Part shown: piece by piece, positions 1-47,164 of the stretch
Layout: every line of letters starts with the position of its first letter
Position numbering within the stretch: position 1 is the first letter of the stretch
DNA from: Fidelibacterota bacterium
GTDB taxonomy: Bacteria > Fidelibacterota > UBA2242
DNA: 47,164 bases
Assembly (NCBI GenBank): GCA_021161185.1
Contig: JAGHBC010000011.1
Coordinates: forward strand, 1 to 47,164
Direction: 5' to 3'
Program-made: the position numbers and the translations under genes
The notes under the pieces: generated by a model
Seen by the model: only the letters and a program-made list of their open reading frames with translations
Told to the model about the DNA's origin: nothing
Database searches by the model: none

Positions 1-15
1 ACCAATAGGATATAG

Positions 16-1389
16 ATGAACGAAATATTGAATGATGTACAACCCGCTCCTCCGGAATCAGCGTCCGTAAAACCGGTAGTGATTTATGGCGGACCTTTAT
101 ATAACGGAAAGGGAAACGTTTTCAGTGACGGCGCTATATATATTTCAAAGGGGAAAATAATAGCCGTCGGTGATGAAGGGTCGGTTTTTGGACAAATTCC
201 CAAAAATGCCGATATGGAATTATACGACACCGGTGGGAAAATAATTTTTCCGGGATTGATTAATCTGCATCACCATTCCTACAGAGCGTTTGCCACCGGT
301 CTTTTAACCTCACAAGCCGACAGCAATTATCAGGAATTCTTAAAAAATTTCTGGTGGAAATTTGATAAATGTCTCGATGGTGAAATGATTCAGCTATCAA
401 CACTCCTCACTGTTTTGCAGTCGATCCGTTCCGGAGTTACTTCCATTTTTGATTTGCACTCGTCCCCGGTTTGTGTGTATAATATTCTGGAAAACATGGC
501 GTCAGTCATTTCCCGTGCCGGAATCCGGGCGGTGCTCAGTTATGAAGTTTCCGAGCGCGACGGCGACGATATATTTATTCGCGGGATGGAAGAAAATCTG
601 AATTTTATTCAAAAATATCAAGACAACGATCAAATACAGGGCATGTTTGGGCTGCAGGCGAACAGCGCCATTTCTGAAAAATCGCTCGCCCTGATTACCG
701 AAAAACTGGGAAATAAAGCCGGGATTCACATTCACCTCGGTAGCGCCCGAGATACGGAGTACTGTAAAAATTTGGGCTACGAGGGCTCGGTTGACCGTTT
801 GAATGCCTTCAACCTGATAAATCCGAAATCTCTATTGGTCAACGGACCTCCCCTCGGTGTAGAAGAGATTAATAAAATAGCTGCGGAACAGGCGACGCTG
901 GTAACCATTCCCGAGTCATTATTTCCCCGTCAATTCGATTTCTTTAGCCCGGCGGGTTTCCCCGGTTTGCAGATTGGGGTAGGAACCGGCGGTTGGGGCT
1001 CTAACATTCTGCAAGCTCTTCGCACCGCCTACTATTATCATCGGCAAACGGGCGCGGAAAACTCTCAATTGATTGATTTTTTAAAAGCACAATTACAAAA
1101 CAACAGTGACTTCGCCGGACGCTTTTTTAAAGGCAAACCCGGCGTCCTGGAAAAAAATGCCAGTGCCGATATTGTTGTATTCGATTATGTACCGGCAACA
1201 CCTTTTAATACCGATAATTACATACATCATCTTTTATTCGGCATGCAATCGGTTCAGGCGGCAATGGTTATGGCAAAAGGACAATTTCTTTATAATGACA
1301 ATACCTTTCTGACCTTAGACGAAGAGATCGTCATAGATGAAAGCCGAAAAGCCAGCCGCCGATTATGGGAATTGTTCAATAAATTATAA
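16..1389 (+). CDS. Amidohydrolase-superfamily protein (chlorohydrolase / SsnA-like aminohydrolase)
   Basis: 457-aa ORF. The N-terminal PGLINLHHHSY carries the HxH metal-binding signature of the amidohydrolase fold. Length and a later HIHL histidine cluster fit the family. Confidence 0.7.
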   Translation: MNEILNDVQPAPPESASVKPVVIYGGPLYNGKGNVFSDGAIYISKGKIIAVGDEGSVFGQIPKNADMELYDTGGKIIFPGLINLHHHSYRAFATGLLTSQADSNYQEFLKNFWWKFDKCLDGEMIQLSTLLTVLQSIRSGVTSIFDLHSSPVCVYNILENMASVISRAGIRAVLSYEVSERDGDDIFIRGMEENLNFIQKYQDNDQIQGMFGLQANSAISEKSLALITEKLGNKAGIHIHLGSARDTEYCKNLGYEGSVDRLNAFNLINPKSLLVNGPPLGVEEINKIAAEQATLVTIPESLFPRQFDFFSPAGFPGLQIGVGTGGWGSNILQALRTAYYYHRQTGAENSQLIDFLKAQLQNNSDFAGRFFKGKPGVLEKNASADIVVFDYVPATPFNTDNYIHHLLFGMQSVQAAMVMAKGQFLYNDNTFLTLDEEIVIDESRKASRRLWELFNKL

Positions 1390-1402
1390 ACGGGAGTATG
1401 CT

Positions 1403-2794
1403 ATGAATTATTATCTCAGAAGAGCCGCCGGTTTTATAATAGCAGGACTGTTTTTAATGCCTTTATGCTTTGCTCAAACGGGAGCGATATCCGATAAAAT
1501 GCTCCGTGAAATTCGGTCGTCGGTCCAAATGGACTCTTATACCAGAGCCATGCAAAATGCCGTCTCCGAAAATGATGTGAAAAAATTAGCGTTAAACCGT
1601 ACTGTTCATACTCAAATCGATCATCATTTTGCTCATAAAATCCCGGTTACCGGAATTACCAACCAAAAATCATCGGGCAGATGCTGGTTATTCACGGCGC
1701 TGAATGTGCTGCGCCCTAAGGTCATTGAAAAATACAATTTAAAAGAATTTGAATTTTCACAGAATTATCTATTCTTTTGGGACCAACTTGAAAAATCGAA
1801 CCTGTTCCTCGAAGCAATTATTCGCAACCGGCATAAAGACATTGATGACCGGGAAGTACAATGGCTATTTCAACATCCCGTTGGTGACGGCGGCGTCTGG
1901 AACATGATGCCGGGTCTGGTTGAAAAGTATGGCGTGGTTCCCAAGGAAATAATGCCGGAATCCTATAACAGTGAAAATACGGCTATGATGCGCCGCCTCA
2001 TTCGCCGCAAATTACGTTCTCAGGGAATGCATATCCGTGAATGGAATGCAGCCGGGAAAAGTGAAAAATTCCTCTGCAAACAAAAGGTCGCTATGCTGTC
2101 CGAAATATACCGTATTCTGGTTATTTCTCTCGGAACCCCTCCCACTGAATTTACATGGCGTTATCTTGACAAAAACGACAGTCTGGTTGTCGGAAAAAAC
2201 TATACGCCGCTGGAGTTTTACCATGAAGCGGTAGAGGTTCCTCTTGGTGATTATATCATGCTGATGAATGATCCAACCCGAGATTATTACAAACTTTATG
2301 AAATTGAATACGACCGTAACCGGTTTGACGGCCCCAACTGGACATTTATAAATTTACCAGTCGAAGAGATTAAAAGCTTCGCCAGAAAATCAATTCTCGC
2401 CGATGAGCCTATGTACTTCTCCTGCGATGTGGGAAAACAGCTGGATCGGGACAAGGGGCTGGTGGCTCTCGGTCTTTTTGATTATGAAGCTGTTTATGGC
2501 GTTCCTTTCGATATGACTAAAGAAGAACGTATACTGAGTTATGAAAGTAGCTCGAGTCACGGCATGTCTCTGGTAGGTCTGGATACCACCGCCAACGGTA
2601 TGGTAACTAAGTGGCTGTTGGAAAACAGCTGGGGTGACGATGCCGGTTATAAGGGCTATTTGACCATGACCGATGAGTGGTTTGATGAATACATGTTTCG
2701 GTTGGTTATTCTGAAAGAATTTCTGCCGCAAAAGGTTCTTAACGTGCTGGCCCAGAAACCGGTCAAACTGCCGCCCTGGGACAGGATGTTTTAA
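1403..2794 (+). CDS. pepC: Aminopeptidase C / bleomycin hydrolase (peptidase C1B) with N-terminal signal peptide
   Basis: NQKSSGRCWLFTALN is the catalytic-Cys block of the C1B family, and WLLENSWG is a C-terminal block. I chose the ATG at 1403 (GGGAG at 1392-1396) rather than the track start at 1337, which overlaps the upstream gene. From 1403 the product begins MNYYLRRAAGFIIAGLFLMPLCFAQT, which is signal-like. Confidence 0.85.
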   Translation: MNYYLRRAAGFIIAGLFLMPLCFAQTGAISDKMLREIRSSVQMDSYTRAMQNAVSENDVKKLALNRTVHTQIDHHFAHKIPVTGITNQKSSGRCWLFTALNVLRPKVIEKYNLKEFEFSQNYLFFWDQLEKSNLFLEAIIRNRHKDIDDREVQWLFQHPVGDGGVWNMMPGLVEKYGVVPKEIMPESYNSENTAMMRRLIRRKLRSQGMHIREWNAAGKSEKFLCKQKVAMLSEIYRILVISLGTPPTEFTWRYLDKNDSLVVGKNYTPLEFYHEAVEVPLGDYIMLMNDPTRDYYKLYEIEYDRNRFDGPNWTFINLPVEEIKSFARKSILADEPMYFSCDVGKQLDRDKGLVALGLFDYEAVYGVPFDMTKEERILSYESSSSHGMSLVGLDTTANGMVTKWLLENSWGDDAGYKGYLTMTDEWFDEYMFRLVILKEFLPQKVLNVLAQKPVKLPPWDRMF

Positions 2795-2817
2795 TTACCA
2801 TTTTGAAAGGATTATCG

Positions 2818-4875
2818 ATGGAAAAGAATATCTTCGGATTTATCGTTTTTTGTGCTTTCCTGTTAATGCAAAATTTACCGATCCTGGCTTTGACAACGAC
2901 TTCATTGGACCTGATGCCCGTTCCACAGGAAATAAAGGTAATAAACAGCGAAGGTTTTCGCCTGGACGCCGGATTCTCTGTTGCTCTCGATGGCTATGCC
3001 GATGCCCGCCTGTATAAAGCCGCCACGCGCATGTTGCGTCGCCTGTCCGGTCGAACCGGTCTTTTCTTTCCTCAGGATTATATCACCGCAAAATCCAATC
3101 CGACGATGCCACAGATGATTATCAAGACTTCACGGATTGGAGATTTAGTAGTCGGCGAAGACGAATCCTATCAGCTGACGATCACAGAAAACCAGGTCAC
3201 TCTTAAAGCCGAGACCGATATCGGCGCTCTGAGAGGACTGGAAACCTTTTTACAGCTGTTGTCTGTCGATGAAAAAGGTTATTATTTCCCGGCAGTTGTC
3301 ATCAATGACGCTCCCCGCTTTCCCTGGCGCGGACTGCTGATCGATGTCAGTCGGCACTTTATGCCGGTTGAGGTAATTAAACGTAATCTTGACGGCATGG
3401 CGGCTGTCAAAATGAACGTTTTTCACTGGCATCTGGCTGACGATCAGGGGTTCCGGGTTGAATGTCAAAGCTGGCCGAAGCTTCACGAACTGGGATCCGA
3501 CGGATTCTATTATACCCGGGCACAAATTAAAGAGATCATCGCTTATGCCGCCAACCGCGGAATTCGGGTTATACCCGAGTTTGATGTGCCGGCGCATGCA
3601 ACCAGCTGGCTGGTGGCTTATCCGGAATTGGGCAGTGCTCCCGGACCATACAGCCTGGAACGGCGCTGGGGCATCAAAGACCCGATCATGGATCCGACAA
3701 AGGAATTCACCTATGAATTTCTGGACAAATTTTTCGCCGAAATGGCAGCCTTATTTCCCGATGAATATTTTCATATCGGCGGCGATGAAAACAACGGCAA
3801 CCACTGGAACACTAACGACCATATTCAGCAGTTTATGAAAGATAATAATATCCCCGACAACCACGCCCTGCAAACCTATTTTAATAAACGCATTTTACAG
3901 ATCTTAACGAAGTACGGCAAAAAAATGATCGGTTGGGACGAAATCTTTCAGCCTACGCTGCCAGCCGATATTATCATTCATTCCTGGCGCGGATCAGAAG
4001 CGCTCGTCAAATCAGCCCAACAGGGCTATATGGGTATTTTGTCGAACGGGTATTATATCGACCTTATACAACCGGCGGAATATCATTACCGAAACGATCC
4101 GATTCCGGAAAACACATCTCTCACCGAGGAGGAGCAAAAAAGAATTCTTGGCGGAGAGGCTACCAGTTGGGGAGAACTGGTTACTTATGAAACTATAGAT
4201 TCGCGCATTTGGCCCCGCACAGCTGCCATTGCCGAAAGACTTTGGTCACCTCAAAGTTGTAATGGTATCGAAGATATGTATCGTCGTCTTGAAGTAGTCA
4301 GTTTTCAACTTGAGGAACTTGGGTTGACTCATATAAAAAATTATGACATGATGCTGCGACGCCTGACGAATAACCATAATATTGCGGCATTAAAAACTTT
4401 TGTCGATGTGGTTGAACCGGTTAAAAGATACGAGCGCCTTTTACAGGAGATTACCTATACCTCCTACTCGCCCTACACTCGCGTTGTTGACGCAGCCCGA
4501 CCGGAATCGATGACCGCCAGACGCTTCAGTCAACTGGTAGATCAATTCATTGAAAATCCTAAAGCCCCAGCCTCACACGAGTTGACTGATCTTCTAAAAA
4601 TCTGGGAAAATAATCACTCCTTTTTAAAGCCCATAATTGCAAAATCGCCTGTTCTGCAAGAAATTGAAACCATGTCTGCTGATTTGCAGGAGCTTGCCGA
4701 AACCGGATTACTGGCGGTGCGCGCTTACCGAAAACATAAAAGACTTTCGAGAAAACAAATCGAATCCGCCAGAGCTGTTCTGGAGAAGGCTAAAAAACCA
4801 CGCGGACAGGTCGAGCTAATGGTTATTGCACCAATTGAAAAATTAGTTCTGGCGGCAATATCAAATCAAAAATAA
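2818..4875 (+). CDS. Beta-N-acetylhexosaminidase, glycoside hydrolase family 20, secreted
   Basis: The GH20 catalytic blocks HWHLADDQGFR and HIGGDE are present, with the LLIDVSRHF strand. The ATG at 2818 follows GAAAGG and gives a hydrophobic signal peptide. The track start at 2803 is a TTG alternative. Confidence 0.85.
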   Translation: MEKNIFGFIVFCAFLLMQNLPILALTTTSLDLMPVPQEIKVINSEGFRLDAGFSVALDGYADARLYKAATRMLRRLSGRTGLFFPQDYITAKSNPTMPQMIIKTSRIGDLVVGEDESYQLTITENQVTLKAETDIGALRGLETFLQLLSVDEKGYYFPAVVINDAPRFPWRGLLIDVSRHFMPVEVIKRNLDGMAAVKMNVFHWHLADDQGFRVECQSWPKLHELGSDGFYYTRAQIKEIIAYAANRGIRVIPEFDVPAHATSWLVAYPELGSAPGPYSLERRWGIKDPIMDPTKEFTYEFLDKFFAEMAALFPDEYFHIGGDENNGNHWNTNDHIQQFMKDNNIPDNHALQTYFNKRILQILTKYGKKMIGWDEIFQPTLPADIIIHSWRGSEALVKSAQQGYMGILSNGYYIDLIQPAEYHYRNDPIPENTSLTEEEQKRILGGEATSWGELVTYETIDSRIWPRTAAIAERLWSPQSCNGIEDMYRRLEVVSFQLEELGLTHIKNYDMMLRRLTNNHNIAALKTFVDVVEPVKRYERLLQEITYTSYSPYTRVVDAARPESMTARRFSQLVDQFIENPKAPASHELTDLLKIWENNHSFLKPIIAKSPVLQEIETMSADLQELAETGLLAVRAYRKHKRLSRKQIESARAVLEKAKKPRGQVELMVIAPIEKLVLAAISNQK

Positions 4876-4898
4876 TAAGGTAGATTAGGAAGGATAAC

Positions 4899-5156
4899 AT
4901 GAAAAACTTTATTATCATCGTCGTCAACAAGCGTAAAAAAGAAGCTGTCACGGTACAGAAAATTCTGACGGAATGGGGCTGTTTGATCAAAACCCGGCTG
5001 GGTTTGCATGAGGGGGTTTTGGATAATTGTTCGGAAATCGGTTCAATTATCTTAGAAGTCGTCGGAGAGCCAAATCAGCATGAAGAGATCGTACGAAAAT
5101 TGAACCTGCTGGCTGGAGTAACTGCCAGGCTGGTTAATGTTCCCATAGAAAAATGA
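4899..5156 (+). CDS. Small ACT/NikR-C-like protein resembling the TM1266 family (putative iron-only hydrogenase system regulator)
   Basis: 85 aa. The pattern IIIVV..(helix)..LIKTRLGLHEG..SIILEVVG..(helix)..LAGVTARLV looks like the beta-alpha-beta-beta-alpha-beta layout I associate with TM1266-type proteins. The assignment rests on resemblance only. Confidence 0.4.
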   Translation: MKNFIIIVVNKRKKEAVTVQKILTEWGCLIKTRLGLHEGVLDNCSEIGSIILEVVGEPNQHEEIVRKLNLLAGVTARLVNVPIEK

Positions 5157-5320
5157 TCTGAAGATTTGGCTAAACTTAAGGAATTGCTTGCCTTAAATTG
5201 CTAACGTGTTGAAAAAATTGTCAATTACTACAGCCACATGCCGGTGATTGTTGGTACCCGGCGGTTGCATTTAAGGGGCCAAAACACTAATTTCGGCAGC
5301 AATTAAAGGAGTCTATCATA

Positions 5321-6304
5321 GTGGATATTTATCGTTACACACCGGATAAACAAGAGCGCTGGGATCGATTTGTCGATCAGTCAAATAACGGTAATCTGTT
5401 TAACTACCGCAAATTTCTTACTTATCACATCGGCAGAACTTTTAACGACCATTCGCTAATGTTTGAAAAAAACAGCCACATTATTGCCCTGTTTCCGGCT
5501 GCGGAAGTGATTCGGGATGGCAAAAAGATCCTGTATTCTCATCCGGGCGCCAGTTTTGGCGGATTTGTTTTTAAAAACCCCTACTATTCGGAAATTGAAG
5601 AGATCATAGATCTTTTCGAAGAGTATTGCATTGATCAGGGCTTCGATGGCACTTTTTTTATTCCGGCGCCCTTTTCCTATTTCGAAAATCCCAATGAGAC
5701 TTTTGAATATGCCTTAATCTGGAGAAAGTACCAGATCGTTGAAAATTATATTTTCAGTATAATAAATCTCAAACCTGATCTGGACAATATTTACCGGGAA
5801 ATTCTGCGTCGCAAAAAACGATCGATGGATTTCTATCGGCGTCTTATCGAAAAAAACAATATTCGTTTTGAATGGAATAAAAAATTTGATGAATATTTTC
5901 CTATTTTAATCGAGAATAAAGCCCGGCACGGGATTAAGCCCACCCACACTTTGGACGAAATCATTAAATTGGACAAACTTTTCCCGGGATATTTCAACCT
6001 GCTGATGATGTATTCCGGCGATGTTCCCATTGGTGGAACTCTGAATTTTACCGCGAATAAACGAGTTGCGATTATATTCTACAATATGATCAACTATGAC
6101 TATGCACATTTACAACCCGCATCGCTTCAGATAATTGAATGCATTCGGTGGGGCAAAGAGATGGGGTTTGATCTCCTCGATTTTGGTGTTTCCCAATTGC
6201 CCCAGGCGCCCGATCCCCTAACGCCAAGCCATTCATTGATTCGTTTTAAAGAACAATTAAACGGGGTAGGAATGATCCGCAAAGTTTTTGCAAAGAATTT
6301 TTAA
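5321..6304 (+). CDS. FemAB-like / Acetyltransf_6 GNAT-fold protein
   Basis: 327 aa with a GTG start 9 nt after AAAGGAG (5305-5311). It has the two-lobed GNAT-like organisation typical of FemAB-family proteins that head exopolysaccharide loci. No sharp motif was seen, so the call is family-level only. Confidence 0.45.
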   Translation: MDIYRYTPDKQERWDRFVDQSNNGNLFNYRKFLTYHIGRTFNDHSLMFEKNSHIIALFPAAEVIRDGKKILYSHPGASFGGFVFKNPYYSEIEEIIDLFEEYCIDQGFDGTFFIPAPFSYFENPNETFEYALIWRKYQIVENYIFSIINLKPDLDNIYREILRRKKRSMDFYRRLIEKNNIRFEWNKKFDEYFPILIENKARHGIKPTHTLDEIIKLDKLFPGYFNLLMMYSGDVPIGGTLNFTANKRVAIIFYNMINYDYAHLQPASLQIIECIRWGKEMGFDLLDFGVSQLPQAPDPLTPSHSLIRFKEQLNGVGMIRKVFAKNF

Positions 6305-6329
6305 TAACCCGGGATAAACAGTCCGATAT

Positions 6330-7778
6330 ATGACAGCAAACATCAAATCCCTGACCAAACAGACTCTGGTTTACGGTGTCGGAACTATTCTGACCCGCCT
6401 TGTTACTTTTCTGCTTCTGCCGGTTTATACAAATGTTCTGTCGCCGGCGGATTATGGTCTGGCAGTGCTGGTGTTTGTTTTCACGGCATTCATGAATCAT
6501 ATCTATAACTATGGTCTCGATTCGGCGCTCATGCGGCATTACGGGGAAGATCCTGCGCCTCAATATACAACAACTGTTCTATCGACGGCGATTTGGTTAG
6601 CCCTGGGCTCTAGTTTTGTTTTTAGCGGCATTATCTATTTGTTAAATAATCCTCTGAGCAAAGCACTTTTGTCGTCAGCTGATTATGCGCAACTGATTAA
6701 ACTTGCCGCTTGCATCCTGTTCTTTGATTGTATCTCACGGGTGCCTTTTGCACTGTTAAGGCTGGAAGAAAAGCCCGGCTTCTTTATGGGTATTCGCCTG
6801 ATAAACGTAGTTATCACTCTGGGCTTGAACATCTATTTTGTCGTTTATCTGAAAACCGGGATTATCGGGATTTTCCAAAGTAATGTAATTGCATCCTGTC
6901 TCACGGCACTTATCCTTTTTACTACTATAATATCGAAAATCAAAATCGTCTTTTCCGGACATATTGCAAAAGATCTGGTGCTTTTCGGGTTACCCTTTGT
7001 CCCAATGGGGCTGGCTACAGCTGCTATGGAAATGTTGAATCGCTATATTGTTGAACATTTCATGGGACTTGAGGCGGTAGGAATTTTCAGCGCCGGTTAT
7101 AAGCTGGGTATTTTTATGCTGTTAATCTCAACGGCATTTTATTATGCCTGGCAGCCGTTTTTCATCAAAGCCGGGAAAAAGGAATCATCACGGGTGCTCT
7201 TTTCAAGAGTATTGACCTATTTTATTCTGGTGGCTTTAAGTTTCTGGGTAGTGCTGACGGTTTTCATGCACGAAATCATAAATTTTCATATTGGCGGAGT
7301 TTATCTCATCGGCGCGAAGTTTCAAGGCTGTGAATCAATGGTGCCCTTTATCCTGCTCGGATATGTTTTCTATGGGATTAACCAGGTTTTTCTGCCGGGC
7401 ATCTATTTTGAAAAGAAGACCCGCTATATGGCATATATTGCTTTTCTGGCAGCCGGGGCTAATGTCCTTTCGAATTTTCTCTTAATCCCACGCATGGGGT
7501 TGATCGGATCGGCGATTTCGTCACTAATCGGGTATATGATATTGGCGGCATTCACATTTCAGGTTTCGCAGCATTTATTTAAAATACCCTATGAATATCG
7601 CCGGATTGTCTTGTTGTTCGTTATAATGTTACCTGTGGGATTTTCCAGTTATATTTTTCATCCGTCGATACCGGTGAAATTTATGGTAATATTGATTATA
7701 CCGCTGTTATTGCGTCTTTTCGGATTCTTTAAAAAAGATGAGATTGCATCCTTGAAGATGCTTCTGCCATTCAGGTAA
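6330..7778 (+). CDS. Oligosaccharide/polysaccharide flippase (Wzx-like, MOP superfamily)
   Basis: 482 aa and polytopic, with about 12-14 hydrophobic segments. The N-terminus LVYGVGTILTRLVTFLLLPVYTNVLSPADYG is typical of the polysaccharide biosynthesis protein family. Confidence 0.8.
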   Translation: MTANIKSLTKQTLVYGVGTILTRLVTFLLLPVYTNVLSPADYGLAVLVFVFTAFMNHIYNYGLDSALMRHYGEDPAPQYTTTVLSTAIWLALGSSFVFSGIIYLLNNPLSKALLSSADYAQLIKLAACILFFDCISRVPFALLRLEEKPGFFMGIRLINVVITLGLNIYFVVYLKTGIIGIFQSNVIASCLTALILFTTIISKIKIVFSGHIAKDLVLFGLPFVPMGLATAAMEMLNRYIVEHFMGLEAVGIFSAGYKLGIFMLLISTAFYYAWQPFFIKAGKKESSRVLFSRVLTYFILVALSFWVVLTVFMHEIINFHIGGVYLIGAKFQGCESMVPFILLGYVFYGINQVFLPGIYFEKKTRYMAYIAFLAAGANVLSNFLLIPRMGLIGSAISSLIGYMILAAFTFQVSQHLFKIPYEYRRIVLLFVIMLPVGFSSYIFHPSIPVKFMVILIIPLLLRLFGFFKKDEIASLKMLLPFR

Positions 7779-7782
7779 AACT

Positions 7783-8913
7783 ATGCATAAACCGGTTCAT
7801 ATCTGTCACGTTACGATCGGACATAATCCGACGGATGACCGTATTTTCTACAAAGAGGTATTGACGCTGTCTGAAAAATATCCGAAGATTTCCGTCATTG
7901 CCCCCAAGCGATGTCAGCCGGAACAGCACCCCGCCGTGCAATTTCACCTGTTTTCTGAAAAAGGGTACTTTCGCAACCTGTTCAGCGCCTTTAAAATTGC
8001 TAAATCTGTTCGGGCCAACCTATATCATGTTCACGATTTTGAATTTCTACCCTTTGCCCTGTTTTTAAAATACAAATACAAACGCAAAGTCGTCTACGAC
8101 GCTCACGAGACAATATTTTATTATTTCACCGAATTCACCCGACGTTCAAAACTAATCACTTTCATCCCTGCAATTATAGCCCAAACTACAGAATGGATCT
8201 GTGCGCATTTCACCGATTATGTCATTACCGTTACGCCCTGGGTGGCAAAAGGGTTCAGACCGTTCCACAAGAAAATAACACTCATCTATAATTATCCAAT
8301 TGTAGATATGTTTGAAATCCCGGCGTTTGAAAATAAGGCTAAAAACCGACCGCTTATTTTATATCATGGGCAATTAGTTCCGGCGCGAAATATCGATATA
8401 ATGGTTGAGTCCATGAAATATGTCCGGGAAAAATTTCCCGACGCCAAATTATTGATTGTCGGCGGGATTCAACAGTGGTATAAAGATCAGCTTGACCTGA
8501 TTGTGCGTGAAAACCGGCTCGAAAAATGGGTTGAGTTTCGCCAACCGGTACCCTTCACAGAAGTACCCCAATTAATCCGGAACGCAACTCTTGGGCTTTC
8601 CTCAATGAGACCCAATGAATCATTCAAACGCTCGATTCAGATCAAGCCTTTTGAATTTATGAGCATGGGTGTGCCCGTTCTCGGATGCCGGGTCCCATCA
8701 ACGGAAATTTATATTGAACAGACGGAATCAGGGATGCTCGTAGATCCACCTACGGCGCAGAATCTGGGCAATATCATTATTCATCTTCTCAGTCATCCGG
8801 AAATCATGAATCGGATGGGGCAAAACGGTTGGCGAGCCGTCCGGGAAAAATATAATTGGGCAATGATGAAAAAACCGTTATACCGCATTTATAATGAAGT
8901 GTTATCATGTTAA
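7783..8913 (+). CDS. Glycosyltransferase, GT-B fold (GT4-like)
   Basis: 376 aa. The C-terminal region KPFEFMSMGVPVLG...GMLV resembles the Ex7E nucleotide-sugar binding block of GT4 enzymes. The gene follows the flippase after a 4-nt gap. Confidence 0.7.
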   Translation: MHKPVHICHVTIGHNPTDDRIFYKEVLTLSEKYPKISVIAPKRCQPEQHPAVQFHLFSEKGYFRNLFSAFKIAKSVRANLYHVHDFEFLPFALFLKYKYKRKVVYDAHETIFYYFTEFTRRSKLITFIPAIIAQTTEWICAHFTDYVITVTPWVAKGFRPFHKKITLIYNYPIVDMFEIPAFENKAKNRPLILYHGQLVPARNIDIMVESMKYVREKFPDAKLLIVGGIQQWYKDQLDLIVRENRLEKWVEFRQPVPFTEVPQLIRNATLGLSSMRPNESFKRSIQIKPFEFMSMGVPVLGCRVPSTEIYIEQTESGMLVDPPTAQNLGNIIIHLLSHPEIMNRMGQNGWRAVREKYNWAMMKKPLYRIYNEVLSC

Positions 8914-9992
8914 AAATCCTCTACATATCACCGGAAAACACTGTCGGGATTCTGTCCTATTGGAAAAAAGCCCATGAGATCAATGGCAATTACTGCCGCT
9001 TTGTGACTTTCTATAAAACCTCGGCGGGTTATGAAAATGATATTTTGCTAAACCTACCCCTCATCGCTTCAAAGTCATGGTATCTCCGTTCCCGAAAAGT
9101 GCTTTCACGGGTGGCTGATGGGCGGGAACTGCACGCCAATCTTTCCGGGTATCCGCCGGTCTGGAATCCGCCGGTCTGGCAGAAAAAAATGATGGAATTC
9201 CGGGAACTGATCTGGCGTCCCAAAATCAACCACGCCATCCGGGAATATAATCTGGAGGATTTCGATGTCTATCATTTCGAATGGGGTCTGGATTTCTTCC
9301 GCAATGCAGCTTTCGCAAAGCGCATGAAAGCCCGGGGTAAGAAAATCGTCTGCCATTATCACGGACAGGATATGCGCAACCGCGGCGTTATCCCGGATAT
9401 GGAAGCAATCAGCGATTTAAACCTGACTAATGAACTTGATCTGCTCTATCGGCATCCAAACCTGAAATATCTCTTTTTACCCTATGATGTCAAAGCCTTT
9501 GAAATAAAGCAGTCCCTCAATCGTCCGCTCACAATCTGCCATGCTACCACTCACCGCATTATAAAGGGCTCCGACCGCATTATCGCTGTCTGTAAAGAGT
9601 TGGAGAAAAGCCACGGTATCCGCTTTATTTTTATTGAAAATCAGCCCCACGCCAAAGTACTGGAACTCAAACGTCAAGCCGATATCTACATCGATCAGAT
9701 TGGTGCACTGACCTGGGGTTACGGAATGAATTCGCTGGAAGCGCTCTCAATTGGTCTGGTTTGTGTCACGTCATTAAACGAAACCTACGAATCCTTCATA
9801 CCAGACCACCCGTTTGTAAACGCCAATGGAGAAAATTTAAAAGAGAAACTGATTGAATTGATTGAACAAAAAGAATTGCTCCGTGAAAAACAAATCGTAA
9901 GCAGGGAATGGGTAGAGAAACATCATGATTATCGGAATGTTGTTAAAGAGTTGTATCAATATTATGAAAAATACTTGGGGGTGGGATCTTGA
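8907..9992 (+). CDS. Putative glycosyltransferase (GT-B-like C-terminal domain)
   Basis: 361 aa, overlapping the upstream gene by 7 nt. The C-terminal half (ICHATTHRIIKGSD...YIDQIG...GYGMNSLEALSIGLVCVT) resembles a GT1/GT4 sugar-donor domain. The N-terminal half is unassigned. Confidence 0.45.
   Translation: MLKILYISPENTVGILSYWKKAHEINGNYCRFVTFYKTSAGYENDILLNLPLIASKSWYLRSRKVLSRVADGRELHANLSGYPPVWNPPVWQKKMMEFRELIWRPKINHAIREYNLEDFDVYHFEWGLDFFRNAAFAKRMKARGKKIVCHYHGQDMRNRGVIPDMEAISDLNLTNELDLLYRHPNLKYLFLPYDVKAFEIKQSLNRPLTICHATTHRIIKGSDRIIAVCKELEKSHGIRFIFIENQPHAKVLELKRQADIYIDQIGALTWGYGMNSLEALSIGLVCVTSLNETYESFIPDHPFVNANGENLKEKLIELIEQKELLREKQIVSREWVEKHHDYRNVVKELYQYYEKYLGVGS
9151..9180 (+). repeat. 15-bp in-frame tandem duplication inside the glycosyltransferase-like gene
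   Basis: ATCCGCCGGTCTGGA (9151-9165) is followed directly by ATCCGCCGGTCTGGC (9166-9180), with 14 of 15 positions identical. It encodes PPVWN-PPVWQ. Confidence 0.9.
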
Positions 9993-10205
9993 AAATATTA
10001 ATATTTAGGAGTATATATTGAAGGAAAATTTGACTAAAAAACCACCCAAATACTTTACAATTGATGTTTCCTCGAAATGCTATCTAAAATATGCTTTTTT
10101 TGCAAGAAAGAAGACACTAAACTCTCAGCCCGATCAAAATATGTCTTTAAAGATTTTATGTTTATTGCTGAGTCTATAGATATTGAACAGAAAGATAAAA
10201 AAATA

Positions 10206-10982
10206 ATGCCGATAATAAAGAGAATATTTCTGTTATTAATATTATTAATTGCTCTTAATAATTGTGACTCTCTATTGAATAATGATATGTTAGAGGCCAA
10301 AGGTGGGGTGTGTTTAACTTTTGATGATGTGTATGTTAATGAATGGTATAAATTGTCTGATTTATTGAGATTAAATGACTTCAAGGCAACATTTTTTATA
10401 TCAAAAATTTATTCTCTTTCATCATCTGAAATTCACAATCTCAGAAAGCTGGGTTCTCTCGGTTTTGAAATCGGTTGTCATGGGTGGAACCATATAGATG
10501 CTGCTGATTATCTCACACATCACTCCTTATCTGAATATTACAACGTTGAAATTTTACCGGCTTTGAACTTTATGAATGAGAATAATCCTTCCCCGACCTC
10601 TTTTGCTTATCCCGGAGGAATGCATAACGATTCATTAGACCAGTATTTACTTCAAAAATTCCAAATTCTTAGATGTGTAACCATGGAACAGGTAAAACCC
10701 CTTACTAAGAATGTAGAAGAGATTAATGAAATTTTTATTAAGAAAAACAAATCACAAATAGTAGCCGGTCTTGGTATTGATAAACAATTTAAAATTAGCG
10801 AAGACATGCTTTATATTGCACTTGAAAGAGCAAGTGAAAATGGTGAAATTATAATTTTATATGCTCATTGTCCCGTTGATTCAAATGCACAACATTATCA
10901 GATAAATAAGTCTTATATAGAAAATTTAATTTTGAAGTGTGAGGAATTAAATTTAAAGTCATATAGGATGTCAGAAATTTAA
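10206..10982 (+). CDS. Polysaccharide deacetylase (NodB-homology, CE4-like), probable lipoprotein
   Basis: NodB-type motifs are present: the aspartate pair in CLTFDDVY and the histidines in GCHGWNH. Starting at the ATG at 10206 gives MPIIKRIFLLLILLIALNNC, a signal peptide with a lipobox-like Cys. The gene is markedly AT-rich relative to its neighbours. Confidence 0.7.
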   Translation: MPIIKRIFLLLILLIALNNCDSLLNNDMLEAKGGVCLTFDDVYVNEWYKLSDLLRLNDFKATFFISKIYSLSSSEIHNLRKLGSLGFEIGCHGWNHIDAADYLTHHSLSEYYNVEILPALNFMNENNPSPTSFAYPGGMHNDSLDQYLLQKFQILRCVTMEQVKPLTKNVEEINEIFIKKNKSQIVAGLGIDKQFKISEDMLYIALERASENGEIIILYAHCPVDSNAQHYQINKSYIENLILKCEELNLKSYRMSEI

Positions 10983-11009
10983 AAAATTTCGACTCAAGAT
11001 TTTATACTT

Positions 11010-12095
11010 ATGACAAATTTTAGATCAAAAATTACATTCATTCTTCCCGGCTTCGTATCTATTCCCATGGGTGGCGTAAAAGTCGTCCACGAATACGCCA
11101 ACCGCCTGGCGCATAAGGGGCATGATGTCACCATTGTCTATCCTGTGATTACTTGCAGCAACCCGTTTATCGGAGGACTGCGCCGAGTCGTAAAACAGGT
11201 ATACGATAAGATAACAAATGTTGCCGCCGAGTTGTATTATACACCCGATTCAAGAGTGACTGTTCTCGTGGTAAAAAAAGCCCTCTCCAAATATATTCCG
11301 GATGGCGATGCGGTTGTTGCCGTCGGTTGGCAAACCGCGGTGTGGGTTAACTGCTTACCCGATTGCCATGGGAAGAAGTTCTATTTTCTGCAACATTTTG
11401 AAACCTATTTCAGATCGAAGAAAAAAGTGCTTGAGACTTTCCGGATGCCTTTGACCAAGATCGCGATTGCCCGGTGGATTATCAATAAGCTTGAAGAATT
11501 AGGCGAAACGGCATTGGGTCCGCTGGGCAACGCCATTGATCCGGAAGAATTTTACCTCGAAACGAACATCAAAAACCGACCAAACGATGTTGTTGTAATA
11601 TACCATCATATGAATGTCAAGGGTCCTAAAGACATTATCGCAATTCTGAAACAACTCAAAAAGCGTCAAAATATTTCTGCGGTTTTAGTGTCGTCACGGA
11701 AACCGGTTCACCGGATTCCATACTGGGTAAAAATTGTGATTCGCCCCTCGCTCGAAGAATTGCGCACTTTATATAATTCCTCGAAAATATTTCTGCATAC
11801 CAGTCACAGTGAAGGCTGGGGGCTGCCGGTAATGGAGGCTATGGCTTGCGGTTGTGCGGTAGCGGCTTATGCCAACGAGGGCGTGAGCGAATTTTTAATC
11901 GATAAACAAAACGCTTTACTGGCGCCGGTAAAAGATAAAGACGCTGTGGTTAACAATGTCCGGACGCTCCTGTCGGATGACTTGCTCAGACAGAATCTGG
12001 CTGCAAACGGCAGAAATAAGGTTTGTCAATATTCTTGGGATAATATTGTAGAGCGCTTTTTAACCATTCTGCAAACTCAAATAAAACATGGCTAA
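11010..12095 (+). CDS. Glycosyltransferase family 4
   Basis: The EGWGLPVMEAMACGCAV block (Ex7E region) and GT-B length (361 aa) support the call. Confidence 0.8.
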   Translation: MTNFRSKITFILPGFVSIPMGGVKVVHEYANRLAHKGHDVTIVYPVITCSNPFIGGLRRVVKQVYDKITNVAAELYYTPDSRVTVLVVKKALSKYIPDGDAVVAVGWQTAVWVNCLPDCHGKKFYFLQHFETYFRSKKKVLETFRMPLTKIAIARWIINKLEELGETALGPLGNAIDPEEFYLETNIKNRPNDVVVIYHHMNVKGPKDIIAILKQLKKRQNISAVLVSSRKPVHRIPYWVKIVIRPSLEELRTLYNSSKIFLHTSHSEGWGLPVMEAMACGCAVAAYANEGVSEFLIDKQNALLAPVKDKDAVVNNVRTLLSDDLLRQNLAANGRNKVCQYSWDNIVERFLTILQTQIKHG

Positions 12096-13032
12096 TCCAA
12101 TAACAGTTTCCGTCATTATTCCGGCTTACAATTCGGCAAAGACCCTGCCGGTGTGTTTAACCTCGCTCCGAAATCAGAGTTACCCAAAATCAAAGGTTGA
12201 AATTATTATCGTTAATGATGCCTCTACGGACAATACCATGGAAATCCTGAACAAGCTGGAATTGCCGCCGAACACAAAAATAATTTCTCACAATTCCAAT
12301 AAGGCTCTTGCGGCAACCCGGAATACCGGCATTCGGAATGCTTCCGGGGAGATCTTTATTTTCCTTGATGCCGACATGGAGGTACCATCTGATTTTGTTG
12401 AGAATCACATAAAGTTCCACAAAAAACCCAACGTGGTCGGCGTGCTTTCGGCATTGCTACCCGCCTCGGAAAACACTATCGACAAATATCAGAAATATTT
12501 ATACAGATCAAAACGGGGCGCTAAAAAATTCCCAGACAAAACGCCATTGCCGTTTCATGTATTTATTCTGGGTATAACATCAGTTAAACGCGAGGCGATT
12601 ATCCAGACCGGCGGGTTTGATAATGAAATCATGTCATACGGCGGTGAAGATACCGAGTTTTCCTACCGGCTCTGGCAGAAATATCCTGAAGGTCTGTACT
12701 ATGCCCCTCATATAAAAGTCATCCATCACCACTATCGCCCTTTCAATGAAGCACTGAACAATATCAGCACATTCGGCAAAGAGGTGGTTCCTTATCTGGT
12801 TCAAAAACACCCCGAATTTGATAAACTTTACTGCTATTCTTATATAAAATCCCGCACCGGTCTTGTAAATAAAATCAAACGTGTCCCCGGAATCATCCTG
12901 ATGTCAACGGTGTCTTTTCAAATTCTGAAATTCTGCTATCATCTCTTCCCCTATCCAATTTCTAATGTTTTTGTACGATTGCTCATGGCAGCGGCGCTCT
13001 GGCGGGGCATTTCGCAGTCGCCGGAAATTTGA
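12088..13032 (+). CDS. Glycosyltransferase family 2
   Basis: It shows VSVIIPAYNS, NDASTDNT, the DxD motif in FLDADM, and GGEDTEF. The C-terminus is hydrophobic. It overlaps the upstream GT4 gene by 8 nt. Confidence 0.85.
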   Translation: MANPITVSVIIPAYNSAKTLPVCLTSLRNQSYPKSKVEIIIVNDASTDNTMEILNKLELPPNTKIISHNSNKALAATRNTGIRNASGEIFIFLDADMEVPSDFVENHIKFHKKPNVVGVLSALLPASENTIDKYQKYLYRSKRGAKKFPDKTPLPFHVFILGITSVKREAIIQTGGFDNEIMSYGGEDTEFSYRLWQKYPEGLYYAPHIKVIHHHYRPFNEALNNISTFGKEVVPYLVQKHPEFDKLYCYSYIKSRTGLVNKIKRVPGIILMSTVSFQILKFCYHLFPYPISNVFVRLLMAAALWRGISQSPEI

Positions 13033-13103
13033 TTGTCATCGGTCCGGATAAATTCTTTTATAATTTTCTTTTAATTTCGCGCTTAGTTGGAACTTGAGTT
13101 TTT

Positions 13104-14148
13104 ATGAATACAATTATTAAAATATTGAAAGAAAAAATCCTGTCTCTATTGACAATCTGTTTGCTTGGTACAACGAGTCTGTATTGCGGTGAGCTGAATT
13201 TCTATCTGTGCAACTTATCGGCTGATTCTGTCACCAATGTATTGTTAGTCGATAAATCCAAACAATCTCTATTCGTAATCAGGAGCAACATGCCGGGGAA
13301 TGTTCAGGTGCTGGACTCTTTCAGAATTACTACCGGCAAAGTGGATGGCAACAAGGAAGTTGAGAGAGATCGTAAAACCCCCGAAGTTATGATATCATAT
13401 CGACCATTCCCGCCAATCAGCTGCCGGCGAAATACGGTCCGCTGGCATTTGTCCTCAACTATCCAAACCATATTGATAAAATTTATGGGCGAAATGGCTC
13501 AAACATCTGGATCCACGGGCGGGATGAGGAGATTATAGATCGGCAGACCGAGGGGTGTGTGTCGCTGGAAAACGGTAAACTTTTAATGCATTAACGACAA
13601 AACACCGATAGTCCTGGACAATCAGAGTATTCTGACGGTTTTCAGCGGCGATAAAATTAAAATAATACATATCGAATCCAATTATGACCGGGGGCTCAGC
13701 TGCGATATTCTCGGAATCGGGGACGAACAGGATTTTAAGAAAAAACTTATTGTCGAAAAAACCACCCGGATAATTGTTCGCAAGGATAACCATATTATTG
13801 GTAAAATCAACCTGGATGTTGACGCTGTTGATAGCCGGTTATTTACTTACATTTTAGAAATCAATGGGCAAAAACAGGCCTTTTTTGATGGTCAGAGTGT
13901 TCCTCTTAAGCGAAGTGATCAATTTAAAATCCTGAATGTTTTGCATGAAAAAATGAATTACAGGGATTTATAAGGTTAATCTAAAGGGATATGTTCCACC
14001 GCAGGATTATAATAGCGGTGAAGACCGAAATTACCTTATAGGTACCGGCAGTTTACGATGGAAAAAATATTCGCTTAATGGTGATGGTAAAATCTATCCG
14101 CTCGTAGTTGTTAAAAAGAACGTGAATTATCCCGGATTTTTATTTTAA
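13104..14148 (+). pseudogene. Disrupted L,D-transpeptidase (YkuD/ErfK-family) gene with three frame changes
   Basis: The N-terminal signal and beta region lie in the frame of 13104. The catalytic core SYDIISTIPANQLPAKYGPLAFVLNYPNHIDKIYGRNGSNIWIHGRDEEIIDRQTEGCVSLENGKLLMH (His/Cys motif IHG...GC) lies in another frame at 13385-13594. The reading then returns to the first frame at 13593-13973 and ends in a third frame at 13972-14148. No single ORF spans the locus. Confidence 0.75.
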
Positions 14149-14212
14149 TTGAATGAATTATTTTTCAATCCCGGTCGCCAATTTATATTTTAACAGGAAC
14201 AGGGCTTTTTCG

Positions 14213-14241
14213 TTGACATTGAGACTCTCTCTCAATTAAAT
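14213..14241 (+). promoter_or_regulatory. Candidate sigma70-type promoter upstream of secD
   Basis: TTGACA at 14213-14218, a 17-nt spacer, then TTAAAT at 14236-14241, about 50 nt before the secD ATG. This is a consensus match only, and the host promoter rules are unknown. Confidence 0.3.
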
Positions 14242-14291
14242 TCAACCGCTTTTTTATAAACCGGAAATCGTTCATATAAAGGTATATTTAC

Positions 14292-16211
14292 ATGTTAAAA
14301 AAAACAAATATTCGGTTCATCATTATTGGCATAATGGTTCTGCTCGCAGCCTATTCGCTATATTGGACAGTCGCTTATCATAGCTTATCGCCCGAAAAAT
14401 ATGAGGCAATGCGTTCTGACGGGACAATTGAAAAATATGAAAACAGGACCATCCGGTTGGGTCTGGACCTTCAGGGTGGTATGCATGTCGTGCTGGAGTT
14501 GGATATTCCCAAACTGGTCGAAACACTTGCCACTAATAAAACGCCGCAATTTTATTCTTTATTACAGGCAACAACTGACGAATTTAAAGCCACCGGCGAA
14601 GATTTTTTTGATGTATTCAGACGTAAAGTAGAGGCAGAAGATTTCAAACTCGTCCGCCACTTCAGTGACCGGGGTTATAAAAATTCCGAGATTGTGAAAA
14701 ATTTACGTGATGAATCCAAGGACGCCACGCAGCGCGCCCTGCAGATTATCCGTAACCGCGTAGATCAATTTGGTGTATCGGAGCCGACGATTCAAAAAGC
14801 CGGTCAGTACCGCATTATTGTTGAGCTTGCCGGTATCAAAGATCCCGAACGCGCCCTCGATCTTATTCAGAGTACCGCACTACTGGAATTTACTCTCTTA
14901 AAAGATGCTACGATCACCCAATCTTTTATTGCATCGGTAGATGATTATCTGAAAACAGGCTCCCGGCAGGATCTGGTTTCGGCACAACCTGTCGCTGGCG
15001 ATACCGATACTACTGTGGCTTTAAAAGAATCGAAAGATAAAGCCGTTAGCGTCAACGAACTTCTCGGCATCAGCGAGGCTGATATCGATATTGAGGGCGA
15101 TACAGCCGATACGGCTCTGGTCGTTGACGAACAACTTTTTACTGAAAAACCCTTTTCAGCGCTTCTTAGGAATGTCCACAATTTTATTGGCGTGCCGGAA
15201 CGCAATGTTTATACGGTTAAGAAAATTCTCTCAAATCCCGATGTGCAAAAATTAATTCCATATGATTCCAAATTCCTCTGGTCCGCCAAGCCCCAACGGA
15301 TCACCGGCGCCGATGGTAAAACCGAGAATTACTATCTTTTATACCATCTTAATCGGGAAGCCGGTATCCAGGGGAAATACATTACAAAAGCCACCGCGAC
15401 TATCGGTGGTGGTGCAACCAAATCGGCGGGTCAACCCATAGTTAATATTAATATGAACAATGAGGGCGCCAAAATATTTTCCCGTCTGACCGGGTCGAAT
15501 ATCGGAAAATCCCTCGCCATTGTACTGGATGATAAGGTTTATATGGCGCCGTCAATCCGGGTTAAAATTCCGAATGGAGCCGCCTATATCGAAGGTCTCG
15601 AAGATATGGCGGAGGCTAAAAATATCGCTATTGTTCTGCGAGCCGGGGCTCTGCCCGCGCCGGTCAATGTCATCGAAGAAAGAACGATTGGTCCTTCTCT
15701 TGGTAAAGATTCCATCATTATCGGAACCAGACTCGGTCTTATCGGATTCCTGCTCGTTATCGGCTTCATGGCGCTTTATTACAAACGCTCCGGTTTACTG
15801 GCCGATTTAGCATTAGTGCTAAATATTCTCTTTGTTATGGCTATTCTGGCAACTCTCGGGGCAACGTTGACGCTGCCCGGTATCGCCGGTTTGATCCTTA
15901 CGGTGGGTATTGCCGTTGACGCAAACGTTCTGATTTTTGAACGTATCCGTGAAGAATTGGCGAGAGGTAAAACCGTGCGCGCCGCGATCGACGCCGGATA
16001 TAGCCGGGCACTGCGCACTATTTTAGACGCCAACATTACAACTATGTTAACCGCTTTGATTTTGATGCAGTTCGGGACAGGCCCGGTCAAAGGATTCGCC
16101 GTAACACTTTTCTGGGGTATTCTTTCCAGTATGTTTACCGCCATTTTTGTGACACGGACGATCTACAATTTCAGGACAGAGCGAAAAGTACTAAAAACCT
16201 TAAGCATCTAA
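14292..16211 (+). CDS. secD: Protein translocase subunit SecD
   Basis: 639 aa with one N-terminal TM segment, a large periplasmic domain and a C-terminal 5-TM RND-like block (GIAGLILTVGIAVDANVLIFERIREE). secF follows immediately. Confidence 0.9.
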   Translation: MLKKTNIRFIIIGIMVLLAAYSLYWTVAYHSLSPEKYEAMRSDGTIEKYENRTIRLGLDLQGGMHVVLELDIPKLVETLATNKTPQFYSLLQATTDEFKATGEDFFDVFRRKVEAEDFKLVRHFSDRGYKNSEIVKNLRDESKDATQRALQIIRNRVDQFGVSEPTIQKAGQYRIIVELAGIKDPERALDLIQSTALLEFTLLKDATITQSFIASVDDYLKTGSRQDLVSAQPVAGDTDTTVALKESKDKAVSVNELLGISEADIDIEGDTADTALVVDEQLFTEKPFSALLRNVHNFIGVPERNVYTVKKILSNPDVQKLIPYDSKFLWSAKPQRITGADGKTENYYLLYHLNREAGIQGKYITKATATIGGGATKSAGQPIVNINMNNEGAKIFSRLTGSNIGKSLAIVLDDKVYMAPSIRVKIPNGAAYIEGLEDMAEAKNIAIVLRAGALPAPVNVIEERTIGPSLGKDSIIIGTRLGLIGFLLVIGFMALYYKRSGLLADLALVLNILFVMAILATLGATLTLPGIAGLILTVGIAVDANVLIFERIREELARGKTVRAAIDAGYSRALRTILDANITTMLTALILMQFGTGPVKGFAVTLFWGILSSMFTAIFVTRTIYNFRTERKVLKTLSI

Positions 16212-16229
16212 ACTTCAGGAATATTAAAC

Positions 16230-17123
16230 ATGCGATTTTTTAAAGAAACAAATATCCAATTTATCAAATACAGTAAAACGGCAATTTCCATTTCCGCTAC
16301 TTTCATATTAGTCGGCTTGGTTTCTGTATTTCTAATCAGGGGGTTGAATTACAGTATTGATTTTACCGGCGGAACGCTTGTTCAGGTTCAATTCAGTAAA
16401 GAAACCAGCACCGGCGAAATCAGGGAAGCGCTGGCAAAGGTCAACTTGCAGAACTGCATTATCCAGAAATCGGCGGGATCAAACGAATTCATGATCCGGG
16501 TTGCGGAGAACGAAACTATTGAAAACATACCCAAGAAGGTAAGTGAAGGATTGCGAACTTTGCAAGACAATTCGTTTGATATTCGCCGGACAGATCAGGT
16601 TGGTCCGAAAATCGGGAAGGAATTGCAGAATGCGGCAATTCTCGCAATTATATCGGCAATCTTTGTAATTGGCGTATATATTTCCATCCGATTTCAGTTT
16701 CGCTTTGCTGTCGGGGCGGTTGTGGCGTTGATTCATGATGTACTGTTTACAATCGGCATTTTCTCACTGGCACAACTGGAAATTTCTCTTACGACCATAG
16801 CTGCATTTTTAACGATTGTCGGTTATTCACTGAATGACACTATTGTTCTTTATGACCGGATACGCGAAAATTTGAAAATCATGCGTTTGGATAAAATTGA
16901 GACCATTGTTAATAAGAGTATCAACGAAACCCTGAGTCGAACCATAATTACATCGCTAACCACTTTTATAGTTGTATTTGTTTTGGCATTTGCGACTGGT
17001 GAAGTCCGGATTTTTGCCATTGCCATGATTATCGGGGTTGTTGTGGGTACCTATTCATCCATTTTTATTGCCGGCCCTGTGTTAATTGCCTGGCAACATA
17101 AATTCAATGCCCAAAAGAAATAA
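16230..17123 (+). CDS. secF: Protein translocase subunit SecF
   Basis: 297 aa. It shows the FTGGT block, the LIHDVLFTIGIFSL TM core and the LNDTIVLYDRIREN motif. Confidence 0.9.
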   Translation: MRFFKETNIQFIKYSKTAISISATFILVGLVSVFLIRGLNYSIDFTGGTLVQVQFSKETSTGEIREALAKVNLQNCIIQKSAGSNEFMIRVAENETIENIPKKVSEGLRTLQDNSFDIRRTDQVGPKIGKELQNAAILAIISAIFVIGVYISIRFQFRFAVGAVVALIHDVLFTIGIFSLAQLEISLTTIAAFLTIVGYSLNDTIVLYDRIRENLKIMRLDKIETIVNKSINETLSRTIITSLTTFIVVFVLAFATGEVRIFAIAMIIGVVVGTYSSIFIAGPVLIAWQHKFNAQKK

Positions 17124-17145
17124 ATTGACATATAAATAATTTAAT

Positions 17146-17175
17146 AAAATGCTCCCGGGGGAGCATTTTATATTT
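17146..17175 (+). terminator. Rho-independent terminator after secF
   Basis: AAAATGCTCC-CGGG-GGAGCATTTT forms a 10-bp stem with a 4-nt loop, followed by a T-rich tract. Confidence 0.7.
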
Positions 17176-17187
17176 TGGAGGATCATT

Positions 17188-18438
17188 ATGCCTGTCACAG
17201 CCGTGCTGGGAGCCCAATGGGGAGATGAAGGGAAGGGAAAGATTGTCGATAATTTCAGCGAAAAAGCGGACGTTGTAGCACGCTTTCAGGGTGGCGCCAA
17301 TGCCGGTCATACTATTGTCGTAAAAGGTCGGGAAACTATCCTGCACCAATTGCCCAGCGGCATTCTTCACGCCGGAACCGATTGCATTCTCGGCAATGGA
17401 ATGGTCATTGACCCAATTGGATTAGTCGATGAAATGAATTGTCTGAGAAATGAAGGGTTTTCCCTTGAAGAAAGGATTCATATCTCTCTGATGGCTCATA
17501 TTGTTACTCCGCTTCACAAGGTTCTGGATGCAAAGTCGGAAGCATCGCTGGGATCAAAGGCTATCGGCACAACCAAACGTGGTATTGGGCCGTGTTATTC
17601 CGACAAAATAAACCGGATTGGAATTCAGGTCAGAGATTGTCAAAATCCGGAATTCTTTCAAAAAATAATCGATTCGAAAATAAAAGATGCGGTTCAAAAA
17701 GGGTTCTTGTCATTGGCGGAAAAATCAAATCTGGAGCAAAAGTTAGAAAAGTTTTATTCCTGTGTTGCCGAAGTTTACTCCTATGCGGCTGATACCTCCA
17801 CATTAATGAATAAGTACATCCGCTCCGATAAAAATATTCTTGTCGAAGGCGCCCAGGGGGCTTTATTGGATGTTGACTTCGGCTCTTATCCGTTCGTAAC
17901 GTCCTCCAACACAATCTCCGGCAATATATGCACTGGATTGGGAATCGGACCCAAATCGGTTGATTATATCATCGGCGTCTATAAGAGCTATACAACCCGG
18001 GTTGGCGCCGGGCCTTTCCCGACAGAACAGAACAATGAATATGGTGAATATCTCCAGCAGACCGGCGGCGAATTCGGCGCCACAACCCATCGAAAACGGC
18101 GCTGCGGTTGGTTTGACGCAGCCATTGGCAGATATTCGGCAATGATCAACGGATTCACATGTATAGCCATTACAAAACTTGATGTTTTAGACAACCTTGA
18201 TGAAATAATGGTTTGCACTCATTATGAAAACGGTAATTTTCCGGAAATTGATCTGGTTTCCGCCGTTCCGCATTATATCTCCATAAAAGGATGGAAGCAA
18301 TCGACATCAGCTGCCAGAAGACTTTCTGATTTACCGGTGGAGGCACAGGAATATCTGAAAATTATCGAAGACTTATTGGAGTGCCCGATATCTTATATTT
18401 CTGTTGGAAAAGAGAGAGAACAGTTTATCCGGCTGTAA
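17188..18438 (+). CDS. purA: Adenylosuccinate synthase
   Basis: QWGDEGKGK, GGANAGHT and TTKRGIGP are present. The ATG at 17188 lies 5 nt after GGAGGA (17177-17182). The track start at 17149 sits inside the terminator. Confidence 0.95.
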   Translation: MPVTAVLGAQWGDEGKGKIVDNFSEKADVVARFQGGANAGHTIVVKGRETILHQLPSGILHAGTDCILGNGMVIDPIGLVDEMNCLRNEGFSLEERIHISLMAHIVTPLHKVLDAKSEASLGSKAIGTTKRGIGPCYSDKINRIGIQVRDCQNPEFFQKIIDSKIKDAVQKGFLSLAEKSNLEQKLEKFYSCVAEVYSYAADTSTLMNKYIRSDKNILVEGAQGALLDVDFGSYPFVTSSNTISGNICTGLGIGPKSVDYIIGVYKSYTTRVGAGPFPTEQNNEYGEYLQQTGGEFGATTHRKRRCGWFDAAIGRYSAMINGFTCIAITKLDVLDNLDEIMVCTHYENGNFPEIDLVSAVPHYISIKGWKQSTSAARRLSDLPVEAQEYLKIIEDLLECPISYISVGKEREQFIRL

Positions 18439-18711
18439 TATTTTATTCCCGTTTGTCCTGCTTTTGAAGGAATTCAGGTCGTAATAAATCTCATCTACGA
18501 GGGGATGTTTATGAATTTCATTGATTTGAGGCGTATTTTTTAATAAATTTGCGCTTGGTTTTATGAAATTTAATCTTTTAATGGGATACGTTGCATTGCA
18601 AAACCGGGCAATAATTGACAGTTTCAACGCCATCCAATTTTTACTACCGGCATCAAATCTTTCAGGTAACTGCCTGTCTATTTATATTAATTAAATCAAT
18701 TTTGAAGTACC

Positions 18712-19731
18712 TTGCGTCCAGAATATTCTGATCCTCATAAGTTAATAGAAGATGTTGAAGTCGAACAAAGCGTTCGACCATCGGCGTTTTCCGAATTTAT
18801 CGGGCAACAGAAAGTGGTTGATAATCTCAAACTATACATCACTGCTGCTCGGAAACGGGGTGAAGCCCTTGACCACGTGTTGCTTTTCGGTCCCCCGGGG
18901 CTCGGTAAAACGACCCTTGCCAATATTGTTGCCCAGGAGCTGGATGTCAATATCAAAACCAGTTCCGGACCGGTTATCGAACGAGCCGGCGACCTGGCGG
19001 GAATGCTCACCAGCTTGTCACATGGAGATGTGTTTTTTATCGATGAAATCCACCGGTTGAATAATGTGGTGGAAGAATATCTGTATTCAGCCATGGAAGA
19101 TTTTACTATTGACATTGTGATCGACAAAGGGCCCAGTGCCAGAAGCATTCAGCTGAATCTGGAACAATTCACTCTCATCGGCGCCACAACACGGCTTGGC
19201 CATTTAACCTCACCTATGCGAGACCGGTTTGGAGTTGTGTTGAGGCTGGACTATTATTCCAAAGAAGATCTTTTTGATATCTTAGTTCGCACCGCCCGCA
19301 TATTAAATATCGAACTGGATCCGGAAGGCGCTTTGGAAATTGCCAAACGGTCCCGGGGAACCCCGCGGATCGCTAACCGCATTCTCCGGCGTGCCCGCGA
19401 TTATGCCCAGATAAAGGCAAAGGGTATTATCGATAAAAATGTTGCGGAAAAATCCCTGAAATTATTGGATATCGATGATCGCGGGTTGGACAATATGGAT
19501 CGCACTATTTTATTTACGATATTAAAAAAATTTGACGGTGGGCCGGTCGGTTTAAACAGTCTAGCTGTAGCGGTTGGCGAAGATTCAGAAACTATTGAAG
19601 ACGTTTATGAACCCTTTTTGATTCAAAACGGTCTGCTGCAACGCACTTCACGCGGGCGTCAGGCAACGCTGGAAACATATAAATATTTCGGACTGAAGAT
19701 GACGTCCGAACAACAAACACTATTTGAATAA
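18712..19731 (+). CDS. ruvB: Holliday junction branch migration helicase RuvB
   Basis: Walker [12 protein letters not shown], Walker B FIDEIHRL and [13 protein letters not shown]-type sensor 2 are present. The start is TTG. Confidence 0.95.
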
Positions 19732-19744
19732 AGGAGGAATTTCT

Positions 19745-20779
19745 ATGAGACTTTCCGATTTCGATTATGAATTACCTGAAAATTTAATTGCCCAATATCC
19801 GATAGAAAAACGTGACCGCTCCCGCCTAATGGTCGTCAATCGAAAAGAAAACAGCATAGATCATAAGCATTTTTATAATCTCCCGGACTATTTAAACTCA
19901 GGTGACTTGCTGATCCTTAACGAAACCATGGTCTATCCGGCAAGACTCGAGGCAATTAAAGATCGTACCGATGCAAAAGTAGAGGTCTTTTTATTGCGGG
20001 AGCTGGATAACAATCTCTGGGAGGTCATGGTAAAACCAGCCCGAAAAGTAAGAATCGGTAACAAGTTGACAATAGCCGAAGGCGTCCAGTGTGATGTTAT
20101 TGACAACACTGTGTCTGGTGGGCGCGTAGTGCGGTTTAATAATATTGTCCAGCAGGACCTTTATACGTTAATCGACAAAATCGGTCAGTCCCCTCTGCCA
20201 CCTTATATCGATCGCGAGCCCACACCGGAAGATAAGATAAAATACCAAACCGTCTATGCCAAACGCAGAGGCGCGGTCGCCGCTCCCACGGCAGGCTTAC
20301 ATTTTACCGAAGAGTTAATAGAAAAGCTTAAGGTCAAGGGCGTAAAAATATTCCAGATAGTGCTTCATATCGGGCTAGGAACTTTTCGACCGGTTACCGT
20401 TGAAGATTTATCCCGGCATCGTATGGATTCCGAATACTATGAAGTCTCTGCCGAAACCGCCCTGGCAATTAACGAAGTCAAATTAAAAGGAAAACGGGTT
20501 GTTGCCGTTGGCACATCTGTCGTCCGAACCCTTGAAACCGTTACCGTTTCCGGTTTTCAGGTTAGTCCGCGAAAGGGCTGGACCGATAAATTTATCTATC
20601 CGCCCTATGATTTTAAAATGGTTGACGCTCTGATCACCAATTTTCATCAACCTAAATCGACTCTTATCATGCAGGTATCCGCCTTTGCCGGACATGAATT
20701 GATAATGAAAGCCTATCATGAAGCGATAAAGAAAAAATATCGGTTTTTCAGCTACGGCGACGCCATGATTATTATATAG
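19745..20779 (+). CDS. queA: S-adenosylmethionine:tRNA ribosyltransferase-isomerase
   Basis: The product begins MRLSDFDYELPENLIAQYP, the canonical QueA N-terminus, and contains GAVAAPTAGLHFT. The ATG at 19745 lies 7 nt after AAGGAGG. Confidence 0.95.
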   Translation: MRLSDFDYELPENLIAQYPIEKRDRSRLMVVNRKENSIDHKHFYNLPDYLNSGDLLILNETMVYPARLEAIKDRTDAKVEVFLLRELDNNLWEVMVKPARKVRIGNKLTIAEGVQCDVIDNTVSGGRVVRFNNIVQQDLYTLIDKIGQSPLPPYIDREPTPEDKIKYQTVYAKRRGAVAAPTAGLHFTEELIEKLKVKGVKIFQIVLHIGLGTFRPVTVEDLSRHRMDSEYYEVSAETALAINEVKLKGKRVVAVGTSVVRTLETVTVSGFQVSPRKGWTDKFIYPPYDFKMVDALITNFHQPKSTLIMQVSAFAGHELIMKAYHEAIKKKYRFFSYGDAMIII

Positions 20780-20792
20780 AGAAACAAGACCC

Positions 20793-21485
20793 TTGAAATT
20801 AAGTAGCGCAATTATTGTCGCAGCAGGGAGTGGATTACGAATGAATTCATCCGTTCCCAAACAATTCCTTACCCTTGGCGGAAAAACCGTTTTATATCAC
20901 ACCCTGCAAAAATTTCTAAAGACTCCGGCAATTTCAGAAATTATCATTGTCGTTGCACCCGAGATGACCGATTCTGAACTCCTGAAGATATCCCTGCCGC
21001 TTTTTTCTTCAAAATCTATTCATATCGTTGTGGGCGGTAAAAGACGGCAGGATTCGGTGTATAACGGACTTATAGCCCTTAATCCGGGGTCTGCAATTGT
21101 CAGCATTCACGACGCCGTCCGCCCGTTTATTCGTCCGGAAACAATCTCAACGGCTATCGATTTGTGCTCTCAGTATGACGGTGTAATCGTTGCTGCTCCG
21201 ACGACCAACACCCTGAAAGAGGTTTGCGACCACCTGATTGTCAAAACCGTGAGTAGGGAGTTAATTTGGCAGGCGCAGACACCGCAAACATTCAGGCTGG
21301 AAATTCTCTTGAAGGCATACGAACAGGCCTATCATGACGGTGTCACCGTTACCGATGATGCCGCTCTGGTTGAACGAATTGGCGGGAGGATACGTGTCAT
21401 CGAGGGCGATGCGTGGAATATTAAAATAACCAGCCGGCAAGACCTGATTTTGGCACAATCAATTTTTGAGAAAGGTCTGGTATGA
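20793..21485 (+). CDS. ispD: 2-C-methyl-D-erythritol 4-phosphate cytidylyltransferase
   Basis: IIVAAGSGLRM (P-loop-like) and GGKRRQDSV are present. The start is TTG. Confidence 0.9.
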   Translation: MKLSSAIIVAAGSGLRMNSSVPKQFLTLGGKTVLYHTLQKFLKTPAISEIIIVVAPEMTDSELLKISLPLFSSKSIHIVVGGKRRQDSVYNGLIALNPGSAIVSIHDAVRPFIRPETISTAIDLCSQYDGVIVAAPTTNTLKEVCDHLIVKTVSRELIWQAQTPQTFRLEILLKAYEQAYHDGVTVTDDAALVERIGGRIRVIEGDAWNIKITSRQDLILAQSIFEKGLV

Positions 21486-21967
21486 AAAATTTTAATTTTC
21501 GTATAGGTCACGGTATCGACGCCCACTCTTTTACTTTTGGCAAACCGTTGATTCTCGGAGGAATAAGCATCCCCTTTGAAAAAGGGCTGGAGGGATATTC
21601 CGACGCTGATGTTGTCATACATGCGATTATCGATGCTCTTTTGGGCGCTGCCGGATTGGGCGATATTGGCACTCATTTCCCCAATACCGATCCCCAATAT
21701 CGCAATATCTCCAGCATTATCCTGCTTGAAAAGGTGGTTAATCTAATTCAGGAACACCATTATTATATCGGCAATGTCGATGTCACCGTTATTGCCGAAC
21801 GCCCCCAAATCGCACCTCATTTTGCTGCCATGCAGCAAGTCCTGGCAGCTGTTATGAAAGTGTCGAAAGATAGTATTTCAATAAAAGCTACAACAACGGA
21901 AAAAATGGGATTTACCGGAAGAGAAGAGGGGATTGCCGCTTTTGCCACGGCATTGATAGGATACTAA
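21482..21967 (+). CDS. ispF: 2-C-methyl-D-erythritol 2,4-cyclodiphosphate synthase
   Basis: RIGHGIDAHSF, SDADVVIHAIIDALLGA and TTTEKMGFTGR are present. It overlaps ispD by 4 nt. Confidence 0.95.
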   Translation: MKNFNFRIGHGIDAHSFTFGKPLILGGISIPFEKGLEGYSDADVVIHAIIDALLGAAGLGDIGTHFPNTDPQYRNISSIILLEKVVNLIQEHHYYIGNVDVTVIAERPQIAPHFAAMQQVLAAVMKVSKDSISIKATTTEKMGFTGREEGIAAFATALIGY

Positions 21968-22590
21968 TGGAAAACTACTTTTATACGATTGCTGAAACAA
22001 GCCCTGTTATTATCTATTTTGTCCTACTCCTGTTTATTTTTATGGAAAACATTCTCCCGTTGGTGCCAGGAGACGCCGTTTTAATTTTTTCAGCCTATCT
22101 TGCCGGGCGCGGAACGCTGTCCCCCCTTCTGACTTTTGTTTTAACCGTTTTGGGCAGCATTGCCGGATTTACACTGGCTTTTTCCTTGAGTCGGTATTGG
22201 GGGCGGGATTTTTTTGAGCAGCGTAAATTTCCTTTTATGCCTTTAAGGAGAATGCATAAAATCGATCATTATTTCCACGAGTTTGGGAACTGGTTTTTAA
22301 TGATTGGACGGCTAATACCTGGTAGCCGTTTGGCTTTAGCCCTGTTTGCCGGATTTTCAAAAATATCTTATCCACGCGCCTTCTCTTTTACAGTCGTCGC
22401 CATTCTGTTATGGAACGGAACGATTTTTATCCTGGGGAAAGAATTGGGTGAAAACTGGACCGCAATCAAAGAGTGGCTGTCGGGTTATAATACAATCGCA
22501 GATTACTTGCTCATATTTGCTGTATTATGCTACGTTATATATAAAATTTATAAAAAAACATCGGAAAGGAGACGCGCAGTCAGTGATTAG
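21967..22590 (+). CDS. DedA-family (VTT/SNARE-associated domain) membrane protein
   Basis: 207 aa and polytopic, with the ENILPLVPGDAVLIFSAYLAG motif typical of DedA. TAATG overlap with ispF. Confidence 0.8.
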   Translation: MENYFYTIAETSPVIIYFVLLLFIFMENILPLVPGDAVLIFSAYLAGRGTLSPLLTFVLTVLGSIAGFTLAFSLSRYWGRDFFEQRKFPFMPLRRMHKIDHYFHEFGNWFLMIGRLIPGSRLALALFAGFSKISYPRAFSFTVVAILLWNGTIFILGKELGENWTAIKEWLSGYNTIADYLLIFAVLCYVIYKIYKKTSERRRAVSD

Positions 22591-24025
22591 AACAAGATTC
22601 GCTCCCAGTCCAACGGGCTATCTGCATGTTGGCGGTTTACGAACTGCTCTGTATAATTATCTCTATGCCAAAAAACATAATGGTGTGTTCATCTTGAGAA
22701 TCGAGGATACCGACCAACAGCGTAAAATTGAAGGGGCGGTCGAGAACCTGATCAGCACCCTAAAATGGACCGGCATCTATCACGATGAAGGACCTGATGT
22801 CGGTGGAGAATTCGGCCCATATATACAATCACAACGCCTGTCCATTTACCGTGAGCATATCAACCAGCTGATTGAAGCCGGACACGCCTATCACTGTTTC
22901 TGCAGCACCGATCGACTGAAATCCCTTCGGGAACAGCAGATCGCGGAAAACCAAAATCCCCGCTATGATAATCACTGCCGGGATATTTCCAAAGACGAAG
23001 CGGAACAGCGCATTGCCGCCGGTAAATCATCCGTTGTGCGCATGAAAGTGCCGACAAGTGGATTTATCGAGATTTACGATCTGGTTCGTGGAAAAGTCAC
23101 CTTTGCCTGCGATTTACTTGAGGATCAAATCCTGCTTAAATCCGACGGATTTCCCACCTATCACCTTGCGAATGTTGTAGATGATCATTATATGCAGATC
23201 AGCCATGTTATCCGTGGCGAAGAGTGGCTTCCCAGTACACCCAAGCACAAACTTCTCTATGAATACTTTGGCTGGAAGCTGCCGCAGTTTGCCCACCTGC
23301 CCCTCTTGCTAAATGCGGACAGAAGCAAATTATCCAAGCGTCAGGGCGATGTCGCTGTTGAGGATTATCTTCGAAAAGGGTATTTGCCTGAAGCCCTGAT
23401 CAATTTCCTGGCGCTCCTTGGTTGGAATCCGGGAACAAACCGGGAAATATTCAATCTGGAAGAATTGATCCAGGCATTTTCCCTGAAGCGAATCAACAAA
23501 GCCGGTGCCATATTCAATCCGGAAAAACTGCAGTGGATGAACAGTCAGTATATCCGTGGTCTTAAGCCGGAAAATTTGCTTAAGCTGGCAAGCCCATATC
23601 TTCCGGACGATAAGAGTTGTCAAGACTGGCCCAAGGACAAAGTCGGGGAAATTTTACTCCTATTACAACCCTATCTTAGCACATTGAGTGACATTCCGGA
23701 AAAAGGATCGTTTTTCTTTAATGATCCGGTATTATCCGAAAATACCGAGCTGCAAGATTTGATCCGGTCTCCTGAATTTCACACAGTCTTAGCATCACTG
23801 AAAAACCAGGTTGTCCGGGTTAGAATTCTGAATAGCGCCGCGTTTCACTCCATGGTAAAAACCGTTCAGCAGGAAACACGTGTCACGGGTAAACAGCTAT
23901 GGACGACAATCCGGGTGGCAATTATCGGCAAAGAACATGGGCCCGACATCAGTAAGATTGCCGAAATTCTTGGGAAAGATCGCTTTTTAAAACGCCTGGA
24001 CGCCGCATTAAAAATAAATGGATAG
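22583..24025 (+). CDS. gltX: Glutamate--tRNA ligase
   Basis: The HIGH-class motif in RFAPSPTGYLHVGG and KMSKS-like KLSKR are present. I chose the GTG at 22583 after GGAAAGGAG. The longer track ORF from 22346 would overlap dedA in another frame. Confidence 0.9.
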   Translation: MIRTRFAPSPTGYLHVGGLRTALYNYLYAKKHNGVFILRIEDTDQQRKIEGAVENLISTLKWTGIYHDEGPDVGGEFGPYIQSQRLSIYREHINQLIEAGHAYHCFCSTDRLKSLREQQIAENQNPRYDNHCRDISKDEAEQRIAAGKSSVVRMKVPTSGFIEIYDLVRGKVTFACDLLEDQILLKSDGFPTYHLANVVDDHYMQISHVIRGEEWLPSTPKHKLLYEYFGWKLPQFAHLPLLLNADRSKLSKRQGDVAVEDYLRKGYLPEALINFLALLGWNPGTNREIFNLEELIQAFSLKRINKAGAIFNPEKLQWMNSQYIRGLKPENLLKLASPYLPDDKSCQDWPKDKVGEILLLLQPYLSTLSDIPEKGSFFFNDPVLSENTELQDLIRSPEFHTVLASLKNQVVRVRILNSAAFHSMVKTVQQETRVTGKQLWTTIRVAIIGKEHGPDISKIAEILGKDRFLKRLDAALKING

Positions 24026-24854
24026 AACGTCTCATATAATCCGCTCAAACGCCAAAATCAATCTGTGTCTGCGAATAACCGGCAAACTGTCCAACGGTTA
24101 CCACACCCTCAGCACAATATTTCAGGAAATCGATCTTCACGATATTATAACTTTCACCCCTTCTCGGAGATACATTCTAAGCTGTAGCGATCCAAAGGTT
24201 CCTTGCGACGGTCGTAATTTATGTTCAAAGGCTTATGCGGAAATGAAGCAATTGGCTCCACAGTCTCCGGACTGGCATATTCATCTTCAGAAAACTATTC
24301 CGGTGGGTGCCGGACTGGGCGGCGGCAGTTCAAATGCAGCTACAGTGATTAAATTTTTAAACGAACAGTGGGAGTTAGGACTTGACGAGCAACAACTAAT
24401 CCGGATAGCCGTAAAGATCGGCGCCGATGTGGCATTTTATATCCATGGCAAGACCCAGGGCGCCGAGGGAATTGGCGAACAGCTCATACCTTTGAAATTA
24501 CCCCGACAGTTCACTTTACTGTTGATCTGTCCTGCCATTCATATTTCCACAAAATGGGCTTATCAACAATTCAACTTGACAAAGAGGAAAGAAGGCTATA
24601 AATTTCACGACGTTTTTGAATCGGGTAAGATTCAATGGTCGCTGTTTGAAAATCAATTTGAGTCTGTTGTTTTTTCAACATATCCAGAAATCGGCAACAT
24701 CAAGACGCTTCTTATAAAAGAAGGATCTCAATATGCCGGTTTGTCGGGAAGCGGTTCGACTGTGTTTGGAATTTTTAAAAACAGAAACAATGCAGAACAT
24801 GCTCGAAAAGCTTTCGACAGACACACCACATTTATATCAACTCCAATATTTTAA
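24018..24854 (+). CDS. ispE: 4-diphosphocytidyl-2-C-methyl-D-erythritol kinase
   Basis: AKINLCLRI and the GHMP-kinase motif PVGAGLGGGSSNAA are present. Confidence 0.9.
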   Translation: MDRTSHIIRSNAKINLCLRITGKLSNGYHTLSTIFQEIDLHDIITFTPSRRYILSCSDPKVPCDGRNLCSKAYAEMKQLAPQSPDWHIHLQKTIPVGAGLGGGSSNAATVIKFLNEQWELGLDEQQLIRIAVKIGADVAFYIHGKTQGAEGIGEQLIPLKLPRQFTLLLICPAIHISTKWAYQQFNLTKRKEGYKFHDVFESGKIQWSLFENQFESVVFSTYPEIGNIKTLLIKEGSQYAGLSGSGSTVFGIFKNRNNAEHARKAFDRHTTFISTPIF

Positions 24855-24875
24855 CAGAAAAACAACATAAATAAT

Positions 24876-24946
24876 TCGGGGATCGTCCAATGGCAGGACT
24901 GCGGCCTTTGGAGCCGTCAATCTTGGTTCGAATCCAAGTCCCCGAG
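24876..24946 (+). tRNA. tRNA-Gln (anticodon UUG)
   Basis: Hand-folded cloverleaf: acceptor TCGGGGA/TCCCCGA, D stem GTCC/GGAC, anticodon stem GCGGC/GCCGT with loop CTTTGGA (TTG at 24908-24910), T arm CTTGG-TTCGAAT-CCAAG, discriminator G. The 3' CCA is not encoded. Confidence 0.85.
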
Positions 24947-24971
24947 CAATTTTTAATATGAAGAAGAATTT

Positions 24972-25913
24972 ATGAAAAATAATGCGCGAATATTTTCCGG
25001 GAGAGCAAATCCCGACCTGACCCGGGAAATCAATGAAATCCTGGGGATGTCAGAGGGTAAAATTGCATTAGGCAATTTCAGTGACGGTGAAATCTGGGTA
25101 CGTATCGAAGAAAATATTCGGGGAGCCGACGTTTTTATCGTTCAGCCTACGAATCCGCCCGCCGAAAATATTCTTGAATTGCTCTTAATTATCGATGCTG
25201 CCCGGCGGGCGTCGGCAAAGCGCATTACCGCCGTTATTCCCTATTACGGATATGCTCGGCAGGATCGCAAAGATCAACCCCGGGTTCCCATTTCTTCCCG
25301 CCTGATCATGGATGAAATTGTCAATGCCGGCGCCGATCGTATTGTCGCTATGGACTTGCATTCCACCCAGATTCAGGGATTTGTCAATATTCCTTTTGAC
25401 CATCTTTATGCCAAATCGATATTTATTGAGCCGCTAAGAAAATTGACCGCCGGTAAGGATTTCGCGATCGTCGCTCCCGATGTGGGTGGAATTAAATTTG
25501 CCAGGTCCTATGCTCAGATTCTGGGTTTGCCGTTATCAATTATCGATAAACGACGTCCCCAACCCAATCAGGCTGAAGTAATGAATGTGATCGGTGAAAG
25601 TTGTGTGAAAAACGCACTGTTGATTGATGATATGATCGACACCGGCGGGACCGTGGCACAGGCGGTCAGGTTATTAAAAGAAAACGGTGCCGAAACAATT
25701 ACTGTAGTTGCCACTCACGGTCTGTTTTCCGGAAATTGTGTGCAGCTCATGATGGATGCTCCCATTGATAAAGTTATCGTTACCAATAGCCTGTCTATCC
25801 CACGGGAACGGACCTTTCCTAAATTGGAAATCCTATCCGCCGCACCAATGCTGGCGGAAGCAATAAAACGCATTCATTTTGAAGAATCCATTAGCACATT
25901 ATTTGACTTTTAA
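24972..25913 (+). CDS. prs: Ribose-phosphate pyrophosphokinase
   Basis: YYGYARQDRK and the PRPP-binding loop LIDDMIDTGGT are present. Confidence 0.95.
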   Translation: MKNNARIFSGRANPDLTREINEILGMSEGKIALGNFSDGEIWVRIEENIRGADVFIVQPTNPPAENILELLLIIDAARRASAKRITAVIPYYGYARQDRKDQPRVPISSRLIMDEIVNAGADRIVAMDLHSTQIQGFVNIPFDHLYAKSIFIEPLRKLTAGKDFAIVAPDVGGIKFARSYAQILGLPLSIIDKRRPQPNQAEVMNVIGESCVKNALLIDDMIDTGGTVAQAVRLLKENGAETITVVATHGLFSGNCVQLMMDAPIDKVIVTNSLSIPRERTFPKLEILSAAPMLAEAIKRIHFEESISTLFDF

Positions 25914-25930
25914 CAATAAGGAGATTTTAT

Positions 25931-26548
25931 ATGGCTGATTATAATCTAAAATCAGAATTGCGTACCAATATGAGTAAAGGTGCGACAAAACTTTTACGCA
26001 AAGAGGGGCAAATCCCGGCTGTTTATTATTTTCATCGGGGAAAACCGGTCGCTTTAAGCGTCGATTTAAAAGCATTAAAAGCCGGAATTCACTCCGGGGC
26101 GAATATGTATGAGATCCAGATGGGCAGTAAAAAACATAAATGCATCCTGAGAGACCTTCAGTATAACCCGGTAACTGAAGAAATAATTCATGCTGACTTC
26201 ATGGGAATTACTATGAAAGAAGAGATTCATATTAACGTTCCCATCCATCTGGAAGGTATCGCTATTGGTGTCAAGGATTTTGGCGGTGTGTTGACGCAAC
26301 AGATCTGGGAGCTGAATGTCAAATGTAAAGCCGGTGATATTCCCGATGTGGTAACCATAGATGTCAGCGGATTAAATATTGGGGATTCTATCAGCGTTGC
26401 CGATGTCTCTATAGAAAATGTGGAAATTTTGACGCCCGCGACATCTTCAATAGTATCTGTTGTAAAAGCTACCGGTGCAAAGGCTGAAGAAGAAGCGGTT
26501 GAAGAAGGTGAAGAGCCCGAAGAGATTGAAGAAGAAACCACTGAATAA
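25931..26548 (+). CDS. rplY: 50S ribosomal protein L25 / general stress protein Ctc
   Basis: The N-terminus ...RKEGQIPAVYY and a two-domain Ctc length (205 aa) with an acidic tail support the call. Confidence 0.85.
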   Translation: MADYNLKSELRTNMSKGATKLLRKEGQIPAVYYFHRGKPVALSVDLKALKAGIHSGANMYEIQMGSKKHKCILRDLQYNPVTEEIIHADFMGITMKEEIHINVPIHLEGIAIGVKDFGGVLTQQIWELNVKCKAGDIPDVVTIDVSGLNIGDSISVADVSIENVEILTPATSSIVSVVKATGAKAEEEAVEEGEEPEEIEEETTE

Positions 26549-26562
26549 CTATAGAATTGTCC

Positions 26563-27210
26563 ATGATAGCCGGATTTTTTTCAAGACGCCCTTTGGCTAC
26601 AACCAAAAATATTCAGAAAGTCATTATGGGGCTTGGCAATCCGGGGGAACAATATGAAAAAACGAGGCACAATTTCGGATTTATGGTAGTCGATCGATTG
26701 GCAGATAAAAAACAGCTATCATTTTGCTTATCTGGGAAACCCTATGTCTGGAGCGAAACAGATATTGTTTCGGTCGGGGTTTGTTTGTGTAAACCGCTGA
26801 CCTATATGAATAACAGCGGAGTCGCCGCCCGCGACATTTTGCATAGTTACAACCTGACTCCTGAAGATCTACTGGTTATCTATGATGATATCGATCTGCC
26901 TCTTGGAAAGGTTCGTTTAAGAAAACGCGGTTCTTCCGGCGGACATCGGGGTATTCAATCTATTATCGATCAGTTAGAGAGTCGGGAATTTCCCCGCTTA
27001 CGTCTCGGGATTGGTCCTCAGGATGAAGGCGTTGCCGCCGAAGATTATGTTCTGGATAATTTTCGTAAAGCCGAAATACCGATAGCTAAAAACGTAATCG
27101 AGACTGCGGCAAAAGTGGCAGAAGATTTCCTTTCTTGTGATATTGAACATGTTATGAATAGATACAATAGATGGGATCTTACAGAGTTATCAAAGGGAGA
27201 AGCTTCATAA
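26563..27210 (+). CDS. pth: Peptidyl-tRNA hydrolase
   Basis: [18 protein letters not shown] is the canonical Pth N-terminal block. The start is uncertain: TTG 26557, ATG 26563 or ATG 26626. Only the last gives a canonical-length N-terminus. Confidence 0.85.
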
Positions 27211-29258
27211 TGGTTGCCGAAACATCATTTAACTGGATTTATGTTACGATTGTCACCGGTATAGCGGCAGTGGTATTCGCCTTCATAAGGGCGGTTTGGG
27301 TCTCCAGACAAGACGCCGGAAATGATACGATGCAGACTATTGCCGGGCATATCCGCGAAGGCGCGATGGCTTTCTTATATCGGGAGTATAGGGTATTAAT
27401 TATCTTTTTAGCGGCAGTGTCGGTATTACTTTTAATTGGTAATAAAGGTTGGAACCGCCTGGTTGCAGTTTCCTTTATTTGCGGAGCGCTCTGTTCCGGT
27501 CTAACCGGCTTTGTTGGGATGAAGATTGCGACCACTGCTAATGTGCGTACGACTCAGGCTGCCAGATTCGGATTAAATAAGGCTCTGAAAATAGCATTTT
27601 CAAGCGGTTCAGTTATGGGTATGAGTGTCGTCGGTCTGGGATTACTTGGACTATCCCTGTTATTTATCATATACAGTAAAGCCTTTGGGACCTCTAATGA
27701 AAACTTAACAGAACTGGTTTTACCGATTTTGAGTGGGTTCAGCTTCGGTGCCAGTTCAATTGCATTATTTGCCCGTGTCGGCGGTGGTATTTACACCAAA
27801 GCTGCCGATATCGGGGCTGACCTGGTAGGCAAGGTCGAAGCGGGTATTCCCGAAGATGATCCTCGAAATCCGGCTACAATTGCCGATAATGTCGGTGATA
27901 ATGTCGGCGATGTTGCCGGCATGGGCGCCGATTTATTTGAAAGTTACGTGGGTTCCATCATCGGCGCTATGGTACTGGGAGCCTTATTTGGATTAAATCT
28001 TGTTGTATTGCCTCTAGCGCTGGCAGGTCTGGGAATTATTTGTTCTCTGATCGGAACTCTACTCGTTAAGACCAGGGAAGGCGGCGATCCTCAAAAAGCA
28101 TTTAACCGGGGCACTTTTGCGGCGGATGGATTAATGCTACTGCTGATTTATCCCGTCACTAAACTGTTTCTTCCGCACAATATTTCGGTTGCCGGTACTT
28201 CGATTAGCGCTTTTGGCATTTTCACGGCAATCTTAGCCGGCTTAACCGCCGGTGTCGCCATAGGCTTGATTACAGAATATTACACGGCAGGATCCAAAAA
28301 ACCGACTCAATGGGTGGCGCAACAATCTCTGACAGGTGCGGCAACGAACATAATCGCCGGTCTGAGCCTGGGAATGATGTCAACAATGTGGCCGATCATT
28401 TTCATTGCCGGCGCAATCATGGTAGCCTATACGGTCGCCGGATTGTATGGAATTGCCATCGCCGCGCTCGGAATGTTATCAACGACCGGTATTCAGCTTG
28501 CCATCGATGCCTATGGACCCGTCGCCGATAATGCCGGTGGTATTGCCGAAATGGCGATGCTTGGCAGAGACGTTCGCAAACGGACCGATAAATTAGATGC
28601 GGTTGGAAATACCACAGCCGCCGTGGGTAAGGGGTTTGCTATTGGCTCAGCTGCATTGACGGCTATGGCTCTCTTTGCGGCATTTCAAAGCTCGGCGCAG
28701 ATTGAATCCATTGACCTGACCAACCCTTTCGTTATTGCAGGTCTTCTGATTGGCGGGATGTTGCCGTTTTTATTCAGCAGTATGGCATTGAAAGCCGTAG
28801 GTGAAGCTGCATCTGAGATGATCAAGGAAGTTCGGCGGCAATTTCGCGAAATAAAGGGTCTCATGGAAGGGAAGACTACGGCTGATTTTTCCAAATGCGT
28901 CGATATCTCTACCGCAGCCGCCATAAAAAAAATGATTTTGCCGGGTACCTTGGCGGTGGTAATTCCCCCCGTGTTAGGATTTCTGAACAAAGAAATGCTG
29001 GGTGGATTATTAGCCGGCGTTACGGTTACCGGTGTTTTAATGGCTGTTTTTATGGCCAATGCCGGTGGTGCCTGGGACAATGCAAAAAAATATATTGAAG
29101 AAGGAAATCTGGGTGGTAAAGGTAGTGATCCTCACAAAGCCGCTGTAATAGGCGACACAGTGGGCGATCCATTTAAGGACACCGCCGGACCGTCGTTGAA
29201 TATTATCATAAAGTTAATGACCGTCGTATCACTCGTTATTGCGCCGCTAATAAGGTAA
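27210..29258 (+). CDS. hppA: Membrane-bound ion-translocating pyrophosphatase (K+-dependent type)
   Basis: About 16 TM segments, with [27 protein letters not shown] and [21 protein letters not shown] has Ala rather than Lys after GNTT, the residue associated with K+-dependent enzymes. The ATG at 27210 overlaps the pth stop (TAATG) and follows AAGGGAGAAG. Confidence 0.9.
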
Positions 29259-29293
29259 TAATTGAACGTATTTTAACATAAGGAGTCTAGCCT

Positions 29294-29638
29294 GTGAGAT
29301 ATTACGAAAATCTTTTCATTGTTCATCCGAATCATGAACAGGAAAAATTAACTAATACGATTGAAGATGTAAAAAAGGAAATTAGTAATCTGGATGGTAA
29401 TATTTTGAATCTGGAGGACTGGGGTAAGCGCCGTCTCGCTTATCCGATTGAAAAACAAAAATATGGCACCTATGTACTGATTCAGTACGAATCCGAAAAT
29501 TCCAAAATCAACCGTGAACTTGAAAACTGGATGAAGATAAAACCCGAAATTCTCTCTTATCTCGTCACTGCACTGGAAGAAAAACCGGAAGTAAGAGAGA
29601 AAAGCAGACAGGAGCCAGATCAGAAATCAGGAGAATAA
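29294..29638 (+). CDS. rpsF: 30S ribosomal protein S6
   Basis: The product begins MRYYENLFIVHPN and contains WGKRRLAYPI. The GTG start lies 8 nt after AAGGAG. Confidence 0.9.
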   Translation: MRYYENLFIVHPNHEQEKLTNTIEDVKKEISNLDGNILNLEDWGKRRLAYPIEKQKYGTYVLIQYESENSKINRELENWMKIKPEILSYLVTALEEKPEVREKSRQEPDQKSGE

Positions 29639-29704
29639 TTGTCACTGAGGATGAGTTTGATTCACATCAAACCTCAATCTCGCAATCTATAGAAAGGGAA
29701 TACT

Positions 29705-29935
29705 ATGGCAATGGTAAACAAAAAGAAAATATGTAAATTTTGTGAAAATCACAGAGAGGCTATCGATTATAAAAACTACAAAGTCTTGAGACGGTTTATC
29801 ACGGAACAGGGCAAAATAATCCCCAGCAGAATCACGGGAACCTGTGCAAAACACCAGCGGGAACTGACCCGAGCAATCAAACGTGCCCGTAACATTGCGT
29901 TGCTGCCCTATGCTTATGACGTTACTCAAAACTAA
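29705..29935 (+). CDS. rpsR: 30S ribosomal protein S18
   Basis: 76 aa, with CKFCE...IDYKN...[35 protein letters not shown]. Confidence 0.95.
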
Positions 29936-29961
29936 CCAAAGCTGACACACAGGAGGCAATT

Positions 29962-30405
29962 GTGCAAATTATTTTACTTCAGGACCAAGACGGTTTGGGA
30001 AACGCCGGCGACCAGATGAACGTAAAGGACGGTTATGCCCGGAACTATTTAATTCCCAAAGGCTTTGCTCTGAAAGCCGATAAAAACAACATCAAGCATT
30101 TTCAGGAGATAGCTCGCCAGAAAGAACAGAAAAAAAATCGGGTATTAAAAAAATCTACCGATCTGTCTGCGAAACTCAAATCGCTATCTCTTACCATCCC
30201 AGTTCGGGTTGGTGAAGAAGATCGCATATTCGGCGCAGTAACTTCTCAGGATATAGCCCAGCAACTGAAGGACAAGGGCTACGAAATTGACAAACGCCAA
30301 ATTCTTCTCGAAGAGCCCATCAAGGCTCTCGGAATATATGAAGTTCCGGTCAAACTGCACCCCGAAGTCACAGCCACGGTAAAGCTTTGGGTTATTAAAG
30401 CCTGA
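29962..30405 (+). CDS. rplI: 50S ribosomal protein L9
   Basis: The product begins MQIILLQD and contains VKDGYARNYLIPKGFA. The GTG start follows AGGAGG. Confidence 0.95.
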   Translation: MQIILLQDQDGLGNAGDQMNVKDGYARNYLIPKGFALKADKNNIKHFQEIARQKEQKKNRVLKKSTDLSAKLKSLSLTIPVRVGEEDRIFGAVTSQDIAQQLKDKGYEIDKRQILLEEPIKALGIYEVPVKLHPEVTATVKLWVIKA

Positions 30406-30429
30406 TTATTATTGTTTTTGACCAATATT

Positions 30430-30463
30430 AAAGACGAAGCACAAAATGCTTCGTCTTTTTTTT
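30430..30463 (+). terminator. Rho-independent terminator after rplI
   Basis: AAGACGAAGC-ACAAAAT-GCTTCGTCTT forms a 10-bp perfect stem followed by a T-run of 8. Confidence 0.85.
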
Positions 30464-30527
30464 GTAAGAATCCCGGTTTATAATTCTTAAAGTCTTGTGA
30501 AATCTATTAAATCGAAGTATATTTTTT

Positions 30528-32978
30528 GTGCACATGTCCGATACATTTGTAAATATTACCTTTCCGTCGTCATTAAGACAGACTTTTACATACCGGATAA
30601 AACCGGATAATGTCTTCCCGATTTTCCCGGGGCAGCGCGTTGTTGCGCCCTTGCGAAACGTTCCCAAAACCGGTTTCATTGTCGAATCCGACGTACCGCC
30701 ACCTGACAATATTCACATCAAAGATGTTATTGAGATTATCGATCGGGAGCCGTTGATTCCGGCAAAACTGTTCCTGTTTCTGGTTAAATTGTCTAATTAT
30801 TACTTAGCCCCCCTTGGTAAAACTCTCTCTGCAGCTATTCCGGCTGAATATCAGATTCAGAAAAAACGGCGATTGTATTGTACGGATACTGACCCCGAAG
30901 ACCTTCCCGCAGAATATTTAGATATATATGCAAGAGTTGCCAAAAGCGGATCTATTTTACTATCCAGTCTGGCGTCCCAATATGAAAAACGCTTTTTACG
31001 TGAAGCCATTATCGGGCTTAAGCAGTCGGGATTCATTACCGAATCACCGGTTTTTACTTCTCCCGGGAGACACCAAAATCGGGCAAAAACTATTCGTCTG
31101 GAGCACCATTTTGATCTTAATCCTTCTGTAACGGGCTCACTTCAAAAAAGGGCACCGCGGCAGTGGGAAATTATTGAAACCCTCTTAAAAAATAAAGTCA
31201 TACCGCCTGATGAAATTCAGCAATTTTCACAAACGGCCCTTAAGCAGCTTGTGAATAAAGGAATCATAACCATTGAAGAGATTGACAAAACCGAAGATGA
31301 TCTCTGGAAAGACTTTCATATTAAAGAAAAAACAATTGCGCTAAGTACTGAACAGGAACAGGCCTATCAGATCATTGCAGCTAGTATTGAAAGTAACAAG
31401 TTTGCGCCTTATCTGTTGCAGGGAGTTACAGGCAGCGGTAAAACCGAAGTGTATTTAAAACTGATTAATCATGTTCTTTCAATGGGTGGCAGCGCTCTGG
31501 TGTTGGTGCCGGAAATTACCCTGACAACTCATCTCGCCGGTCGATTCCGCGGGGAGTTCAAAGATAAAATTGCAATTTGGCACAGCCACCTGAGCAGAGC
31601 CCAACGAAGTGTGCTGTGGCAAAAGATTCGAACCGGTGCCTATCCGGTCGTTATTGGCGCACGGAGCGCAATTCTGTTGCCATTGGACAATCTCAGGCTT
31701 ATTATTATCGATGAAGAGCATGACGGTTCTTACAAACAACGCGAGCAAGAACCCCGCTATCACGCCCGGGATGCCGCCCTGATGCGAGCTCTGGACAACC
31801 GTGCTACGGTCGTTATGGGATCGGCTACTCCAAGCCTGGAGAGTCTGTATAATGCCGCAACCGGGAAATTCACAAAAATTGAATTGAAACAGCGTTACTC
31901 TGAGGCGCTTTCCGCCATTATTCACGTTGTAGATATGAAAACGGAGTGGAAAGAAAGCGGTGATTACAATGCGCCCTTTTCCCGTCTTCTGTTTAAAAAG
32001 ATTGACGAAAAACTTCAGAAGGGTGAACAGGTAATTCTGCTCCAAAACAGACGCGGTTATTCCAATGTCGTCCTCTGCCCGGATTGCGGATGGATTCCGC
32101 GCTGCCGAAATTGCGATATAGCGCTGACCTACCATAAAAGCACCGGCAATATGCTCTGTCATTACTGTAACCGGATTGAAACTCCACCCAGCCAATGTCC
32201 CAAGTGCCAGTCTAATAAATTTCTTTATCCCGGTTTTGGAACGCAGAAAGTTGAAGATATCTTAAATGAGCAGTTCCCGGATTACAATATTGTCCGTATG
32301 GATTTAGATACAACCCGGCAACAGGGGTTTTCACAACGAGTTATGCGGCAATTTGAAAAAGGGGAAATTCACATTATTTTAGGTACTCAAATGATTGCCA
32401 AGGGACTCGATTTCCCCAATGTTACTCTGGTGGGTGTCTTAAATGCCGATATCGGTCTGTTTATGCCGGATTTTCGAGCAAGAGAACGAGTATTTCAGTT
32501 GCTCTACCAGGTCGCTGGTCGAGCCGGACGGGGCCGGATTCAGGGAGAAGTCATCATCCAGACATTCAATTCTGAAGATTCTACGATCCGTTGCGCCGTA
32601 CAGCAAAATTTCGCTAAATTTACAGCAATGGAGCTGAGTGACCGAAATCCGATTAACTATCCACCCTTCAGTCGCATTGCTTCAATTCTGGTAACCGACT
32701 TGAACGACGATCGCGCGGCTAAAGTCGCCAATCAGGTTTGCCAGTATCTTCGGCAGAAGAAACAAAAGATGGATGTTCTGGGACCGGCGCCGGCACCCCT
32801 GAGTAAAATAAAAAACCGCTATCGTTATATCGCAATTATCAAGTCCAGAAAAGATTACGATCCCAACGGCTCGAACCTGCGTCGTCTGTTGAAATTATTT
32901 ATCACCTCTTCCACTTACCGGACTCTCAGCCGGCGGGCGAAAATCAATGTTGAGATCGATCCCATGGATTTGTTATAA
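30528..32978 (+). CDS. priA: Primosomal protein N' (replication restart helicase PriA)
   Basis: Walker A GVTGSGKTEVY, DExH box IIDEEHD and the Cys-rich zinc module CPDCG...CRNCD...CHYC...CPKC are present. The start is GTG 30528 or ATG 30534. Confidence 0.9.
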   Translation: MHMSDTFVNITFPSSLRQTFTYRIKPDNVFPIFPGQRVVAPLRNVPKTGFIVESDVPPPDNIHIKDVIEIIDREPLIPAKLFLFLVKLSNYYLAPLGKTLSAAIPAEYQIQKKRRLYCTDTDPEDLPAEYLDIYARVAKSGSILLSSLASQYEKRFLREAIIGLKQSGFITESPVFTSPGRHQNRAKTIRLEHHFDLNPSVTGSLQKRAPRQWEIIETLLKNKVIPPDEIQQFSQTALKQLVNKGIITIEEIDKTEDDLWKDFHIKEKTIALSTEQEQAYQIIAASIESNKFAPYLLQGVTGSGKTEVYLKLINHVLSMGGSALVLVPEITLTTHLAGRFRGEFKDKIAIWHSHLSRAQRSVLWQKIRTGAYPVVIGARSAILLPLDNLRLIIIDEEHDGSYKQREQEPRYHARDAALMRALDNRATVVMGSATPSLESLYNAATGKFTKIELKQRYSEALSAIIHVVDMKTEWKESGDYNAPFSRLLFKKIDEKLQKGEQVILLQNRRGYSNVVLCPDCGWIPRCRNCDIALTYHKSTGNMLCHYCNRIETPPSQCPKCQSNKFLYPGFGTQKVEDILNEQFPDYNIVRMDLDTTRQQGFSQRVMRQFEKGEIHIILGTQMIAKGLDFPNVTLVGVLNADIGLFMPDFRARERVFQLLYQVAGRAGRGRIQGEVIIQTFNSEDSTIRCAVQQNFAKFTAMELSDRNPINYPPFSRIASILVTDLNDDRAAKVANQVCQYLRQKKQKMDVLGPAPAPLSKIKNRYRYIAIIKSRKDYDPNGSNLRRLLKLFITSSTYRTLSRRAKINVEIDPMDLL

Positions 32979-33871
32979 TGTGTTTTATCCGGATCCTGTT
33001 GTTGCTTATTCTTTCCACTGCTTTGTGGGCAAATGAACAACAGCTGAATGTCGGCAATATTTATATTTACTATCCCGAATCTTACCGCAAACTTGCCGAA
33101 TATACTCTGAATGTCCTAAAAAACAGCAACTCCGATCTGACAGCCCTTTTTGGGGAATCTTCATACCCTATCAAATATATTCTGGTAAATTCCAAAGCGG
33201 GATTTGAACGCAAAACCGGCACACCTTTACCACCATGGACCGCAGCAGTCACCATGTTCCCTCAAAAGGTCGTTGTTGTCAAAACGCCCGACTTAAACAA
33301 TTCAACATTACGGGCATACCGCGAGACAATCCGTCACGAACTGGTACATCTCCGGCAGGGGTTTCTGATTCCCCTGAACATCACTCCAACCTGGTTTAAT
33401 GAAGGTCTGGCAGTTTATATAACCAATCAATATGATCTCCAAAGCAGAGTCAAGGTTTCCCGTGCTCTGGCTCAAAATGCGATTATTCCGCTATCCGCAT
33501 TGTCCGATTTTCTAAAATACAATCACTTGCAAGCCGAGTTGGCTTACGCCGAGAGTGGTACCGTCATCGAATTTTTAATCCATGTATACGGTCAATCAGT
33601 ACTGACGGATCTTTTCAAAACATTATTGGATAAAAAGGATTTTTACCAAAGTTTATATGCAGTCACGGACATCGAGCCGGAGACACTGGACTTTTATTGG
33701 CAAAAATATATAAATAAACAGTATCGTTGGATTTTTCTCTTGGACATTCAGAATATAATTTGGTTAATTATACCGGCATTGCTTGTTTGTGCATATTTTG
33801 CGAAAAGGTTCCGGAACAAAAAGACACTTCAGAAGTGGAACGTTGAAGAAAATGAGATACACATAGAATGA
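32978..33871 (+). CDS. Peptidase MA-like zinc metallohydrolase, membrane-anchored
   Basis: The HExxH motif in IRHELVHL is followed by WFNEGLAVY (third ligand region), as in Peptidase_MA_2-type proteins. It has an N-terminal signal and a C-terminal TM helix. TAATG overlap with priA. Confidence 0.55.
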   Translation: MCFIRILLLLILSTALWANEQQLNVGNIYIYYPESYRKLAEYTLNVLKNSNSDLTALFGESSYPIKYILVNSKAGFERKTGTPLPPWTAAVTMFPQKVVVVKTPDLNNSTLRAYRETIRHELVHLRQGFLIPLNITPTWFNEGLAVYITNQYDLQSRVKVSRALAQNAIIPLSALSDFLKYNHLQAELAYAESGTVIEFLIHVYGQSVLTDLFKTLLDKKDFYQSLYAVTDIEPETLDFYWQKYINKQYRWIFLLDIQNIIWLIIPALLVCAYFAKRFRNKKTLQKWNVEENEIHIE

Positions 33872-34785
33872 AAAAACAGATCGTCTTGCCAATTATTTTC
33901 CTGCTGTTCATTCCTGTATCGAGGCTTAACAGCCAGGCTCTGTTTCAGGGATTAAACCATCCGGTTACTGCCCGGGGATGGGGCATGGGGTCAGCTACCA
34001 GCAGCCAATCTCAAAACGCCTCCGGCATTCTTTATAATCCCGCCGTAATTTCCCGCAGCGCTAATTTATGGCAAATCAATTACACTGCATTTGCTCTGGA
34101 TATATTATCCTCATCCGCCTTTTGGGTCTTTCAGACGCCAATACAGGGAAAGTTTGGATTGCTGCTCAATTATCTGGATTACGGCTCCTTCACTGAACGT
34201 GATTGGAGCGGTAATGAAACCGGGTCTTTTAATGTCAGTGATTTATCTTTCCGGCTCAACTATGGAATTCAACTGACCCGCCGAATAAGTTTAGGCGTTT
34301 CAACGGGATATTCCCAATCACAGCTGAATTCGTTATCCGCCCGGGCATTACTCGGAACTCTCGGGGTTTTCTATTATGATGATGTTTCAACATTCGCAGT
34401 CGGTCTCAGCTACCATAATTTCGGTACGCTTCTTGACGGGTATGCCAACGATAACGAGAAATTACCTGCCACTATAATGATTGGCATTTCGAAAAAACTT
34501 GACCATTTACCAATGATTTTATCGCTTGACACCTATGAGGCTTACCCGGAAGAATACATCGTCAAAATTGGCGGTGAATTTATATTAAATAAACATCTCT
34601 TTCTGAGATGGGGTACTTCCACCCGTCGTTTTAGCATTCAGGGACAGGAAACATTTAAAAACTTTTTCGCGTCATCTTCCGCCGGCGCCGGTATCAATAT
34701 CAAATCTTTTTGTTTTGATATCGCTGTTGTCGCTCTCGGTGACGCCGGATCAATTACCTCATTCAGTATCACTCAAATATTTTAA
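33868..34785 (+). CDS. Outer-membrane beta-barrel protein, PorV/PorQ-like
   Basis: It has a signal peptide, an N-terminal ARGWGMGSATSS...ILYNPA block like the PorV/PorQ and FadL-like families, alternating beta-strand pattern, and a C-terminal aromatic residue (ITQIF). Confidence 0.45.
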   Translation: MKKQIVLPIIFLLFIPVSRLNSQALFQGLNHPVTARGWGMGSATSSQSQNASGILYNPAVISRSANLWQINYTAFALDILSSSAFWVFQTPIQGKFGLLLNYLDYGSFTERDWSGNETGSFNVSDLSFRLNYGIQLTRRISLGVSTGYSQSQLNSLSARALLGTLGVFYYDDVSTFAVGLSYHNFGTLLDGYANDNEKLPATIMIGISKKLDHLPMILSLDTYEAYPEEYIVKIGGEFILNKHLFLRWGTSTRRFSIQGQETFKNFFASSSAGAGINIKSFCFDIAVVALGDAGSITSFSITQIF

Positions 34786-34799
34786 AAAGGGTTGTTTCC

Positions 34800-35198
34800 A
34801 TGAAAACAGACAGGCTTTTATCGTTATCCGTGTGTTTTTTATTTATAGCAATGACCGGCTGTAATAACGATGTCAATCTTTCGGTCAGCTATGCCCATGA
34901 TATTGAACCTATTTTTAAAACCGGCAGTTCCAGTTGTTATCCATGTCATTTAGGTGGCGGCAGGTCCGGGAACCTGGATTTGTCGAGCTATGCCGCTCTG
35001 ATGGCTGGTGACAGTGAGAACGGTCCGGTTGTCAGACCCGGCGATGCCGATCACAGCCTGTTATATGAAGCCGTCTCCAGACCGGCAATTGAGCAGAGTA
35101 TTTTAAGCACCCGCATGCCTCAGGGGCTGGAGCCGCTTAGCGCTATGCAGATTAAGCTGATTGAAGACTGGATCAACGAAGGCGCAATAGATAATTAA
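34800..35198 (+). CDS. Lipoprotein with a CxxCH (c-type haem-binding-like) motif
   Basis: A lipobox (IAMTGC) and the motif CYPCH, embedded in IFKTGSSSCYPCHLGG, resemble the planctomycete-type cytochrome c domain. 132 aa. Confidence 0.5.
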   Translation: MKTDRLLSLSVCFLFIAMTGCNNDVNLSVSYAHDIEPIFKTGSSSCYPCHLGGGRSGNLDLSSYAALMAGDSENGPVVRPGDADHSLLYEAVSRPAIEQSILSTRMPQGLEPLSAMQIKLIEDWINEGAIDN

Positions 35199-35242
35199 TT
35201 TCAGTTTAAATGGAAGCGATTTTCTTCAAGATTCACTGATTG

Positions 35243-35307
35243 TACCTGTCAGGTTTATTAGATTCTTTTTCTTTAGATTAGGATTAATTGATTGAACCTG
35301 ACAGGTA
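35243..35307. repeat. Perfect 13-bp inverted repeat with 39-nt AT-rich spacer
   Basis: TACCTGTCAGGTT (35243-35255) and AACCTGACAGGTA (35295-35307) are exact reverse complements. The repeat lies 45 nt after the upstream stop codon. Confidence 0.8.
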
Positions 35308-35693
35308 TAGGTCGAATTAAGTTTTTCAGAGGAACGGTTTGCCGAATCTCTGCCTTGCTGACGTTTTAGCTGGATTTGGTGCCGTTGACTTTACCGTGCA
35401 TTTTGAGTAAAATCAAATCTGTATTTTGACGTTTTCTAACCTAAATTATTCATAGCCACGAGGCACTTCCGGGGGAACTCCCATGGAGCAAGACACAAAG
35501 TGATGTTTAATATAAAAATAAAGATAAAAGGAGAGGACATAGATTTTGATTTATTTCGTGTATTTCAATATCTATATTTTCTTAATTCTTAGAGTCTTAC
35601 CTGCCCGCAGCAGGCGGGGTGTCTTTTCCCAAGGGGATTCCTTTGGAAGTGACAAGATTTATGAATTAAACAGGCTAAGAGAGTAGACCAAAT

Positions 35694-36836
35694 TTGAATT
35701 TTTTTGAAACTTTAAAGTCCATCTTTTCGCGGACAATCTTCAGGATATTCCTGAGCCTGGCACTGCTGACGGTTGTGGCGGCGACGCTGGTGCTTCATTT
35801 TGAGGGTGTAGAAAATCCGGGCGAGTATTCCGGTCTGTGGGATTCAGTCTGGTGGACGTTGGTTACGGTTTTTACGGTTGGTTACGGTGATATTCGGCCG
35901 ATAACGACGGGAGGCCGGGTCATTGGCATCCTGGTGATGACTTCCGGAGTAATTCTGGTATCTTTAATCACAGCCTCGATCTCGTCGATCTTAGTGACGA
36001 AAAAAATCAGGGAGGAGCAAGGTTTGGAATCGATAAATTTTGAAGATCATATCATTATTTGCGGCTGGAATAACCGGGCAGAATCCATTATTGAAACTTT
36101 TTTTCAACTCGCTAAGCAAAAACCACCCAAAATTATTATGGTAAATGAACTTCCCGAGGACGAGATCAACAGCATTCTTGACCGTTTTAGTAAAAATAAG
36201 GTCAAGTTTATTCGTGGGGATTATACCCGCAATGCCCCCCTGGAACGAGCCGGCATTAAAGAAGCGAAAACAATCATCCTGCTTCCCAACCTGTTTCAAT
36301 ATGATGCGCTGGTTGCCGATGAAAAGACTCTGCTTGCCACACTGAATATCAAATCCAGCTATCCCAAGAAAAAGGTGATTGCCTTTATTATGAATCCGGA
36401 AAATGAAATTCATGTCAAACGTGCCAGAGCGGATGAAGTAATCGTCAGCGATCAGTTTGTGGATTATTTTGTTGCCAGCGATGTGCTTGAACCGGGCATG
36501 TCCAATATTGTATCAAAATTGCTTAGCGCTAAAAGCGATCACCGGCTTTCAACGGTCGTAATTCCATCACGCTTCAGGGGTAAGACTTTTGCAGAGGTGG
36601 CGCAGTTTTTCAAAAATCAGCATCACATGGTGGCTTTGGGAGTCTTAGCGGAAGTCGAGTCTATCGGTATGGGGGATTTTCTCTCTTCGGATTCCAGTCA
36701 TCTCGATGCCTTTATTGAGCGTAAGCTCAAAGAGGCGGGCAAGACTTTGGGTGAAGAAAATAAAACCATTGTTAATTTAAACCCTGAAGATGAATATATT
36801 ATCCGGGAAAACGAAAAAGCCATAGTATTGGTATAA
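35694..36836 (+). CDS. Two-TM potassium channel with cytoplasmic RCK (TrkA-N/TrkA-C-like) domain
   Basis: The selectivity filter TVGYGD lies between two TM helices, followed by a Rossmann-like HIIICGWNNRAE block. The start is TTG. Confidence 0.8.
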   Translation: MNFFETLKSIFSRTIFRIFLSLALLTVVAATLVLHFEGVENPGEYSGLWDSVWWTLVTVFTVGYGDIRPITTGGRVIGILVMTSGVILVSLITASISSILVTKKIREEQGLESINFEDHIIICGWNNRAESIIETFFQLAKQKPPKIIMVNELPEDEINSILDRFSKNKVKFIRGDYTRNAPLERAGIKEAKTIILLPNLFQYDALVADEKTLLATLNIKSSYPKKKVIAFIMNPENEIHVKRARADEVIVSDQFVDYFVASDVLEPGMSNIVSKLLSAKSDHRLSTVVIPSRFRGKTFAEVAQFFKNQHHMVALGVLAEVESIGMGDFLSSDSSHLDAFIERKLKEAGKTLGEENKTIVNLNPEDEYIIRENEKAIVLV

Positions 36837-37363
36837 TGAAACGAAAAAACACATACAATTATGACAAGAGAATGTTAGGAGAATACGAAATATTCTCTGG
36901 GTTGACCGAAGATCAGATTGACAAGTTCTGTAAGGTAATTATGCCGATTCGGTTTATGAAAGGCGATACAATTATCCGGGAGGGTGAGAAAGGCGATTCG
37001 ATTCTGCTGTTGCTGGACGGGAAAGTCGAGATTACTCAGGCATTGACCCTGAAAACCGACACTACCCAATCGGATACACGTGAAAAAAGTTTGCTATCGC
37101 TTTCCAGTGAAGCCCACCCGTTTTTCGGTGAAATGAGTCTGTTCAGCGAAGATGATCTGCGTACTGCGACGGTAAAAGCCGGTACGGTTTGTAGTGTTGC
37201 CCGGATTGAAAGAGACGAATTTTTTCATATTTGTAATACATATCCGGAAATCGGAAATAAAGTCATGCGCAATATTGCGCAGGTACTCAGCCGGCGTTTG
37301 AAACAAGCAAATCAGAATGTTTTGAAATTGACAACGGCATTCAGTTTAATCATTGAAAGTTAA
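36836..37363 (+). CDS. Stand-alone cyclic-nucleotide-binding (CNB/CAP-effector) domain protein
   Basis: 175 aa. FGEMSL...RTATVKA is the phosphate-binding-cassette pattern (FGE...R[ST]A) of cNMP-binding domains. No HTH follows. TAATG overlap with the channel gene. Confidence 0.7.
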   Translation: MKRKNTYNYDKRMLGEYEIFSGLTEDQIDKFCKVIMPIRFMKGDTIIREGEKGDSILLLLDGKVEITQALTLKTDTTQSDTREKSLLSLSSEAHPFFGEMSLFSEDDLRTATVKAGTVCSVARIERDEFFHICNTYPEIGNKVMRNIAQVLSRRLKQANQNVLKLTTAFSLIIES

Positions 37364-37373
37364 GAGGTAAATT

Positions 37374-40034
37374 TTGGCAGTTCAATTAGATAAGGTTTAT
37401 GATCCCAATAAAGTCGAATCACGTTGGTATTCCCATTGGCTGGAAAAAGGCTATTTCCACGCCGATAATCAAACCAATAAGAAATCCTATACCATTGTCA
37501 TTCCGCCGCCAAATGTGACGGGAATATTAACAATGGGACATGTTCTGAATAACACCCTTCAGGATATTTTAGTCCGTTATGCCCGGATGAGCGGCTACGA
37601 AACCCTCTGGCTACCGGGTACTGATCACGCCGGGATCGCGACCCAAAATGTTGTTGAAAAAGAGCTTCGCAAAAAAGGCAAAACCCGCCATGATTTTGAG
37701 CGGGATGAATTTGTTGACATTGTCTGGGATTGGGCTAATAAACATAAATCTATCATATTAAACCAGTTGCGCAAAATCGGCAGCTCCTGCGACTGGGAGC
37801 GAGAGCGTTTTACTCTTGATGACGGGCTTTCCCTGGCTGTGCGTCAGGTATTTGTGCATTTGTATAAAAAGGGGCTGATTTACCGGGGGCGCAAGATTAT
37901 CAACTGGTGTCCTGTTTCCCAAACCGCACTTTCCGATGAAGAGGTTATTTATAAAGAAACTCCGGGACATCTGTGGTATTTTCGTTATCCCCTCGAAGAT
38001 GGAGCGGGATATTTAACAGTCGCTACGACTCGCCCGGAAACCATGCTGGGCGATACGGGTGTTGCCGTTAATCCCAAAGACGAACGCTTCGCTCACCTGA
38101 TTGGCAAAAATGTCGTTTTACCAATAATGGACAGGGTAATTCCGATTGTAGCCGATGATTTTGTGGATATAGAATTCGGAACCGGCGCGGTGAAAGTTAC
38201 TCCAGCTCACGACCCTAACGATTTTGAAATTGGCGAGCGCTACGGTCTGGAAAAGATCAACATCATGAATCCCGACGGCACAATGAATGCTGCCGCGGGA
38301 CCATTAGTGGCGGGCAAAGGCCGCTTTGAGGCGCGCAAGTTGGTTGTCGCCGAAATGGAACGCCTTGGTTTTCTTGAAAAAATTGAAGACTATACACATA
38401 GCGTCGGCTATAGTGAGCGAGCCGGTGTGATGATCGAACCCTATCTTTCCGAACAGTGGTTTGTTAAGATGAAGCCTCTCGCGGAGCCGGCTATCAGAGC
38501 GGTTGAAGAAGGAAAAATAAAATTTCACCCTGCCAGATGGGTTAAAACATACTACCATTGGATGAATAATATCCGGGATTGGTGTATTTCCCGGCAACTT
38601 TGGTGGGGGCATCGAATTCCGGTGTTTTACTGTACCGATTGTGACTGGATGGATGCGCTGCTGGAAGATCCCGCCCAATGTCCGCGATGCGGCGCTCAGG
38701 TGTTGCAGGAAAACGACGTGCTGGATACCTGGTTTAGCTCCTGGCTATGGCCCTTTTCGACCATGGGCTGGCCCGAAAAAACGGACGACTTGAAAGCCTT
38801 TTTCCCCACGGATACTCTCGTAACAGGACCGGATATTATCTTTTTCTGGGTGGCTCGTATGATCATGGCGAGTCTGGAATTTATGGACGACATTCCCTTT
38901 AAGGACGTTTACTTCACCGGAATTATCCGGGATATCAAAGGTCGCAAGATGAGCAAGTCTCTGGGTAACTCTCCCGATCCTCTCGTTCTCGTTGACAAAT
39001 ACGGCGCCGATGCGTTGCGCTACGGTATGATGCTGATTGCGCCCCAGGGGCAGGACATCCTTTTTTCCGAAGAAAGGCTCGAGGTCGGTCGAAATTTTAT
39101 GAACAAGGTCTGGAATGCTTCCCGGTTTATCCTGATGAACCTGGATGATGATTCCATTCTCGAAGAGGAATTTGTACCCGCAGATATAGAGTTAACTCTT
39201 GCCGACAAATGGATTCTGATTCGGTTGAAAACAGCCTTAGCAAAAGTGGAAAGTAGTTTAAAACGGTACCGCTTTGATGAAATCGCCCGCACGATCTATG
39301 ATTTTATGTGGAGTGATTACTGTGACTGGTACATCGAATTAATCAAAGATCGCCTGTATAAAAAATCCCCGGCGGAAAAACGCACTGCGCTATCGGTAGC
39401 AATTTATGTTTTAAAAAACACCCTAAAAGTTTTGCACCCTTATGCGCCATTTATTACCGAGGAAATATATCAGCATCTGAAAACAAAATCCGAACCGGAC
39501 ATTGTAGTTTCCGATTGGCCGAGAATTCGCTACCATAGCGACGATCCGACTGTTGAAGAAACCTTTGAAGTAATTCAGGAAATGATCACAGCCCTCAGGA
39601 CCGCACGCAGCGAAATGAATATCCCGCCGTCCGCCCAATTAAATTTAATTGTGCAGGGGGATGACGAGCAGTTGCCACTTAAATTAATTCAAAATGAATC
39701 TCTGGCAGAATATGTTAAAAATCTTGCAAAAGTTGCCGATATTCGCATCGTCCGGGACGGGGTAAGACCTCATCCGGCGTCGACGATTGTTGTTCATGGG
39801 ACAGAATTTTTCATTCCCCTGGAAGGGTTAATCGATGTAGCGGCTGAGAGACAGCGGCTAGAAAAGGAAATAAATCGCTTAAAAGGTCTTCTGAAATCAC
39901 TTTCTGTAAAACTGACGAATCAGAACTTCCTGGAAAAGGCGCCCAAAGATGTTGTCACCCGGGAAAAGGAGAAAGAACAACGTAACCGGAAGCAGCTGAA
40001 GAAGTTAGAAGCCAACCTGAAGGCTCTCATATAA
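37374..40034 (+). CDS. valS: Valine--tRNA ligase
   Basis: It shows PPPNVTGILTMGH (HIGH-class), KMSKSLGN and a C-terminal coiled-coil. The TTG start lies 6 nt after AAGAGG. Confidence 0.95.
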   Translation: MAVQLDKVYDPNKVESRWYSHWLEKGYFHADNQTNKKSYTIVIPPPNVTGILTMGHVLNNTLQDILVRYARMSGYETLWLPGTDHAGIATQNVVEKELRKKGKTRHDFERDEFVDIVWDWANKHKSIILNQLRKIGSSCDWERERFTLDDGLSLAVRQVFVHLYKKGLIYRGRKIINWCPVSQTALSDEEVIYKETPGHLWYFRYPLEDGAGYLTVATTRPETMLGDTGVAVNPKDERFAHLIGKNVVLPIMDRVIPIVADDFVDIEFGTGAVKVTPAHDPNDFEIGERYGLEKINIMNPDGTMNAAAGPLVAGKGRFEARKLVVAEMERLGFLEKIEDYTHSVGYSERAGVMIEPYLSEQWFVKMKPLAEPAIRAVEEGKIKFHPARWVKTYYHWMNNIRDWCISRQLWWGHRIPVFYCTDCDWMDALLEDPAQCPRCGAQVLQENDVLDTWFSSWLWPFSTMGWPEKTDDLKAFFPTDTLVTGPDIIFFWVARMIMASLEFMDDIPFKDVYFTGIIRDIKGRKMSKSLGNSPDPLVLVDKYGADALRYGMMLIAPQGQDILFSEERLEVGRNFMNKVWNASRFILMNLDDDSILEEEFVPADIELTLADKWILIRLKTALAKVESSLKRYRFDEIARTIYDFMWSDYCDWYIELIKDRLYKKSPAEKRTALSVAIYVLKNTLKVLHPYAPFITEEIYQHLKTKSEPDIVVSDWPRIRYHSDDPTVEETFEVIQEMITALRTARSEMNIPPSAQLNLIVQGDDEQLPLKLIQNESLAEYVKNLAKVADIRIVRDGVRPHPASTIVVHGTEFFIPLEGLIDVAAERQRLEKEINRLKGLLKSLSVKLTNQNFLEKAPKDVVTREKEKEQRNRKQLKKLEANLKALI

Positions 40035-40289
40035 AAGAGGTAAACATAAATTCGAAAACCTGCCTTTTAGGAAAAGGAAACCGTGAGTCATTATTAATGT
40101 TATTGCTTTTGTTTAATCGTAGAAGAAATAAGGATGGGAAAAATACAATCCCAACAAGTCGAAACAGACATATAACGGAGATTAAACAAAATATTTCTTT
40201 TTTTATTTTGCAGGGATTTTAATCATATATCTAAGGAGAAAATGTTTTAAAATAGAAGCAAACCTTCCAACTTATAAATAGCGGTTAAT

Positions 40290-42962
40290 ATGACTAAAGA
40301 GCAAAAATTTTATAAAGCACTTCAGGATGTTTTTATCGGTGCAAAAATCGAAGGTGAAGGCGGTTTTATCAATTTAATGCGAATAAAATCCGGCTATTAT
40401 TCGCAGATAGAAAAACTGCTCAAAGGCGATACTGAAAAAGCGCTGGAAAAATATCCCAAATTCAGGGAAGAGCTTTTTGACAAGCTGTATTATTTTTTCA
40501 GCCGTTACTTCACTGAAAGCGGATCCATTTATTTTAATTCCACCCCTTTCCATAACAACATTTACGAAAAAGTTTATACGGACGAAAAAGATGTCATTCT
40601 TTTTTGGAAAACGCAGATGCTCTACTATGTCAAAACCGACCGGATTTTTCGCTCCATGCCGGTAGAATTTGATGGTTTTAGGTTTTATTTTGACGCTTCA
40701 AATATTGAAAATAAGAAAGCCAACGAAAAACGCGCGCTTGTTTTTGAATTAAAGCAAGTCAGTGAAGATCCGCCTGCGCCAGGGCTTCGGCGGGCAGACG
40801 GGATAATTGATTTTACTGTGACATATTCTGAAAAAGGGCGCAAGACTAAAACAGACGAGATATTAAAAGCGCTAAAGAAGAACGGCGTCGCAATAAAAGA
40901 AGAAGAACTGGAAAAGGCTTTTCGCGTTTTTGGCAAGCAGTCTGAAGTGGACTTTTTCATAAATAAAAACGCCAAAGCATTTTTACAAGAGCAATTTAAA
41001 CTCTGGAGTTATCAATACTTTTGGGATGGAGCCAAAGAATGGTCTTCCGAAAGAGTGGATCAATTGCAAATTCTCAAAGATATTGCGTTTAAAATAATTG
41101 ATTTCATCTCCCAGTTCGAAGATGAGCTGGTAAAAATCTGGAATAAGCCTAAGTTTGTGAGAAACAGCAATTATGTGATTACGCTGGACAGGATTCTTTC
41201 CGCCTGTCATTCTGAGCGAAGCGAAAAATCTTATAAAGTTATTGAAAAAATACTTAAAGATCGAGGCATAAAAGAGCAGATAAAAGAGTGGCAAGAGCTC
41301 GGAATAGTTGATGACAAATTCAAAGTTGAAGATATTTTTGAAACCGATTTAACGGGAACGCATTTATCTAAAAAGTATGAGCATCTGCCGATTGACACAA
41401 AATATTTTAAGGATTTAGAACTTGAAATATTGGCGTTGTTTGATGATCTGGATAATCAATTGGACGGCTGGCTGATCAAAAGCGAAAATTATCAGGCGTT
41501 AAATACGATTCTGCCGAAGTTTAAAGAACGAATTAAGTGTATTCATATTGATCCACCGTATAACACAGAGACGAGTGGATTTTTGTATGTAAATACATAT
41601 CAGCATTCGAGCTGGCTAACCATGATGGAGAATCGAATACGAATAGGTTTTGAGCTAATATCACGTGACGGATCGTTCTTGTGTCACATTGACGAAAATG
41701 AATATGAACACCTACAACTGCTTTTTGAGCAATTTTCAGTCGCTAATGCCGGGACTGTCGTGTGGGATAAACGAAATCCGATGAATGCAGGCAGGGGTGT
41801 TGCCACACAGCACGAGTATATTATTTGGCGCTCAAGACAAGAAACGCCGATTTACTTACGGAATGATAGTATTCTTTTGATGTTAAAGGCGGCGGAAAAA
41901 ATAGTGCAAAAAAATGGCGGTGTAACAGAAAAAGCACAAAAAGAATATGCAGCATGGGTAAGTAGCAACCCGGAATTGACGGGTGGCGAAAAGGCATATC
42001 GCTTTTTGGATGAACAGGGACGCATTTATCAAAGTGTCAGTTTAAGAGCTCCCGAACCGCGAGTCGATCCAAAGTTTCACAAGCCTCTTATACACCCCGT
42101 TACAGGAAAGCCCTGCCCTGTTCCACCTAACGGCTTTTCACGTACTCCCGAAACACTTCAAAGAATGATGAAAAGAGGCGAGATTATGTTTGGAGAAGAT
42201 GAAACTATCCAACCTCGCCAAAAAGTCCAATTAACCGTGGAAACTAAAAGACAGATCTCTTCTGTAATTCAGGATGCCCGAAAGGGTAAGGCGGATCTTG
42301 ATCCGTTAGGGCTTGATTTTCCTTATTGCCACCCAGTTTCCCTATATGGAAAGCTTATTGGCGCTGCGAGCGCATCAACTGATGATATTGTGCTCGATTT
42401 CTTTGCCGGCAGTGGTACGACTGCACAAGCTGTTATAAATTTAAATCGCAAGGACGGCAAGAAGCGCAAATATATCTTAGTAGAAATGGGAAATTATTTT
42501 AATAACACAATTATACCTCGTGTAAAAAAGGTTGTTTTTAGCGACAATTGGAAAAATGGAAGAGCATACGAAGGAAAAGGTATTGGTCACTTTCTTAAAT
42601 ACTACGAGCTTGAGCAATATGAAGAAGCGCTGGCAAACTGCAAATATAAAGATGGGGATTTGTTTAGTGTTCCGGGAAAATCGCCTTATCAGGAATATGT
42701 CTTTATGAAAGACGAGAAGATGCTAAAGGCATTGGAAATTGATTATGAGAATAATAAAGTGACTGTGGATTTGGCGAAGCTATATCCGAATCTCTCGGCT
42801 CCGCTCGGGACAAGCATCGATATTGCCGAGACTTTGTCAAATCTTAGCGGAAAGTGGATCAAGCGGATTTCAGACTATGAAGTGGAATTTATTGACGGGA
42901 CCAGGATAAACACAAAAGAATTGGATTATAAACTTATTAAGCCGTTAATTTGGTGGGAGTAA
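40290..42962 (+). CDS. DNA methyltransferase, beta-class (N6-adenine/N4-cytosine family, Type III Mod-like) with ~400-aa unassigned N-terminal region
   Basis: The catalytic motif IV IHIDPPYN (DPPY at 41550-41561, aa 421-424) precedes the SAM motif I DFFAGSGTT (about 42399-42419, aa about 704-710). This IV-TRD-I order is that of beta-class and Type III Mod enzymes. I recognise no nuclease motif. Confidence 0.8.
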   Translation: MTKEQKFYKALQDVFIGAKIEGEGGFINLMRIKSGYYSQIEKLLKGDTEKALEKYPKFREELFDKLYYFFSRYFTESGSIYFNSTPFHNNIYEKVYTDEKDVILFWKTQMLYYVKTDRIFRSMPVEFDGFRFYFDASNIENKKANEKRALVFELKQVSEDPPAPGLRRADGIIDFTVTYSEKGRKTKTDEILKALKKNGVAIKEEELEKAFRVFGKQSEVDFFINKNAKAFLQEQFKLWSYQYFWDGAKEWSSERVDQLQILKDIAFKIIDFISQFEDELVKIWNKPKFVRNSNYVITLDRILSACHSERSEKSYKVIEKILKDRGIKEQIKEWQELGIVDDKFKVEDIFETDLTGTHLSKKYEHLPIDTKYFKDLELEILALFDDLDNQLDGWLIKSENYQALNTILPKFKERIKCIHIDPPYNTETSGFLYVNTYQHSSWLTMMENRIRIGFELISRDGSFLCHIDENEYEHLQLLFEQFSVANAGTVVWDKRNPMNAGRGVATQHEYIIWRSRQETPIYLRNDSILLMLKAAEKIVQKNGGVTEKAQKEYAAWVSSNPELTGGEKAYRFLDEQGRIYQSVSLRAPEPRVDPKFHKPLIHPVTGKPCPVPPNGFSRTPETLQRMMKRGEIMFGEDETIQPRQKVQLTVETKRQISSVIQDARKGKADLDPLGLDFPYCHPVSLYGKLIGAASASTDDIVLDFFAGSGTTAQAVINLNRKDGKKRKYILVEMGNYFNNTIIPRVKKVVFSDNWKNGRAYEGKGIGHFLKYYELEQYEEALANCKYKDGDLFSVPGKSPYQEYVFMKDEKMLKALEIDYENNKVTVDLAKLYPNLSAPLGTSIDIAETLSNLSGKWIKRISDYEVEFIDGTRINTKELDYKLIKPLIWWE

Positions 42963-42981
42963 ATTAAAAAGAGGTAGAAAA

Positions 42982-45672
42982 ATGAGCAATAAAAAATTAA
43001 ATAATTTATTCTCTGATGGCGCAAATTGGATAAAAGCAGATTTTCATTTGCACTCACCATTGGTCCATTCATTTACTTTGCCATCAGGGATTAATCTTAC
43101 TTCGCCAGATGCTTTAGAGCAACTTGCAGAAGATTATGTTGCTAAACTGAAAGAAACGCAAATTGAAATAGCGGCAATAACTGACTACCAGCAAATCCGT
43201 AAAGAATGGTTTGAATTGCTTCAAAAGGAAGCAGAAAAAGAAGATATTTTTATATTCCCCGGTATAGAACTTTCAATTAGTTATGGTAAGGGATTGCATA
43301 TACTTCTCATTTTCGATTATTATGAAAATATTGATGGAATAAATGACTACATAAAATCACTTGATAAAGAACCTCACAAATCATTACTAAATGCTGACCG
43401 AAGTCATAGAGATATTACTCTTCAAAAAGATTTGGCTGAAGTATTAAACGACATAAAAAGTACATTTCGGACTTTTATCATTTTTCCACATCCTGAAGAT
43501 AAAAACGGGCTTATTAAAGAATTTCAGCCCAAAGAAGCAGCCCAATTAATTAAACTGGCAGATGCAATAGAATATATAAGCGATGAAAGCAAAAACAAGA
43601 TCAATTCAACTGGAATAATCAATAATTCCTGGTGGGAAAATTTTTCCATCTTAGAAAACAGTGACCCCAAAAGCATTGATGAGATAGGTTGTAAAAAAAG
43701 AGGTGATAAGACAAGATGCACGTTCCTGAAACTAAGCAGCGTTTCTGTAAATGCTTTTAAAATTGCTTTACACGATCCGTCATTGCGGATAAGCATTTAT
43801 ACAAAGCCTGATTTTAAAAAAGATCGCATCGTATCAGTAAAAGTTGAAGGAAATGGATTCCTGAAAGATGTAGATATTAAATTCAACAAGGATTTAAACA
43901 CACTTATTGGCGGAAGAGGAGTTGGGAAATCAGCAATTGTAGAAACCATAAGATATTGTTTAGATCTTCCGGTTTACTCCGAAAAAAGTTTCAGAGAAGA
44001 CTTTGTAAAAAGTGTAGTGGGCAGCGGGGGTAAAATAGAGCTTAGCGTAGAAAGAGTTTTTGGTGACACACAACATTGCTATAAGATTAAAAGAATTATT
44101 GGTCAATTACCTGAAGTAGAGGATAGAGATATTCCACCCTTAGAACTATTCGAGGAAAAAACTCCTTTATTACTTGGGCAAAAAGAATTGTATGCACTGT
44201 CATTAGACGATATGTTTCAGCTTTCATTGATTGATGAATTAATCGGGGATGAAATAAAAAAAGAATCTAATGAATTCAAAAAATTACTTTTAAAATTAGA
44301 AGAAAATGCAACGCACCTTTTACAACTGCAGAGAAAAATAAATCAAAAAGAAGAAATTGAACAAAAGATAAAAACTATCAATGAGCACATCAAAACCTTT
44401 CAGGAACTTGGCGTAGTAGAAAAAATGGCGAAGCACACTGCTTTGATAGAAGACGATAAAAGTATTAATCGTTTTTACAAAGAATTCAAAAAGCAGATCG
44501 AAGAACTAAAAGAAAAATTTGAAGAATCTGTAAGTGTCTTAAAAAGTGAAGTTAATTTACTAAGTAATGGCAAAAGCATTGAAAAAAGTATTCTTGCCGA
44601 AGCTTCATGTTTGTTATCAGAGTTTAATTCTTATCTTGAAAATTTGAAAAATGATTTCACTCAAAAAACAAAAAAATATATAGACGAGTTTAATTTAATA
44701 ATAAACAAATGGCAGGAAAGCAAGAAAACATACGAAACCGAAATTAATGAAATAAAAAAAGAATTATCAGCGAAAGGATTAGCCCCAGATAGATATGAAG
44801 CACTTATCAAAGAGAAAGCTGGGTTAGAACCGTTATTGAAAGAATATGAAAAAATAAATGAACAAATTGAAGATTTACAAAAGGAGCGGGAAAAAATAAA
44901 ATCAGCGATTAAAGAAAAACGGCATCAGTTATTTACCGTAAGAAAAAATAAGATAGAAGAATTAAACAATAAATTAGTTGGCAGAATTCAGATGGAAGTG
45001 CTTTATCTTGCCAACCAAAGCGAATTTAGAGAATCTTTTAAAAATCTATTAAGCGGTTCCGGAGTTTCCAGAGATGCTATAGATAACATCATTGAGGGAG
45101 AAAAAGTCAACATAGATGGAATTGAATTATCCAGAGCAATTGCTGAAGGTATTGAAAAAATAAAGGAATTATTTAGCCTTACTGATGCGATGGCTAGTAG
45201 AACAATAAACTGGTTCAGTGAAAAAGAAAAATTATATGATCTGGAAAGGATTTTTCCAGATGATAAAATTGTAATCAAATTAAAAGTTGGTGATAGTTAT
45301 AGCGAACTATCCAAACTCTCTGTCGGCCAAAAAGCCACTGCTTTATTGATACTTTTATTTGCACAAGATGACCGAATATTGATTATTGATCAGCCGGAAG
45401 AAGATTTAGATAACAGGTTTATATATGAAGATGTTGTGAAAATATTAAGAGAAATTAAAAATAAAAGACAGATAATTTTAGTGACTCATAATGCCAACAT
45501 ACCTGTCTTAGGAGATGCAGATCAGACTATCGTTTTAGATGCATCAAGCGAAACCTGCAGAATAGTTGATTATGGTTCTATTGATAAAAAAATTATTACA
45601 GATAATATTAAATCTATAATGGAAGGTGGCGAAGAAGCCTTCAGTCGTAGAATAGAAAAATATGGAGTATAA
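42982..45672 (+). CDS. PHP-domain phosphoesterase fused to an SMC/Rad50-like ABC ATPase (PplA-like architecture)
   Basis: The N-terminus ADFHLHS (HxH, aa 22-24), AITDYQ, PGIELS and GLHILLIF form a PHP-like motif series. Walker A GGRGVGKS lies at 43909-43932 (aa 310-317). A K/E-rich coiled-coil of about 250-300 aa follows. The ABC signature-like LSVGQK (45316-45333), Walker B ILIIDQPEEDLD and H-loop VTHNANI complete the ATPase head. Confidence 0.75.
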   Translation: MSNKKLNNLFSDGANWIKADFHLHSPLVHSFTLPSGINLTSPDALEQLAEDYVAKLKETQIEIAAITDYQQIRKEWFELLQKEAEKEDIFIFPGIELSISYGKGLHILLIFDYYENIDGINDYIKSLDKEPHKSLLNADRSHRDITLQKDLAEVLNDIKSTFRTFIIFPHPEDKNGLIKEFQPKEAAQLIKLADAIEYISDESKNKINSTGIINNSWWENFSILENSDPKSIDEIGCKKRGDKTRCTFLKLSSVSVNAFKIALHDPSLRISIYTKPDFKKDRIVSVKVEGNGFLKDVDIKFNKDLNTLIGGRGVGKSAIVETIRYCLDLPVYSEKSFREDFVKSVVGSGGKIELSVERVFGDTQHCYKIKRIIGQLPEVEDRDIPPLELFEEKTPLLLGQKELYALSLDDMFQLSLIDELIGDEIKKESNEFKKLLLKLEENATHLLQLQRKINQKEEIEQKIKTINEHIKTFQELGVVEKMAKHTALIEDDKSINRFYKEFKKQIEELKEKFEESVSVLKSEVNLLSNGKSIEKSILAEASCLLSEFNSYLENLKNDFTQKTKKYIDEFNLIINKWQESKKTYETEINEIKKELSAKGLAPDRYEALIKEKAGLEPLLKEYEKINEQIEDLQKEREKIKSAIKEKRHQLFTVRKNKIEELNNKLVGRIQMEVLYLANQSEFRESFKNLLSGSGVSRDAIDNIIEGEKVNIDGIELSRAIAEGIEKIKELFSLTDAMASRTINWFSEKEKLYDLERIFPDDKIVIKLKVGDSYSELSKLSVGQKATALLILLFAQDDRILIIDQPEEDLDNRFIYEDVVKILREIKNKRQIILVTHNANIPVLGDADQTIVLDASSETCRIVDYGSIDKKIITDNIKSIMEGGEEAFSRRIEKYGV

Positions 45673-45674
45673 CT

Positions 45675-46826
45675 ATGAATGAATTGGAAATAAAAGAATT
45701 GATAGCCCGCGGAGAAGGTTATCATTTGAAGTTCAAGGAAGAAAACATATCTAACGAAGATTTAGCAAAAATATTGGTTTGCTTTGCCAATACCGATGGA
45801 GGAAAAATTCTCGTTGGAGTGGATGACAATGGGATTATTAAAGGGATAAGTGAATCTGACAGGATTATGTTAAGAATTGATGATATAGCCATCAATCGCT
45901 GTGAACCGCCTGTTACTATTTTGCAGGAGACAGCACTTGTGGATGATAAGACCATTCTCATTGTAAATGTGCCCAAGGGTAGTCAGCGTCCGTACAGAAC
46001 AAAAAGAGGTAATTATTATGTAAGATCATCCAATCGGTGTCGCCAGGCTTCCAGAGAAGAGTTGCTAAGAATATTTCAAGCATCAGAAAGTCTTTATTAT
46101 GATGAATTACCTGTTAGGCGTTCTGGTATGTCTGATTTGGACATTAACCGATTTAAAATTTTCTTAAAGGATTCACTTAACGTTAGTGTTAATAATAATG
46201 AAATTAAGAATTATCTTATAAATTTTCATTTGACAGCAATTGATAACACTCCTACCGTTACAGGGATTTTATTTTTTGGTGAAGCACCTCAGAAATTTTT
46301 GCCCGAGGCAAGGATTATATGCGCTTTTATCAATGGCAATGACTTATCCATACCTCCCGATGATAAAAAAGAAATTTCTGGCACTATACCCCAAATGGTA
46401 GATGACACAGAAAGATTTTTAAAAATCTACCTGAAAGAAAAGCACGAGATAAAGACTTTTGAGCCTGAAATAAAATTTGAAATTCCCCTTGAATCTCTGA
46501 GAGAAGCTGTATTTAATGCCATAGCACACAGAGATTATACAATTAACGCACCGATTAGAATTATAATTTTTTCGGATAGAATAGAAGTCCATAGTCCGGG
46601 CAAACTTCCTAATACAGTTACAATAGACAGTATTAAAATAGGAGGTTCTCATGTTCTTAGAAATCCAAGCATATATAATATCTTGGTTAAAATGGGCAAA
46701 GTAACCGATTTAGGAAGTGGAGTTAGAAGAATTATTAGATTGATACAGGAACACATTAAAAAAGAGGTTGACTTCAAAGAAACCGACAGTGAGTTTATTT
46801 TGATAATACCAAGAAAAAATAATTAG
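45675..46826 (+). CDS. AlbA_2 (Schlafen-type divergent AAA) domain protein with C-terminal HATPase_c_4-like domain
   Basis: The N-terminus ELIARGEGYHLKFKEE...LAKILVCFANTDGGKILVGVDDNGIIKGI is the classic AlbA_2 pattern. The C-terminus REAVFNAIAHRDY...IRIIIFSDRIEVHSPGKLP matches the HATPase_c_4 pattern. It starts 2 nt after the upstream stop. Confidence 0.75.
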   Translation: MNELEIKELIARGEGYHLKFKEENISNEDLAKILVCFANTDGGKILVGVDDNGIIKGISESDRIMLRIDDIAINRCEPPVTILQETALVDDKTILIVNVPKGSQRPYRTKRGNYYVRSSNRCRQASREELLRIFQASESLYYDELPVRRSGMSDLDINRFKIFLKDSLNVSVNNNEIKNYLINFHLTAIDNTPTVTGILFFGEAPQKFLPEARIICAFINGNDLSIPPDDKKEISGTIPQMVDDTERFLKIYLKEKHEIKTFEPEIKFEIPLESLREAVFNAIAHRDYTINAPIRIIIFSDRIEVHSPGKLPNTVTIDSIKIGGSHVLRNPSIYNILVKMGKVTDLGSGVRRIIRLIQEHIKKEVDFKETDSEFILIIPRKNN

Positions 46827-46864
46827 TAAATAAAATGTAATGAAATCTTCAATTTAGTAGTAAT

Positions 46865-47164
46865 ATGCGACTTTACTTACAAAACATCGTAGGCGATATT
46901 TCTTTCGATAGCCTACCTCCCAAATGGCAGAGTTTTGATCTGGCAAAATTTTCTCAAGACAAGATACTTTTTGATTTTCTAAAACAGGGGCTGCAAAATG
47001 CGTTAAAAGGGCTTTGGTTTTATTACATAGAGAAAAAAGGCCAAAAAGAATCTCTTTTTGAGCATTATCGGGCAAACGGGTATGCAGAAGATTTTGACTA
47101 TGATCTGGAAAAGAAAAAAGACGGTAAAACAATAAAATATATTTTAGAATACGATCAGGATTAT
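46865..47164 (+). CDS. Hypothetical protein, 5' partial (runs off the window); possible helicase/restriction partner of the cassette
   Basis: Exactly 100 stop-free codons run from the ATG at 46865 to the window end in an AT-rich stretch (MRLYLQNIVGDISFDSLPPKWQSF...FDFLKQGLQNALKGLWFYY...). The ORF is absent from the supplied track, presumably because it has no stop. No clear SD was seen, and the functional guess is weak. Confidence 0.5.
   Translation, partial: MRLYLQNIVGDISFDSLPPKWQSFDLAKFSQDKILFDFLKQGLQNALKGLWFYYIEKKGQKESLFEHYRANGYAEDFDYDLEKKKDGKTIKYILEYDQDY

Follow-up and report, generated by a model that had tools for sequence, protein, structure and literature searches.

The AT-rich block that follows valS in the 47,164-nucleotide stretch of Fidelibacterota DNA analysed here (the window) is built from known protein families and is not a new four-part system. 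It is probably a horizontally acquired defence operon of two separable units, a Type III-like restriction-modification (R-M) operon with a trlF-trlG module nested between mod and res, which together would form a layered defence. We read the cassette as an R-M operon that harbours a second-layer module because Mod-Res and TrlFG each occur apart. The evidence comes from the identities, folds and motifs of the genes, from the separability of the units and from the recurrence of their nesting.

Layout and composition of the block

The block contains the following features.

40035-40289, no strand assigned: AT-rich leader separating valS from mod, forming the left edge of the acquired block
40290-42962, + strand: gene 1, mod (890-aa ORF)
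41528-42590, + strand: central part of mod (target-recognition region), exchanged with respect to locus L001, the closest relative (blastn)
42982-45672, + strand: gene 2, trlF (896-aa ORF)
45675-46826, + strand: gene 3, trlG (383-aa ORF)
46865-47164, + strand: gene 4, res, 5' 300 nt only (100 codons), running off the window end

All four genes lie on the plus strand with intergenic gaps of 19, 2 and 38 nt in ORF coordinates, exactly as given in an earlier note made from the sequence alone, and the drop in composition after valS that the note had judged by eye is confirmed by computation, the G+C content being 0.350 over 40035-47164 versus 0.436 over 1-40034. The lowest 7.13-kb window upstream of the block has a G+C of 0.406, and trlF (G+C 0.318, GC3 0.247) falls below 0.381, the minimum over all upstream 2.7-kb windows. 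The block that the note drew from 40035 is indeed AT-rich, but its coding part begins only at 40290, a 255-nt spacer (29% G+C) separating it from the end of valS at 40034. Positions 40049-40133 of this leader are 76% identical to positions 111-192 of L001, which lie 5' of the homologous mod, and the leader thus travels with the cassette. A plus-strand search of the leader gave no convincing sigma-70 promoter, and no terminator-like site was seen on the plus strand inside the cassette, the latter being weakly consistent with one transcription unit. The foreign, operon-like character and the defence context that the note had assigned to the block are borne out.

Considering that defence genes generally cluster, and that the G+C of mod (0.394) is unlike that of trlF and trlG (0.318 and 0.345), the genes could be unrelated defence genes lying side by side in an island, with no shared operon logic. 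Such a fortuitous adjacency is very improbable, because the genes upstream of the block are housekeeping genes and not a defence island, the plus-strand search gave no terminator between the genes, eleven loci of different phyla share both order and strand, and the insertion always falls between modification and restriction genes, in Type I loci (HsdS upstream, HsdR downstream) and in others as well.

The modification and restriction genes

Gene 1 is predicted to encode a Type III beta-class N6/N4 DNA methyltransferase (Mod) with an N-terminal extension of ~400 aa. Residues 415-737 match Pfam N6_N4_Mtase (3.9e-31), the protein matches PADLOC MTase_III PDLC03638 (1.9e-218), and the family profile matches the solved Type III Mod structures 6k0w (6.5e-105) and 4zcf, EcoP15I Mod (2.1e-79). 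The invariant columns of the family are D421/P422/P423, D703, F705, G707, S708, T710 and T711, and the sequence runs IDPPYN and then DFFAGSGTT, which can be read as methyltransferase motif IV preceding motif I, as in the beta class.

Between 41528 and 42590 blastn finds no nucleotide similarity to L001, while the flanks are 73% (40239-41527) and 89% (42591-47163) identical. Protein identity to this closest relative is mostly 74-97% in the N-terminal part of Mod (64% at residues 301-360), 15-29% at residues 421-720, and 73-88% towards the C-terminus, where residues 721-780 stand at 49%; the central recognition region has been swapped relative to L001. Type III mod genes typically undergo such exchanges of the recognition region.

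Gene 4 is probably the N-terminus of a Type III-like Res-type SF2 helicase, its helicase and nuclease domains being deduced from relatives. Its 100 aa are 69% identical to the N-terminus of L001 6733-9021, a ResIII/SWI2_SNF2 helicase, and its relatives match Pfam ResIII, SWI2_SNF2 and DEAD. They match PADLOC REase_III PDLC03654 only partially (~1e-24 to 1e-26), and the Res family profile matched no Type III Res by sequence among solved structures, for which reasons 'Type III-like' is safer than 'Type III'. In L001 the Res is split into two ORFs of 762 aa and 208 aa. Every full-length relative of gene 4 has a PD-(D/E)xK nuclease domain at its C-terminus (motif E...PDFIFW...(I/V)DPKG), and the restriction nuclease is therefore placed beyond the window. 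The earlier note had seen no recognisable restriction nuclease, which is correct within the window, but gene 4 is cut short there; its suggestion that the PHP-ATPase stands in for the missing nuclease in one four-part system loses its ground, since the Res helicase relatives have a PD-(D/E)xK domain of their own.

The R-M part resembles Type III systems such as EcoP15I in its homologous beta-class N6/N4 Mod, in having mod 5' of res on one strand, in the N-terminal SF2 helicase and C-terminal PD-(D/E)xK of the Res relatives, and in the swapped central recognition region. It differs in the N-terminal extension of Mod, in a Res too divergent to match solved Res structures by sequence, and in the two extra genes (3.9 kb) between mod and res.

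The trlF-trlG module

The trlF product belongs to the TrlF family (NCBIfam NF045780, 489.6 bits, cut-off 350) and has a sister in the anti-phage exonuclease Ppl, to which it is matched by NCBIfam NF042955 (222 bits, below the cut-off of 1000; 1.1e-65) and by PADLOC (2.9e-48), significantly across residues 13-681. It consists of a PHP phosphoesterase (~13-280) and an SMC/Rad50-like ABC ATPase head into which a ~250-aa coiled coil is inserted (~410-665). Pfam gives AAA_21, SMC_N and AAA_23, with no direct match to Pfam PHP, and the PHP fold of the N-terminal domain is confirmed at the level of a predicted structure: the model of residues 1-280 (pLDDT 91.8) has the PHP domain of RNase AM, 7ug9, as its best Foldseek match (E 6e-7), together with the PHP domains of PolC and Pol III alpha. 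The AF2 model of TrlF (pLDDT 87) matches the heads and coiled coil of SMC, MukB, JetC and Rad50. Among 45 homologues the invariant residues include D20/H22/H24, E96, H106, H170 and D228 in the N-terminal part and G310-S317 (GGRGVGKS), S780/G782-K784, D803/Q804/E806 and T835-N837 in the ATPase, which may be read as the PHP metal site and as the Walker A, signature, Walker B and H-loop motifs. TrlF is only ~27-30% identical to members of the family from proteobacteria.

TrlG is predicted to join a prokaryotic Schlafen (AlbA_2) domain to a GHKL, histidine-kinase-like ATPase, residues 14-125 matching Pfam SLFN_AlbA_2 (1.3e-24) and residues 292-377 HATPase_c_4 (2.3e-19), with the conserved positions E277, N281, A282, H285, R286 and G347/G349 present. 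In the Schlafen motif E-x4-(E/D)-x-K this copy reads E14-x4-K19-x-K21; the second acidic position is K here and Q in half of the family, which makes an RNase activity of TrlG uncertain. The domain architectures that the earlier note had proposed for all four genes were thus upheld by profile searches, and the PHP fold by model and Foldseek.

Ppl, a single-gene system (Gao et al. 2020), has the same domain order as TrlF, with PHP at the N-terminus and then an ABC/SMC-like ATPase containing a coiled coil, and is an ssDNA 3'-5' exonuclease that NTPs inhibit and 3'-OH ends activate (PMC12904381). The window protein nevertheless stays far below the Ppl equivalog cut-off and falls in the TrlF family; moreover, Ppl works as a single protein, while for TrlF a TrlG homologue usually lies directly downstream (57 of 74 species-representative loci). 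PADLOC v2 contains no TrlG model, its only relative of the pair being Ppl, and its PDC candidate models give weak partial matches for TrlF and none for TrlG. The earlier note had allowed that a Res might lie downstream and that the middle genes might be catalogued single-gene systems; a Res-type gene is what was found, but the middle genes are not catalogued in that way.

TrlF and TrlG were named in the temperature-restriction locus trlR-trlF-trlG of Photorhabdus laumondii (Hapeshi et al. 2020; PMC7554251), with which the window shares the two-gene core, a TrlF of the 'histidinol phosphatase'/ATPase kind and, next to it downstream, a TrlG of AlbA_2 plus HATPase_c_4; the NCBIfam TrlF family bears the trlF name. 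The window has no small trlR and has instead a methyltransferase upstream and a Res helicase downstream, and the 36 C growth arrest is known for Photorhabdus, whereas the window module is known from its sequence. In Photorhabdus the arrest is relieved by trlG loss-of-function mutations, and no suppressor mapped to trlF (PMC7554251). Temperature restriction is the only published phenotype of TrlFG, and our literature search found no experiment showing phage protection by TrlFG.

Conservation of the nested order

The order Mod-TrlF-TrlG-Res recurs in 11 loci (L001-L006, L009, L011, L012, L015 and L016), among which L015 is counted though its mod side is cut off, and titled records are from Ignavibacteria, Nitrospirae, Kryptonium, Atribacteria, a Eubacteriales MAG and an unclassified MAG. 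The nested arrangement is conserved across several phyla and in the near clade travels as a unit; homologues of the four genes do co-occur, which the earlier note had proposed to test. TrlF identity across these relatives runs from 90% down to 48%, gene junctions in relatives are start/stop overlaps, and 4.6 kb of the window, from the mod 3' end through trlF and trlG into res, is 89% identical to L001 in nucleotide sequence. Four of the loci (L002-L004 and L006) have additional unrelated cargo between trlG and res, and in L012 and L016 a similar TrlFG (48-54% identity) accompanies a much more distant Mod (25-27%).

The conserved nesting and the short gaps (19 and 2 nt) are equally compatible with a functional coupling of TrlFG to Mod/Res. 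At its strongest, this would make TrlFG obligate partners in an integrated four-component system in which restriction needs all four genes, TrlF processing DNA ends made by Res or being the main nuclease, and TrlG acting as sensor or regulator. The retention of the order over so wide a range of TrlF identity, the tight or overlapping junctions and the long stretch shared with L001 favour this, as does the reported activity of Ppl on 3'-OH ends, since cleavage by a restriction enzyme could provide them. We nevertheless think it unlikely, given the extra cargo and the mismatched Mod of the loci just named, the nuclease domain that Res relatives have of their own, and the separate occurrence of the two units.

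Separate occurrence of the two units

Among 32 MTase-anchored metagenome loci with both Mod and Res of the gene 1 and gene 4 families, mod abuts res in 18 and other cargo lies between them in 14 (0.6-2.9 kb), and TrlF occurs in none. This cargo includes SMODS plus Cap15 (CBASS), RhuM-Fic, Bro-N, IrrE/M78 plus DUF4411, a proteasome-like protein and Fic, and the mod-res junction of this R-M family acts as a cargo slot for varied accessory defence or toxin modules. By inspection, the insert in locus L123 reads as an MNT plus HEPN pair.

TrlFG, in turn, is mostly found without this Mod-Res. The TrlF and TrlG distance matrices agree closely (Mantel r 0.90, 0/999 permutations), and the pair occurs IS-flanked on a Pseudomonas syringae plasmid without this Mod/Res, embedded in operons of Type I, Type IIG and BREX-like systems, and beside trlR in Photorhabdus; TrlF alone occurs on plasmids of Listeria and Citrobacter. 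In further loci TrlF or TrlFG is flanked by PglZ and an OLD-family ATPase, by an SNF2/NOV_C helicase and a DUF1156 protein, or by an Eco57I-type methylase and an SNF2 helicase. The immediate neighbours of TrlF are enriched for R-M parts: upstream (71 loci) N6_N4_Mtase in 14, Methylase_S in 4, Eco57I in 2 and PglZ in 2, and downstream ResIII in 17 of 67, with HSDR_N in 5 of these. An undescribed four-part system, a candidate reading of the earlier note, does not fit this distribution; with gene 4 reading as a Res and the units separable, a single system in which the PHP-ATPase replaces the nuclease is not supported.

Proposed mode of action

That R-M, BREX and Hma loci harbour embedded defences is well established (bioRxiv 10.1101/2024.01.29.577857; TgvAB, PMC11411939), examples being PrrC in EcoprrI, the Campylobacter Rlo genes, TgvAB, BrxU, HEC-01 to HEC-09 and the Schlafen-HK-wHTH proteins in BREX loci, the last proposed to be backup effectors (PMC12839542). 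The window is like these in having an accessory module between the modification and restriction genes of a modification-based system, and the commonest embedded type is an ABC-ATPase plus effector pair. The published surveys consulted span Hma, BREX, DISARM and Type I R-M, with Type III outside their scope, and the main text of Payne et al. contains no PHP or Schlafen term.

In the working that we infer for this organism, covering biochemical activities, trigger and cross-talk between TrlFG and Mod/Res, Mod would methylate the host copies of a short target set by its central recognition region, and Res, an SF2 helicase/translocase, would cut unmethylated incoming DNA through the PD-(D/E)xK domain seen in full-length relatives. 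The trlF-trlG module would have been inserted at the mod-res junction. TrlF most likely clamps or senses aberrant DNA, for example free ends, and TrlG is most likely a growth-arresting RNA- or tRNA-directed effector or a regulator of one; prokaryotic Schlafens are tRNase defence effectors, and their commonest architecture is a histidine-kinase fusion (bioRxiv 10.1101/2025.07.24.666596). Co-transcribed with the R-M genes, TrlFG would serve as a second line once restriction fails or is inhibited.

The Photorhabdus phenotype, a growth arrest in the heat that trlG mutations or deletion of the operon relieve, could also indicate that TrlFG is a toxin-like, stress-response or addiction cassette that hitch-hikes in R-M operons and stabilises either these or itself, its sole activity being growth arrest. 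The toxin-antitoxin-like cargo of the same slot (IrrE/DUF4411, Fic and, by inspection, MNT/HEPN) and the IS-flanked pair on plasmids are in accordance with this. We consider it quite unlikely, however, since the sister Ppl is an experimentally supported anti-phage nuclease, Schlafens of related architecture defend against phage, and the neighbours are strongly biased to R-M and BREX components; abortive-infection and addiction roles can, besides, coexist.

For the layered defence that we favour, a 'guard' role of TrlFG like that of PARIS or PrrC is plausible by analogy. The C-terminal half of the TrlF ATPase weakly matches the PARIS ABC ATPase AriA (8v46, 2.3e-5; PADLOC AriA, 3.7e-8). The window differs from PARIS in that the partner is a Schlafen/GHKL protein and not the TOPRIM nuclease AriB, which the window lacks, and in that TrlF has, in addition to a long coiled coil, a PHP nuclease domain of its own.

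Organization of the AT-rich block

The AT-rich block at 40035-47164 begins directly after the end of valS (40034) with a 255-nt spacer of 29% G+C and consists of four open reading frames:

40290-42962, + strand, gene 1 (mod), ORF of 890 aa
42982-45672, + strand, gene 2 (trlF), ORF of 896 aa
45675-46826, + strand, gene 3 (trlG), ORF of 383 aa
46865 to the window end, + strand, gene 4 (predicted start of res), 100 codons

The earlier note had described four tightly spaced, AT-rich genes on one strand after valS, and this description holds, with intergenic gaps of 19, 2 and 38 nt and a G+C content of 0.350 over the block against 0.436 upstream. Gene 2 has a G+C content of 0.318 (GC3 0.247), which lies below the minimum of 0.381 found among all upstream 2.7-kb windows. 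A promoter and terminator scan detected no terminator-like sites on the + strand inside the block; its counts were at or below those expected from shuffled sequence, so that the scan is weakly suggestive of a single transcription unit. The genes upstream are housekeeping genes (a glycan cluster, SecDF, PriA, a K+ channel and valS), so that on this side the block stands alone as an insertion and does not belong to a larger island. A second patch of low G+C in the window (0.299 for 10001-11000) coincides with a polysaccharide deacetylase gene (10077-10982) within a glycosyltransferase/flippase cluster, probably a separately acquired glycan gene.

Family assignment of the four genes

All four proteins are members of known families. 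The product of gene 1 matches Pfam N6_N4_Mtase over residues 415-737 and the PADLOC model MTase_III (PDLC03638) at 1.9e-218, the latter match including the N-terminal extension, and a family profile built from ten relatives matches the Type III Mod 6k0w (6.5e-105) and the EcoP15I Mod 4zcf (2.1e-79) in the PDB. The columns D421/P422/P423, D703, F705, G707, S708, T710 and T711 are invariant, and the sequence carries IDPPYN first and DFFAGSGTT after it (DPPY before FxGxG), which we read as the beta-class motif order. We assign gene 1 as a Type III Mod, a putative beta-class N6-adenine/N4-cytosine methyltransferase.

The 100 amino acids of gene 4 align at 69% identity with the N-terminal end of a 762-aa ResIII/SWI2_SNF2 protein in L001, the metagenomic locus with the most closely related cassette. 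That protein and its relatives match Pfam ResIII, SWI2_SNF2 and DEAD, with a match to PADLOC REase_III that is only partial (about 1e-24 to 1e-26). From these relatives gene 4 is predicted to be the start of a Res subunit. A profile of the Res family gave no sequence match to solved Res structures in the PDB, and because the family is divergent in this way we call it Type III-like. Since an exact look-up of the window's TrlG gave no match and a scan of species-representative genomes gave no TrlF relative above 57% identity, the remainder of gene 4 is reconstructed solely from L001 and the other relatives.

Alignment of the full-length Res relatives shows ESE...KPDFIFW...F(I/V)DPKG in the C-terminal ~200 aa, which we read as a PD-(D/E)xK nuclease motif. 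The earlier statement that the block contains no recognizable restriction nuclease is thus correct within the window, which stops before the nuclease part of Res, and does not extend to the Res relatives, whose putative PD-(D/E)xK domain lies past the point where the window ends. Because the relatives possess a nuclease domain of their own, we reject the proposal that the PHP-ATPase encoded by gene 2 substitutes for a missing restriction nuclease. Type III restriction-modification (R-M) systems are characterized by ATP-dependent cleavage that requires two unmethylated sites in inverse orientation and by hemimethylation through Mod. In these systems mod and res are adjacent in one operon, whereas in the window they share strand and order but are separated by the 3.9 kb of trlF and trlG. 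In L001, Res is present as two ORFs, a 762-aa helicase (6733-9021) and a separate 208-aa ORF (9061-9687) with the PD-(D/E)xK motif, unlike in L002, L005, L009 and L011 (one metagenomic and three genome loci), where the two parts are fused.

Gene 2 scores 489.6 bits over residues 13-895 against the NCBIfam equivalog NF045780 (TrlF family AAA-like ATPase; cut-off 350) and has the architecture of that family, an N-terminal PHP fold with a metal-binding HxH, ABC ATPase motifs and a coiled-coil insert; we assign it as TrlF. Against the NCBIfam model of Ppl, a single-gene anti-phage relative (NF042955), it scores 222 bits, below the equivalog cut-off of 1000, and it matches the PADLOC Ppl model at 2.9e-48. 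By these scores TrlF is a relative of Ppl and not a member of the Ppl family. In Foldseek searches, an AF2 model of TrlF (pLDDT 87) matches the heads of SMC, MukB, JetC, Rad50 and RecN with the coiled coil. This full-length search was dominated by SMC heads and uninformative on the N-terminal domain, and residues 1-280 were modelled alone (pLDDT 91.8); the resulting model matches PHP domains, with RNase AM (7ug9, 6e-7) followed by the PHP domains of PolC and Pol III alpha. The PHP fold assignment needed a structure model because a sequence search of the PDB with a PHP domain profile gave nothing meaningful. Residues invariant in 45 TrlF homologues include D20/H22/H24, E96, H106, H170 and D228 as well as G310-S317, S780/G782-K784, D803/Q804/E806 and T835-N837, and we interpret them as the metal site of PHP and as the Walker A, signature, Walker B and H-loop motifs. 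The family comprises 1330 clusters at 50% identity (E <= 1e-30), with at least 592 matches in species-representative genomes, and occurs in 394 plasmid records but only 7 phage records.

Gene 3 matches Pfam SLFN_AlbA_2 at residues 14-125 (PF04326, 1.3e-24) and HATPase_c_4 at residues 292-377, and is assigned as TrlG. In the temperature restriction locus (TRL) of Photorhabdus, trlF is likewise followed by trlG (AlbA_2 plus HATPase_c_4), as in the window with its 2-nt gap, but the small HTH regulator trlR stands upstream of the pair where the window has the 890-aa methyltransferase (PMC7554251). HTH_3 neighbours are found in only 4 of 71 other TrlF loci. Photorhabdus grows at 36 C when trlG carries point or stop mutations or when the operon is deleted, and none of the suppressors mapped to trlF (PMC7554251). 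The arrangement seen in TrlG is also the commonest among prokaryotic Schlafens, fusion to a histidine kinase making up 34% and the same fusion with an added HTH a further 19% (bioRxiv 10.1101/2025.07.24.666596). Proteins of the Schlafen/histidine-kinase type have been proposed to act as backup effectors within BREX loci (PMC12839542), and more than half of the defence-associated prokaryotic Schlafens are linked to R-M and other nucleases, for example type I CRISPR (PMC13462974).

The TrlG of the window departs from the catalytic motif E-x4-(E/D)-x-K, reading GEGYHLKFK (E14-GYHL-K19-F-K21), with K19 (codon AAG, 45729-45731) at the second acidic position. Among 62 TrlG homologues aligned from the TrlF-anchored genome loci (L005-L084), this position holds Q in 30, E in 29, D in 3 and K in none, while E14 and K21 hardly vary (61/62 each). 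The closest relatives have E at position 19, and GAG is one base from AAG. Given K19 in the window and Q in half of the family, canonical Schlafen catalysis is uncertain for TrlG proteins generally, and the half with Q may lack it.

Mod/Res and TrlFG are separable units

The earlier note proposed the four genes as a candidate composite or undescribed defence system. To the 80 species-representative genome loci anchored on TrlF, whose ORFs were searched with iterated profiles, we added 80 metagenome loci anchored on the methyltransferase. In the first set, TrlG lies directly downstream of TrlF in 57 of the 74 loci with enough sequence, and the distance matrices of the two proteins are correlated (Mantel r 0.90, 0/999 permutations). 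The TrlFs that lack TrlG might be thought to form another family, but all pass the TrlF cut-off; the genes next downstream of these solo TrlFs are unrelated. The order Mod-TrlF-TrlG-Res is confined to a near clade, made up of L005, L006, L009, L011, L012, L016, L015 (counted although its mod side is cut off) and the metagenomic loci L001-L004. TrlFG is also nested in the following arrangements:

PglZ - TrlF - TrlG - OLD ATPase - UvrD - DUF1156/N6_N4 methylase
SNF2/NOV_C helicase - TrlF - TrlG - DUF1156 protein
Eco57I-type methylase - TrlF - TrlG - MNT/HEPN - SNF2 helicase

Further settings are probable Type I operons: 4 loci have Methylase_S upstream of TrlF, and 5 have HSDR_N downstream. Outside such operons, TrlFG occurs flanked by IS elements on a P. 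syringae plasmid, and solo TrlF on Listeria and Citrobacter plasmids.

In the methyltransferase-anchored set, Res of the same family is present downstream in 32 loci; mod abuts res in 18 of them and is separated from it by an insert of 0.6-2.9 kb in 14, and TrlF is present in none. The inserts (in L085, L087, L089, L095, L098, L102, L105, L114 and L123) comprise SMODS+Cap15 (minimal CBASS), RhuM-Fic, Bro-N, IrrE/M78+DUF4411, a proteasome-like protein, Fic and unannotated ORFs, as well as an MNT+HEPN-like pair in L123 recognized by inspection only. The results from both anchors show two separable units, Mod/Res and TrlFG, and the diversity of the inserts makes the junction between mod and res in this Type III-like family a cargo slot. 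What survives of the single-system view is the recurrence of the four-gene order in the near clade; as a general description it is not supported, since Mod-Res and TrlFG are each found without the other.

Within the near clade the nested cassette nevertheless travels as a unit. In nucleotide sequence, window positions 42591-47163, which extend from the 3' end of mod across trlF and trlG to the first part of res, match L001 at 89% identity, with 73% for 40239-41527 and 76% for a portion of the leader (40049-40133); the protein identities are 90% for TrlF and 91% for TrlG. The central part of mod (41528-42590), in contrast, has zero nucleotide similarity to L001, whose cassette is otherwise 73-89% identical, and protein identity falls to 15-29% over Mod residues 421-720. 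We read this as what looks like a target-recognition region replaced relative to L001, which would imply a change in methylation specificity.

Relation to known systems and proposed function

Membership of PARIS, Lamassu, Gabija, Septu, MADS or BREX was considered and rejected. The PADLOC matches to these systems are weak, partial and at the level of the ATPase (mad3 at 1e-19 over residues 602-857, LmuB at 7e-12, AriA at 3.7e-8, GajA and PtuA), and PADLOC found none of the partner proteins AriB, LmuA, GajB, PtuB, other Mad proteins or PglZ/BrxC in the cassette. It is an established pattern for modification-based systems to carry embedded defences (bioRxiv 10.1101/2024.01.29.577857; PMC11411939). 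A limited literature search found no description of the TrlF-TrlG pair as an immune module, of the repeated nesting of this pair between modification genes and restriction genes or of cargo-slot behaviour at a Type III-like mod-res junction; it found no immune function assigned to TrlFG, for which PADLOC v2 has no matching model (there is none for TrlG, and TrlF receives partial PDC matches only).

Upon the gene identities, folds, separability and nesting established here we build a layered model, for which we infer the activities, the trigger and any cross-talk. Mod and Res would provide methylation-based discrimination and cleavage, and TrlFG would be a co-transcribed second layer beside them. 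Ppl is a 3'-5' exonuclease on single-stranded DNA that NTPs inhibit and 3'-OH ends activate (review PMC12904381), and by analogy the most likely role of TrlF is to sense or process aberrant DNA. For TrlG, the most likely role is to bring about growth arrest, as suggested by the Photorhabdus genetics and by Schlafen tRNases that offer precedents for such an effector role (bioRxiv 10.1101/2025.07.24.666596). Its embedding, together with the logic of an ABC ATPase plus an effector, makes it attractive to view TrlFG as a possible 'guard of restriction' like PARIS or PrrC. We also advance, tentatively and as somewhat short of probable, a broader proposal: that TrlFG is a widespread, hitherto uncatalogued two-gene abortive-infection system in which a Ppl-like PHP/SMC-type ATPase senses aberrant DNA ends or anti-restriction DNA mimics and controls a Schlafen-GHKL effector, which arrests growth by RNA/tRNA cleavage, that in Type I, Type III, Type IIG and BREX-like systems it is preferentially embedded between the genes for modification and restriction as a guard of the PrrC/PARIS style, and that its misfiring at high temperature accounts for the Photorhabdus phenotype.

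With the layered model, an apparently nuclease-less four-gene 'system' can be interpreted as an R-M operon into which a second layer is nested, and the mod-res cargo slot widens 'guilt by embedding' beyond the systems in which it has been documented to date (Hma, BREX, DISARM and Type I R-M). TrlFG is a good experimental target, being a large family with a named NCBIfam entry and a published growth-arrest phenotype. Should it prove to be a defence module, TrlFG would couple a DNA-end nuclease/ATPase of the Ppl type to an effector from the Schlafen family, which also features in human antiviral immunity.

Related arrangements in other loci

Three loci show further arrangements of these genes. 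In the methyltransferase-anchored locus L088 (9965-17796), Mod is followed by a TrlG-like gene, RhuM/Fic and Res, without TrlF, so that the Schlafen partner can persist in the mod-res slot when TrlF is missing. In L002 (3638-6501), at a distance of about 1 kb upstream from the nested cassette, HsdM is directly followed by a 432-aa AlbA_2+HATPase_c_4 protein, so that this neighbourhood holds a second, longer gene of Schlafen type, attached to another methylase. In a further locus, L165 (3695-16685), TrlFG lies beside a Gabija-like pair (OLD-family ATPase and UvrD helicase) between PglZ and a DUF1156/N6_N4 methyltransferase, so that two accessory modules are nested in a single BREX-related locus.

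Follow-up and report, generated by a model that had tools for sequence, protein, structure and literature searches.

On the evidence of its sequence, the locus described here is an operon of the order Mod-TrlF-TrlG-Res, in which a TrlF/TrlG pair is nested inside a Type III-like restriction-modification (R-M) operon. It was found in a Fidelibacterota bacterium (assembly GCA_021161185.1, contig JAGHBC010000011.1, positions 1 to 47,164, forward strand), and this whole stretch of 47,164 nucleotides is referred to as the window. The nested pair, on balance, probably acts as an R-M-coupled defense layer composed of an NTP-gated, DNA-end-directed PHP exonuclease (TrlF) together with TrlG.

The first gene of the operon (40290..42962, + strand) encodes Mod, an 890-aa Type III-like N6/N4 DNA methyltransferase with DPPY and FAGSG motifs, which matched Pfam N6_N4_Mtase (3.9e-31) and PADLOC MTase_III (PDLC03638, 725.7 bits). 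In the nearest relatives (loci L086, L007, L001, L005, and L012), TrlF likewise follows this methyltransferase gene. The gene for the TrlF-family protein (896 aa; 42982..45672, + strand) starts 19 nt past the Mod stop, and the gene for the TrlG-like partner (383 aa, with Schlafen/AlbA_2 and GHKL-type HATPase_c_4 domains; 45675..46826, + strand) starts 2 nt past the TrlF stop. A gene for a Type III Res-like helicase-nuclease begins after a further 38 nt, and its first 100 codons (46865..47164, + strand) reach to the window end. Only these first 300 nt of Res are covered, and its class was assigned via homologs: a ResIII protein is encoded after TrlG in both L007 and L001, and in phmmer searches the fragment matched the N-terminus of each (E 5e-37 and E 1e-29, respectively). 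Those proteins contain Pfam ResIII/DEAD/SWI2_SNF2 domains, score 79-89 bits against PADLOC REase_III, and carry a C-terminal PD...DPK motif. All genes lie on the same strand, and no + strand terminator was found within the operon. There is no ORF of at least 60 aa in 40035-40289 or between the operon genes, and thus no TrlR/RptR-type HTH regulator at the operon head. No calcineurin-like nuclease gene was present among the operon genes in the ORF list or by Pfam. GC content changes from ~0.44 to ~0.33 past valS, placing the operon on a low-GC island beside this gene. The gene order Mod-TrlF-TrlG-Res is the same in L086, a relative with 90% identity, where Res is truncated and ends before the nuclease motif. 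The original prediction had overlooked the directly coupled TrlG-like gene and the 5' end of Res; with these included, a position "between a methyltransferase and other genes" becomes one nested in a Type III-like R-M operon.

The TrlF ORF passed the curated NCBIfam model NF045780, "TrlF family AAA-like ATPase", with 489.6 bits at a cutoff of 350, and the alignment ran end to end (aa 13-895 on profile positions 2-944 of 944). Membership in the Ppl family, which had been raised as a possibility, was rejected (222.2 bits against NCBIfam Ppl_antiphage NF042955, cutoff 1000). The PADLOC Ppl profile gave 162.7 bits, its best stretch spanning aa 13-677. In BLASTP the ORF was 21% identical to the annotated E. 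coli Ppl over aa 13-893 (E 1e-33), and the earlier statement that Ppl combines a PHP domain with an ATPase was correct. Judged by these comparisons, the ORF is a TrlF-family member and a sister of Ppl with the same architecture, not Ppl itself. Nor is it a new kind of protein, as had been suggested should it fall outside Ppl: it passes the curated TrlF model, and fusions of PHP and SMC-like domains are already catalogued (Ppl, TrlF). In RefSeq, hundreds of plasmid copies already carry the TrlF-family name. Identity as Rad50, SbcC or RecN was also rejected (NCBIfam Rad50 26-28, SbcC 19.5, and RecN 28.6 bits; cutoffs 408-1000). Full-length homologs of the window TrlF reach 90% identity, and its clade is only ~27-30% identical to the gammaproteobacterial TrlFs.

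The predicted combination of a PHP phosphoesterase and a coiled-coil ABC ATPase in one chain was borne out by structure modeling. The PHP-fold phosphoesterase/nuclease domain occupies aa ~13-275 (43018..43806, + strand); this fold resembles a distorted TIM barrel. An AF2 model of the N-terminal 280 aa, modeled separately, had a pLDDT of 90.1, and in Foldseek searches against the PDB all 24 matches at E<1e-3 were PHP structures (TM 0.41-0.51 on the query), among them RNase AM (7ug9, 5e-8), PolC, Pol III alpha, BAD_1165, and structures 3f2b, 3o0f, and 3e0d. A profile match to the PHP protein TM0559 was obtained at E 1e-3. The Pfam PHP model was sub-threshold on the window TrlF (18.2 vs. 26.4 bits) and matched 14 of 19 homologs. 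Every PHP and ATPase motif named in the original prediction was located in the 896-aa ORF where it had been placed. Those of the PHP domain are DFH22LH24, AAITD68Y, PGIE96L, and GLH106IL, to which FPH170PE and NSD228PK can be added, with the conserved residues D20, H22, H24, D68, E96, H106, H170, and D228. All the listed PHP and ATPase motif residues are invariant among 34 homologs of 47-90% identity, and most are also found in distant TrlFs and in E. coli Ppl. Of the canonical metal ligands of PHP proteins (HxH, D/H, H, E, H, H, DxH), assigned by motif and not by superposition, seven are invariant (H22, H24, D68, E96, H106, H170, and D228), and two His ligands are missing in the window clade, which has Y69 in "TDY" and K230 in "SDPK". 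At these two sites Ppl has "SDH" and "SDAHH", and in motif II the gammaproteobacterial TrlFs have "TNH". With Y69 and K230 in place of the canonical His ligands, the PHP domain may not be catalytic, or may act on a different substrate.

The remainder of TrlF is an ABC head split by a coiled coil. The N-lobe of the ABC/SMC head (aa ~282-420; 43825..44241, + strand) was recognized by Pfam SMC_N and AAA_23 and by Foldseek matches to SMC, Rad50, and RecN heads; it contains the Walker A motif LIGGRGVGK316S (G310-S317) and the Q-loop LGQ400K. The C-lobe (aa 669-896; 44986..45669, + strand; Pfam AAA_21 and ABC_tran) has a helical insert at aa ~680-755, and contains the signature LSVGQK784, the Walker B/D-loop ILIID803QPEEDLD810, and the H-loop TH836NANI. 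Walker A, Q-loop, signature, Walker B, D-loop, and H-loop are thus all found, and they are invariant, including in Ppl. Alignment to EcfA places Gln804 after the Walker B Asp803, in place of the usual catalytic Glu; NTP binding with impaired hydrolysis is therefore predicted, and the head may not hydrolyze ATP. The K/E-rich antiparallel coiled coil between the lobes (aa 423-664; 44248..44973, + strand), delimited by AF2 secondary structure, composition, and Foldseek alignment to 5xei, also agrees with the original prediction. It is ~240 aa long, with a K+E content of 35% compared to 18% in the rest of the protein. In the full-length AF2 model (pLDDT 86.4, pTM 0.68) this region consists of extended helices that turn at aa 529-534 and are broken at aa 598-601. 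Foldseek matches of the full model were an SMC head with coiled coil (5xei, E 1e-10), condensin, JetC, MukB, Rad50, RecN, and RecF, together with the Lamassu structure 9uxh. The PADLOC LmuB profile aligned to aa 282-839 (profile positions 4-587 of 611) at a low score of 43 bits. No CxxC zinc hook was found anywhere in TrlF, with a single Cys (C543) within aa 423-664, and a hinge at the coiled-coil apex is absent. The label "Rad50/SbcC-like" that had been given to the ATPase was therefore replaced by "SMC/Rad50/RecN/LmuB-like": the SMC/Rad50/RecN-type head stands, but neither hook nor hinge accompanies it.

The TrlG-like protein matched Pfam PF04326 (AlbA_2, 1.3e-24) and PF13749 (HATPase_c_4, 2.3e-19), and it has the size and domain architecture of Photorhabdus TrlG. 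Prokaryotic Schlafens are anti-phage tRNases in which Slfn-HisKinase is the most common architecture, and Ex4DxK is the catalytic motif of these nucleases (PMC13056530). The window TrlG departs from this motif and reads E14-x4-K19-x-K21. Residue 19, the second acidic position of the motif, is K (codon AAG) in the window, E in the nearest relatives, and Q in many distant TrlGs. With a non-acidic residue here, TrlG is perhaps not a nuclease of the canonical type. Growth of Photorhabdus is arrested by trlR-trlF-trlG; suppressors map to trlG, and none was obtained in the larger trlF gene (PMC7554251). This lack of trlF suppressors could mean that TrlG is toxic without any need for TrlF, or that TrlF holds TrlG toxicity in check.

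Of the candidates scored in a word-indexed search, 282 were homologs at E<=1e-5, and at E<=1e-30 the TrlF family comprised ~1330 cluster representatives (50% identity clusters). With these numbers of homologs the observation is far beyond chance. Members are known from bacteria and archaea, from plasmids, and from a small number of phages; 333 plasmid-borne records had a coverage of at least 80%. Among 73 loci, taken as species representatives with enough flanking sequence, TrlG lies directly 3' of TrlF in 56 (77%), and in 42 of these 56 it overlaps the TrlF stop codon; TrlF is without an adjacent TrlG in 17. Mod and Res enclose the pair in L001, L005, L007, L008, and L012; in L045, L063, L071, and L072 it stands between hsdM/hsdS and hsdR. 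In a survey of neighborhoods, as had been suggested for linked methyltransferases, an N6_N4 MTase was encoded 5' of TrlF in 11/53 loci and HsdS in 4/53; downstream neighbors were ResIII (17/48) and HSDR_N (5/48). The embedding beside a methyltransferase, which had been proposed as the new aspect of this locus, is real and recurs in relatives, but the Type I case is already in the literature: a 2025 paper mentions a pair between hsdS and hsdR of Type I systems in passing, without a function (PMC12255303). A small HTH gene stands 5' of TrlF in only ~6/53 other loci, and this TrlR/RptR-type feature is not universal. Other defense neighbors are Gabija, Hma, DISARM/BREX helicases, and AbiL. Coupling to R-M is not strictly required, since TrlF is also encoded away from R-M genes: it stands by itself on plasmids of Listeria, E. 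coli, and Citrobacter, and elsewhere its neighbors are genes of other kinds. Broken copies were seen as well, with TrlG split in L005 and TrlF split in L017, L019, and L042.

The Photorhabdus laumondii trlR-trlF-trlG locus (PMC7554251) is the closest known counterpart of the window pair: the window TrlF passes the TrlF-family model, and a gene for a TrlG-type protein of equal size lies downstream of it. The Photorhabdus locus is flanked by polA/dsbA and headed by a small TrlR/RptR-type HTH gene, whereas the window pair is flanked by Type III Mod and Res and has no such gene upstream. The "RNA-binding protein + AAA-like ATPase" pair downstream of RptR (PMC12255303) is similar in annotation and arrangement, being nested between modification/specificity and restriction genes, and RefSeq names TrlG "RNA-binding domain-containing protein". 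That pair belongs to Type I systems of four gammaproteobacteria and occurs with RptR; the window locus is Type III-like and lacks RptR. Going by annotation and architecture, the two are probably the same TrlF/TrlG pair. Ppl shares with the window TrlF the end-to-end architecture of PHP domain and coiled-coil ABC ATPase (NF042955), the H-x-H, E, H, H, and D ligands, and the Walker A, Q-loop, signature, "DQPE(E/D)DLD", and H-loop motifs. It is, however, a stand-alone gene, where TrlF is paired with TrlG, and the annotated copy on an E. coli plasmid has neither TrlG nor R-M neighbors. In a review, E. coli Ppl is reported to act as a 3'-5' PHP exonuclease on ssDNA; NTPs bound to it are inhibitory, and 3'-OH ends are required (PMC12904381).

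Mre11-Rad50/SbcCD likewise joins a nuclease to an ABC head with a long antiparallel coiled coil; TrlF differs in carrying a PHP fold in cis in place of a calcineurin-like one, in its Walker B DQ, and in lacking the zinc hook. To call it an Mre11-Rad50 analog in one chain would be a reasonable analogy. For the SMC-like defense ATPases (Lamassu LmuB, JetC, and the GajA/OLD class), the likeness is that the LmuB profile spans the whole ATPase part of TrlF; unlike TrlF, Lamassu is without a PHP domain and relies on LmuC and on LmuA as a separate effector. Two anticodon nucleases under the control of ABC ATPases, PrrC (from the EcoprrI Type Ic R-M locus) and RloC, are associated with Type I R-M; RloC, moreover, contains a coiled coil like that of Rad50. 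They resemble the window pair in joining an ABC-type NTP-binding regulator to an effector that targets RNA or DNA, with a location between hsdS and hsdR, and by this analogy a Schlafen-type partner could provide an arm directed against tRNA. No sequence relationship of the window proteins to PrrC or RloC was detected, and the effector of the window pair would, unlike theirs, be divided: one part is the PHP domain, acting in cis, the other the Schlafen/GHKL protein, acting in trans. Both are listed among ABC-ATPase defenses (Payne et al. preprint).

Drawing on homology to Ppl and to SMC-like defense ATPases, we propose that cleavage of an unmethylated invader by the host R-M enzyme would generate DNA ends, or that failure of R-M would itself be the trigger. 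The TrlF heads would bind NTP, and the Walker B DQ suggests sensing with slow or no hydrolysis, while the coiled coil may hold DNA or sense DNA ends. The NTP/DNA state would gate the PHP domain, so that DNA is degraded from free ends, and TrlG, with its Schlafen and GHKL ATPase domains, may join as a growth-arresting effector or co-sensor. The data presented here establish the architecture, the family assignment, the link to TrlG, and the nesting in R-M genes, whereas enzymatic activity, defense function, and coupling to restriction are in this proposal all inferred.

Four other explanations were weighed against such an R-M-coupled layer. TrlF could be a self-sufficient, single-gene exonuclease defense of the Ppl type, with TrlG, Mod, and Res as unrelated neighbors in a defense island. 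Its Ppl architecture and full-length homology to Ppl agree with this, as do the solitary plasmid copies and the loci without an adjacent TrlG. We nevertheless regard it as unlikely, given the failed Ppl cutoff, the adjoining and mostly overlapping TrlG in most loci, and an M(/S)-TrlF-TrlG-R order kept across two R-M types and many phyla, in an operon without an internal terminator. To the same degree we doubt that the pair is a growth-control or addiction (toxin-like) module which stabilizes the island or arrests growth under stress, and is not anti-phage. The only known experimental phenotype of the family is indeed a trlG-dependent, temperature-induced growth arrest (PMC7554251), and the split copies and the E19K change in the window TrlG fit a costly, toxic module. 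Growth arrest is, however, also a hallmark of abortive-infection defenses, the neighborhood consists overwhelmingly of defense genes, and the closest characterized relatives (Ppl and prokaryotic Schlafens) are anti-phage.

If TrlF were an additional nuclease subunit within the R-M enzyme, supplying or extending DNA cleavage for the Res helicase, its place between Mod and Res in one operon would be explained, and the C-terminal halves of the Res proteins of L007, L001, and the truncated L086 do lack a Pfam endonuclease domain. The full-length Res proteins of L007, L001, and L005 nevertheless keep a C-terminal "KPDFIFW...(V/I)DPKGTE" motif of the PD-(D/E)xK type, the L012 Res has Pfam RE_endonuc, Type I contexts have a complete HsdR with a nuclease domain, and TrlF exists away from any R-M genes; we therefore consider this role very improbable. 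Least credible of all, to the point of being nearly negligible, is a housekeeping machine for double-strand-break repair, an SbcCD/Mre11-Rad50 analog with PHP in place of the calcineurin-like nuclease. The head and coiled coil resemble Rad50, RecN, and SMC in structure, and one TrlF copy carries a RefSeq GO term for double-strand break repair, but the NCBIfam scores of only 20-29 bits, the missing zinc hook, and a patchy, island- and plasmid-borne distribution tightly linked to defense and not to repair genes argue against it.

[quoted passage not shown] The conserved nesting leads to the testable hypothesis of an R-M-coupled backup layer that senses DNA ends or NTPs. A more specific version, which we put forward tentatively and hold to be possible but not probable, is that TrlF-TrlG is a dedicated second layer wired to the host R-M system, Type I or III, in which the SMC-like, NTP-sensing head with its impaired hydrolysis would sense restriction ends or the failure or inhibition of restriction, and would thereby license the PHP exonuclease to destroy invader DNA and the Schlafen/GHKL protein to arrest the cell. 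If this second-layer reading is true, the pair would be a split, DNA-end-driven analog of the PrrC/RloC guard logic, widespread in bacteria and archaea.

The ORF at 42982-45672 (+ strand) encodes a protein of 896 aa. The PHP motifs named in the original prediction were found where it had placed them (DFH22LH24, ITD68, GIE96, and LH106), and so were its ATPase motifs: Walker A GGRGVGK316S, signature LSVGQK784, Walker B/D-loop IID803QPEEDLD810, and H-loop TH836NANI. Further conserved sites were PH170P, SD228PK, and the Q-loop residue Q400. Across 34 aligned homologues (47-90% identity), the PHP and ATPase motif residues, including these further sites, were invariant. The AlphaFold2 model built on this alignment was confident (pLDDT 86.4, pTM 0.68) and consisted of an alpha/beta domain up to approximately aa 275, an N-lobe of the ATPase head (aa 282-420), long helices with a turn at 529-534 (aa 423-664), and a C-lobe of the head (aa 669-896). 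Lysine and glutamate accounted for 35% of residues in aa 423-664, compared to 18% in the remaining protein. This segment contained no CxxC, and neither a zinc hook nor a hinge was found in the coiled coil, in contrast to textbook Rad50. An all-helical conserved insert was observed in the C-lobe at aa ~680-755 (window 45019-45246; G692-S693, D712-G713, and W744-F745), after the return of the coiled coil and before the signature motif. Alone it gave no family or fold match; a role in binding DNA or a partner is conceivable.

In the window protein the Pfam PHP model remained below its gathering score (it matched 14 of 19 homologues), and a fold search was therefore needed. The N-terminal 280 aa, modelled separately, reached a pLDDT of 90.1, and 24/24 Foldseek matches with E<1e-3 were PHP domains (RNase AM, PolC, Pol III alpha, and BAD_1165). 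Sequence evidence, a profile of the domain against the PHP protein TM0559 (E 1e-3), was weaker yet consistent with the fold search. For the full model the top PDB match was an SMC head with coiled coil (5xei, 1e-10), followed by condensin, JetC, MukB, Rad50, RecN, and RecF. The full sequence yielded only weak ABC-transporter matches among PDB chains, and no Ppl or TrlF structure. Foldseek, the AlphaFold2 model, and residue composition thus upheld the predicted PHP fold and coiled coil.

The Walker B Asp is followed by Gln804 (D803-Q804, window 45388-45393), which aligned opposite the catalytic Glu of ABC transporters. Distant TrlFs and Ppl share the DQPE motif without exception, its longer form being DQPE(E/D)DLD. 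In ABC/SMC enzymology, Gln at this position is the natural counterpart of the classic hydrolysis-blocking E-to-Q mutation. This residue suggests that the TrlF head may act as an NTP-binding sensor and not as an active ATPase.

The NCBIfam model 'TrlF family AAA-like ATPase' matched end to end with 489.6 bits (cutoff 350). The NCBIfam Ppl model gave 222 bits (cutoff 1000), and the Rad50, SbcC, and RecN models each gave <30 bits. The PHP-ATPase fusion had thus been described and named before, and the ORF adds one more member to the TrlF family. The original interpretation was partly supported: the proposed architecture of PHP domain plus coiled-coil ABC ATPase stood, while novelty of the fusion, raised there as one possibility, did not. 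PADLOC scored Ppl at 162.7 bits and returned a weak though full-length LmuB match to the ATPase part. BLASTP against the annotated Ppl of an E. coli plasmid gave 21% identity over aa 13-893 (E 1e-33), and TrlF and Ppl are therefore sister families of one architecture. PHP motif II and the last PHP motif read SDH and SDAHH in Ppl, TNH and SD(P/A)K in gammaproteobacterial TrlF, and TDY and SDPK in the clade of the window protein. By this motif comparison, the window clade has other residues in place of two of the canonical PHP His ligands. MADS, which is defined by MAD6-8, was rejected as mad3 covered just aa 602-857 of the TrlF C-terminal region in PADLOC, and Hma, PDC-M49, and PDC-S06 were rejected on their partial C-terminal matches.

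At E<=1e-30 the TrlF family comprised 1330 representatives of 50%-identity clusters, with members in many bacterial phyla and in archaea. A protein 86% identical to the window TrlF (P0004) came from Candidatus Humimicrobiaceae, and a homologue of 56% identity (locus L007) from Atribacteria; an exact copy of the window protein was absent from the assembly index. Near-full-length copies were present in 333 plasmid records, mostly labelled 'TrlF family AAA-like ATPase'. A few phage or phage-like records also carried near-full-length TrlF-family genes (OR848124.1, OR846775.1, NC_070913.1, and PQ189346.1). The genes of Listeria 'phage' LM 4-14-1 and 4-11-1 were identical to the Listeria plasmid copy, that of Yersinia phage vB_YenM_42.18 was labelled 'chromosome partition protein', and another TrlF was located in a Vibrio element.

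The original prediction had placed the ORF between a methyltransferase and other genes; the TrlG partner and the operon that includes Res had been overlooked. The methyltransferase gene, Mod (890 aa; Pfam N6_N4_Mtase; PADLOC MTase_III 725.7 bits), ends 19 nt 5' of TrlF. TrlG (383 aa, Schlafen/AlbA_2 plus HATPase_c_4) starts 2 nt past the TrlF stop, and a Res-like ORF runs from 46865, 38 nt past TrlG, beyond the window end. Its N-terminal 100 residues, which lie in the window, match the N-termini of ~1000-aa proteins encoded after TrlG in the homologous loci L007 (E 5e-37) and L001. These proteins contain ResIII/DEAD helicase domains, PADLOC REase_III matches, and a conserved C-terminal 'KPDFIFW...DPKGTE', a PD-(D/E)xK-type motif; the L007 Res sequence had no match in the PDB. 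No terminator-like sites were found on the + strand in 39800-47164, and a promoter scan was uninformative (23 sites vs. 24 expected by chance). GC content drops from ~0.44 to ~0.33 (range 0.30-0.40) directly past valS (37374-40034), and the block at 40035-47164 is AT-rich throughout. Given the neighbour identities, the absence of a terminator, and the GC drop, the locus is read as Mod-TrlF-TrlG-Res and looks like a horizontally acquired island whose far end is beyond the window. Gene order was identical in the nearest relative (P0001, 90% identical; locus L086). Elsewhere in the window, a 301-aa ORF (10077-10982) coincides with a local GC minimum of 0.30 (10001-11000) amid a nearly all + strand gene array of ~0.43 GC.

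Recurrence was surveyed in 80 TrlF loci, one genome per species, 73 of which had enough flanking sequence. A TrlG homologue was located directly 3' of TrlF on the same strand in 56/73 loci, and it overlapped the TrlF stop codon in 42 of these 56 pairs. Neighbour labelling by iterative HMM was incomplete and was supplemented by counting Pfam and PADLOC matches among the neighbours. Immediately upstream of TrlF were N6_N4 methyltransferases (11/53), Type I specificity subunits (4/53), and small HTH proteins (~6/53); the genes 3' of TrlG (or TrlF) encoded a ResIII domain in 17/48 cases and an HsdR N-terminal nuclease in 5/48. The order Mod-TrlF-TrlG-Res was found in L001, L005, L007, L008, and L012, and hsdM-(hsdS)-TrlF-TrlG-hsdR in L045, L063, L071, and L072. 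Nesting of the TrlF-TrlG pair is thus conserved in R-M operons of both Type I and Type III, an arrangement only partly documented so far. Other neighbours were Gabija GajA, Hma, PLD-SNF2 helicases, and AbiL. Solo TrlFs occurred on Listeria, E. coli, and Citrobacter plasmids, and a bare TrlF-TrlG pair without R-M genes on a Pseudomonas plasmid. Several related operons were decayed: Res of L086 (6733-9021) ends before the PD...DPK motif, Mod is a 186-aa fragment in L002 (7435-7995) and split in L001 (4839-7958; one piece with a DUF559 domain), TrlG is present as two ORFs in L005 (10710-11854), and TrlF is split in L017, L019, and L042. Such frequent decay suggests a cost of carrying intact systems.

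In the Photorhabdus 'temperature restriction locus' trlR-trlF-trlG, TrlG has the same Schlafen/AlbA_2 plus HATPase_c_4 architecture, the first gene encodes the 79-aa regulator TrlR, and every suppressor of growth arrest lay in trlG, with none in trlF (PMC7554251). These genetics suggest that TrlG is what arrests growth. In other prokaryotic Schlafens, of which Slfn-HisKinase is the commonest class, the Schlafen domain acts as an anti-phage tRNase (PMC13056530). The GHKL ATPase domain of TrlG retained a conserved ExxxNAxxHRDY N-box. Its Schlafen Ex4DxK motif reads E-x4-K-x-K in the window and E-x4-Q-x-K in many distant TrlGs. Codon 19 (45729-45731), the second acidic position of this motif, is AAG (Lys19) in the window and Glu (GAG/GAA) in L086 (91% identical), L007, L001, and L002; one G-to-A substitution separates the window codon from that of L086. 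Lys19 might inactivate a toxic gene, comparable to the Photorhabdus suppressors, although Gln occupies this position in many distant TrlGs.

PMC12255303 describes an 'RNA-binding protein + AAA-like ATPase' pair between hsdS and hsdR in four genomes, preceded by the 79-aa repressor RptR. By annotation and architecture we infer that this pair is TrlG/TrlF, and TrlR and RptR look like one regulator family, described independently; in the portions available, neither paper mentions the other's system. No TrlR/RptR-type regulator gene was present in the window. We found no published report of Type III nesting of TrlF-TrlG, nor of a defence assay of TrlFG. The Nature Microbiology Schlafen paper mentions no PHP, SMC, or R-M partners, and the Payne 'embedded defences' preprint names Ppl solely as an ABC ATPase. 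According to a review, Ppl is an ssDNA 3'-5' PHP exonuclease that is held off by NTPs on both domains and needs 3'-OH ends (PMC12904381).

In the best-supported mechanism, most of which we infer, TrlF would be an NTP-gated, DNA-end-directed PHP nuclease by homology to Ppl. DNA binding and sensing of the nucleotide state would fall to its SMC-like head and coiled coil, and the DQ Walker B fits a sensor rather than a motor. Caveats to the mechanism are the replaced His ligands of the window clade, the altered Schlafen motif of TrlG, the lack of trlF suppressors in Photorhabdus, and the occurrence of solo TrlFs. That TrlF is an autonomous single gene like Ppl is disfavoured, despite the solo plasmid copies, by its coupling to TrlG and the conserved gene order. 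Housekeeping repair of the SbcCD kind is likewise disfavoured by the model scores, the missing hook, and the island and plasmid distribution.

As two unrelated R-M types carry the pair between their M and R genes, TrlFG may be functionally coupled to R-M. Restriction could provide the DNA ends on which TrlF acts, or TrlFG could fire on blocked restriction, like PrrC/EcoprrI, whose logic is firing when restriction is blocked. That TrlF serves the R-M enzyme as an accessory nuclease is disfavoured, as full-length Res and HsdR proteins have nuclease motifs of their own. The sole known phenotype would also fit a growth-control or addiction module with no anti-phage role. Layered-defence biology would gain a notable addition if coupling of TrlFG to R-M were demonstrated.
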